DNA from: Halorhodospira halophila SL1 | Lineage (GTDB): Bacteria > Pseudomonadota > Gammaproteobacteria > Nitrococcales > Halorhodospiraceae | Assembly: GCF_000015585.1 (NCBI RefSeq) | Contig: NC_008789.1 | Span: 990,001-1,022,000 of the forward strand | Direction: 5' to 3' | Length of the DNA: 32,000 nt | In this document: one piece after another, positions 1 through 32,000 of the stretch | Position numbering within the stretch: position 1 is the first letter of the stretch | Layout: every line of letters starts with the position of its first letter | Position numbers and translations under genes: made by a program | Notes under the pieces: generated by a model | Database searches by the model: none | What the model saw: only the letters and a program-made list of their open reading frames with translations | Told to the model about the DNA's origin: nothing

Positions 1-102
1 GCCCGCTGCGGCTTGCACCTGGGGCGGGACTATCCGGAGCCCCTGGTCGATCTGGCCACCAGCCGCAAGGAGGCGCTGGCAGCATTCCATGCCCTCGGTT
101 AG
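1..102 (+). CDS. 3' end of a deoxyribodipyrimidine photolyase-like gene (partial; start lies outside the window)
   Basis: Frame +1 reads ...CGLHLGRDYPEPLVDLATSRKEALAAFHALG and stops at TAG 100-102. The G-x-DYP-x-P-[IL]V...R...AL-x-A-[YF] tail resembles the C-terminus of class I CPD photolyases (E. coli PhrB ends ...LDYPQPIVEHKEARVQTLAAYEAA...). Only 33 codons are visible. Confidence 0.5.
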   Translation, partial: ARCGLHLGRDYPEPLVDLATSRKEALAAFHALG

Positions 103-112
103 GGTAGGGCGC

Positions 113-1000
113 ATGACAGCCAGTACTCCCGTTGCCCAGACGCACATCCAGAGCCTGCCGCTGCTGCACAGCGGCAAGGTCCGTGATATCTACGCCGTCG
201 ATGATGAGCGACTGCTGATCGTGGCCACCGATCGGCTCTCCGCCTTCGACGTGATCCTGCCGGACCCGATCCCCGACAAGGGGGCGGTGCTCACGCGGGT
301 CTCGAACTTCTGGTTCCGCAAGACCGCCCACCTGGCCGCCAACCACCTCCTCGACACCCCGCCGGAGTCGGTGGTGGCACCGGAGGAGGCCGATCAGGTG
401 CGCGACCGGGGTGTGGTGGTCCGCCGCCTGCAGGCCCTGCCGGTGGAGGCCATCGTGCGTGGCTACCTGGCCGGTTCCGGGTGGCAGTCGTACCAGCGCG
501 ACGGTACCGTCTCCGGGGTGGCGCTGCCCGACGGCCTGCGCCAGTCGGATCGACTGCCCGAGCCGATCTTCACGCCGACCACGAAGGCCGCGGTCGGCGA
601 CCACGACGAGCCGATCTCCTTCGCGCAGACCGTCGAACGCATCGGCGCCGACCTGGCCGAGCGGATCCGCACCATCGCCCTGGAGGTCTTCGCCCTGGCC
701 ACCGAGTATGCGGAGTCCCGCGGCCTGATCATCGCCGACACCAAGCTGGAGTTCGGTGTCACGCCCGAGGGCGAGCCGGTGATCATCGATGAGCTGCTGA
801 CCCCGGACTCGTCCCGCTTCTGGCCGGCCGACGCCTGGCAGCCCGGTGCCACGCCGCCGGCGTTCGACAAGCAGTACATCCGCGACCACCTGGAGGCGCT
901 GGGCTGGGACAAGCGCCCGCCGGCGCCCCACCTGACCGACGACGTGATCCGCCAGACCGCTGAGAAGTACCGCGAGGCCGAGCGGCTGCTGACGCGCTAG
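113..1000 (+). CDS. purC: Phosphoribosylaminoimidazole-succinocarboxamide (SAICAR) synthase
   Basis: The ORF ending at 1000 contains LLHSGKVRDIYAVDDERLLIVATDRLSAFDVILPDPIPDKGAVLTRVSNFWF and ...IIADTKLEFG..., which are typical PurC motifs. I moved the start to ATG 113 because the upstream photolyase-like frame stops at 102; the track start is ATG 89. Confidence 0.93.
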   Translation: MTASTPVAQTHIQSLPLLHSGKVRDIYAVDDERLLIVATDRLSAFDVILPDPIPDKGAVLTRVSNFWFRKTAHLAANHLLDTPPESVVAPEEADQVRDRGVVVRRLQALPVEAIVRGYLAGSGWQSYQRDGTVSGVALPDGLRQSDRLPEPIFTPTTKAAVGDHDEPISFAQTVERIGADLAERIRTIALEVFALATEYAESRGLIIADTKLEFGVTPEGEPVIIDELLTPDSSRFWPADAWQPGATPPAFDKQYIRDHLEALGWDKRPPAPHLTDDVIRQTAEKYREAERLLTR

Positions 1001-1077
1001 GCGCCCCCGCCGGCGCTCGCGCAGCACCCCCGGACCGCCCGCGGACCTGCAGCGATGGAACGACCCACGGGGCCGAA

Positions 1078-1091
1078 TTGATTATGCACAA
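1078..1091 (+). promoter_or_regulatory. Candidate FNR/CRP-type box TTGAT-N4-CACAA upstream of the Crp/Fnr gene
   Basis: TTGATTATGCACAA matches the TTGAT-N4-ATCAA consensus at 8 of 10 half-site positions. It lies in an AT-richer stretch (1078-1155) just upstream of the preferred ATG 1156. It is regulatory only if 1156, not 1078 or 1084, is the true start. Confidence 0.3.
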
Positions 1092-1155
1092 TACAGACGT
1101 CGCGAATGTGGTAGAGTCCCCCCGTCAGGGCATCAACCCCGCGGAGTGGATTCCC

Positions 1156-1848
1156 ATGGAACCAAGCGACTGCGAGAACTGCGCCATCCGCTCCGTCGCC
1201 CTGTTCGGCGAGATCGACCCACAGACGGTTGCGCAACTTCAGGATCAGGCGCGGGAGTTTCGCGAGCCGGCCGGTACAGTGCTCTACGAGGAGGGCAGCA
1301 ACGCCGACTCGGCCTTCACCCTGCGCGAGGGCATCATCAAGCTGGTGCGCAACCAGCCCGGGGGGCGCGAGCAGATCGTCCGGCTGCTGGTCGGCGGCGA
1401 TTTCTTCGGCGCCGAGGGGCTGTTCGGCGACGGCCATCACCACAGCGCCATCGCCCTCACCCCGGTCTTCCTCTGCCGGCTGCCGAACACCCTGATGGAG
1501 CAGCTGCGCACCGCCGACCCGACCTTCACCAACGCCCTGCTCAACCGCTGGCGGCGGGCCCTCAACGAGGTCGAGACCCTGGCCCTGGACCTGGGCGCAC
1601 GCAAGGCCGAGGAGCGCGTGGCCTCCTTCCTGCTCCACTGGCAGACCAAGCACGGGCGCCAGGCCGAGTGGCTCCCGCTGCCGCTGTCCCGCAGCGAGCT
1701 CGGCGATCTGCTGGGCCTGCGCGTCGAGACGGTGAGCCGGGTGATGGCGCGCTGGAAGCGCGAACGGGTGTTCGAGGAGCGCAGTGGCCACGTGCGCCTG
1801 CTGGCCACGGACGAACTCCATCAACTGGTCGACAACGCCGGCACCTAG
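1156..1848 (+). CDS. Crp/Fnr family transcriptional regulator
   Basis: The protein has a cNMP-binding-like barrel (GTVLYEEGSNADSAFTLREGIIKLV...GGDFFGAEGLF) and a C-terminal HTH (LPLSRSELGDLLGLRVETVSRVMARWKRE). An N-terminal C-x2-C (SDCENCAIRS) and a central Cys (VFLCRLP) recall FNR. I prefer ATG 1156 because GGAG at 1143-1146 sits 9 nt upstream. The track start is TTG 1078, and ATG 1084 is also possible. Confidence 0.85.
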   Translation: MEPSDCENCAIRSVALFGEIDPQTVAQLQDQAREFREPAGTVLYEEGSNADSAFTLREGIIKLVRNQPGGREQIVRLLVGGDFFGAEGLFGDGHHHSAIALTPVFLCRLPNTLMEQLRTADPTFTNALLNRWRRALNEVETLALDLGARKAEERVASFLLHWQTKHGRQAEWLPLPLSRSELGDLLGLRVETVSRVMARWKRERVFEERSGHVRLLATDELHQLVDNAGT

Positions 1849-1897
1849 CCCCTTGGGCGGCAACCCTGCCGCCCTCGGCAAGCTTCCACGGACGCCA

Positions 1898-1938
1898 TAA
1901 CGAAAGCCGCCCCACCCGGTGACACCGGATGGGGCGGC
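1898..1938 (-). terminator. Rho-independent terminator downstream of gap, possibly also serving the convergent Crp/Fnr gene
   Basis: A perfect hairpin GCCGCCCCA-CCGGTG-A-CACCGG-ATGGGGCGGC spans 1906-1938. On the minus strand it is followed by TTTCGTTAT. It lies between the convergent stops at 1848 and 1969. Confidence 0.55.
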
Positions 1939-1968
1939 CGTCACGCCGTGGGCGCGAACCGATGCGCG

Positions 1969-2979
1969 TCAGGCGCGCATCAGCGCCACGGTGGTGTCGA
2001 GCATGCGGTTGGAGAAGCCCCACTCGTTGTCGTACCAGGCGCAGGCCTTGATCAGGCGGCTGCCCATGGCGCGGGTGAGGGTGGCATCGAAGATGCTCGA
2101 CGACGGGTTGTGGTTGAAGTCGATGGAGACCAGCGGGTCCTCGTTGTAGGCGAGCACACCGGCCAACTCACCCTGGGCCGCGGCCTTCACCACCTCATTG
2201 ACCTCTTCGACGCTGGTGTCCCGGGACGCGGTGAAGGTGAGATCCACCAGCGAGACGTTGATCGTCGGCACGCGGATGGCGAAGCCGTCGAGCTTGCCGT
2301 TGAGCTCCGGCAGTACCAGGCCCACCGCGGCAGCGGCACCGGTCTTGGTCGGGATCTGGGAATGGGTGGCACTGCGAGCGCGGCGCAGGTCGCTATGATA
2401 GACGTCGGTCAGGACCTGGTCGTTGGTATAGGCGTGGACCGTGGTCATCAGTCCGCCCTCGAGCCCGATCTTGTCCTGGATGGCCTTGACCATGGGTGCC
2501 AGGCAGTTGGTGGTGCAGGAGGCGTTGGAGACCACCTCGAGCCCCGAGGTCATCTGCTGGTGGTTGACGCCGTAGACGAAGGTGCCGTCGACGTCCTTGC
2601 CGCCGGGGGCGGAGATCACGACCTTCTTGGCGCCGGCCTGGATGTGGGCGCTGGCCTTCTCCTTGGTGGTGAACAGCCCGGTGCACTCCATGACGACATC
2701 GACCCCGAGATCTTTCCACGGCAGATCGGCGGGGTTGCGCTCGGCGCAGACCTTGATGCGGTCACCGTTGACCACCAGGTCGCCGCCCTCCACCTGCACA
2801 TCGCCGGGGAAGCGGCCGTGGGCCGTGTCGTAGCGGGTCAGATGGGCGTTGGTCTCGGCATCGCCGAGGTCGTTGATGGCGACGATGCGGATCTCGTCGG
2901 TGCGGCCACTCTCGTAGAGCGCGCGCAGGACATTGCGGCCGATACGCCCGTAACCGTTGATCGCTACGTTGATGGTCAT
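1969..2979 (-). CDS. gap: Type I glyceraldehyde-3-phosphate dehydrogenase
   Basis: The N-terminus [21 protein letters not shown], the active-site [12 protein letters not shown] and the motif [11 protein letters not shown] are all present. GGAGGAGG lies upstream of the ATG on the minus strand. Confidence 0.96.
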
Positions 2980-3182
2980 GGATCCTCCTCCCTCATTACG
3001 CTTTCATCTTGAATCTGCTGCGGTACTCGACGGCGCCCCCGACGCCCTGCACCGCTTCCGTTGCGTCGAAACGGCGACCGCGGCAGTGTAACCGATCCGT
3101 CCGCGCTGCGGGGATACGGGCCATCAAGATTGAGGATGCCGGTAATTAGCTGGTGCGATAGCTGATTTGTCAGGGGCTTGCC

Positions 3183-4343
3183 ATGGATGATCACTACCTT
3201 TTCACCTCGGAATCCGTCTCGGAGGCCCATCCCGACAAGATGGCCGACCGCATCTCCGACGCCGTGGTCGATGCCGCCCTCGCCGCCGACCGCCACGCCC
3301 GCGTGGCCTGCGAGACGGCCGTCAAGACCGGCATGGTGCTGCTCTTCGGCGAGCTGACCACCTCGGCGCACATCGACTTCGAGCGGGTGGTCCGCGACGC
3401 GGTGCGCGATCTGGGCTACAGCGGATCGCACCTGGGCTTCGATGCCGACACCTGCGCCGTACTCCAGGCCCTGGGGCAGCAGTCCCCGGACATCGCCCGG
3501 GGGGTCGACCAGGGCGATCCCGAGGCCCAGGGCGCCGGGGATCAGGGCCTGATGTTCGGCTATGCCTGCGACGACACCCCAGCGCTGATGCCGGCTCCGG
3601 TCCACTACGCCCACCGGCTGATGGAGCGCCACGCCCGGCTGCGCCGCGCCGGGAGCTTGCCGTGGCTGCGCCCGGATGCCAAGTGCCAGGTCACCTGTCG
3701 CTACGCCGACGGCGAGCCGGTGGCCATCGACGCGGTGGTGCTGTCCACGCAACACGGTGAGGCAGCCGACCTGGAGACGGTGCGCGAGGCGGTCATCGAG
3801 GAGATCCTGCGGCCCACCCTGCCGGCGGCCTGGCTGGACGACCAGACCCGCTTCTACATCAACCCCACCGGGCGCTTCGTCACCGGCGGGCCGCTAGGCG
3901 ATGCCGGGCTGACCGGGCGCAAGGTGGTGGTCGACACCTACGGCGGCATCGCCCGGGTGGGCGGCGGCTGCTTCTCGGGCAAGGACCCTTCCAAGGTGGA
4001 CCGCTCGGCGGCCTACGCCTGCCGCTACGTGGCCAAGAATCTGGTGGCGGCTGGCCTGGCACGCCGCTGCGAGGTTCAGGTGGCCTACGCCATCGGCGTC
4101 GCCGAGCCGGTCTCGATCTCGGTGGAGACTTTCGGCACCGGGACCCTGCCCCGGGAGCGGCTGACGGAGCTGGTCCGCCGCCACTTTGATCTGCGCCCCT
4201 ACGCCATCATCCGCGATCTGAACCTGCTGCGGCCGATCTATCAGTCCACCGCCGCCCACGGGCACTTTGGCCGCGACGGGGAGACCTTCACCTGGGAGCG
4301 CACCGACCGCGCCGAGGCCCTGGCGGCGGACGCCGGGGGCTAG
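3183..4343 (+). CDS. metK: S-adenosylmethionine synthetase
   Basis: The sequence contains [59 protein letters not shown] and [18 protein letters not shown]. These are canonical MetK motifs. Confidence 0.97.
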
Positions 4344-4375
4344 CGCACACGAACACCTCGAGCAGGAGGGCGAGC

Positions 4376-5152
4376 ATGGCGTTGAACTGGATCCCGGCAG
4401 GGGGCGAGGTCCTGATCCAGGGGGCGAGCCGCGGCATCGGGCTGAACGGGGTCGAGCAGTGCCTGGCGCAGCCGCACATCGGCCGGGTCTGGGCGTCGTG
4501 TCGAAACCCCGACCAGGCGGAGGCGCTGCAGGCGCTGGCGGGCGCCCACCCGGACCGGCTGCGGCTGCTGACCCTGGACGTCACCGACGAGGCCACCGTG
4601 CGCGCTGCGGCGGCGGAGGTCCAGGCCGCCGAGGGGCGGCTGCACCTGGTGGTGAATGCTGCCGGGCTGTTGCACGACCGAGCGCGGCGGATCCGTCCGG
4701 AAAAGCGCCTGGAGGATGTCTCGCCGGAGGCCCTGGCGGCGCTGTTCCAGGTCAACGCCGCTGGCCCGCTGCTGGTGGCGCGCCACTTCCTGCCACGGCT
4801 CGAGCACGGCGATCCGGCGGTCTTCGCGGCGATCTCAGCACGGGTGGGGTCGATTGGCGACAATCGCAAGGGAGGGTGGTACGCCTACCGGGGGTCGAAG
4901 GCGGCGCTGAATCAGTTGATCCGCACCCTGGCCGTGGAGCTGCGCCGACGGGCGCCGGCGGTGACGTGCGTATCGCTGCACCCGGGGACCACGGATACGG
5001 ACCTCTCGGCGCCGTTCCAGGCCTGGGTGCCGGCGGAGCAGTTGTTTGCGCCGGAGCGGACGGTGCGCCAGCTGCTGGCGGTGATCGACGACCTTGCCCC
5101 GGAGGACAGCGGGGGCTTCTTCGCCTGGGATGGGCAGCCGATCCCCTGGTGA
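4376..5152 (+). CDS. Short-chain dehydrogenase/reductase (SDR) family oxidoreductase
   Basis: A glycine-rich dinucleotide motif (VLIQGASRGIGL) and the catalytic Y-x3-K (YAYRGSKAALN) are present. It starts 32 nt after metK and is probably co-transcribed with it. Confidence 0.8.
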   Translation: MALNWIPAGGEVLIQGASRGIGLNGVEQCLAQPHIGRVWASCRNPDQAEALQALAGAHPDRLRLLTLDVTDEATVRAAAAEVQAAEGRLHLVVNAAGLLHDRARRIRPEKRLEDVSPEALAALFQVNAAGPLLVARHFLPRLEHGDPAVFAAISARVGSIGDNRKGGWYAYRGSKAALNQLIRTLAVELRRRAPAVTCVSLHPGTTDTDLSAPFQAWVPAEQLFAPERTVRQLLAVIDDLAPEDSGGFFAWDGQPIPW

Positions 5153-5158
5153 GGGCGC

Positions 5159-5426
5159 GCGGTGCGGCTACCCTGCGGTTGGGAGGGGGCGGTCCCCGGG
5201 GGTCCGCTGTACGCGCCCCGCCTGACGGCGGGGTCCCCTGCGCGGCTCACCCCGGCGGGGCCGCTCGCTTAACTCGCGGCGCTGCGCGCCGCTCGGACAA
5301 AACCTCGCTGATCAGCGCGAACCGGCAAAGGTTCGCGCTGAACCCCCGCCGGGGCTGCGCTGCTCGGCGCGTCCAGAAGGGACCCCCGGGGACCGCCCCC
5401 TCCCAACCGCAGGGCAGTGGCACCGC
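5159..5426. repeat. MITE-like or REP-like palindromic element with 47-bp terminal inverted repeats and internal hairpins
   Basis: The left arm 5159-5205 is GCGGTGCGGCTACCCTGCGGTTGGGAGGGGGCGGTCCCCGGGGGTCC. The reverse complement of 5380-5426 matches it at 44 of 47 positions. The core holds an 11-bp-stem hairpin CAGCGCGAACC-GGCAAA-GGTTCGCGCTG (5313-5340) and CCCCGCC-TGAC-GGCGGGG (5216-5233). It lies between convergent genes and contains no credible ORF. Confidence 0.6.
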
Positions 5427-5445
5427 GGCCGCCCACCGCGGGCTA

Positions 5446-6324
5446 TCAACCGGCCCCCGTGACCGCCTGGGCCAGCCCGGCGAACCCCTCCTGCCCACAC
5501 TTGGCCCCGGCCAGGCGATTGGCCCAGCGCAGCGCCGGCTCCGCCGCCTCACCGCGGCTGAGGGCGTCGATGACCCCGGCGTTGAAGCAATCGCCGGCGC
5601 CCACCGCGTCCACCACCCGCGCCGGCGGCCAGGCCGGCTGGTGGTGGAGGGTCCCGTCGGTGTGCCGCAGCCAACCGCCGTCCGCCCCCCAGGCGCAGAA
5701 GGTCAGACTGCTGCCGGGCGCCGCAGCCAGGAAGGCCCGAGGATCGGCCGCACCGGTGGCCAACGCAAAGGCACGGGCGTAGATCACCACATCGGCCACC
5801 TCGGCCAGGGTATGGATCTCCGCCCGCGGCTTCTCGATCTCCACCGAGATCGGTACTCCGGGGGCCCGGTGTCGGGCGTCGCGGATCATGGCCCGGGTAT
5901 TCGACACGTTGCGCCCCTCGAAGTGGAGCCAGTCGACTCCCCCCAGCGGCACCGCAGCGAAATCCGCCGCAGTGAGTTCGGGCAGATCGCGGTGGTGGAC
6001 GATGGTCCGCGAGCCGGTGGCGCGGCTGACCGTGATGTACGAGACCGGTGAGCGCCCTCCGGGGTGCACCGGTGCATGGCCGTGGTCGATACCCCGCTCG
6101 GCCAGCGCCGCAGCGATGCGCCCGGCGTCCGGGTCGTCGGCCAGCACCCCCAGCCAGCGACCGTGGTGACCGAGCTGCGCCAGCACATCCAGGGTGTTGG
6201 CGGCATTGCCGCCCCGGGCCACCCGCTGCGCGATGGCCCGCACCTCGTCGTCTTCAGCCGGGTACTGCTCGGTGGTGTTGATGATATCGAGGGTGGCCAC
6301 CCCTACGGCCAGGATCGACGGCAT
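5446..6324 (-). CDS. PfkB-family carbohydrate kinase (ribokinase/ketohexokinase-like)
   Basis: The N-terminus ILAVGVATLDIINTTEQYPAEDDEVRA...RGGNAANT and the C-terminal DAVGAGDCFNAG (PfkB signature 2, with the DxxGAGD anion hole) are both present. Confidence 0.82.
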   Translation of the reverse strand: MPSILAVGVATLDIINTTEQYPAEDDEVRAIAQRVARGGNAANTLDVLAQLGHHGRWLGVLADDPDAGRIAAALAERGIDHGHAPVHPGGRSPVSYITVSRATGSRTIVHHRDLPELTAADFAAVPLGGVDWLHFEGRNVSNTRAMIRDARHRAPGVPISVEIEKPRAEIHTLAEVADVVIYARAFALATGAADPRAFLAAAPGSSLTFCAWGADGGWLRHTDGTLHHQPAWPPARVVDAVGAGDCFNAGVIDALSRGEAAEPALRWANRLAGAKCGQEGFAGLAQAVTGAG

Positions 6325-6381
6325 GGTTCGGCTCCTTCCGCTGGCTGCTTTGGAGCAGGAGCAACTGCGGCGTCGCCGGGG

Positions 6382-6774
6382 TCAGTCGCTGCCCTGCTCC
6401 GGATCCCGCCCGAGCAGGTCGCCGAGCCCCGCGAAGGGCGAGTGCGTCGACTGGGGGGCGGCCCCGCGGCCCTTGCGGCGCGGCTGCTCGGGACCGGTGG
6501 CCGGGCCGATCTCGCGCTGGTGCTCGTGATCGTGGCAGTAGAGGCAGAGCAGCTCCCAGTTGCTGCCGTCCTCGGGGTTGTGGTCGTGGTTGTGGTCGAT
6601 GTGGTGGACCGTGAGTTCGCGGACGTTGCGCCGATCGAATTCGCGCCCACACCGCCCGCACACCCAGGGGAAGCGCTTCAGTGCCTTCTCCCGGTAGCCG
6701 TGTTCGCGCTGCGCGCGCTCCTGCTGGGCGCGGGCGACAATGGCGTCCAGGCGTTTCCCGTCGGGCTGCCCCAT
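6382..6774 (-). CDS. yajD: HNH endonuclease family protein YajD
   Basis: HGYREKALKRFPWVCGRCGREFDRRNVRELTVHHIDHNHDHNPEDGSNWELLCLYCHDHEH is nearly colinear with E. coli YajD. I placed the start at ATG 6774 (MGQPDG...). The track's longer 194-aa ORF has an Arg/Trp-rich, implausible N-terminus. Confidence 0.85.
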   Translation of the reverse strand: MGQPDGKRLDAIVARAQQERAQREHGYREKALKRFPWVCGRCGREFDRRNVRELTVHHIDHNHDHNPEDGSNWELLCLYCHDHEHQREIGPATGPEQPRRKGRGAAPQSTHSPFAGLGDLLGRDPEQGSD

Positions 6775-6892
6775 GGCTGACCTCCCTGATCCGGCTCGAT
6801 GGACCTCATACACCGCCCATAGTAGCCAGCCGCCGCCGGCGTGACCACGGCGCCACAGCACCACCGGTCGACCCAGGCGCTGGCACCGGTCC

Positions 6893-7510
6893 TCACCCGG
6901 TGATGTACGGCGCCTGACGCAGGTAACGGTCGTCGCCCAGCTGCTCGAGCAGGAACGTCGCCACATCGGCCCGGCTGACCGACCCGGCGCCGGTGTCGTG
7001 ATCCGTGCCGGCGCGCCACTCGCCCCGCCCCGGTCGGTTGGTCAGCCGCCCGGGGCGCACCACCACCCAGTCGCGATCGCTGGCAGCCAGGACCTGCTCG
7101 AGGCGCTCCTTATCCGTCATCAGACCCTTCATCAGGGTGCGGATCAGCAGCCGGAAGACCACCGACACCTGGGCGTAGCTGTCCCCCACCCCCATGGCCG
7201 AGACCGCCACCACCCGCGGGACGCCCTGCTGCTGCATGGCCTCGACGATCACCCGGGTGCCCTCACTGCACAACCGCGGCGGGTTGCGACGGGTCTGCCC
7301 CAGGGCGATGACCGCGCCATCGCAGTCGTAGAGGGCCCGGCCCACGGCCTCGGGATCGAGCACGTCGCCGACCACCACCTCGACCCCGGGCAGCTCCGGC
7401 ACCCGATCGGCGCTGCGCGCCAGCACCCGGCACCGCCATCCGCGCCCCAGGGCCTGGCGCACCACCTCGGCCCCGACGCCGCGGGTCCCACCAAACACCG
7501 CAATTTTCAT
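6893..7510 (-). CDS. NAD(P)H-binding (atypical SDR / flavin-reductase-like) protein
   Basis: The protein begins with the Rossmann motif MKIAVFGGTRGVGAEVVRQAL and contains VVVRPGRLTN later on. ATG 7510 is preceded by AAGGGGAGG on the minus strand. The track's upstream extension looks non-coding. Confidence 0.75.
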   Translation of the reverse strand: MKIAVFGGTRGVGAEVVRQALGRGWRCRVLARSADRVPELPGVEVVVGDVLDPEAVGRALYDCDGAVIALGQTRRNPPRLCSEGTRVIVEAMQQQGVPRVVAVSAMGVGDSYAQVSVVFRLLIRTLMKGLMTDKERLEQVLAASDRDWVVVRPGRLTNRPGRGEWRAGTDHDTGAGSVSRADVATFLLEQLGDDRYLRQAPYITG

Positions 7511-7739
7511 AGATGATTTTCCTCCCCTTGGGAAGTTGAGTGTGCTACAGTCCACCCGTGTTTGCAGAGGCGCCCCCAAAATTTGGCGCCCCAGGTTACC
7601 GCCCGACGCTCCTGCGCGATCCCGGCTCGGTACCCTCGAACCGGTCGTGGATCGATCCGCCAAGGCCTTTCCTCGATGTTCCTCTCACTACCGGCGCTCG
7701 CGTCGGCGCCTTGGCGTGTCCTGATCCAGGAGTGTCTCT

Positions 7740-8951
7740 ATGACCTTTGAGAATATCGGCCTTTCCCAAGAACTGCTCCGCGCCGTTGCCCAGCAGGGCT
7801 ACGACCAACCCACCGCCATCCAGGCCCAGGCCATCCCGGCGGTTCTAGGCGGCGGCGACGTCATGGCCAGCGCCCAGACCGGCACCGGCAAGACCGCGGC
7901 ATTCACCCTGCCGCTGCTCCAGCGCCTGAGCGACACCGCCCCGCAGCAGGGCCAGCGACGCATCCGCGCCCTGGTGCTGACCCCCACCCGCGAGCTGGCG
8001 GCCCAGGTCAGCGAGAGCGTGGCCACCTACGGGCGTCACCTGCCGCTGCGCTCTACGGAGATCTACGGCGGTGCCCCCATGGGCAAACAGACCGCCGCCC
8101 TGCGCCGCGGCGTCGACATTGTCGTAGCCACGCCGGGCCGGCTGATCGACCATCTGGACCGGGGCAACGTCGACCTCCGCCATGTGGACATGCTGATCCT
8201 CGATGAGGCCGACCGCATGCTCGACATGGGCTTCAAGCCGGCCATCGAGCGGATCCTCAAGTCGGTGCCGAACCAGCGGCAGACGCTGCTCTTCTCGGCC
8301 ACCTTCTCCGGCGCTGTCGGCGGCCTGGCGCGCCGCTTCCTGAACGAGCCGACGGTCATCGAGGCCGGCACCGCCAATGCCGCTGCCGAGGCGGTGGAAC
8401 AGGGGGCGTACTTCGTCGACGCCGGGCGCAAGCGCGAGCTGCTCACCCAACTGATCAACGACGGCGACTGGCGCCAGGTGCTGGTCTTCACCCGCACCAA
8501 GCGGGGCGCCGACCGCCTGGCCGAACAGCTCGAGCGCGAGGGCATCCGCTCGCAATCGATCCACGGCGACAAGAGCCAGGGCCAGCGCGGCCGGGCGCTG
8601 GCGGCGTTCAAGCGCAAGTCGGTCCGCGCCCTGGTGGCCACCGACGTGGCGGCCCGCGGCCTGGACATCGCCGGTCTGCCCCACGTGGTCAACTACGACC
8701 TGCCGAACAACCCCGAGGACTACATCCACCGCATCGGCCGCACCGGCCGCGGCGGGGACAGCGGCGAGGCGTGGTCGCTGGTCGGCGGTGAGGAGCGGGG
8801 CCAGTTCAAGGCCATCCAGCGGCTGGTCAAGCGGGAGATCCCGGCGCAGATCGCTCAGGGCTTCGAGCCGGTCCGGCGGGGGGGTAGCGCCCCCACGCGG
8901 CGCAATAACCCGCGCCGCGGTCAGGGCGGGCGGCCCGGTCGCGCGGCCTAA
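7740..8951 (+). CDS. rhlE: DEAD-box ATP-dependent RNA helicase (RhlE-like)
   Basis: A Q-motif region, AQTGTGKT (motif I), PTRELA, the DEAD box (ILDEADRMLDMGF), SAT, ARGLD, HRIGRTGR and a basic Arg/Gly-rich tail are all present. Confidence 0.92.
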   Translation: MTFENIGLSQELLRAVAQQGYDQPTAIQAQAIPAVLGGGDVMASAQTGTGKTAAFTLPLLQRLSDTAPQQGQRRIRALVLTPTRELAAQVSESVATYGRHLPLRSTEIYGGAPMGKQTAALRRGVDIVVATPGRLIDHLDRGNVDLRHVDMLILDEADRMLDMGFKPAIERILKSVPNQRQTLLFSATFSGAVGGLARRFLNEPTVIEAGTANAAAEAVEQGAYFVDAGRKRELLTQLINDGDWRQVLVFTRTKRGADRLAEQLEREGIRSQSIHGDKSQGQRGRALAAFKRKSVRALVATDVAARGLDIAGLPHVVNYDLPNNPEDYIHRIGRTGRGGDSGEAWSLVGGEERGQFKAIQRLVKREIPAQIAQGFEPVRRGGSAPTRRNNPRRGQGGRPGRAA

Positions 8952-8994
8952 GGCCTGCAACACCAACGGCCCGGCCCAGCGCCGGGCCAGAAGA

Positions 8995-9030
8995 GGGGGG
9001 TGTCGCCGCGGCGGCACCCCCCTTTTTCTT
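8995..9030 (+). terminator. Rho-independent terminator after rhlE
   Basis: The stem GGGGGGTG...CACCCCCC (8995-9022) is followed by TTTTTCTT (9023-9030). A second hairpin GGCCCGGC-CCAG-CGCCGGGCC lies at 8968-8988. The site is between the convergent genes rhlE and the M42 peptidase gene. Confidence 0.65.
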
Positions 9031-9052
9031 GGCCCGGAGCCCGGTACGGGTA

Positions 9053-10315
9053 TTACTTCGCCTCGCCGTTCTTGGCCTTCGGGCCCGGGTGGCTGAGCCC
9101 GGCCGCCTGATCCAGGCGTGGATGCCCCTGGCGGAAGGTCTCGCGCAGTCGGCCACTGCCGTCGTCCTGGGCATCGAGGGCCTGCAGGGTCCCGGTGACC
9201 AGGTGGATGGCCGCCAGGACGTCCCCGGTGTGGCCGCTCTCGGAGATGGTGTGCATGTTGCGCACCGGGATCCCCAGCGAGGCGGCGGTGCAATCCACGT
9301 TGCCGAGCACCCCGGCCATGCCGTCGGTGCCGGTGTCGCGGCCGCTGACGTCGCGCTGCACCGGGATGTCCTGCTCGGTCGCCACCCGCTGGATCACCGC
9401 GTTGAGCTGATCGCTGGCCACCGCGCCAACGGTGTAGGTGACGCCGGCACCCATGGTCAGGGGCTGGAAGCGCTTGTCCGAGACCCCCGGGGCGGCGACG
9501 TAGTCCTGGTCCACGTCCACGGCAATCAGCGCATCGGGGCGCAGCTCACTGGCCAGCACGCGACTGCCGAAGCGGCCGATCTCCTCGTAGCTGGCGATGG
9601 CGAAGAGCATGCGCACGTTGCGGGCGCCGCCGGCCTCGGCGATCTGGCGCGCCGCCTCGGCGGTGGTGAAGCACCCCAGGCCGTTGTCCAGATAGGCCCC
9701 GTAGAAGGTGTCCGGGCTGAAGCCCCGGCGGATGGGCCGGTTGAGGAGGATCGGGTCGCCGGGGCGGACGCCGAGGTCCTCGACCTGCTTCTTCTTGTTC
9801 TCGCCGTGGATGTGAAGCTCCAGGTAGAGCTGCTCCTTCCTGACCCCCTTACGCCCGGTGCGCGTCTCCTCGTCGGCGAAGTGGATGGCGCCCAGAGCCT
9901 CGACGGTGCCGCCCTCAATGCGCCGGTAGGCGCCGGGGTTCTCCGGGGCCTCGCTGAACAGGGTGACCTCGTGGCCGATCAGGGTGCCGGGCAGGAAGGA
10001 GTCGCTGTCGATCCAGACCTTGCCGTCGTCGCCGATGCTGCGCACCTGCATGCGGATCTTGTCGGCGTGGCCGACCACCATCACCTTGAATAGATCGTCC
10101 CGGCCCGGATGGGTGTCGAGGACGATGCCGGCGTGCCCCTGGAACTGGTGGACGCGCCACTCGGCGGGCGCGAAGGATTCGAAGTACGGCTTGAGCACCC
10201 CGTAGGTCATGGCCCCTTCGAGGCCGACCGGGCTGGGCGCGGCGAGGACCTCGCGCATGCGCTCGAACTGCTCCTCGGGCATGGACTGGGTCCACGGCTT
10301 GCTGGATTGGGTCAT
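9053..10315 (-). CDS. M42-family metallopeptidase (glutamyl aminopeptidase / FrvX-like)
   Basis: VVGHADKIRMQVRSIGDDGKVWI, YLDNGLGCF, FAIASYEEIGRFGS and LIAVDVDQD match the M42 metal-ligand and active-site layout (H-x-D, D, EE, D). Confidence 0.78.
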   Translation of the reverse strand: MTQSSKPWTQSMPEEQFERMREVLAAPSPVGLEGAMTYGVLKPYFESFAPAEWRVHQFQGHAGIVLDTHPGRDDLFKVMVVGHADKIRMQVRSIGDDGKVWIDSDSFLPGTLIGHEVTLFSEAPENPGAYRRIEGGTVEALGAIHFADEETRTGRKGVRKEQLYLELHIHGENKKKQVEDLGVRPGDPILLNRPIRRGFSPDTFYGAYLDNGLGCFTTAEAARQIAEAGGARNVRMLFAIASYEEIGRFGSRVLASELRPDALIAVDVDQDYVAAPGVSDKRFQPLTMGAGVTYTVGAVASDQLNAVIQRVATEQDIPVQRDVSGRDTGTDGMAGVLGNVDCTAASLGIPVRNMHTISESGHTGDVLAAIHLVTGTLQALDAQDDGSGRLRETFRQGHPRLDQAAGLSHPGPKAKNGEAK

Positions 10316-10390
10316 GGGCCTCCTCTCGCGTGTGGCTATCGGATTGCGGGATACTGGTCGCTACGCTCACACCATAGCGCAGCTCAAGCC

Positions 10391-11665
10391 GTGGCATCGA
10401 ACCGCAGATACGCCAGCGCCGGACTCGACGTGGGCACCTCCGGGTGCAAGGCGGCCGTCGTTGACCCCCAGGGGGGCGTCCTCGCCCGCGCCCGGGTCGA
10501 GTGGCCGGAGGCGAGCATGCCCGCCGACCCGGAGACGTGGTGGGTGGTCGCCCGGTCCGCCCTGGCCCGCGCCGTCGCTGAGGCGCGGCGCCCGGTGGGC
10601 CGGGTGGCCGTGGATGGGACCTCGGGCACGGTGCTGTGGGCGGCCGCCGACGGCACCCCGCTCACCCGGGCCATGCGCTACGATGAGCCCGCCGCCGGCA
10701 CCTGGGCGGCGGTCATCGCCGGCCAGGCCCCGGCTGAGAGCGGCGCCCACGGCAACAGCTCCGGCCTGGCGCGCGCCCTGCACCTGGCCGCCCTGTACGG
10801 GCTGCGCGGCCCCTGTCAGCTGCTCAGCCAGGCCGACTGGATCGCCGGACGGCTGTGCGGCCGATTCGACTGCACCGACGAGAACAACGCCCTGAAGCTG
10901 GGCTACGACCCGGTGGCGCGGCGCTGGCCGGACTGGCTGCAGGAGGTACCGCTACCGACGGAGTGCCTGCCCGCCGCCTTCGCCCCGGGGACCGAGATTG
11001 GCACGGTGCGCGCCGAGGTGGCCCGGGCCACCCACCTGCGCGACGACTGCCGGATGATCGCGGGCACCACCGACTCCATCGCCGGCTTCCTGGCCACCGG
11101 GGCCCGCAGCGAGGGGGACGCCGTCACCTCCCTAGGCACCACCCTCGCCCTGAAACAGGTCTGCCCGCAGGCGGTTTTTGCCCCGGGATACGGGGTTTAC
11201 AGCCACCGCCTGGGCGAGCGCTTCCTGGCCGGCGGCGCCTCGAACTGCGGCGCCGGCATCCTGGCGCGCTACTTCACCGAGGTGGAGCTCGAGCGCCTGA
11301 GCGCCGCCCTTGACCCGGATCGCGACACCGGGCTCGACTACTACCCCCTACCCACCGCCGGGGAACGCTTCCCCTACGCCGACCCGCAGCTGCAGCCGCG
11401 ACTGGAACCCCGCCCGGAGGATCCGGGCCGTTTCCTCCAGGGACTGATGGAGGGTGTCGCCGCCGTCGAGGCCGAGGGCTACCGCCGCCTGCAGGAGCTG
11501 GGCGCGCCCGCGCTGGAGCGCGTCCTCACGGTGGGCGGCGGCGCTGCCAACCCGGCCTGGACCCGCATCCGCAGCCGCTACCTGGGCGTCCCCGTGGTGC
11601 CGGCCGAGGAGTCGGAAGCCGCTGTGGGCACGGCACGGCTGGCCGGCGGACTGATGACCGCGTAG
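10391..11665 (+). CDS. FGGY-family carbohydrate kinase
   Basis: YASAGLDVGTSGCKAAVVD is the FGGY N-terminal ATPase motif, and the C-terminus has VLTVGGGAANPAWTRIRS. The track ORF starts at 10109, inside the divergent peptidase gene. GTG 10391 is the first plausible start after 10315 (giving MASNRRYASAGLDVGTSG), so the start is uncertain. Confidence 0.8.
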   Translation: MASNRRYASAGLDVGTSGCKAAVVDPQGGVLARARVEWPEASMPADPETWWVVARSALARAVAEARRPVGRVAVDGTSGTVLWAAADGTPLTRAMRYDEPAAGTWAAVIAGQAPAESGAHGNSSGLARALHLAALYGLRGPCQLLSQADWIAGRLCGRFDCTDENNALKLGYDPVARRWPDWLQEVPLPTECLPAAFAPGTEIGTVRAEVARATHLRDDCRMIAGTTDSIAGFLATGARSEGDAVTSLGTTLALKQVCPQAVFAPGYGVYSHRLGERFLAGGASNCGAGILARYFTEVELERLSAALDPDRDTGLDYYPLPTAGERFPYADPQLQPRLEPRPEDPGRFLQGLMEGVAAVEAEGYRRLQELGAPALERVLTVGGGAANPAWTRIRSRYLGVPVVPAEESEAAVGTARLAGGLMTA

Positions 11666-11679
11666 CCCTGGCACGCCCA

Positions 11680-12489
11680 TTAGCGCCAAAAGGTCAGGCC
11701 GTTGAGGGTGCCGTCGGTTAGGGCGCTTGGGTAGCGGTGCAGCACCTCCGGGCCGTACTCGCGGGCACGGCGCTCATCGTCCCGCTGGCGGTAGGGGTCG
11801 AACACCCGCCCCGGCGGCAGCGGCTTGCGCGGATCCATGTACCAGCAGTAGAAATCCCACTCCTCCTGCATCCGCCCCAGGGGTACGCTGAGGTGGTTGT
11901 CCGGGCGAAGGGCGCTGATACCGCCGAAGTGTCCCCCGTAGGACCCTGGGCTGTACTCGGGGATCACCTCCAGCTCCCGCCAGGGCACCTCGATGTAGTC
12001 CCCTTCGCCCACCGGCGGGAGGGAGACGGTCTGCTTGCGACGGTCGAAGGTCACCGTGTGCGGTGGCCGCTTGCCGCGGCGCATGCGGATATAGCTGCGC
12101 AGCTGGCGCAGGGAGATCCATAAAGAAAAAGCCGTTAGCGCAGCCAGCCCTGCCGAGAACATGGCAGCGAAAACCATGACCGAGAAATACCAGGCTGGAA
12201 AATCCTCCACAGCGAACACTACTGCCATTACTCCGAAGACAATGGATCCCGCCAAGAAAGCCCCGCTAAAAAAGAGAGGAATTAATGCCTGCGCTAGCTC
12301 GTCGCATCTACAGGGACGCTGGATGTACTCATCATCAGCCAAGATCCCTAACTCCCTCTCCGTCCCGTCATCATCGAGCACCGGGAAAGGAGGGAGCCTT
12401 TCTGAATCCTTTACCAACCAACGCTTACCTGCGGAGCGACGGGCCACCCAGCGGCTGATGAACGGCGGGCGGTAGAATGTCCACGCCAT
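11680..12489 (-). CDS. Two-TM membrane protein, putative immunity protein for the upstream effector
   Basis: The 269-aa ORF has GGGAGG 7 nt upstream of its ATG and starts 15 nt after the effector stop. Two hydrophobic helices are visible (LIPLFFSGAFLAGSIVFGVMAVVFAV and WYFSVMVFAAMFSAGLAALTAFSLWISL), followed by a soluble tail of about 140 aa. I recognise no family. The immunity role is inferred from position only. Confidence 0.6.
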   Translation of the reverse strand: MAWTFYRPPFISRWVARRSAGKRWLVKDSERLPPFPVLDDDGTERELGILADDEYIQRPCRCDELAQALIPLFFSGAFLAGSIVFGVMAVVFAVEDFPAWYFSVMVFAAMFSAGLAALTAFSLWISLRQLRSYIRMRRGKRPPHTVTFDRRKQTVSLPPVGEGDYIEVPWRELEVIPEYSPGSYGGHFGGISALRPDNHLSVPLGRMQEEWDFYCWYMDPRKPLPPGRVFDPYRQRDDERRAREYGPEVLHRYPSALTDGTLNGLTFWR

Positions 12490-12504
12490 CTCCGGACCTC
12501 CCTG

Positions 12505-15500
12505 TCACCCCTGCGACCGGCTCCCGGCCGCCTCTTCCCTGAGCACCTCGTCCACGGTCAGCGCACGGGGCGCCACCGCCGCCTTGGCCCGACCCTGCCA
12601 GGCGGGCACGGGCACCCGGGCCACCCAGTAGCGGGGCGTGCCGTCGGCCTCGGGCTCCGGCAGGGCGTCGTCACCGGCGCCGGCTACCGCCCGCTGCCGG
12701 ATGAGGAAGCAGAGCTCGCCGCGCCACCCCGGGGCCGTCGGCAGGGCGTCCCAGGCGAGGGTTACCGTGAGGGCGTCGGAGCCCTCCCCCGGCGCCGCCT
12801 TGATGAACGCTGGAGGCAGCGGGGTCACCTCCTGGCAGGCACCGTCCTCCGGGCAGAGCAGCACCCGACACTCCAGGCGGTCCCGCCGCCACGCCACCCC
12901 CGCCAGGGTCAGGCGGACCTGGCGCAGGGCGCCCCGGCCGCCCAGCTGCTGGCTGTACTCGGCGGCCACCCGCAGCGGCGGGCGGTGCAGGACGCGCTGC
13001 CACCAGGCGGCCACCGCCGGCCAGTCGTCCCAGCTCCCGGTCTCGGCGGGCCGTTGCACCGGTGGCCCCACCTCCACCGCCCGGGCCACCCAGGCCCACC
13101 CCGAATCCCGGTCCGAGCCACCCAGCCGCTCCCGGGCTGTTGGGGTAAAGGGGCCATTGCGACAGAAATCGGCAAACGAAGTATCTGAAACATAGCCCGC
13201 TATAGCCGACGCACCGACGGCTACCAAGAGAAACGACAGACCAACACCTCCGCTACCCGCAAGCCAGAAGCCACCCGCACCCAGGTAAGCTAACCCCGCC
13301 ACGAACCACGTCCGGCTGGCTACCTCATCACCACGTGAGGATCGACTGTAGCCGCGGCCCGCGGCATAGATCGCGCTTGCGAAAGCGGCTGCACCACCAA
13401 GCACTTGCGCCCGTAATCCCAACCGCTCGATACGCCCATACCTCGGATCCCCCACCGGAATCCGTGGCTTCAGATAGGCGAGCCGGGTCTGGGCGAGCAG
13501 CTCCGCCAGGGTCAGGGAGGAGGCGACGGCGCTGGCGATGTGGTACCAGGCCTCGGTACGGGTCTGGCGTACCGCCTGGTTGAGGTTGATGAGCTCCAAG
13601 GCGCCGAAGACGCTGCGCAGTGCGTGGCCGCCGGAGCTGGTGGAGAGGCGCTCGGCCAGGTCGGCCAGGCGACCCTCCGGCAGGCGGGTGGAACGCAGTT
13701 CGCGGACACGGATCTCGTCCTCGATGCGCAGCTCGGCGGTGAGGGGGCTGCCGAGGACCTGCACCGGGCCGCGGCCGGCATCGGCCACGGCGGCGTGGTA
13801 GTCGTCGCTGCCGGCGGCGAGGATGCGGAAGCGCCGCTCGTAGCCCTGGTGCTCGATCCGCAGGGTGCGCGCCTCGCCTCCCGTAGGCGCTCCGGCGCGG
13901 CGCTGGATTTCGGCCAGCGGGACGCCGTCGAAGTCCGGCGCCGGGTAGCTGACCGTGGTCACCTCCAACCCCGCCAGCAGGGCCAGACCGGGCAGCTCCT
14001 GGAAGCGGCAGGTGATGCGCATGACGTGCTCGAGGGCGTCGCCCTGATAGCTCACCGACTCGGCGAAGGTCGACAGCAACACGTACAGGACCTCCGCCGC
14101 GTCCTCGGCGGTCACCGCACGGCGCTGCTCGGCCAGGTCGCAGCAACGCTCCACTGCCTGGAGACGCCGCGGCGCCGCCGCCAGCTGCAGCTCCAGCTCC
14201 CGGCGCGGCCGGGGCAAGCCGCCGCCCCGCGCCCCGGCGCCCAGGGTCAGCGGCTCGGCCGCCAACAACCGGGCGGCGACCCGGGCCAGCCCGGAGGGAT
14301 CACCCTCGGCCTCCAGGACGGTGCGCAGCAGCGCGCGGGCCTGATCCAGTTCTGCGGCCTCCGCCTCGCCCTCGGCCGCGGGGATGTCGCCGATGTAACC
14401 GTCGGCGGTGTCCGCCGGCACGGCCAGCTCCCGGAAGTGCGCGCCCAGGGCGGCGAGTCCCTCGAAGACCCGGCGCGGGGTGTTGCCGGCGTAGTCGGCC
14501 AAGGCATCGGCGTAACGTTGGCTACTGAGCAGCGCCAAGCGCTTGCGGCGCACCCGGCGAATCTCGGCGCGGATCTCGCTGCGTTCGGCGACACCGAGCA
14601 GGCGCTCGAGCAGCTCGCGGTCGGGCGGTTGCTCGCCGGGCCCCAGGCGCTCCTCGACGAAGGCCAGACGAAAGGTGCCCGCCGCCACGGCGTGGAGGGA
14701 TTCGGCCGCCGCCAGCCATTGCTCGTCGGGCTGCTGCGGATCGCCCTCCCCTTCGCCGACGGTGCTTCGCTCCGGATTGGTGCCGGTCTGCAGCCCGGCG
14801 ACCAGCGTCTCGAGTCGATCCGCCAGCGCCGCCTGCTCATGGGCCAACCCGCGCGCCTCGCCCAGGGGGTCGTCGAGGTAGAGCAATGCCAGACCGTCCT
14901 CGGCGTAGGGGGCGAGATCCTCGCGGACCGGCTCGGATTCGCCTTCTTCCGCCACCGCGTCGCGGAAGGCGCCACTCCCCCCGAGGCGGCCGGCCGCCCC
15001 GGGCCCGGTGTCGGGGTCTTCGGTTAGCTCAATGGGGAAGAAGCGCGCCTCGGGGGGTGGCTCGGCGGCGCCGTCCGGTTCACCGTGTACCCCGGCCCGG
15101 GGATCGTCGGGGGCCAGCCCGCCGGCGGCGGCGATGCGCGCCCAGGGGAGCTGGACGGCAGAAAACAGCCCCTCCAGGACCACCGGCTCGCCGCCGATGC
15201 GCAGCGGCAGGAGCAGCATCGGCCGCCCATCACCGGTGGGCCGGCGCAGGTCGCCGTGCTCGTAGGCCAGGTTGACCTCGTGGAGGCGGCCACGCGGGTG
15301 GACATAGCACTCACGCCACAGGTAGCGCCGATCCCCCTCCCGACGGAACAGGTAGAGCCACCCCCCGAAGCCGAAGCCGGCGTCGCGGTGGCGGAGCTCG
15401 GCGTCCCGGGCGAAGCGCACCAGCGTCGGGATCAGGACCGTCGGCGGGGAGACCTCGGGCTCCTCCCCCGGCAGCCACGCCGGCTGTTCGGCCCCGCGGG

Positions 15501-16188
15501 TGAGCGGGACCTTGCAGAGGTGGTGACGCCGGTCGGCGTCGATCAGGCTCAGTTGCAGCGCTTCGGTCCCTTCGGGGAGCTCTTCGATGGCGGCTCCCCA
15601 CCGCTCGCCGTCGTGGTGGCTCCAGCGTAGGGCCCGGCTGCGGTGCCAGCCGCCCGACGCCGGCTCGACCACCACCTCGCCGGGGAGCGGGGCCTGCGGC
15701 CCGCCACCGATGTCGATCCGCGTCCGCGGTCGTGGCTCGGCGTCCGGCGGCGGATCGCCGCCGGTCAGGGTGGTGGGCGGGAGCTGCTCCTGGAGCAGCG
15801 GGGCCGGCGGGGTGTTCTCGTGGTTGGCCACCATGGCGTCGAGGGCTCGAGCCACCGGCACGCCCTCGACGAAGACGTCCGGCGAGCCGCTGCCGGGCAG
15901 GAAGGTCGCCGGACCGGTGATGGTGCCGGAAACGGTCCCGCCCTGATCACCCCCCTCGTCGCCCCGGGAGCGGGCGAACTGCGAGGCCTCGGTGCAGACC
16001 GGGTGCCCCTCGACGAAGACAGTTCGGGCGGTCTCCGCGGCGTCCCGCGACTCGGCCACATTGAGGTACGGGATCGACACCGTCGAGCTGCCGACGGTGG
16101 TGCGGCAGACGTCGGTGGTCAGCAACTCGCCCCCGGAGCCAGCGTGCACCAGGGTGCGGCCATTGGCGGTTACCGTGGGCCGGGTCAC
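12505..16188 (-). CDS. Large T6SS-type effector with an N-terminal PAAR-like DUF4150 domain, a VasX/MIX-like region and C-terminal TM helices
   Basis: Residues 1 to about 128 read TANGRTLVHAGSGGELLTTDVCRT..VSIPYLNVAESRDAAETARTVFVEGHPV..SRGDEGGDQGGTVSGTITGPATFLPGSGSPDVFVEGVPVARALDAMVANHENTPP, the DUF4150 pattern. LIPTLVRFA and GFGGWLYLF (aa 251-281) resemble MIX/VasX_N motifs. Glycine-rich TM helices lie at about aa 880-995. I chose GTG 16188 as the start, overlapping the upstream stop as GTGA. The track's 1578-aa ORF carries 351 Arg/Pro-rich out-of-frame-looking extra codons. Confidence 0.85.
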   Translation of the reverse strand: MTRPTVTANGRTLVHAGSGGELLTTDVCRTTVGSSTVSIPYLNVAESRDAAETARTVFVEGHPVCTEASQFARSRGDEGGDQGGTVSGTITGPATFLPGSGSPDVFVEGVPVARALDAMVANHENTPPAPLLQEQLPPTTLTGGDPPPDAEPRPRTRIDIGGGPQAPLPGEVVVEPASGGWHRSRALRWSHHDGERWGAAIEELPEGTEALQLSLIDADRRHHLCKVPLTRGAEQPAWLPGEEPEVSPPTVLIPTLVRFARDAELRHRDAGFGFGGWLYLFRREGDRRYLWRECYVHPRGRLHEVNLAYEHGDLRRPTGDGRPMLLLPLRIGGEPVVLEGLFSAVQLPWARIAAAGGLAPDDPRAGVHGEPDGAAEPPPEARFFPIELTEDPDTGPGAAGRLGGSGAFRDAVAEEGESEPVREDLAPYAEDGLALLYLDDPLGEARGLAHEQAALADRLETLVAGLQTGTNPERSTVGEGEGDPQQPDEQWLAAAESLHAVAAGTFRLAFVEERLGPGEQPPDRELLERLLGVAERSEIRAEIRRVRRKRLALLSSQRYADALADYAGNTPRRVFEGLAALGAHFRELAVPADTADGYIGDIPAAEGEAEAAELDQARALLRTVLEAEGDPSGLARVAARLLAAEPLTLGAGARGGGLPRPRRELELQLAAAPRRLQAVERCCDLAEQRRAVTAEDAAEVLYVLLSTFAESVSYQGDALEHVMRITCRFQELPGLALLAGLEVTTVSYPAPDFDGVPLAEIQRRAGAPTGGEARTLRIEHQGYERRFRILAAGSDDYHAAVADAGRGPVQVLGSPLTAELRIEDEIRVRELRSTRLPEGRLADLAERLSTSSGGHALRSVFGALELINLNQAVRQTRTEAWYHIASAVASSLTLAELLAQTRLAYLKPRIPVGDPRYGRIERLGLRAQVLGGAAAFASAIYAAGRGYSRSSRGDEVASRTWFVAGLAYLGAGGFWLAGSGGVGLSFLLVAVGASAIAGYVSDTSFADFCRNGPFTPTARERLGGSDRDSGWAWVARAVEVGPPVQRPAETGSWDDWPAVAAWWQRVLHRPPLRVAAEYSQQLGGRGALRQVRLTLAGVAWRRDRLECRVLLCPEDGACQEVTPLPPAFIKAAPGEGSDALTVTLAWDALPTAPGWRGELCFLIRQRAVAGAGDDALPEPEADGTPRYWVARVPVPAWQGRAKAAVAPRALTVDEVLREEAAGSRSQG

Positions 16189-17213
16189 GCGGCACCCCCA
16201 GAGGAGGCGCCACCCCCCACGGTGCTTTCGGCCGGCTTGCGCAGGTCGAACACGCCGGCGACGCCGTCCCCCGCGGCGGTCAGCAGGATGCGCTGCGGGC
16301 CCTCGGCGGCGTGCAGCAGCCCGGCGGCTGCCACCAGCTGCAGGGGCAGTGTGGCCGCGCCGGAAAACCCTAGGCCGCGCCACAGCAGGTGGCGCGCGGC
16401 GGCCGGGGTGCGCCGCAGGGCGGGCACCAGCCGGCGGACGTTGGCCCAGGCCTGGCGCTCTGCCGGGGTGGCGCCGAACCCGTGGGCCTCGACCAGGGCG
16501 CCGGCAGCGTCTGCTTCCGGCACGGTCTCCTGGAGCAGTCGCTGCCAGGTGGCGGGCTGCTCCGACGGACCGCCCAGGGCCGCGCGCTGGAGCAGCAGGC
16601 CGGCCGACCCGGCGGGGGCGGTGCGCAGCAGCAGGAAGGCGGCGCCATCCGCGGCGGGGGGTCCGTCGATGGCGGGGAGGCACCGGCGGCGCAAGCGCGG
16701 ATCGGCGCAGGCCGCCGGGGCCGCGCAGGGATCGACGCCGCCGATCAGGAGGCTCGCCAGCCGACCCTCGGCAACCGCCTGCGCGGCCCGGTGGAGCAAC
16801 TGCACCGCCGATACGGGCCCCTGCGGCCGCCACCAGGCCACCCGCCGAAGCGGCGATACCCGATCGGTCAGCTGCCCGATCAGCCAGTGGTGCTGCGCCC
16901 AGCGCACCCCGGGTTGATGGGGCCCCGGCGGGATCACCACCGCCGCCGCGGGGGGCGCGGCGGTGAGGCGCTCGCTCAGCCGCGGGGCGCTGTCCGCGAC
17001 CAGGCGGTCCATGCGCGCGGCGTAGCCCTGGCCGTCCAGCGCCGGATCGCTGAGCACTGGGATCGGCTGCTGCGGCGCCTCGCCGAGCAGCTCGGGCTGT
17101 GCCACGGGCGGGGCGTCGGTCACCGCACGGGCCAGGGCCTCGGGATCGGTGCCGGCGGCGTGCCAGGCGGCCAGCGGCTCGAACAGCACGGGGGCGGTGG
17201 TGGCGTGGTTCAT
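16185..17213 (-). CDS. Degenerate beta-ketoacyl-synthase/thiolase-fold protein, likely a non-enzymatic accessory or chaperone
   Basis: The 342-aa protein starts at ATG 17213, in an ATGA overlap with the DUF2169 gene stop. KAS-like landmarks are present: AARMDRL, RPQGPVSAVQLLHRAAQAVAEGRLASLLIGGVD, ADGAAFLLL, VEAHGFGAT and GLGFSGAATLPLQL. There is no Cys at the nucleophile position, and the second catalytic His is replaced (GFSGAA versus GHxxGAAG). Confidence 0.7.
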   Translation of the reverse strand: MNHATTAPVLFEPLAAWHAAGTDPEALARAVTDAPPVAQPELLGEAPQQPIPVLSDPALDGQGYAARMDRLVADSAPRLSERLTAAPPAAAVVIPPGPHQPGVRWAQHHWLIGQLTDRVSPLRRVAWWRPQGPVSAVQLLHRAAQAVAEGRLASLLIGGVDPCAAPAACADPRLRRRCLPAIDGPPAADGAAFLLLRTAPAGSAGLLLQRAALGGPSEQPATWQRLLQETVPEADAAGALVEAHGFGATPAERQAWANVRRLVPALRRTPAAARHLLWRGLGFSGAATLPLQLVAAAGLLHAAEGPQRILLTAAGDGVAGVFDLRKPAESTVGGGASSGGAA

Positions 17214-18226
17214 CGCTCTCCGCCCCCGATCCCGTCGGCATCGACCCGCAATGCCCAGCCCGGCCCCGGCGCCGGCTCCGGCACCCACCCCCGCCAGACC
17301 AGCCACACCCGGCCGGCGTCGGCGTCGATCCCCAGGGTGTCCGCCTGCACCGTCACCCGCTGTCCGCGCCCCGGGCGGTGCAGGGTGACCTGCGGACCGC
17401 CGCCGGGCAGTTGCCAGATGACCGTGTGGTCCGGGTCCACCCCAGGGAGGACCCCCTGCAGGCGGATGCGCTCGTCGCCGCACAACGGGGTGTCGAGGCA
17501 CTGGTCTGCCGGGGCGGCATTCCAGGCGTCGGGCCGGGGCAGGCGGCGGTAGCGCAGCTGGCCCTGGCGATAGGCATGGGCATCCAGGCGCCCGAAACGC
17601 CGGGCCCGGGGCGCCCAGGCCGCCGCCAGAGGCCCGAAGCCGGCGGGCGCCCCGCGCCGGGTGGCGCGGTGGTCGTCCCACAGCAGCCGGGGCGACGGCC
17701 CGGCGGCGGCACCCCACCACGCCGCCCGATGCCCCCGGCCCACCGGGTTGCGAGCGTAACGCCGGTGCCGCGGCCCACCGAGTGGTCCGCCGTAGGCCAG
17801 TTCGTAGGTGAGCGGCACCGGCCCCTCCAGCGCACCGGGCGGATCGGAGGCCCGCGGCGGCGGCTCGGCCACCGCCCACACCCGCTTGGGGCCGAACCGG
17901 GGCCGGCCGCCGGCGTCCTCGACCCCCAGACAGGCCGCTGCCTGCGACCGCCCGGGGCCGACCTGTACCGCGCCGTGGAGCAGGCACTCGGCCCCGTGCT
18001 TGAAGGGAACGCAGTCGGGTGCGGTGAGCGGGGCGTGAGCGGCGGGATCACCGGCGTAGCGTTCGGCGGTCTCCAGCGCCGGCGTGTCGTCATCGAGGCG
18101 CAGCCGGGCGGCATCGCCGCCGCGGAAGCCGGCCTTGACCGCCACCGCGATCCCCGGGCACCCAGCGGCATCGAGGTCCACCCAGGCCCGCGCATCCAGC
18201 GGCCCCTGGACCGAGACAGGCAACAT
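17210..18226 (-). CDS. DUF2169-family T6SS adaptor protein
   Basis: The 338-aa protein carries the DUF2169 landmarks in order: AVAVKAGF, DCVPFKHGAECLLHGAV, GPKRVWAV, VPLTYELAYGGP, NPVGRG, PAGFGPLAAAWAPRARRFG, LPRPDAWNAAPADQ, LCGDERIRLQGVLPG and VQADTLGIDADAGRVWLVWRG. Confidence 0.85.
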   Translation of the reverse strand: MLPVSVQGPLDARAWVDLDAAGCPGIAVAVKAGFRGGDAARLRLDDDTPALETAERYAGDPAAHAPLTAPDCVPFKHGAECLLHGAVQVGPGRSQAAACLGVEDAGGRPRFGPKRVWAVAEPPPRASDPPGALEGPVPLTYELAYGGPLGGPRHRRYARNPVGRGHRAAWWGAAAGPSPRLLWDDHRATRRGAPAGFGPLAAAWAPRARRFGRLDAHAYRQGQLRYRRLPRPDAWNAAPADQCLDTPLCGDERIRLQGVLPGVDPDHTVIWQLPGGGPQVTLHRPGRGQRVTVQADTLGIDADAGRVWLVWRGWVPEPAPGPGWALRVDADGIGGGER

Positions 18227-18237
18227 TCCAGGGCACC

Positions 18238-18699
18238 TCAGTTGATGGCGACGCGGGCCCCGCGGATGCGGTGCTCGCCGCGGGCCCTGGCCTCGACCAC
18301 CTCGCCGTCGATGCGGATGGCGCCGTCGGCACCGAGTTCCAACTCGGCGCCGGCCACCTCGAGGCGGATGCTGCCGTGCTCGGCCCGCAGCAGGTAGCTG
18401 CCGTCGGGGCGGCGCTCCAGGCCCGCACGGGGCGGTTCATCGGCATCGGCGAGGGCGTGGATCAGGTAGAGCCCCTGATCGGCTGGGTCGAGCAGTGCCA
18501 CCACCCGATCGCCGGGCTTGAGTGCGGAGAGCTCGCGGGCGTGGCCGGCCACGGGCCACTCGGTGATCCCCTCGGGGGTGTCGACGGCCACACGGGTGGC
18601 CCGGCCCTGACGGCTGGTGGTGAGAACCTCCGCCCAGCAGACGGCGGTGGCGGCGTACAGGCCCACGGGTACGGGGCCGAGAACCGGATCATCTTCCAT
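18238..18699 (-). CDS. Small gp5/gpV-like spike protein (OB-fold plus short beta-helix) lacking the VgrG gp27 hub domain
   Basis: The 153-aa protein starts at ATG 18699, with GGGAG about 10 nt upstream. The N-terminal half (VGLYAATAVCWAEVLTTSRQGRATRVAVDTPEGITEWPVAG...LKPGDRVVALLDPADQGLYLIHAL) fits the baseplate-V / VgrG gp5 OB-fold pattern (..W.pv....P.vGD.V.v.f..GD...p.i.g.l). The C-terminus (GSIRLEVAGAELELGADGAIRIDGEVVEARARGEHRIRGARVAIN) looks like gp5_C beta-helix repeats. The track's 365-aa ORF extension runs antisense through bioA and is not VgrG-like. Confidence 0.68.
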   Translation of the reverse strand: MEDDPVLGPVPVGLYAATAVCWAEVLTTSRQGRATRVAVDTPEGITEWPVAGHARELSALKPGDRVVALLDPADQGLYLIHALADADEPPRAGLERRPDGSYLLRAEHGSIRLEVAGAELELGADGAIRIDGEVVEARARGEHRIRGARVAIN

Positions 18700-18879
18700 G
18701 ACGATCGTGCTCCCTGTGGTAGACCATCCTTGGTGGTTGTTATTAAGGAACACCGTTCGCCAGCGTCCCGTCAACCCGACAGGGCGCGCGGATTGTCGCC
18801 GGCACGCTGGACCCATTCGCCGGCACGAGGCAGACTCCCGCCCGGCGAGCCGCGACCCACCACTGCCCGGAGCCCGGCC

Positions 18880-20238
18880 ATGAACGACCGCAACAGCGAA
18901 CTGATCCGCCGCGACCTCAACGTCCTGTTCCATCCGACCACGCAGATGAAGGACCACCACGACGGGCTGCCCCTGATCCCGGTGGAGGCCGGCCGCGGTG
19001 CGTGGCTCCAGGATCGCAACGGCAAGTGGTACCTGGACGCCATCAGCTCCTGGTGGGTGAACCTGTTCGGCCACTGCAACCCGCGGATCAACGAAGCGAT
19101 CCGCAACCAGCTCGACCGGCTCGAGCACGTGATCCTGGCCGGTTGCTCCCACGAGCCGGCGGTGGAGTTGGCCGAGCGCCTGGTGGACCTGACCCCGCCG
19201 GGGCTGGAGCGGGTCTTCTTCACCGACAACGGCTCGTCGAGCATCGAGGTGGCCCTGAAGATGAGCCACCACTACTGGCGCAACACCGGCCACCCGGAGA
19301 AGACGCGCTACATCAACCTCTCCAACAGCTACCACGGCGACACCATCGGTGCGCTGAGCGTCGGCGATGTAGGGGTGTTCAAGGACGCCTACAAACCGCT
19401 ACTCATGGAGCCGATCACCGTGCCGTCGCCGGATTGTTTCCACCGTGAACCCGGCACGGACTGGGCGGAGCACTCCGAGCAGATGTTCGCCCACATGGAG
19501 GCGGCGCTGCAGGAGCACGGCCACGAGACGGCGGCGGTCATCCTCGAGCCCCTGGTCCAGGGGGCCGGCGGCATGCGCATGTACCACCCGGTCTACCTGC
19601 AGCGCCTGCGCGAGGCCTGCGACCGCCACGGGGTGCACCTGATCGCCGATGAGATCGCCACCGGATTCGGCCGCACCGGCACGCTATTCGCCTGCGAGCA
19701 GGCCGGCATCGCGCCGGATTTCATGTGTGTCTCCAAGGGCATCACCGGCGGCTACCTACCCCTGGCCGCGGTCCTGCTCAGCGAGCCCATCTACCAGGCC
19801 TTCTTCGACGACTTCACCCGGCTGACCGGCTTCCTGCACTCGCACAGCTACACCGGCAACCCGCTGGCCTGCGCGGCCGCCCTGGCGACGCTGGGGATCT
19901 TCGAAAGCGACCAGGTGCTGGCGCACAACCGCGACACCGCCCGGCGCATGGCCGAGGCCGCCGCACCCCTGGCCGACCACCCGCGGATCGGCGAAGTCCG
20001 CCAGCAGGGCATGATCCTGGCCATGGAGATGGTGCGCGATCCGGCCCGCAAGACGCCCTTCCCCTGGCAGGAACGGCGCGGTCTGATCGCCTACCGCCAC
20101 GCCCTGGAGCGCGGCGTGCTGATGCGCCCGATCGGCAATGTGCTCTACTGGATGCCGCCCTACGTGATCGAGCCGGACGAGATCGCCCTGCTCGGCGAGG
20201 TGGCCGCCGAGGCCGTCGACCGGGCCACCCGGGACTAA
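18880..20238 (+). CDS. bioA: Adenosylmethionine-8-amino-7-oxononanoate aminotransferase
   Basis: The protein is colinear with E. coli BioA: HPTTQM, DAISSWWVNLFGH, FFTDNGSSSIEVALKM, YHGDTIGALSVGD, LIADEIATGFGRTG and CVSKGITGGYLPLAA (the PLP lysine). The start is ATG 18880; the track ORF begins upstream at 18271. Confidence 0.95.
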   Translation: MNDRNSELIRRDLNVLFHPTTQMKDHHDGLPLIPVEAGRGAWLQDRNGKWYLDAISSWWVNLFGHCNPRINEAIRNQLDRLEHVILAGCSHEPAVELAERLVDLTPPGLERVFFTDNGSSSIEVALKMSHHYWRNTGHPEKTRYINLSNSYHGDTIGALSVGDVGVFKDAYKPLLMEPITVPSPDCFHREPGTDWAEHSEQMFAHMEAALQEHGHETAAVILEPLVQGAGGMRMYHPVYLQRLREACDRHGVHLIADEIATGFGRTGTLFACEQAGIAPDFMCVSKGITGGYLPLAAVLLSEPIYQAFFDDFTRLTGFLHSHSYTGNPLACAAALATLGIFESDQVLAHNRDTARRMAEAAAPLADHPRIGEVRQQGMILAMEMVRDPARKTPFPWQERRGLIAYRHALERGVLMRPIGNVLYWMPPYVIEPDEIALLGEVAAEAVDRATRD

Positions 20239-20280
20239 GCACCCGGCAGGGATCACGCACCAAGACGGAGAGAGTCCGGC

Positions 20281-21003
20281 ATGCCCCGCCTCTACATCGC
20301 CCAGCCCCTGAGCGCCGCAGCGGTGATCGAACTCACCGCCGACGCCGCCGCCCACGCCCGGGCGCTGCGCCTGCGCCCCGGCGATGCGGTGACCCTATTC
20401 AACGGCGAGGGCGGCGAGCACCCGAGCGAGGTCGTGGCGGTGGAGCGGCGCCGGGTAACGGTACGCGTGGGCGCCCACGACCCCACTGAGCGCGAGCTGC
20501 CGGCGGCCGTTCAACTACTGCAGGCGGTAGGCAAGGGCGAACGCATGGACACTGCGGTGGAGAAGGCGACCGAGCTGGGGGTCAGCGAGATCGTGCCGGT
20601 GCTCACCGAGCGCACCGTGGTGCGGCTGAATGATCCGCAGCGCGCCGCCAAGCGCCGCCGGCACTGGGAGGCGGTGGCGCGGGCCGCCTGCGAGCAGTGC
20701 GGGCGCAACACGCCGCCGCGGGTGGCCGAGCCGGTGCCGTTGGCGCAGGCCTGGGGGCACAGCCGGGATTACCCGCTGCGCCTGACCCTGGACCCGCTGG
20801 CCGACCCCCGCCTCAGCGAACTCACCGGGGCGCAGGCCACCTCGCTGCTCATCGGCCCCGAGGGCGGGCTCAGCCCGACGGAGCTGGAGGCGGCCGGCGA
20901 ACACGGTTTCCTCCGCGGGCGGGTGGGCCCCCGGGTCCTGCGCACGGAGACCGCCGCCGTGGTCGCCCTCGCCGCCGTCGGCCTCGCCCTGGGCGAACTC
21001 TAG
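20281..21003 (+). CDS. rsmE: 16S rRNA (uracil1498-N3)-methyltransferase
   Basis: The N-terminus MPRLYIAQPL...HARALRLRPGDAVTLFNGEGGEH and the C-terminal SPOUT motif LLIGPEGGLSPTELE...RVLRTETAAV are both present. Confidence 0.9.
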   Translation: MPRLYIAQPLSAAAVIELTADAAAHARALRLRPGDAVTLFNGEGGEHPSEVVAVERRRVTVRVGAHDPTERELPAAVQLLQAVGKGERMDTAVEKATELGVSEIVPVLTERTVVRLNDPQRAAKRRRHWEAVARAACEQCGRNTPPRVAEPVPLAQAWGHSRDYPLRLTLDPLADPRLSELTGAQATSLLIGPEGGLSPTELEAAGEHGFLRGRVGPRVLRTETAAVVALAAVGLALGEL

Positions 21004-23504
21004 CCCGGCTCGCCGCCCTCCAGTGCAGCGCACGCCTGGGCCAGGGCGTCGGCAAGCTGGCCCTCGTCGTAGGGCTTGAGCAGCACCCGCGCCGCGCCCA
21101 GCCCCGCGGCCGCGAGCCGCTCCTGATCGACGGCCCGGGTGCTCACCGCGACCACCGCCCCGGCGGCGATCCCGGCCTCGGCCACCAGGCGCTGGAGCAC
21201 GCCGAGCCCCTCCTCGTGCTGGAGCATCTCCATCTCCAGGTCGATGAGCACCGCCCGCGGCGCGCGCTCGGCCACGGCGCGCCGCGCCTCGTCGAGGCCG
21301 GCGGCGCCCTCCGGGTCGAAGCCCTGGCGCGCCAGCCGATGACCGGTGATCCGGCGCATGGTGCGCGAGTCGTCGAGGACCAGGATGCGAGGCCGCTCGG
21401 GGGCCTCGCCGGGGGGCTGCTCCGCGGCCTTCGCCCCGCGCATGGGCAGCCGCAGGGTGAAGCGGGCGCCGGCCCCCGGGGCGCTCTGCATCTCCAGCGT
21501 GCCACCGAGTTCGTGGACCACGCCGGCGACCTCGTCCATGCCCATGCCGGCCCCCGGGTCGCCCTCCGGCCCCAGCGTGGAGACCCCCGGCAGGCAGATC
21601 AGGCTCAGCGCCTCATCGTCGCTGAGGGCCGCGGTGGGCTCGTTGGGGTCGTAGTCGGAGACCTGGCGCTGCAGCGCCTCGGTGTCGAGTCCGGCGCCGT
21701 CGTCACTGACCACCAGCAGCACCTCGTCCTGGCCGTAGCGCAGGCTGAGCCCAACTCGGCCGACCTCCGGCTTACCGGCGGCACTGCGCGCCTCGGGGGG
21801 TTCAATACCGTGGCGCACGGCGTTGCGCAGCAGGTGCTCCAGCGCCGGCCGCAGGGCCTCCAGATAGGCCTCGGGCAGCGCGCGGGACGCCCCCTCCACG
21901 ACCAGCTCGACACGCCGGCCATACTCGCCGGCGGTGGCGTGGACCTGTCGATCGAGGGCGTCGATGTCCGGCTCCAGGGTCGCCAGCGCCGGCTCGGGGT
22001 CACGAGCCGGTTCCGCGACCGGAGCCGACTCGGTGGCGGGATCCGGCGGGTCGGCGTCCGCGTCGGCGGCCTCGTCCTCCGTTGCGGCCAATTCGGCGGC
22101 CAGGGCGTCGCCGAGCACCTCGGCGCTGGATCCGGTCTGCAGCTCCCAGCCATCCTCCGCAGGGGACGGCTCCGGGTCCTCGTCGGCCCACAGCTCGCCG
22201 TAATCGAAGGCCGCCGCTTCAGCGTCCGGCTCGGCGCCCGGCTCCGCGGTGTGACCCAGGACCTCGCGGCGCAGCACGCCGACCCGGTCGGCCAGTTGCT
22301 CCAGTTCGTGGCGCAGGCGCTGAGCGGTCCCGGCGGTAGCGCCATCCGCCAGCGCCGTGGCCACCTCGCCCTCGAGTTCGTGGCAGTGGGCGAAGAACTC
22401 GGTGAGGCCAGCGAAGCGCGCCCCGCCCTTGAGGGTGTGCAGGATGCGCTGGATGGCCAGCCCCGCCTCTGGGTCGCCGGCGCGCCAGCGCTGCAGGGCG
22501 GCGCCGATCTGCGACAGCGCCGGCCCCACCTCGGCGTAGAACAGCGCCTGCAGATCGACGTCGCTGCGCACCAGCGCCCGCGAGGCCGCCCCGGCCTCAT
22601 CCTCGGCCGGGGGCGGCATGGCCAGGGTGGCCCCGGGCAAGCGCCGGGCGGCCGCCTGGACCTGGCCCACCCGGCCGGTGCCCGGCGCCTCGGTGAGCGG
22701 CTGGAGCAGCGCCTCGGCCATGCTCGATTCGGGGAGCCCGCCCACTGCACCGTGCTCGAGCAGCCGGCGCAGCTCGCGGTCGTAGGCGGCAATCGCCCGC
22801 TTCTGCCCCGGATCCAGGGTCTCGCCCTGCTCCAGCAGATCGAGCACCGCCAGGGCGCTCCAGCAGGCGCTGCCGGCGGCGCTGTCGCCCAGGGCCGCCT
22901 CCAGGGGCTCGAGGACGCCGCGCAGCTGGCCGAGGGCCCGGCGTTCGTCGCCGCGGATCAGCTCCAGGAGCCCGCGCTGGTAGGCCAGACGGCTGGTGCG
23001 GGCGGTCTCGGCGACCTCGCCGTGGGCCGCGGGCGCGCTCGGGTCAACGCACTGACGCAGCAGCGCCAGGCTGTCGTAGCGCGGCTGACCGCGGGCGCGG
23101 CGCAGCCCGTCGATGAGGCTGGCCAGCTCCGCCACCGGGTCCTCGGCCCGTACGGCGATGCGCTCGATGGCCCGGGGCAGCCGCAGCACGGCATCCATCA
23201 GGGCCGCGCGCAGCGGCTGGACCTCCACCCCGCCCTCGTCCGGCGACTGGTAGGCCCGTTCCAGGTCGGCCGCGGCGCCGCGCAGCTCGGCACTGAGGTG
23301 CTCGAGTTCGCGTACGCCGACGAACAGGAAACCGCCGTGCAGGCGCTGGAGCTCGCCGTGGAGCGCGGTCAGGGCGCCGGGCTCGTCACCCGCCTCCTGC
23401 AGACGCACCGCCGCGGCGCTGACGCTGTCGCGCAGTTCGGGCAGCAGCCGGGTCAGCTCGCGCCGGGGGTCGACGCCGAAGGCCTTGGTTCGTCGCTCAT
23501 CCAT
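21000..23504 (-). CDS. CheA/ChpA-like hybrid histidine kinase (Hpt, CheA-type HATPase and receiver domains; no CheW-like domain)
   Basis: The Hpt motif ILHTLKGGARFAGL, the CheA P4 signatures ALEHLLRNAVRHGIEPPEARSAAGKPEVGRV and VVSDDGAGLD, and a C-terminal REC domain (RILVLDDSRTMRR...VLIDLEMEM...LLKP) are present. A second, degenerate Hpt-like segment lies near the N-terminus (LHGELQRLHGGFLFVG). The start is uncertain: ATG 23504 is chosen here, and the track has TTG 23525. Confidence 0.8.
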   Translation of the reverse strand: MDERRTKAFGVDPRRELTRLLPELRDSVSAAAVRLQEAGDEPGALTALHGELQRLHGGFLFVGVRELEHLSAELRGAAADLERAYQSPDEGGVEVQPLRAALMDAVLRLPRAIERIAVRAEDPVAELASLIDGLRRARGQPRYDSLALLRQCVDPSAPAAHGEVAETARTSRLAYQRGLLELIRGDERRALGQLRGVLEPLEAALGDSAAGSACWSALAVLDLLEQGETLDPGQKRAIAAYDRELRRLLEHGAVGGLPESSMAEALLQPLTEAPGTGRVGQVQAAARRLPGATLAMPPPAEDEAGAASRALVRSDVDLQALFYAEVGPALSQIGAALQRWRAGDPEAGLAIQRILHTLKGGARFAGLTEFFAHCHELEGEVATALADGATAGTAQRLRHELEQLADRVGVLRREVLGHTAEPGAEPDAEAAAFDYGELWADEDPEPSPAEDGWELQTGSSAEVLGDALAAELAATEDEAADADADPPDPATESAPVAEPARDPEPALATLEPDIDALDRQVHATAGEYGRRVELVVEGASRALPEAYLEALRPALEHLLRNAVRHGIEPPEARSAAGKPEVGRVGLSLRYGQDEVLLVVSDDGAGLDTEALQRQVSDYDPNEPTAALSDDEALSLICLPGVSTLGPEGDPGAGMGMDEVAGVVHELGGTLEMQSAPGAGARFTLRLPMRGAKAAEQPPGEAPERPRILVLDDSRTMRRITGHRLARQGFDPEGAAGLDEARRAVAERAPRAVLIDLEMEMLQHEEGLGVLQRLVAEAGIAAGAVVAVSTRAVDQERLAAAGLGAARVLLKPYDEGQLADALAQACAALEGGEPG

Positions 23505-23551
23505 GGGTTGGTTACAATGCCACAAACCACTCAGCTGCCGTGAATCTGCCC

Positions 23552-24496
23552 ATGAGCGCCCGACTCGGCGTGGTGATGGACCCCATCGCCGCCATCAAGC
23601 CCCGCAAGGACTCCACCCTGGCCCTCCTGCTCGAGGCCCAGCGCCGCGGCTACGAGCTCTGGTACTTCCTGGCCACAGACCTCTACGCCGACGGCGGCGC
23701 CGCCTGCGGCCGCGGCCGACCGCTGACGGTCCGCGACGACGTGCACGACTGGTACACCGTGGGTGAGCCGCGAGCCATGCCCCTGGCGGAGCTCGACACC
23801 ATCCTCATGCGCGAGGACCCTCCGGTGGACGCCGGCTACATCAGCGCCACGCAGCTGCTGTCCCTGGCCGAGGCGCAGGGGGTCCGGGTGGTCAACCGGC
23901 CCGCGGCGCTGCGCGACGCCAACGAGAAGCTCTTCGCCCTGCACTGGCCGCACCTCTGCCCGGCCACCCGGGTGGCCGCCGACCCGGCACTGCTGCGCGG
24001 GTTCATCGCCGAGCAGGGCAAGGCGGTGCTCAAGCCCCTGGACGCCATGGGCGGGGCGTCGATCTTCGTCCTCGCCGACGGCGACCCGAATACCAGCGTG
24101 GTCCTGGAGACCCTCACCGACGGCGGACGGCGCTACGCCATGGCCCAAGAATACCTGCCGCGGATCGACGAGGGCGACAAGCGGGTCCTGGTCTTCGGTG
24201 GTGAGCCCTTCCCCCACGCCCTGGCGCGCATCCCGGCGCGGGGCGAGACCCGGGGCAACCTGGCGGCCGGCGGCCGCGGCGAGGCGGCACCGGTCACCGA
24301 ACGCGAGCGCGCCGTCTGCGCCGAGCTGGCCCCTACCCTGCGCGAGCGCGGCCTGGAACTGGTCGGCCTGGACTTCATCGGTGAGCGGCTCACCGAGATC
24401 AACGTCACCAGCCCCACCTGCTTTCGGGAGATCGACGCCCTGTGTGGCGTGAACACCGCCGGGGCCTTCTTCGACCACCTGGAGGGCTCGGCATGA
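23552..24496 (+). CDS. gshB: Glutathione synthetase
   Basis: MSARLGVVMDPIAAIKPRKDSTLALLLEAQRRGYEL is colinear with E. coli GshB (MIKLGIVMDPIANINIKKDSSFAMLLEAQRRGYEL). Further matches include KPLDAMGGASIF, ETRGNLAAGGRGE and LTEINVTSPTC. The track start is GTG 23540. Confidence 0.94.
   Translation: MSARLGVVMDPIAAIKPRKDSTLALLLEAQRRGYELWYFLATDLYADGGAACGRGRPLTVRDDVHDWYTVGEPRAMPLAELDTILMREDPPVDAGYISATQLLSLAEAQGVRVVNRPAALRDANEKLFALHWPHLCPATRVAADPALLRGFIAEQGKAVLKPLDAMGGASIFVLADGDPNTSVVLETLTDGGRRYAMAQEYLPRIDEGDKRVLVFGGEPFPHALARIPARGETRGNLAAGGRGEAAPVTERERAVCAELAPTLRERGLELVGLDFIGERLTEINVTSPTCFREIDALCGVNTAGAFFDHLEGSA

Positions 24497-32000: not shown

Follow-up and report, generated by a model that had tools for sequence, protein, structure and literature searches.

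The locus studied here raises the question of whether a compact set of T6SS-type spike, adaptor and effector genes without a vgrG serves a secretion system encoded elsewhere in Halorhodospira halophila SL1 or forms a delivery module of its own. The genes lie in a 32-kb window (the whole stretch of DNA that was analyzed; 32,000 nucleotides, NC_008789.1:990001-1022000), in which five co-directional minus-strand genes, in the order g1-g2-g3-g4-g5, occupy positions 11680-18699. The features are as follows.

18238-18699, minus strand: g1, 153 aa, TvpC-like protein
17210-18226, minus strand: g2, 338 aa, DUF2169 protein (TvpA)
16185-17213, minus strand: g3, 342 aa, divergent thiolase/ketosynthase-like protein in the TvpD (PRK06147) position
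12505-16188, minus strand: g4, 1227 aa, GTG start, PIPY/DUF4150 effector
11680-12489, minus strand: g5, 269 aa, two-TM inner-membrane protein, probable immunity protein
15808-16122, minus strand: PIPY (DUF4150, PAAR-like) domain of g4, aa 23-127, Pfam match
13147-13635, minus strand: hydrophobic glycine-zipper region of g4, aa 852-1014, hydropathy and weak NF041559 match
18700-18879, no strand: divergent intergenic region between g1 and bioA, 180 bp, presumed operon promoter

Read base by base, the junctions are TGA, 11 nt and ATG between g1 and g2, ATGA between g2 and g3, GTGA between g3 and g4, and TGA, 15 nt and ATG between g4 and g5, exactly the packing that a sequence-only reading of this DNA had described. 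A GGGAGG Shine-Dalgarno sequence lies ahead of g5. Such junctions indicate that the genes of this operon are translationally coupled. The gene starts chosen here fit the gene calls of orthologous contigs (153, 337-339, 338-344 and 1223-1227 aa for g1 to g4); longer open reading frames in the g4 and g3 frames (12505-17241 and 16185-17987) were set aside as high-GC shadow extensions. On one side the cassette is flanked by purC, gap, metK, pfkB, NmrA, a DEAD helicase, an M42 peptidase and an FGGY kinase, and on the other by bioA (ATG at 18880), rsmE and a FimL-type hybrid kinase; the window annotation thus agrees with the placement between FGGY kinase and bioA reported before. It also agrees that no Hcp or Tss core genes are present within the 32 kb. 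There is no vgrG anywhere in the window, only the 180-bp gap and divergent bioA upstream of g1, and the flanks near the cassette hold no tail, sheath or baseplate genes. Neither a consensus sigma-70 site nor a sigma-54 site was found in the 180-bp region, so a promoter in 18700-18879 is only presumed.

We consider it probable that the five genes form a T6SS spike-tip loading operon of Class II Tvp (synteny type A) together with its cargo, unlinked from vgrG. The kit, in which three chaperone-like proteins are joined by a predicted membrane toxin of PAAR-like type and its probable immunity partner, is of known type and is encoded away from the T6SS that it most likely serves; we therefore see in it a divergent variant within a system described only recently and not a new weapon. 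Class II Tvp (Monlezun et al. 2026, PMC13373197) is the synteny type A of Sachar et al. 2025 (PMC11883445), and the PAO1 vgrG1b cluster consists of PA0095 (VgrG1b), PA0096 (DUF6484, TvpC-like), PA0097 (DUF2169, TvpA), PA0098 (PRK06147, TvpD), PA0099 (Tse7) and PA0100 (Tsi7) (PMC13373197, PMC11883445). Order and content are shared from the small OB/beta-prism gene to the gene after the effector, as are the lack of a pentapeptide-repeat protein, the single-domain DUF2169 protein and the N-terminal DUF4150/PIPY cone on the effector. The cassette differs in having no upstream vgrG and no linkage to a T6SS cluster, in that g1 and g3 are too divergent for the DUF6484 and PRK06147 models, and in the toxin part of g4, which is a large membrane-type region (the Tse7 toxin is a nuclease), with a two-TM protein as putative immunity partner. 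A relation to the vgrG1b-Tse7 accessory set (DUF2169, KS-like protein and DUF4150 effector, here with no adjacent vgrG) had been proposed in the sequence-only reading and holds up, with its PA numbers off by one, DUF2169 being PA0097 and not PA0096. The same reading rightly noticed that a pentapeptide-repeat gene is absent but took this as a departure from the P. aeruginosa set; the absence carries no meaning because that protein is a feature of Class III Tvp and is absent from P. aeruginosa Class II (PMC13373197). The Class I (synteny type B) pair Tap2(Atu3641)-Tde2 of Agrobacterium tumefaciens likewise joins a DUF2169 chaperone to a DUF4150-headed effector, but it lacks proteins of the TvpC and TvpD types and adjoins vgrG2.

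Profile searches bear out the earlier assignments of the adaptor and the effector head. The g2 protein matches PF09937 (E=3.2e-56, model positions 4-294 of 294) as a single-domain protein with no pentapeptide extension, and g4 matches PF13665 (Tox-PAAR-like/DUF4150) at aa 23-127 (E=1.5e-32). In g4 the P(I/V)P(Y/F) motif reads SIPY (aa 38-41), Ser taking the place of the first Pro, and the domain aligns with the N-terminal PAAR-like domain of the T6SS Rhs protein 8qjc (E=1.2e-13), SIPY standing opposite PVPY. DUF2169 (TvpA) is a chaperone of the PIPY/DUF4150 domain (PMC11883445, PMC13373197), and by analogy with that work g2 would be the TvpA chaperone for the corresponding domain of g4.

The two remaining kit members are more divergent. 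Searched alone, g3 has no match among Pfam, NCBIfam, PHROG or PDB sequences, and the PRK06147 and ketoacyl-synt models are not reached. Its orthologue in H. halochloris (33% identity, E=2e-30) has NF004798 PRK06147 as its top family (E=5.6e-5), as does the one in H. abdelmalekii (E=2.2e-5), both far below the cut-off. When the g3-family profile was aligned by hhalign with a ketoacyl-synt-positive protein in the TvpD position of a T6SS cluster (L013), the probability was 95% (E=3.4e-8, 317 columns), and in a Foldseek search with the low-confidence AF2 model of g3 (pLDDT 56) all of the top 50 matches were thiolase-fold enzymes, with low TM-scores. The description of g3 as a degenerate ketoacyl-synthase-like protein therefore stands at the level of profile and fold but not of a direct family match. 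These transitive and profile links would place g3 in the TvpD group, and the evidence leans towards its being a divergent thiolase-like relative of TvpD/PRK06147.

Alone, g1 also lacks matches in Pfam, NCBIfam, PHROG and PDB sequences, including Phage_GPD, Phage_base_V, Gp5_C and T6SS_Vgr; DUF6484 is not matched at E<=0.1, nor is the DUF3540 model reached, and a word-indexed search returned homologues from Halorhodospira only. Among 1.84 billion proteins, a HMMER profile search yielded 92 relatives, nearly all of 137-170 aa, some of which match DUF2345 (n=9), DUF3540 (n=8) or DUF6484 (n=2; best 5.9e-14), models that g1 itself does not match. In P. aeruginosa VgrG1, the family profile aligns with residues 557-611 at the C-terminal tip (E=4e-5). 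In the AF2 model (overall pLDDT 57), the 153 residues form an OB-like barrel of five strands (aa 20-82, pLDDT ~70-83) and then short strands, and no gp27-like hub or other tube-docking domain is seen; Foldseek gives the R2 pyocin spike 4s37 as top match (E=5e-4), with low TM-scores. Both AF2 models are monomers built from three-sequence alignments and are of low confidence. The earlier label of a gp5/gpV-like spike fragment thus survives through the VgrG-tip and R2 pyocin matches but not through any direct Phage_base_V or Gp5_C match. Size and gene position suit a TvpC-like protein, and through transitive and profile links g1 appears to belong to the TvpC/DUF6484 group, and we predict that it has the role of this group, a VgrG-tip mimic with an OB-fold and short beta-prism but no gp27 domain.

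Genomic context connects this kit to T6SSs. In T6SS cluster L013, vgrG and DUF2169 have the g1-family member P0012 between them, in the canonical context tssEFG-clpV-vgrG-(g1-like)-x-DUF2169-(KS-like), and in both L013 and L014 the g1-family gene is immediately 3' of a 694-aa vgrG. The homologous modules of H. halochloris (L006-L008) and H. abdelmalekii (L011, L012) lie immediately 5' of tssJ-tssK-tssL(-tssM). They share the g1-like protein (52% identity), DUF2169 (38%), the KS-like protein (33%) and the full-length effector, homologous to g4 from end to end (39% in H. halochloris), but differ in adjoining tssJKL(M) and in having no g5 homologue after the effector, and in H. halochloris a further gene, of 399 aa, separates the g1-like gene from DUF2169. 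For SL1 itself, the table in the Boyer 2009 supplement gives a T6SS locus, Hhal_0154-0166 (CP000544A), with two COG3501 VgrGs and TssG, F, E, Hcp, TssC, B, M, L, K and J; a ClpV COG is not among the entries of that table. Our knowledge of this cluster, and with it the presence of VgrG and a T6SS in the same genome as the cassette, comes from the literature only. At the level of the clade, sequence evidence comes from a matching contig, L015 (FKBP-tssJ-K-L-M, GC 0.73), which shares its metagenome of origin with cassette contig L005. Literature searches turned up no experiments on any Halorhodospira T6SS. Most likely, the H. halophila cassette is encoded away from the T6SS that it serves.

The cassette was recovered at the same bioA/FGGY site in 5/5 other H. 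halophila-clade contigs, and in L001-L005, too, no vgrG lies immediately upstream of the module. Its GC3 is in line with that of the host, and no tRNA, flanking repeats or insertion scars were found at the cassette. This comparison of the FGGY-kinase/bioA junction in relatives, which had been proposed as a check, speaks against the idea of an accessory insertion. For all five genes, chaperones included, dN/dS is about 0.2-0.35 (g4 against L003, 0.24; g5, 0.27) against a relative with dS of ~0.4-1.0, which shows purifying selection on every gene.

The effector had been read as ending in TM helices. It does not, because its hydrophobic glycine-zipper region (~aa 855-1000 by hydropathy) is followed by a soluble tail of ~225 aa. 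The predicted layout of this specialized effector runs from a PIPY/DUF4150 cone at the N-terminus through a long linker and a membrane-inserting region to a C-terminal tail. A match to NF041559 (BTH_I2691 family; E=1e-5, model positions 646-834 of 858) reaches 24.3 bits against a cut-off of 150 bits and is repeated, also weakly, in the corresponding region of the H. halochloris orthologue (E=5.1e-5). Thus, aa 852-1014 weakly resemble the membrane-inserting part of BTH_I2691/Tke5 toxins; the likeness is confined to the membrane region and falls far short of the curated family threshold. Family and structure sequence searches gave no matches for aa 140-850 and 1015-1227. The BTH_I2691/Tke5 family is described, in PMC13133200 and PMC12909789, as pore-forming, membrane-depolarizing T6SS effectors. 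The cassette has in common with the BTH_I2691/Tke5/VasX family the weak C-terminal hydrophobic, glycine-rich similarity and a neighboring membrane-protein gene; Tke5 differs in that it is reported to be recruited via an N-terminal MIX domain and an adaptor, whereas g4 has a fused PIPY cone and a similarity far below threshold.

Could the cassette instead work without a VgrG, with g1 as a true minimal spike of a tailocin, eCIS, phage-tail-like particle, T6SS-independent exporter or other self-contained or differently organized module? The window, with no vgrG, hcp or tss gene, would suit such a module, and the R2 pyocin spike that best matches the g1 model is of the gpV type, functional without a gp27 domain. 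However, the modeled g1 has no domain with which to dock onto a tube, no tail, sheath or baseplate genes are near, and DUF2169 with PIPY is reported only with VgrG-based T6SS spikes. That g1 replaces a full VgrG, as proposed from the sequence, lacks support because such small proteins are encoded in addition to vgrG: the OB-fold/short-beta-prism protein (PA0096, DUF6484, TvpC-like) is a regular member besides vgrG (PMC13373197), and within a T6SS cluster g1 relatives come directly after a vgrG of full length. With two VgrGs listed for SL1 in the Boyer 2009 table and the sister-species modules abutting tssJKLM, we regard this explanation, and the undescribed delivery module entertained before, as highly improbable; the sequence-only reading had itself named a known arrangement, or a place beside a T6SS in relatives, as telling against it, and what we found comes close to that. 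Only slightly less improbable is a stranded relic that, once separated from the T6SS cluster, loads no spike and survives only as an addiction pair of toxin and immunity protein or as DNA in decay. Its separation from vgrG and T6SS, the missing ClpV entry in the Boyer 2009 table and contig L002, where the DUF2169 gene is split over two frames and g5 is missing, would fit decay. However, an assembly error in the MAG may account for the L002 frameshift, the five-gene arrangement is retained in four further contigs, and all five SL1 frames are intact and coupled, with dN/dS of 0.22-0.35 for each, chaperones included, at dS of ~0.4-1.0.

A more serious alternative, to which we give a minor but appreciable chance, accepts that the operon loads a T6SS but denies that g4 and g5 are an antibacterial pore-former and its immunity protein; another activity or target would reside in the ~700-aa middle or the 225-aa tail, and g5 would be unrelated or an accessory membrane factor. 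The 24-bit BTH_I2691 similarity and the large unmatched parts of g4 are consistent with this, and g5 itself is ambiguous. It has two hydrophobic segments (within aa 65-127), in agreement with its earlier description as a 2-TM membrane protein, and is kept in L003, L004 and L005 (56-65% identity), but a homologue is absent beside the orthologous effectors of L002, H. halochloris and H. abdelmalekii, which weakens the immunity reading, and its GC (0.62) is below that of g1-g4. On the other side, the BTH_I2691 match falls on the glycine-zipper segment, and the H. halochloris orthologue shows it independently. A small membrane protein gene that is directly downstream and translationally coupled is in the usual position of an immunity gene. 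We infer that g4 is a toxin and that g5 is its probable immunity protein.

For the loading operon that we favor, a mechanism can be modeled on work in Serratia, P. aeruginosa and Vibrio, with the pre-complex taken from PMC13373197 and PMC11883445. The only experimentally tested version is the Class III pre-complex of Serratia marcescens Db10, TvpC-TvpAB-TvpB-Paar1 (PMC13373197). Common to both is the idea of a trimer without gp27 (OB-fold and beta-prism) that acts as a VgrG surrogate while DUF2169 chaperones a DUF4150 cone, but the Serratia version has a longer TvpC (DUF3540), a pentapeptide-repeat TvpAB fusion plus TvpB, and a stand-alone Paar1, all absent here. By analogy, we infer that the coupled operon would yield a g1 trimer whose OB-fold and short beta-prism imitate a blunt VgrG tip. 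The PIPY cone of g4 would dock on this surrogate tip, and g2, aided by g3, would shield the hydrophobic face of the cone. The pre-complex would then be passed to a VgrG trimer, most likely Hhal_0154 or Hhal_0155, while g1 and the chaperones would remain in the cell. Once the T6SS shoots the VgrG-g4 spike into a neighboring cell, the glycine-zipper region of g4 would enter the inner membrane and dissipate the membrane potential, and the two-TM g5 would shield sister cells.

The distance of the loading kit from any vgrG suggests a further idea, which we put forward as unlikely: the effector may be built, stored and regulated apart from the T6SS cluster and loaded in trans onto either distant VgrG or, in a bolder version, g1 may be exported as an alternative tip extension. 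If true, in-trans loading or an exported g1 tip would widen the two-step Tvp assembly model to operons that are not linked to vgrG.

We conclude that the cassette belongs, as a divergent member without a linked vgrG, to a recently characterised type of T6SS accessory/effector module. The best explanation of its content is a Class II Tvp operon (synteny type A), which loads the spike tip, together with its cargo. The five genes were found at the stated coordinates, as follows:

18238-18699, minus strand: g1, TvpC-like small protein, 153 aa
17210-18226, minus strand: g2, DUF2169 protein (TvpA), 338 aa
16185-17213, minus strand: g3, TvpD-like, thiolase-like protein, 342 aa
12505-16188, minus strand: g4, PIPY/DUF4150 effector, 1227 aa, GTG start
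11680-12489, minus strand: g5, probable immunity protein, 269 aa

The junctions described in the sequence-only reading were confirmed base by base: 11 nt separate g1 from g2, g2 and g3 overlap by ATGA, g3 and g4 overlap by GTGA, and the 15-nt gap before g5 contains GGGAGG. The chosen start codons match gene calls on orthologous contigs. The g4 and g3 frames continue without a stop through the upstream genes, which creates minus-strand shadow ORFs over 12505-17241 (1578 aa) and 16185-17987 (600 aa). These are open-frame run-ons, typical in high-GC DNA (the window has 72% GC), and an automatic caller that takes the longest ORF would mis-annotate both regions. bioA starts at 18880 on the opposite strand, across a divergent spacer of 180 bp from g1 in which a motif scan found no sigma-54 site. 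On the other side, the FGGY kinase gene converges with g5, and 14 nt separate the stops. As had been noted, the 32-kb window holds no tss, hcp, or vgrG gene, and its other genes are housekeeping. A hybrid histidine kinase gene (FimL/Hpt/HATPase/receiver; 21000-23525, minus strand) lies three genes from the cassette and is kept in all syntenic contigs.

Synteny type A comprises vgrG, DUF6484, DUF2169, a thiolase-like gene, and a DUF4150 effector, and delivery of effectors headed by PIPY (the DUF4150 PAAR-like cone) requires the DUF2169 protein (Sachar et al. 2025, PMC11883445). In Serratia, TvpC combines an OB-fold with a beta-prism and lacks a gp27 domain; it pre-complexes with the DUF2169 and DUF4150 proteins and is later swapped for VgrG (Monlezun et al. 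2026, PMC13373197). The Class II set of P. aeruginosa consists of PA0096 (DUF6484, TvpC-like, with a very short prism), PA0097 (DUF2169, TvpA), PA0098 (PRK06147, TvpD), and Tse7 (PMC13373197), the same gene order as g1 to g4. The sequence-only reading gave these PA numbers shifted by one (the DUF2169 protein is PA0097; PMC13373197). It had also counted the missing pentapeptide-repeat gene as a departure from the P. aeruginosa set; that protein belongs to Class III. A Pfam-less gene of ~400 to 470 aa separates the TvpC-like gene from DUF2169 in H. halochloris (contig L006, 10500-11699) and in two unrelated metagenomic clusters (the canonical T6SS cluster L013, 8503-9918, and the contig of protein P0010). 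It is missing in the window, where the g1-g2 gap is 11 nt, and may be the "armadillo-like repeat" partner named for synteny type A.

Neither g1 nor g3 had a match in Pfam, NCBIfam, PHROGs, or PDB (phmmer) sequence searches, and word-indexed homologue searches with each returned Halorhodospira sequences only. Searching 1.84 billion representative proteins with a HMMER profile gave g1 a family of 92 relatives, nearly all 137 to 170 aa long. When g1 and 64 relatives were scanned singly, 9 of the 65 touched DUF2345 (the VgrG beta-helix), 8 touched DUF3540, and 2 touched DUF6484 (best, 5.9e-14). The family profile also matched the beta-prism end of P. aeruginosa VgrG1 (residues 557-611; E=4e-5) and further VgrGs. 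The AF2 model of g1 has low overall confidence (pLDDT 57), with a five-strand barrel at aa 20-82 (pLDDT ~70-83) followed by short strands; the top Foldseek matches of this low-confidence model are the R2-pyocin spike, phage baseplate spikes, and VgrG. One family member, P0012, sits between vgrG and DUF2169 in metagenomic T6SS clusters, in the order tssE-tssF-tssG-clpV-vgrG(694 aa)-P0012-471 aa-DUF2169-KS-like. The earlier proposal that a mini-spike replaces VgrG does not fit these arrangements, as PA0096 is a regular member of Class II and P0012 follows a 694-aa vgrG. Since the g1-type small spike occupies the PA0096 position of the Class II order, we infer that it is a regular accessory component and no VgrG substitute. 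Residues 67-105 of g1 also align in nine separate stretches with P0015 (2341 aa), a pattern that suggests a repeat protein made from the same beta-strand unit.

The product of g2 is a full-length DUF2169 protein (E=3.2e-56); it had no match on plasmids (tblastn), and phmmer detected no DUF2169 structure in the PDB. In contig L002 (GCA_964562765.1), the DUF2169 gene at 10064-11010 matches g2 in two frames (10064-10753 and 10750-11010), and the gene call yields just 279 aa; a frameshift or an error in the MAG assembly would explain this. For g3, the top NCBIfam family of the H. halochloris and H. abdelmalekii orthologues is PRK06147, with scores well below the cut-off (E ~2-6e-5). The protein at the equivalent position in L013 is ketoacyl-synt positive. 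By hhalign, the g3-family profile aligned to it over 317 columns with 95% probability (E=3.4e-8), a relationship that only the profile comparison showed, as a pairwise BLAST with g3 gave no significant match. All 50 of the 50 best Foldseek matches of the low-confidence g3 model are thiolase-fold enzymes.

The effector g4 begins with a Tox-PAAR-like/DUF4150 domain (E=1.5e-32), to which the PAAR-like head of the T6SS Rhs structure 8qjc aligns (E=1.2e-13), and has SIPY where the P(I/V)P(Y/F) motif is expected. A hydrophobic, glycine-zipper region (~aa 855-1000) precedes a ~225-aa tail. This region weakly matches the BTH_I2691 T6SS effector family (E=1e-5), as does the H. halochloris orthologue, and it probably depolarises the target membrane. 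The g5 protein has two hydrophobic segments. The least secure part of the cassette model is g5, with its putative immunity role: its GC (0.62) and GC3 (0.76) are lower than in g1 to g4, and the orthologous effectors of L002, H. halochloris, and H. abdelmalekii have no g5 homologue beside them. In L002 the effector directly precedes the FGGY gene (15891-15918), with no g5 between, and in H. halochloris it overlaps tssJ (L006, 17838-17860), as it does in H. abdelmalekii.

The cassette had been read as an accessory insertion. Its conservation argues otherwise: it occupies the same bioA/FGGY site in five H. halophila-clade genomes and metagenomes (L001 to L005), with g1 56% to 86% identical to its counterparts, and both flanks are syntenic in all five, so it lies inside a conserved block and not at its edge. 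GC3 of g1 to g4 (0.87-0.91) matches that of the flanking genes. A search around the cassette for tRNAs, flanking repeats, and mobility genes found none, and checks of terminators and promoters as insertion scars were negative. Against L003, dN/dS is 0.22-0.35 for all five genes and 0.09 for bioA. A second possibility, an undescribed delivery or toxin module, is unlikely in view of the T6SS locus of SL1 with its two VgrGs (below) and of the sister species, in which the module adjoins tssJ. The order in H. halochloris (L006 to L008) is g1-like, a 399-aa gene, DUF2169, KS-like, and effector; the H. abdelmalekii contigs (L011 and L012) start at DUF2169, followed by KS-like and effector. In both species tssJ-tssK-tssL(-tssM) follows immediately downstream, placing the module in the main T6SS cluster there, whereas in the H. 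halophila lineage the two are not linked. In neither lineage is vgrG directly upstream. The original interpretation is partly supported: a T6SS-type effector module without an adjacent vgrG stands, a new delivery system does not.

Upstream of the H. halochloris module, a 675/680-aa protein was considered as VgrG and rejected, as it has no VgrG match and a multi-TM N-terminus. In L006 (7137-9735), this 680-aa protein (several N-terminal TM segments) and a 162- to 174-aa protein with a signal-peptide-like N-terminus have neither a family match nor a counterpart in the window, and might serve that cluster as immunity or accessory proteins.

A T6SS is probably available to the cassette. According to the supplementary table of Boyer et al. 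2009, the SL1 genome (CP000544) has a T6SS locus, Hhal_0154-0166, encoding two COG3501 VgrGs, TssG, TssF, TssE, Hcp, TssC, TssB, one protein without a COG, TssM, TssL, TssK, and TssJ. The two vgrG genes are adjacent, at the far end of the cluster, and no ClpV COG is listed (Boyer et al. 2009). Judged by position relative to contig L010, the COG-less Hhal_0162 may be TssA. As a clade-level substitute for the SL1 sequence we used L015 (GC 0.73), from the same metagenome as the cassette contig L005. It carries HAD-DUF6164-FKBP-tssJ-tssK-tssL-tssM, in agreement with the flanking COGs of Boyer et al. 2009, and no Tvp module upstream of tssJ. A TssK protein search matched H. halochloris, H. abdelmalekii, and Aquisalimonas, with no match named H. 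halophila, and a contig scan with H. halochloris TssK gave one unrelated MAG (L009) and not the SL1 T6SS locus.

In the Class II scheme, a g1 trimer would stand in for the VgrG tip, with g2 and g3 covering the PIPY cone of g4. The pre-complex would be handed to a presumed cognate VgrG encoded in the T6SS cluster elsewhere, and g4 would then be delivered by the T6SS. As the putative toxin, g4 would probably act through its hydrophobic region by depolarising the target membrane, and g5 would probably confer immunity.

How this class of T6SS module operates became clear only in 2025-2026. The H. halophila module suggests that an extreme halophile has an effector that is headed by PIPY and probably depolarises membranes. 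TvpC-like and TvpD-like proteins can diverge so far that the DUF6484 and PRK06147 models miss them, and surveys based on these models would undercount Class II systems. The module is separable from vgrG and the T6SS cluster yet under purifying selection, which fits a self-sufficient pre-complex step.

Follow-up and report, generated by a model that had tools for sequence, protein, structure and literature searches.

The analysed window, 32,000 nucleotides of the Halorhodospira halophila SL1 genome (NC_008789.1, positions 990,001 to 1,022,000), holds a module of five genes on its reverse strand, the largest of which encodes a putative T6SS effector (Table 1). The protein is 100% identical to an H. 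halophila "PAAR-like domain-containing protein" in nr; that record starts later, giving 1206 aa, a start that appears less likely than the GTG at 16188, since the N-terminal 21 aa are kept in all homologues. GC3 of the gene is 0.87, as in real genes of this window of 72% GC. Compared with its counterpart in Halorhodospira sp. 9621 (79% identity), dN/dS is 0.23 for the whole gene and falls to 0.06 within the PAAR domain, and the effector is, judged from such comparisons, conserved and under purifying selection, far beyond chance. The protein opens with a PAAR-like/DUF4150 tip and a Pro-rich linker, continues through a degenerate MIX-type alpha/beta domain and a helical scaffold to three hydrophobic helices, and ends with post-TMD helices and then an Ig-like beta-sandwich. 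The architectural claims of an earlier note, read from the letters of this DNA, were upheld, and every sequence feature quoted there was found in the translation, almost at the position it gave.

Table 1. Features of the effector module and of the protein domains that it encodes (window coordinates; AF2, AlphaFold2)
Feature	Position	Strand	Basis
Candidate immunity gene, 269 aa	11680..12489	(-)	Hydropathy, recurrence after related effectors
Hypervariable patch of immunity candidate, ~aa 20-120 (TM region)	12133..12432	(-)	Nucleotide identity, pS/pN
Effector gene, 1227 aa, GTG start, stop included	12505..16188	(-)	Single ORF and translation
C-terminal region: post-TMD helices (aa 1004-1067), then Ig-like beta-sandwich (aa 1072-1202)	12583..13179	(-)	AF2, Foldseek
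Hypervariable patch of effector, ~aa 916-1015, over three hydrophobic helices	13144..13443	(-)	Nucleotide identity, pS/pN
Helical region with putative transmembrane (pore-forming) domain, aa 841-1003	13180..13668	(-)	AF2 helices, hydropathy, BTH_I2691 sub-threshold match
Low-confidence beta-strand insert, aa 741-833	13690..13968	(-)	AF2 strands, model residues 605-697, pLDDT 37-58
Alpha-helical scaffold, aa 441-740	13969..14868	(-)	AF2 helices, model residues 305-604; aligned with relatives
N-terminal beta subdomain (aa 155-228) and degenerate MIX-type alpha/beta domain (aa 250-438)	14875..15726	(-)	AF2, motif columns
PAAR-like (DUF4150/Tox-PAAR-like) spike-tip domain, aa 1-135, into Pro-rich linker	15784..16188	(-)	PF13665
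Accessory gene, 342 aa, TvpD-like (PRK06147/thiolase-like pseudo-synthase class)	16185..17213	(-)	Transitive PRK06147 links
DUF2169 protein (TvpA-type chaperone/adaptor for PAAR-like proteins), 338 aa	17210..18226	(-)	PF09937, E=3.2e-56
TvpC-like small protein, 153 aa, probable gp5/VgrG-type OB fold and short beta-prism	18238..18699	(-)	Gene order, UniRef names

The PAAR-like tip that the earlier note had placed at the N-terminus is borne out by a strong Pfam match to PF13665 at aa 23-127 (E=1.5e-32, 112 bits against a 31-bit cut-off), and the tip also matches the PAAR-like N-terminus of the Rhs effector 8qjc_A (E=1.5e-18). It runs into the linker at aa 127-155 (9 Pro in 33 residues). A PAAR-like fusion is likewise present in about 35 of the best 150 representative relatives, and most close relatives of the subfamily encode the PAAR-like protein in a gene of its own that adjoins the effector gene.

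The AlphaFold2 model of the effector (pLDDT 78, pTM 0.78) runs from an alpha/beta MIX domain through the helical scaffold and the hydrophobic helices to a beta-rich C-terminus, and within the beta subdomain and MIX region the strands and helices mostly exceed a pLDDT of 85. The MIX-type motifs are LIPTLVR (aa 252-258, within LIPTLVRFA at aa 252-260), FGGWLYLF (aa 274-281, within GFGGWLYLFRREGDRRYLW at aa 273-291) and LFSAVQLPWA (aa 341-350), the last being identified as the third MIX motif by alignment with 150 relatives. In the same alignment GFGGWLYLF falls in the column L-R-x-G-W-L-Y-[IVL]-F with F where R is usual, as had been proposed for a MIX/VasX-like region with an altered central motif, so that the MIX motif here is without its signature Arg, and it is also without one Trp. 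A Pfam VasX_N search with the effector itself gave no match at E<=10. The long helical middle that had been predicted from composition (A 16.5%, L 13.2%, R 11.8% and E 11.0% over aa 441-840) is present in the model, and the scaffold includes an insertion specific to the Halorhodospira clade at roughly aa 640-700.

Three hydrophobic helices (aa 928-951, 955-976 and 980-1000) are defined by AlphaFold2 together with hydropathy. They contain VLGGAAAFASAIYAAG at aa 929-944 and a Gly/Ala-rich hydrophobic stretch of 40 aa at aa 961-1000; the 42 residues of aa 960-1001 are free of any charged or amide residue and reach a maximum Kyte-Doolittle 19-mer value of 2.03. The transmembrane hairpins previously placed at aa 880-995 stand as helices, with a slightly narrower extent of aa 928-1000. 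Of the proposed likeness to colicin/VasX-type pore formers, the VasX affinity is supported by profiles and the colicin part is an analogy, no Pfam colicin domain being detected in the effector.

The C-terminal 230 aa, which had been regarded as an unassigned extra domain, can be reassigned by alignment, AlphaFold2 and Foldseek. The post-TMD helices contain DFCRNGPF and GSWDDWPAVAAWW, and a Cys-containing segment, LECRVLLCPEDGAC, lies at aa 1105-1118. AlphaFold2 models the C-terminus with moderate confidence (pLDDT 77), the best Foldseek PDB matches of this model being Ig V-type and ZP-N domains (E 3e-3 to 2e-2) at weak TM-scores of around 0.4; an enzymatic toxin fold was looked for with Foldseek and only Ig-like folds matched. 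The region is also kept in relatives of about 1000 aa. Tke5 and Ptx2 also carry post-TMD helices and an Ig-like beta-rich domain (PMC12909789), and the modelled C-terminus is this same pair of elements and not an enzyme.

The effector fails the curated thresholds of both NF041559 and PF20249, its match to NCBIfam BTH_I2691 (NF041559) reaching 24 bits against a 150-bit cut-off (aa 852-1014 to model positions 646-834), and is thus to be read as a divergent relative rather than a model-defined member. Despite these failed thresholds, profile evidence places it in the VasX/BTH_I2691 superfamily. A HMMER scan with the non-PAAR part returned 243 relatives, and the closest distant relatives carry Pfam VasX_N along with sub-threshold BTH_I2691_fam matches. 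Alignment of the Halorhodospira family with 16 VasX_N-bearing proteins by hhalign gave a probability of 100% (E=7.5e-60, aa 199-1186). Moreover, a 60-sequence profile centred on the effector matches residues 150-952 of Tke5 (9r8g_A, E=2.3e-15), and the relatives' profile matches Tke5 and Ptx2 in their TMD regions (E=5e-4 for Ptx2). Foldseek with either model did not retrieve 9R8G or Ptx2. The BTH_I2691-type affinity suggested earlier therefore holds at the superfamily level; the separation of VasX from that family does not, as the current literature handles the two as one (PMC12909789). It is considered probable, with good confidence, that the effector joins a PAAR-like tip to a divergent VasX/BTH_I2691-type pore-forming T6SS toxin.

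The genes upstream match a class II Tvp loading module, as described in PMC13373197, with a TvpC-like protein, a DUF2169/TvpA protein (whose role is given in the same source) and a PRK06147-like TvpD. The TvpC-like and TvpD-like identities come from gene order, weak matches and third-party names. The 342-aa protein has no direct family match in Pfam or NCBIfam, PRK06147 included; its homologue L004_281 matches PRK06147.1 at E=4.7e-6, its positional equivalent L005_362 does so over its full length at E=1.1e-12, and tblastn ties it to the same family in locus L015. The 153-aa protein has no direct match in Pfam, PHROG or PDB. In every relative, syntenic or distant, its gene opens the module. UniRef lists the protein and a homologue under the names 'Phage baseplate assembly protein V' and 'Gp5/Type VI secretion syst...', and the homologue from H. 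halochloris matches DUF2345 weakly (E=0.0098). The 342-aa gene shares 4-nt overlaps with both of its neighbours, and such start/stop overlaps together with purifying selection indicate an expressed operon.

Downstream, 15 nt past the effector stop, begins a gene for a 269-aa protein in which two to three TM helices (aa 65-127) precede a soluble C-terminal domain that is conserved. In loci L006, L009-L012, L014, L019 and L022 a homologue immediately follows a VasX_N effector, and in Thiohalomonadales, Desulfuromonadales, Geopsychrobacteraceae and Desulfopila loci homologues come right after related effectors, sometimes in two copies. Because its family directly follows related effectors in distant taxa, this membrane protein is the likely immunity protein, a role already suggested for it and supported by its TM segments, its recurrence after effectors and its hypervariable TM part.

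Between the two Halorhodospira strains the toxin TM segment and that of the immunity candidate are both sharply bounded hypervariable patches. Over the effector patch (pS 0.83, pN 0.36), nucleotide identity to Halorhodospira sp. 9621 falls to 48-57%, from about 90% in the flanks. GC3 of this patch is 0.60 against about 0.9 elsewhere, and whichever two of five alleles are compared, conservation is lowest here. [quoted passage not shown]

From the observed domain composition, homology, gene order and conservation of the locus, a scheme for secretion, pore formation and immunity can be proposed by analogy with Tke5, Ptx2, VasX and the Tvp systems of Serratia and Pseudomonas. The PAAR-like domain would cap a VgrG trimer encoded elsewhere in the genome, and the three upstream products would aid spike assembly as a class II Tvp system, in which the DUF2169 protein (TvpA) and the PRK06147-like protein (TvpD) may chaperone the PAAR-like domain while the small gp5-like protein (TvpC) would keep it in a pre-complex until VgrG takes over. 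Once the T6SS has fired into a neighbouring Gram-negative cell, the helical scaffold would free the hydrophobic helices (aa 928-1000), which would enter the inner membrane and form an ion-conducting pore, collapsing the membrane potential. The C-terminal Ig-like beta domain may help in membrane binding or targeting. In the producer and its kin the 269-aa inner-membrane protein would neutralise the toxin, probably through contacts between its TM helices and those of the toxin.

Other readings of the locus have to be weighed against this scheme. The 269-aa protein might be an unrelated membrane protein or an accessory such as a TMD chaperone, with immunity located elsewhere or unneeded. Its largest conserved part is the soluble C-terminal domain, it matches no known immunity family in Pfam or NCBIfam, and no homologue stands next to the effector in the syntenic relatives L001 and L040 or in the T6SS-cluster copies of L004 and L035. 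Such a role is nevertheless unlikely, given the recurrence of homologues immediately behind related effectors in distant taxa, the confinement of the locus's two hypervariable patches to the TM segments of this protein and of the toxin, and the precedent of Tki5, TsiV2 and Pti2, which are inner-membrane immunity proteins encoded downstream (PMC13133200). It is very improbable that toxicity is instead enzymatic or receptor-dependent and resides in the C-terminal 230 aa or the scaffold, the hydrophobic helices acting as an anchor. The modest C-terminal model with its weak Ig-like matches and the unexplained, conserved Cys-containing segment would leave room for this, and Bte2, one family member, employs a protein receptor (PMC12909789). 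[quoted passage not shown]

Turning from the toxin to its delivery, the module could be an orphan relic of a lost or absent T6SS, unsecreted and either decaying or kept for some other reason. No vgrG, hcp or T6SS core gene is found within the 32-kb window, bioA occupies the place directly before the small gene where vgrG canonically stands (PMC13373197; in locus L021 the same gene order is preceded by a genuine VgrG), and Halorhodospira was not returned by a pattern scan of species-representative genomes. This reading is quite unlikely, however, as each of the five genes is intact, their coupling is tight and they evolve under purifying selection (dN/dS 0.06-0.33), and the insertion between bioA and an FGGY kinase is kept in five lineages, down to about 53% identity. 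Moreover, the related H. halochloris has the module within its T6SS core (tssJKL) cluster, and orphan effector modules that depend on a VgrG encoded far away are often described for T6SSs (PMC5666596). The L004 contig, which stops at an orf342-like gene, has this gene and the effector directly upstream of tssJKLM-tssA.

The predicted pore former is most readily compared with Tke5 of Pseudomonas putida KT2440, a member of the BTH_I2691/VasX family (PDB 9R8G; PMC12909789, PMC13133200), which likewise has a MIX alpha/beta domain, a large helical region with a buried hydrophobic TMD, an Ig-like C-terminal domain and a TM immunity protein encoded directly downstream (here a candidate). The published domain order of Tke5 and Ptx2 is that of the AlphaFold2 model (PMC12909789; bioRxiv 10.1101/2025.04.30.651342), and the effector shares with Tke5 a conserved motif of the type P-L-E-x-W/F-A-x-x-G-P-F after the TMD. 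Unlike the effector, with its fused PAAR-like domain and DUF2169/Tvp-type neighbours, Tke5 has no PAAR-like domain and is loaded through the DUF4123 adaptor Tap3, which binds its MIX domain. Furthermore, the MIX salt-bridge Arg residues of Tke5 (R25, R65) are not conserved in register, and the effector has an extra N-terminal beta subdomain of about 80 aa and clade-specific insertions. Ptx2 of Pseudomonas aeruginosa (PDB 9QPV; bioRxiv 10.1101/2025.04.30.651342) and VasX of Vibrio cholerae, both membrane-depolarising T6SS toxins, also share the MIX domain, the scaffold around a TMD and the Ig-like C-terminal domain, but use DUF4123 adaptors (Tap6, VasW) and lack the PAAR fusion; direct sequence similarity between them and the effector is undetectable.

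The accessory genes are ordered as in the vgrG1b cluster PA0095-PA0099 of P. aeruginosa, a class II Tvp system (PMC13373197) with a PA0096-type small OB-fold/beta-prism protein, the DUF2169 protein PA0097, the PRK06147-type PA0098, a PAAR-like effector and immunity. Unlike that cluster, the module here has no preceding vgrG in the window, and its small protein does not match Pfam DUF6484 nor orf342 itself PRK06147. The cargo also differs, as PA0099 (Tse7) is a nuclease, whereas a VasX-type pore former is predicted here. The locus would encode a "poison-tipped spear", in which a spike tip is joined to a membrane-puncturing toxin and accompanied by loading helpers and a probable protector. PAAR-fused MIX effectors are known bioinformatically, none having, to our knowledge, been characterised experimentally. 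The same type of fusion is found in V. proteolyticus vpr01s_06_01360, a MIX II protein with an N-terminal PAAR (PMC5666596), and in the PAAR-containing BTH_I2691 architectures in CDART (PMC13133200). Set beside these systems, the effector is well supported as a fairly ordinary, divergent member of a known toxin family.

The 1227-residue protein encoded by the window is likely to be a PAAR-like-tipped, VgrG-mounted and Tvp-assisted T6SS effector. Its hydrophobic helices would form a depolarising pore in the inner membrane of the target cell, and the 269-residue membrane protein encoded downstream would neutralise it. Domain content, homology, gene order, conservation and selection were observed at the locus itself, whereas the proposed secretion, pore formation, immunity and pre-complex step draw by analogy on VasX, on Tke5 (Pseudomonas putida KT2440, PDB 9R8G) and Ptx2 (P. 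aeruginosa, PDB 9QPV), the solved prototypes of the VasX/BTH_I2691 family, and on Tvp work in Serratia and Pseudomonas.

The effector reading frame is uninterrupted and its GC3 of 0.87 is like that of real genes in this 72% GC window. Plus-strand frames at 13540-15027 and 15643-16917 were rejected as high-GC artefacts, with the GC3 signal and all of the homology lying in the minus-strand frame. An entry in nr (H. halophila “PAAR-like domain-containing protein”) is 100% identical to the product, and at 1206 aa it is 21 residues shorter than the GTG-initiated frame (window 16126-16188). Because all homologues conserve these first 21 residues, the GTG at 16188, which overlaps the upstream stop codon (GTGA), is favoured over the database start. 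A query with aa 130-1227 gave 76% identity to a Halorhodospira sp. 9621 protein and 51% to a metagenomic protein, and word-indexed homologue searches each returned three to seven proteins, all from the Halorhodospira clade. A scan of the operon for sigma-70 promoters and terminators did no better than chance.

At the N-terminus, Pfam PF13665 Tox-PAAR-like (formerly DUF4150) matches aa 23-127 (E=1.5e-32, 112.3 bits vs a 31-bit cut-off), spanning positions 5-107 of the 108 in the model and passing the gathering threshold. Residues 137-1227 were modelled with AlphaFold2 (AF2) and a 60-sequence alignment, at a mean pLDDT of 78.1 and a pTM of 0.78, and the resulting domains are listed in the table. 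Gly/Ala-rich hydrophobic sequence falls on three successive helices (aa 928-951, 955-976 and 980-1000), the last of which has zero charged residues and a mean hydropathy of 1.8, and the 42 residues of aa 960-1001 are devoid of charged or amide side chains. The motifs quoted in the earlier note were all found, within a few residues of the positions assigned to them. The helical scaffold also holds a Halorhodospira-clade-specific insertion at aa ~640-700 (window ~14090-14270; …GLPRPRRELELQLAAAPRRLQAVERCCDLAEQRRAV…), which is missing from most relatives in A4, an alignment of effector relatives.

Coordinates of the effector, its domains, its neighbours and related features (window positions in nucleotides unless marked aa or with a locus name; patch values are for the window against Halorhodospira sp. 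9621)
Feature	Position	Strand	Remarks
Effector gene	12505-16188	(-)	1227 codons, GTG start
Pro-rich linker	aa 127-155		
Beta subdomain	aa 155-228		AF2, moderate to high confidence (pLDDT 56-93 per 10-residue block)
Alpha/beta domain	aa 250-438		AF2, high confidence
Helices	aa 441-740		AF2, mostly high confidence
Beta insert	aa 741-833		AF2, low confidence (pLDDT 37-58)
Helices	aa 841-1067		AF2, mixed confidence
Beta-strand domain	aa 1072-1202		AF2, moderate confidence
153-aa protein	18238-18699	(-)	First gene of module
DUF2169 protein	17210-18226	(-)	PF09937, E=3.2e-56; two genes upstream of effector
orf342 (342 aa)	16185-17213	(-)	Between DUF2169 gene and effector
Immunity candidate (269 aa)	11680-12489	(-)	
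Effector overall			Protein identity 79%; nucleotide about 90% in flanks; pS 0.31-0.42
Effector patch	aa 951-1000; 13443-13144		Protein identity 40%; nucleotide 48-57%; pS 0.83 (aa 926-1003)
Immunity candidate, C-terminal part			Protein identity about 90%; nucleotide 80-95% in flanks; pS 0.39
Immunity candidate patch	aa 31-120; 12432-12133		Protein identity 23-33%; nucleotide 28-52%; pS 0.77
No immunity neighbour	L001:8427-8430; L040:15891-15918; L035:17838-17860; L004:4637-4659		Next gene is convergent FGGY kinase or tssJ
Separate PAAR-like gene (examples)	L012:9399-9935; L006:1479-2021		Plus 14 or more other loci

NCBIfam NF041559 (BTH_I2691_fam) scored 24.3 bits against the protein (E=1e-5), short of its 150-bit cut-off, in a match confined to aa 852-1014 and model positions 646-834. 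Neither Pfam VasX_N (PF20249) nor MIX matched the effector or its isolated segments at E<=10, and Pfam returned nothing for the isolated segments aa ~130-396, 397-796, 797-996 and 997-1227. At E<=10 these segments have no match to the Pfam Colicin channel domain either. The closest non-Halorhodospira relatives do match Pfam VasX_N. When 1.84 billion representatives were scanned by HMMER with a non-PAAR profile, 243 proteins were recovered at E<=1e-3, and the top non-Halorhodospira matches (E=1e-39 to 1e-26) bear VasX_N together with a sub-threshold BTH_I2691_fam match. Alignment by hhalign of three Halorhodospira-clade proteins with 16 VasX_N-bearing proteins gave a probability of 100% (E=7.5e-60) over 871 columns, aa 199-1186, a span that takes in the MIX region, the C-terminal domain and all between. 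The 60-sequence profile A3, which is headed by the effector, matched Tke5 (9r8g_A) at E=2.3e-15 across Tke5 residues 150-952, and a relatives-only profile matched the TMD regions of both Tke5 and Ptx2 (9qpv_A), homology to these prototypes being transitive, via profiles. Because such sensitive searches succeed where the curated models fail, the effector is treated on sequence grounds as a divergent member of the VasX/BTH_I2691 superfamily that lies outside the curated thresholds.

A PDB sequence search with a three-sequence family profile reached nothing beyond the PAAR-like portion of an Rhs effector, and Foldseek searches with the whole and C-terminal models returned neither 9R8G nor 9QPV. 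The two solved structures are reported to match each other badly (RMSD 25 A; PMC12909789), so the Foldseek miss counts for little. The AF2 models and Foldseek matches show a MIX domain, a helical scaffold with the TMD and an Ig-like beta-rich C-terminal domain, in the same order as in the published architecture of Tke5 and Ptx2 (PMC12909789; bioRxiv 10.1101/2025.04.30.651342). By analogy, the effector would work like a VasX/BTH_I2691 member, albeit without curated-threshold membership.

The MIX columns were defined from an alignment of 150 relatives, in which they read V-P-x-x-P-type, L-R-x-G-W-L-Y-[IVL]-F and A-[YF]-S-E-V-Q-W-S-W. The counterparts in the effector are LIPTLVRF, GFGGWLYLF and LFSAVQLPW, to be compared with shhPhR, hRxGhhYhh and hhF/YSxxxWS/T. 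The G, W/L, Y, F, S, Q and final W are kept at the aligned positions, whilst the Pro/Arg of motif 1 is shifted and L and P replace W and S in motif 3. The central Arg, found in 96 of the 150 relatives, is replaced by Phe, and the MIX alignment proposed in the earlier note holds, including this substitution of the signature residue. In Tke5 two MIX arginines form salt bridges to the toxin body (PMC12909789), neither of which is conserved in register in the effector. Fusion to the PAAR-like domain is not an obvious cause of the Arg loss, as fused relatives keep the residue about as often (21/38 vs 75/112 for unfused relatives, a difference that is not convincing). A MIX-motif pattern scan of species-representative genomes returned no Halorhodospira, though the pattern should match the effector; masking, the choice of representative genome or strain variation could account for this.

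Relatives of about 1000 aa in alignment A4 conserve the final 230 residues and have in common the motifs D-x-P-L-E-x-F-A-K-N-G-P-F, right after the TMD, and G-x-P-R-Y near the end. Modelled on their own with AF2 (pLDDT 77), aa 995-1227 form five helices and then seven to eight strands. The top Foldseek matches of this model in the PDB are Ig V-type and ZP-N domains, all of them weak (E 3e-3 to 2e-2, probability <=0.99, TM-score ~0.4), and the whole-protein model led to a like result. Since an Ig-like beta-rich domain also ends both Tke5 and Ptx2 (PMC12909789; bioRxiv 10.1101/2025.04.30.651342), the modelled domain is taken to be the standard Ig-like module of the VasX/BTH_I2691 family. In Tke5 this domain is described as membrane-binding and dispensable for killing (PMC12909789). 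The interpretation of the protein in the earlier note is essentially correct, except that the C-terminus it called unassigned is the family's own Ig-like module.

The gene of the immunity candidate starts 15 nt past the effector stop, behind a GGGAGG motif, and two to three TM helices lie within aa 65-127 of its product. Searches by tblastn with the C-terminal domain of this product located homologues immediately behind VasX_N effectors in loci from Thiohalomonadales, Desulfuromonadales, Geopsychrobacteraceae and Desulfopila. One of these loci holds two tandem copies, and in all homologues the TM helices are followed by a conserved W..MD..LP...F[DE]P.R.D domain. This recurrent position in distant taxa supports the 269-aa protein as the putative cognate immunity protein, comparable to Tki5, TsiV2 and Pti2, the membrane immunity proteins of VasX-type toxins (PMC13133200). 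For the Halorhodospira sp. 9621 homologue (L003:13701-14528) the database has a gene of 173 aa with its start at 14007, which is probably too late: translated from an in-frame ATG at 13701, the protein has 275 aa and is collinear with the 269-aa protein of the window.

When the window is compared with Halorhodospira sp. 9621, each of the two genes contains one hypervariable patch, covering TM helices of the toxin and of the immunity candidate, respectively. Both patches have sharp edges, saturated synonymous divergence and a GC content below that of their flanks in both strains (GC3 falls to 0.60 in effector aa 901-1000), and the domain that separates them is conserved. In every pairwise comparison of five alleles, no segment is less conserved than the TMD patch, which is still hydrophobic in the three that were scored for hydropathy. 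Because of the sharp bounds, synonymous saturation and lower GC in both strains, allele replacement looks likelier than local fast evolution, and the patches look like replaced, matched transmembrane cassettes in toxin and immunity protein, a lead drawn from two immunity-bearing alleles. Rather tentatively, immunity specificity may be set by intramembrane helix-helix recognition and diversified by swapping cassettes of toxin aa ~916-1015 and immunity aa ~20-120 whilst the rest is conserved. According to the Tke5 paper, how immunity proteins recognise VasX-type toxins is unresolved (PMC13133200), and the matched patches offer a concrete, swap-testable hypothesis for this recognition.

The effector belongs to a compact block of five minus-strand genes flanked by a convergent FGGY-family kinase gene and a divergent bioA-type aminotransferase gene, within which 4-nt start/stop overlaps join the DUF2169 gene, orf342 and the effector. 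The genes stand in the order of a class II Tvp system, a type described in 2026 from P. aeruginosa PA0096-PA0099, where TvpC, TvpA (DUF2169) and TvpD (PRK06147) precede a PAAR-like effector and TvpC (DUF6484, an OB fold plus short beta-prism) is a VgrG mimic (PMC13373197). The class II trait of a DUF2169 TvpA beside a DUF4150 PAAR-like protein is present in the window, whereas the vgrG directly upstream of tvpC is absent and the divergent bioA stands in its place. No direct family match was obtained for orf342, PRK06147 included; its homologue L004_281 and L005_362, the positional equivalent in another PAAR-VasX cluster, match PRK06147.1 at E=4.7e-6 and, over the full length, E=1.1e-12, both under the 342-bit cut-off, and tblastn and HMM links between the orf342-type groups lie at E ~1e-7.

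A gene of the 153-aa type always opens the module. Its product in the window has no Pfam, PHROG or PDB sequence match (PDB by profile search), an exact-sequence look-up gave no record, and tblastn of this protein and orf342 against plasmids found nothing. UniRef names for the protein and its H. halochloris homologue refer to baseplate protein V and the Gp5-VgrG OB-fold, and the homologue has a weak DUF2345 match. On these grounds, and from its position and size, the 153-aa protein is probably a TvpC-type VgrG mimic, yet without an adjacent vgrG here. Its C-terminus is repetitive (IRLEVAGAELELGADGAIRIDGE...RIRGARVAIN). An extra gene of roughly 400 aa, absent from the H. halophila-type module, lies between the small protein and DUF2169 elsewhere (L035:10500-11699, L005:4656-5891 and L021:5676-6917), and the L005 copy has a weak TIGR02270 match (E=4e-5). 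Further along the window, a hybrid Hpt-HATPase-receiver protein (ChpA/FimL-like) is found beside gshB and rsmE (21000-23525 (-), 23540-24496 (+)), a region of conserved housekeeping synteny across every Halorhodospira-clade locus examined, with no relation to the effector.

Three other explanations were weighed, each on its own; they share ground with the main reading, and their probabilities need not add up to one. The module could be a relic without a T6SS: the 32-kb window contains no T6SS core genes or vgrG, its remainder being housekeeping, and a literature search on T6SS in Halorhodospira found nothing relevant. The module in the window is indeed an orphan, but the T6SS link of the effector family is solid, because the module comes straight after a genuine VgrG (E=1e-51 against solved VgrGs) in the deltaproteobacterial MAG L021, lies immediately upstream of tssJ-tssK-tssL in H. 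halochloris, and is represented in L004, the locus of the organism with homologue P0004, by the effector and a partial orf342-like gene at a contig edge, directly upstream of tssJ-tssK-tssL-tssM-tssA. A relic is very unlikely. It is unlikely, too, that the downstream 269-aa gene is not the immunity gene, a view to which the loci lacking any immunity-like gene beside the effector lend something (syntenic L001 and L040, and T6SS-cluster L004 and L035), set against the recurrence of its homologues behind VasX_N effectors. A toxic activity other than pore formation is extremely improbable; the known enzymatic toxin fold that the earlier note had named as evidence against its reading of the C-terminus did not appear, as no enzyme fold is among the Foldseek matches of either the C-terminal or the whole-protein model.

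The depolarising T6SS effector favoured here extends the VasX/BTH_I2691 pore-forming family to a lineage missed by the curated models, the purple sulfur Halorhodospira, whose branch has relatives in Desulfuromonadales, Geopsychrobacteraceae and Reinekea; otherwise it is the expected kind of T6SS cargo. Among 29 related loci in species-representative genomes, a separate PAAR-like gene of roughly 180 aa abuts the effector in at least 16 and the domain is fused, as in the window, in six, with fusion also seen in about 35 of the 150 best representative relatives. The fusion is a known architecture, since PAAR-containing BTH_I2691 architectures (PMC13133200) and a PAAR-fused MIX II effector (PMC5666596) have already been listed. 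New in these data is that a PAAR-like partner and Tvp-type genes, rather than DUF4123 adaptors, accompany the effector throughout this branch. An upstream DUF4123 (Tap) adaptor is a feature of the VasX/BTH_I2691 family, yet no neighbour of the effector matches DUF4123; whereas the characterised members use such adaptors, delivery in this branch would pair a PAAR-like partner, fused or in an abutting gene, with Tvp class II chaperones.

Follow-up and report, generated by a model that had tools for sequence, protein, structure and literature searches.

A divergent TvpC/DUF6484-like protein heads a T6SS effector island without an adjacent vgrG in Halorhodospira halophila SL1

A small gene of Halorhodospira halophila SL1 encodes a 153-aa protein which, judging from profile–profile comparison, belongs to the TvpC/DUF6484 family of T6SS accessory proteins, although it is divergent and had escaped recognition until now. 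The protein is of a kind already known, and the only unusual feature here is that no vgrG lies beside its gene. We consider it rather probable that it acts as a TvpC-like surrogate VgrG tip, on which the effector cap would be pre-assembled and from which it would then be handed over to a real VgrG. The analysis covers a stretch of 32 kb, hereafter the window, and the positions given below are those of this window.

DUF2169 gene neighbourhoods fall into three syntenies (Sachar et al., JBC 2025, PMC11883445). Type A has the order vgrG, DUF6484, DUF2169, thiolase-like, armadillo-like and DUF4150 (‘PIPY’) effector, and killing by the P. mirabilis type A cluster requires every one of its genes (Sachar et al., PMC11883445). 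The name Tvp was given to these accessory proteins by Monlezun, Earl & Coulthurst (bioRxiv 10.64898/2026.02.23.707444). In their class II, DUF6484 is TvpC, DUF2169 is TvpA and the thiolase-like PRK06147 protein is TvpD, TvpC being described as an OB-fold and beta-prism trimer devoid of gp27. For class III, co-purification in Serratia revealed a TvpC-TvpAB-TvpB-Paar1 pre-complex; the VgrG1-TvpAB-TvpB-Paar1 complex depends on it, and the two exclude each other. In the P. aeruginosa class II cluster PA0095-PA0099, the same role is predicted for PA0096 (DUF6484), with a 28 A prism, while TvpA (DUF2169) and TvpD (PRK06147) are predicted to shield the PAAR-like domain of Tse7. The pre-complex and the hand-over are experimental only for the Serratia DUF3540-type TvpC; those concerning DUF6484 are AlphaFold-based predictions of the preprint (bioRxiv 10.64898/2026.02.23.707444).

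Results

An intact small gene at the head of a five-gene island

The minus-strand open reading frame starts with ATG at 18699 and stops with TGA at 18238-18240. A preliminary description of this DNA had pointed to a small ORF with its own ATG and a GGGAG motif; both are indeed present, the GGGAG lying 10 nt before the ATG, and the peptides ITEWPVAG, LKPGDRVVALLDPADQGLYLIHAL and IRGARVAIN are all found in the 153-aa product. The gene and its surroundings are organized as follows.

11680..12489, minus strand: candidate immunity protein, 269 aa, two hydrophobic helices; role proposed from position only
12505..16188, minus strand: effector, 1227 aa, with an N-terminal DUF4150/‘PIPY’ PAAR-like cap (Pfam Tox-PAAR-like, E 1.5e-32, residues 9-113)
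16185..17216, minus strand: candidate tvpD, 343 aa, very divergent thiolase-like/PRK06147-type protein, from position and transitive homology
17210..18226, minus strand: tvpA, DUF2169 chaperone of the PAAR-like domain, 338 aa (Pfam PF09937, E 3.2e-56, full length)
18238..18699, minus strand: tvpC-like gene, 153 aa, from ORF and sequence, AF2, Foldseek, hhalign and dN/dS
18700..18885, no strand: intergenic region of 186 bp between the divergent tvpC-like and bioA-like genes, presumed promoter region
18714-18710, minus strand: GGGAG, Shine-Dalgarno-like motif, read directly from the sequence
18886..20238, plus strand: class-III aminotransferase, bioA-like (E 8.6e-103)

The tvpC-like, DUF2169 (TvpA), TvpD-like, DUF4150 effector and candidate immunity genes are tightly packed or overlapping, and form an island inserted between housekeeping genes. 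The DUF2169 gene, whose product is a single-domain protein, begins 11 nt past the tvpC-like stop codon, and its own stop is overlapped by 7 nt by the start of the 343-aa gene. The stop of this candidate tvpD is in turn overlapped by the GTG start of the effector gene (GTGA), and the candidate immunity gene starts 15 nt beyond the effector stop. The effector cap contains a SIPY motif; the long C-terminal part of the protein includes hydrophobic segments, and the effector weakly resembles the NCBIfam BTH_I2691 family of T6SS effectors, at a level (E 1.5e-5) that stays far below the cutoff. The 269-aa candidate immunity protein, a two-helix membrane protein, has no family match. A sigma-70 consensus scan detected no promoter in the operon or in the intergenic region. 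The remaining genes of the window are of the housekeeping type, namely purC, gap, metK, a DEAD-box helicase, an M42 peptidase, an FGGY kinase, rsmE, a CheA-like kinase and gshB, identified partly via the annotation of the related locus L002.

The 153-aa ORF is not a chance one, since an identical protein is on record (100% identity to an NCBI protein of Halorhodospira halophila), since orthologues with 84% (L002) and 56% (L001) identity are found in two relatives at the same chromosomal position, beside bioA and heading the same operon, and since its dN/dS ratio by the Nei-Gojobori method is 0.23 against the 84%-identical gene of L002 (dS 0.39) and 0.25 against that of L001. By the same method, the comparison genes give about 0.1 for bioA and 0.26 for the neighbouring DUF2169 gene. 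Three lineages share the N-terminus and its start (M-D/E-D), and the C-terminus (RGARVAIN) is conserved as well. The gene is under purifying selection and is not a remnant. Its current labels are hypothetical protein or ‘Phage baseplate assembly protein V’, the latter being its UniRef name.

Membership of the TvpC/DUF6484 family

By hmmscan, the Pfam DUF6484 model (PF20093) gives no match to the 153-aa protein at E <= 0.1. An exhaustive HMMER search with three Halorhodospira sequences, in a library of 1.84 billion representatives, retrieved 92 representative clusters at E <= 1e-3. Leaving aside some short fragments and a single repeat protein of 2341 aa, their members are 113-186 aa long, and none is VgrG-sized. 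Among the 75 family members scanned, the PF20093/DUF6484 model finds a strong match in five, and some weakly match DUF2345 (the C-terminal region of VgrG), DUF3540 (eight members) or Phage_base_V. The family profile retrieves 1230 proteins; all but five of the best 120 of these carry PF20093/DUF6484, and three of the five exceptions are the query's own Halorhodospira sequences.

To avoid circularity, the Halorhodospira sequences alone were used for profile–profile comparison. By hhalign, these three sequences align with 24 bona fide DUF6484 proteins over residues 19-153 with a probability of 96.7% and an E value of 4.5e-10. The Halorhodospira-only profile also reaches two PF20093-carrying proteins, P0063 and P0091, at 4e-5 and 8e-4, respectively, in the 1.8 billion-protein library. 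A C-terminal pattern common to both sides is visible by eye: AExxIxLxxGxAxxxLxxxGxxxIxGxxVxxRxxGxxRIxGAxVxIN.

A spike-type fold ending in a VgrG-like tip

From an alignment of only 3 sequences, AF2 yielded a poor model (pLDDT 57), which was replaced by one based on the 75-sequence family alignment (pLDDT 87). In the latter, residues 1-18 form a disordered, low-confidence tail, followed by an OB-fold of five strands (residues ~20-82) and by short beta-prism strands (~94-153) which end in the nearly invariant C-terminal Asn of the family. The best Foldseek match in the PDB is the membrane-piercing spike of the R2 pyocin (4s37, E 7.5e-6, probability 1.0); next come the spikes of phages Bas63, P1 and Mu, the PVC spike, Salmonella VgrS, the Anabaena CIS spike and P. 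aeruginosa VgrG1. Against viral models, the matches are Gp5/Vgr OB-fold and baseplate proteins. At the sequence level, a phmmer search of the PDB with the 153-aa protein gave chance matches only, and Pfam found no Phage_GPD match, i.e. no gp27-like hub, in this protein.

By sequence comparison, the beta-prism half is homologous to the end of VgrG. Positions 94-147 of the family profile align to residues 557-611 of P. aeruginosa VgrG1, corresponding to the last beta-helix turns (E 1.3e-5), and the profile also aligns to VgrG1a, VgrS and P. protegens VgrG1. The same relationship is seen within single loci, where the C-terminal ~50 residues of the small protein align to the VgrG encoded just upstream: to residues 682-729 of 743 in L011 (E 1e-6) and to residues 663-708 of 723 in L010 (E 3e-5). 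The OB-fold and short beta-helix of the gp5/gpV/VgrG central-spike type, without gp27, which had been proposed from the sequence, are consequently confirmed by the fold prediction and by both the structure and the profile searches. The 153-aa protein thus combines a gp5-like OB-fold directly with the VgrG beta-helix tip, that is, with the surface accepting a PAAR-type cap.

The missing vgrG

No vgrG was found in the 32 kb window by tblastn with three full-length VgrGs (E < 0.1), the stretch upstream of the small gene included, and the same search was also negative in L001, L002 and a 20-kb H. halochloris locus (L003). The upstream neighbour of the small gene is the divergent bioA-like gene, not a vgrG, and the 186 bp of intergenic DNA are too short to leave room for a vgrG remnant. 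As had been described, the in-frame upstream DNA, open to 19335, is antisense to bioA, the aminotransferase gene occupying 18886-20238 on the plus strand. The initial opinion that this is not a frameshifted vgrG holds with these searches. We also rejected a frameshift or an assembly artefact on the ground that three independent assemblies display the same vgrG-less arrangement, the upstream DNA being bioA.

The T6SS of SL1 is encoded by locus CP000544A, Hhal_0154-0166, at 178.5-195.9 kb, which includes two COG3501 (VgrG) genes of 649 and 686 aa (Boyer et al. 2009, PMC2660368, supplementary file 165) as well as Hcp and TssB, C, E, F, G, J, K, L and M (Boyer et al. 2009, PMC2660368). Neither Hhal_0154-0166 nor its listed flanks are in the 32 kb window. 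The island is thus an unlinked auxiliary module and must use a VgrG encoded elsewhere. The idea that SL1 is devoid of T6SS, raised by a TssK protein search in which none of the 14 relatives listed was labelled H. halophila, was rejected on the basis of this locus. A genome-contig scan with H. halochloris TssK returned only one unrelated MAG (28% identity) and missed H. halochloris itself, and is hence uninformative on SL1. A literature search pairing Halorhodospira with T6SS terms retrieved nothing relevant, and the SL1 genome paper does not mention T6SS.

Gene order in relatives

In every examined locus extending far enough, DUF2169 is found within two genes downstream of the small gene. L010 and L011 exhibit the canonical order: VgrG (723 or 743 aa), small gene, DUF2169, PRK06147. 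The idea that DUF2169 genes are normally preceded by a full VgrG proves incomplete: in L010 and L011 a full VgrG is indeed present upstream, but the gene just before DUF2169 is small, as in synteny type A where the small DUF6484 gene sits between vgrG and DUF2169 (PMC11883445). The small gene of SL1 does not replace VgrG; it is the expected accessory gene, with the vgrG missing in front of it. In H. halochloris, the module lies directly upstream of tssJ-tssK-tssL and, after the small gene and before DUF2169, contains an additional gene of 399 aa, which also occurs in two metagenomic relatives and is absent from H. halophila.

The candidate TvpD

The 343-aa protein has no match of its own in Pfam or NCBIfam. 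It shares 32% identity (BLASTP E 3e-31) with the product of the H. halochloris gene in the same position, which itself matches PRK06147 weakly (5.6e-5). Its positional equivalents in other loci match PRK06147 at 4e-13 (L009), 2.8e-113 (L010) and 1e-63 (L011). When the 343-aa protein is compared directly with PRK06147-type proteins by hhalign, the signal is weak (E 0.006, probability 6%). No ketosynthase is retrieved from the PDB with a profile restricted to the Halorhodospira TvpD-like proteins, and the ketosynthase matches of a mixed TvpD-like profile are driven by its non-Halorhodospira members. We keep this protein as a candidate TvpD, by position and transitive homology only, and it represents the weak point of the class II match.

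Discussion

The gene order and the structural predictions suggest how such a module could work. Three copies of the 153-aa protein would form a short surrogate spike tip which, having no gp27 hub, would not be mountable on the Hcp tube. The DUF4150 PAAR-like cone of the effector would fold on this surrogate tip, and the DUF2169 and thiolase-like proteins would shield the PAAR-like domain. The loaded cap with its chaperones would then be handed over to a real VgrG trimer (Hhal_0154 or Hhal_0155), and TvpC would leave. We infer the formation of a trimer and its binding to the PAAR-like domain from the published Tvp model. The unlinked arrangement provides a natural test case as to whether a TvpC pre-complex can deliver a cap to a VgrG whose gene lies elsewhere.

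A broader proposal is that the Tvp module of the H. halophila lineage is a free-standing ‘plug-in’ tied to no vgrG: an effector acquired as a cassette would pre-assemble on the TvpC-like trimer and load onto either resident VgrG or, less likely, the mini-spike would stay on the fired spike. We hold this extension to be rather unlikely. If it were true, whatever the outcome, effector-spike compatibility would be set by TvpC and not by genetic linkage to a cognate vgrG.

The protein could instead be a working part of the spike, its trimer remaining on the cap and being fired with it, whether stacked on a resident VgrG tip or combined with a gp27-like hub encoded separately. Such a view is in keeping with the lack of a linked vgrG both here and in three related Halorhodospira loci, and with experimental evidence of hand-over coming from the DUF3540-type TvpC only. 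Yet in Serratia, TvpC and VgrG1 never co-purified, while their complexes share the same partners (bioRxiv 10.64898/2026.02.23.707444), and the tip extension stacking on another spike that had been suggested at first runs against this published mutual exclusivity. Moreover, the protein ends bluntly in a region homologous to the VgrG tip, so that TvpC and VgrG would compete for the same cap face, and the N-terminus is, in the AF2 model, a disordered tail without docking domain. We regard this reading as unlikely.

Another suggestion of the preliminary description was a decapitated vgrG remnant, i.e. a 3′ part left after loss of the gp27 half, decaying or functionless. In favour of it, the 153-aa protein shares homology with VgrG in its OB-fold and beta-helix tip, no vgrG is adjacent and, at the evolutionary time-scale, the whole family has probably arisen from the 3′ portion of a vgrG. 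As an account of the present gene, however, this is largely refuted by a large family whose members are stand-alone proteins just as small, by a start conserved in three lineages together with dN/dS values indicative of purifying selection, and by the canonical loci L010 and L011, which encode a full VgrG and the small protein side by side. Beyond gp27, most of the beta-helix is missing too, and only 186 bp lie before bioA. A remnant is thus very improbable.

Just as improbable is a minimal spike of the P2 gpV or R-pyocin type serving a phage tail, a tailocin or an extracellular contractile injection system, the ‘different machine’ envisaged at the outset: structurally, the R2 pyocin spike comes closest, the model also resembles viral Gp5-like proteins and the UniRef name points the same way, but the 153-aa protein has no PHROGs and no Pfam Phage_base_V (PF04717) match, the 32 kb window holds no tail, sheath or baseplate gene, the chain ends bluntly at the beta-prism without apex domain or HxH motif, and the small gene is always linked to DUF2169 and DUF4150.

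Coming back to the TvpC-like surrogate tip, comparison with known systems specifies what it shares with each of them. Like the P2 gpV and R2 pyocin (PA0616, PDB 4s37) spikes, it is a small stand-alone chain of OB-fold and beta-helix; whereas these carry a sharpened apex domain and belong to tail gene clusters, it ends bluntly like a PAAR-accepting VgrG tip and has T6SS adaptor genes as neighbours. With VgrG (COG3501; PA0091 VgrG1, PDB 4mtk), it has homologous OB-fold and last beta-helix turns, but lacks the gp27/Phage_GPD hub and most of the beta-helix; without gp27, it presumably cannot dock on Hcp. [quoted passage not shown] DUF3540 does not match the 153-aa protein, and no pentapeptide-repeat gene occurs in the operon.

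The closest resemblance is with class II. [quoted passage not shown] The 153-aa gene can accordingly be named as a TvpC-like T6SS accessory protein, and the five genes of the island together make up what reads as a complete class II Tvp effector module, with a candidate TvpD. Several features set it apart. Described class II loci have an adjacent vgrG and the island has none; it is surrounded by housekeeping genes and lies neither within nor next to the T6SS cluster; no armadillo-like gene is seen in it; and the nearest relatives carry a ~400-aa gene between tvpC and DUF2169 which is absent from the H. halophila island. Finally, the 153-aa protein falls below the Pfam reporting level, within a divergent subfamily of 92 representative clusters. 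This subfamily escapes the Pfam DUF6484 model, and surveys based on the model consequently under-count class II systems.

Operon structure and the effector end of the island

The genes of the operon overlap at two junctions: the DUF2169 and tvpD-like genes share 7 nt (window 17210-17216), and the tvpD-like gene meets the effector gene in a GTGA overlap (window 16185-16188). Such an arrangement is consistent with translational coupling, which would be apt for components of one complex required in fixed proportion.

The effector (window 12505-16188) carries several hydrophobic segments in its C-terminal third and displays a weak match to the BTH_I2691 family of T6SS effectors (E 1.5e-5). Downstream of it, the 269-aa ORF (window 11680-12489) encodes two hydrophobic helices, and a family search with this ORF returned zero matches. 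The two together look like a membrane-targeting toxin with its immunity protein. In L001, a related assembly with the island at the same chromosomal position, no called gene separates the effector from the FGGY kinase gene, and the kinase itself is shorter (381 versus 518 aa).

Additional genes in related modules

In the nearest relatives, tvpC-like and DUF2169 are separated by an additional gene, some 400-430 aa long, that the H. halophila operon lacks. At the H. halochloris locus (L003), two further genes lie directly upstream of the tvpC-like gene.

Additional genes around the tvpC-like gene in relatives
L003, 7152-9179: gene for a 675-aa protein, directly upstream of tvpC-like
L003, 9247-9735: gene for a 162-aa protein, directly upstream of tvpC-like
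L003, 10500-11699: gene of about 400-430 aa, between tvpC-like and DUF2169
L009 (locus of a relative), 741-2000: same gene, same position
JGI contig: same gene, same position

Searches of Pfam and NCBIfam with the additional gene gave zero matches; its product may be the 'armadillo-like' member of synteny type A or else another Tvp component. The 675-aa and 162-aa proteins had no Pfam match even at E <= 1, and neither can be recognised as a VgrG or an Hcp, even though tssJKL lies right beside the module.

The Halorhodospira T6SS and other findings

Among the genes that Boyer lists for Hhal_0154-0166, the T6SS locus of SL1, which lies outside the window, a ClpV (COG0542) entry is absent and two vgrG genes stand in tandem (PMC2660368). 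A word-indexed search of 5.8 billion proteins found only 14 relatives of the TssK of this Halorhodospira-type T6SS, which suggests a rare and divergent T6SS lineage.

Two different Tvp modules follow each other on one metagenomic contig (L010, 2987-7744), the first class I-like (vgrG, DUF2169, DUF4150 protein) and the second, immediately after it, class II-like (vgrG, tvpC-like, DUF2169, PRK06147). The exhaustive HMMER search with the three Halorhodospira tvpC-like sequences also retrieved a 2341-aa protein (P0012) with nine separate matches to query residues ~67-105, which may be a long repeat protein made from the OB-to-prism linker region.

Elsewhere in the window, amid housekeeping genes, a 194-aa ORF (6382-6966, minus strand) contains an HNH endonuclease domain (E 1.3e-12).
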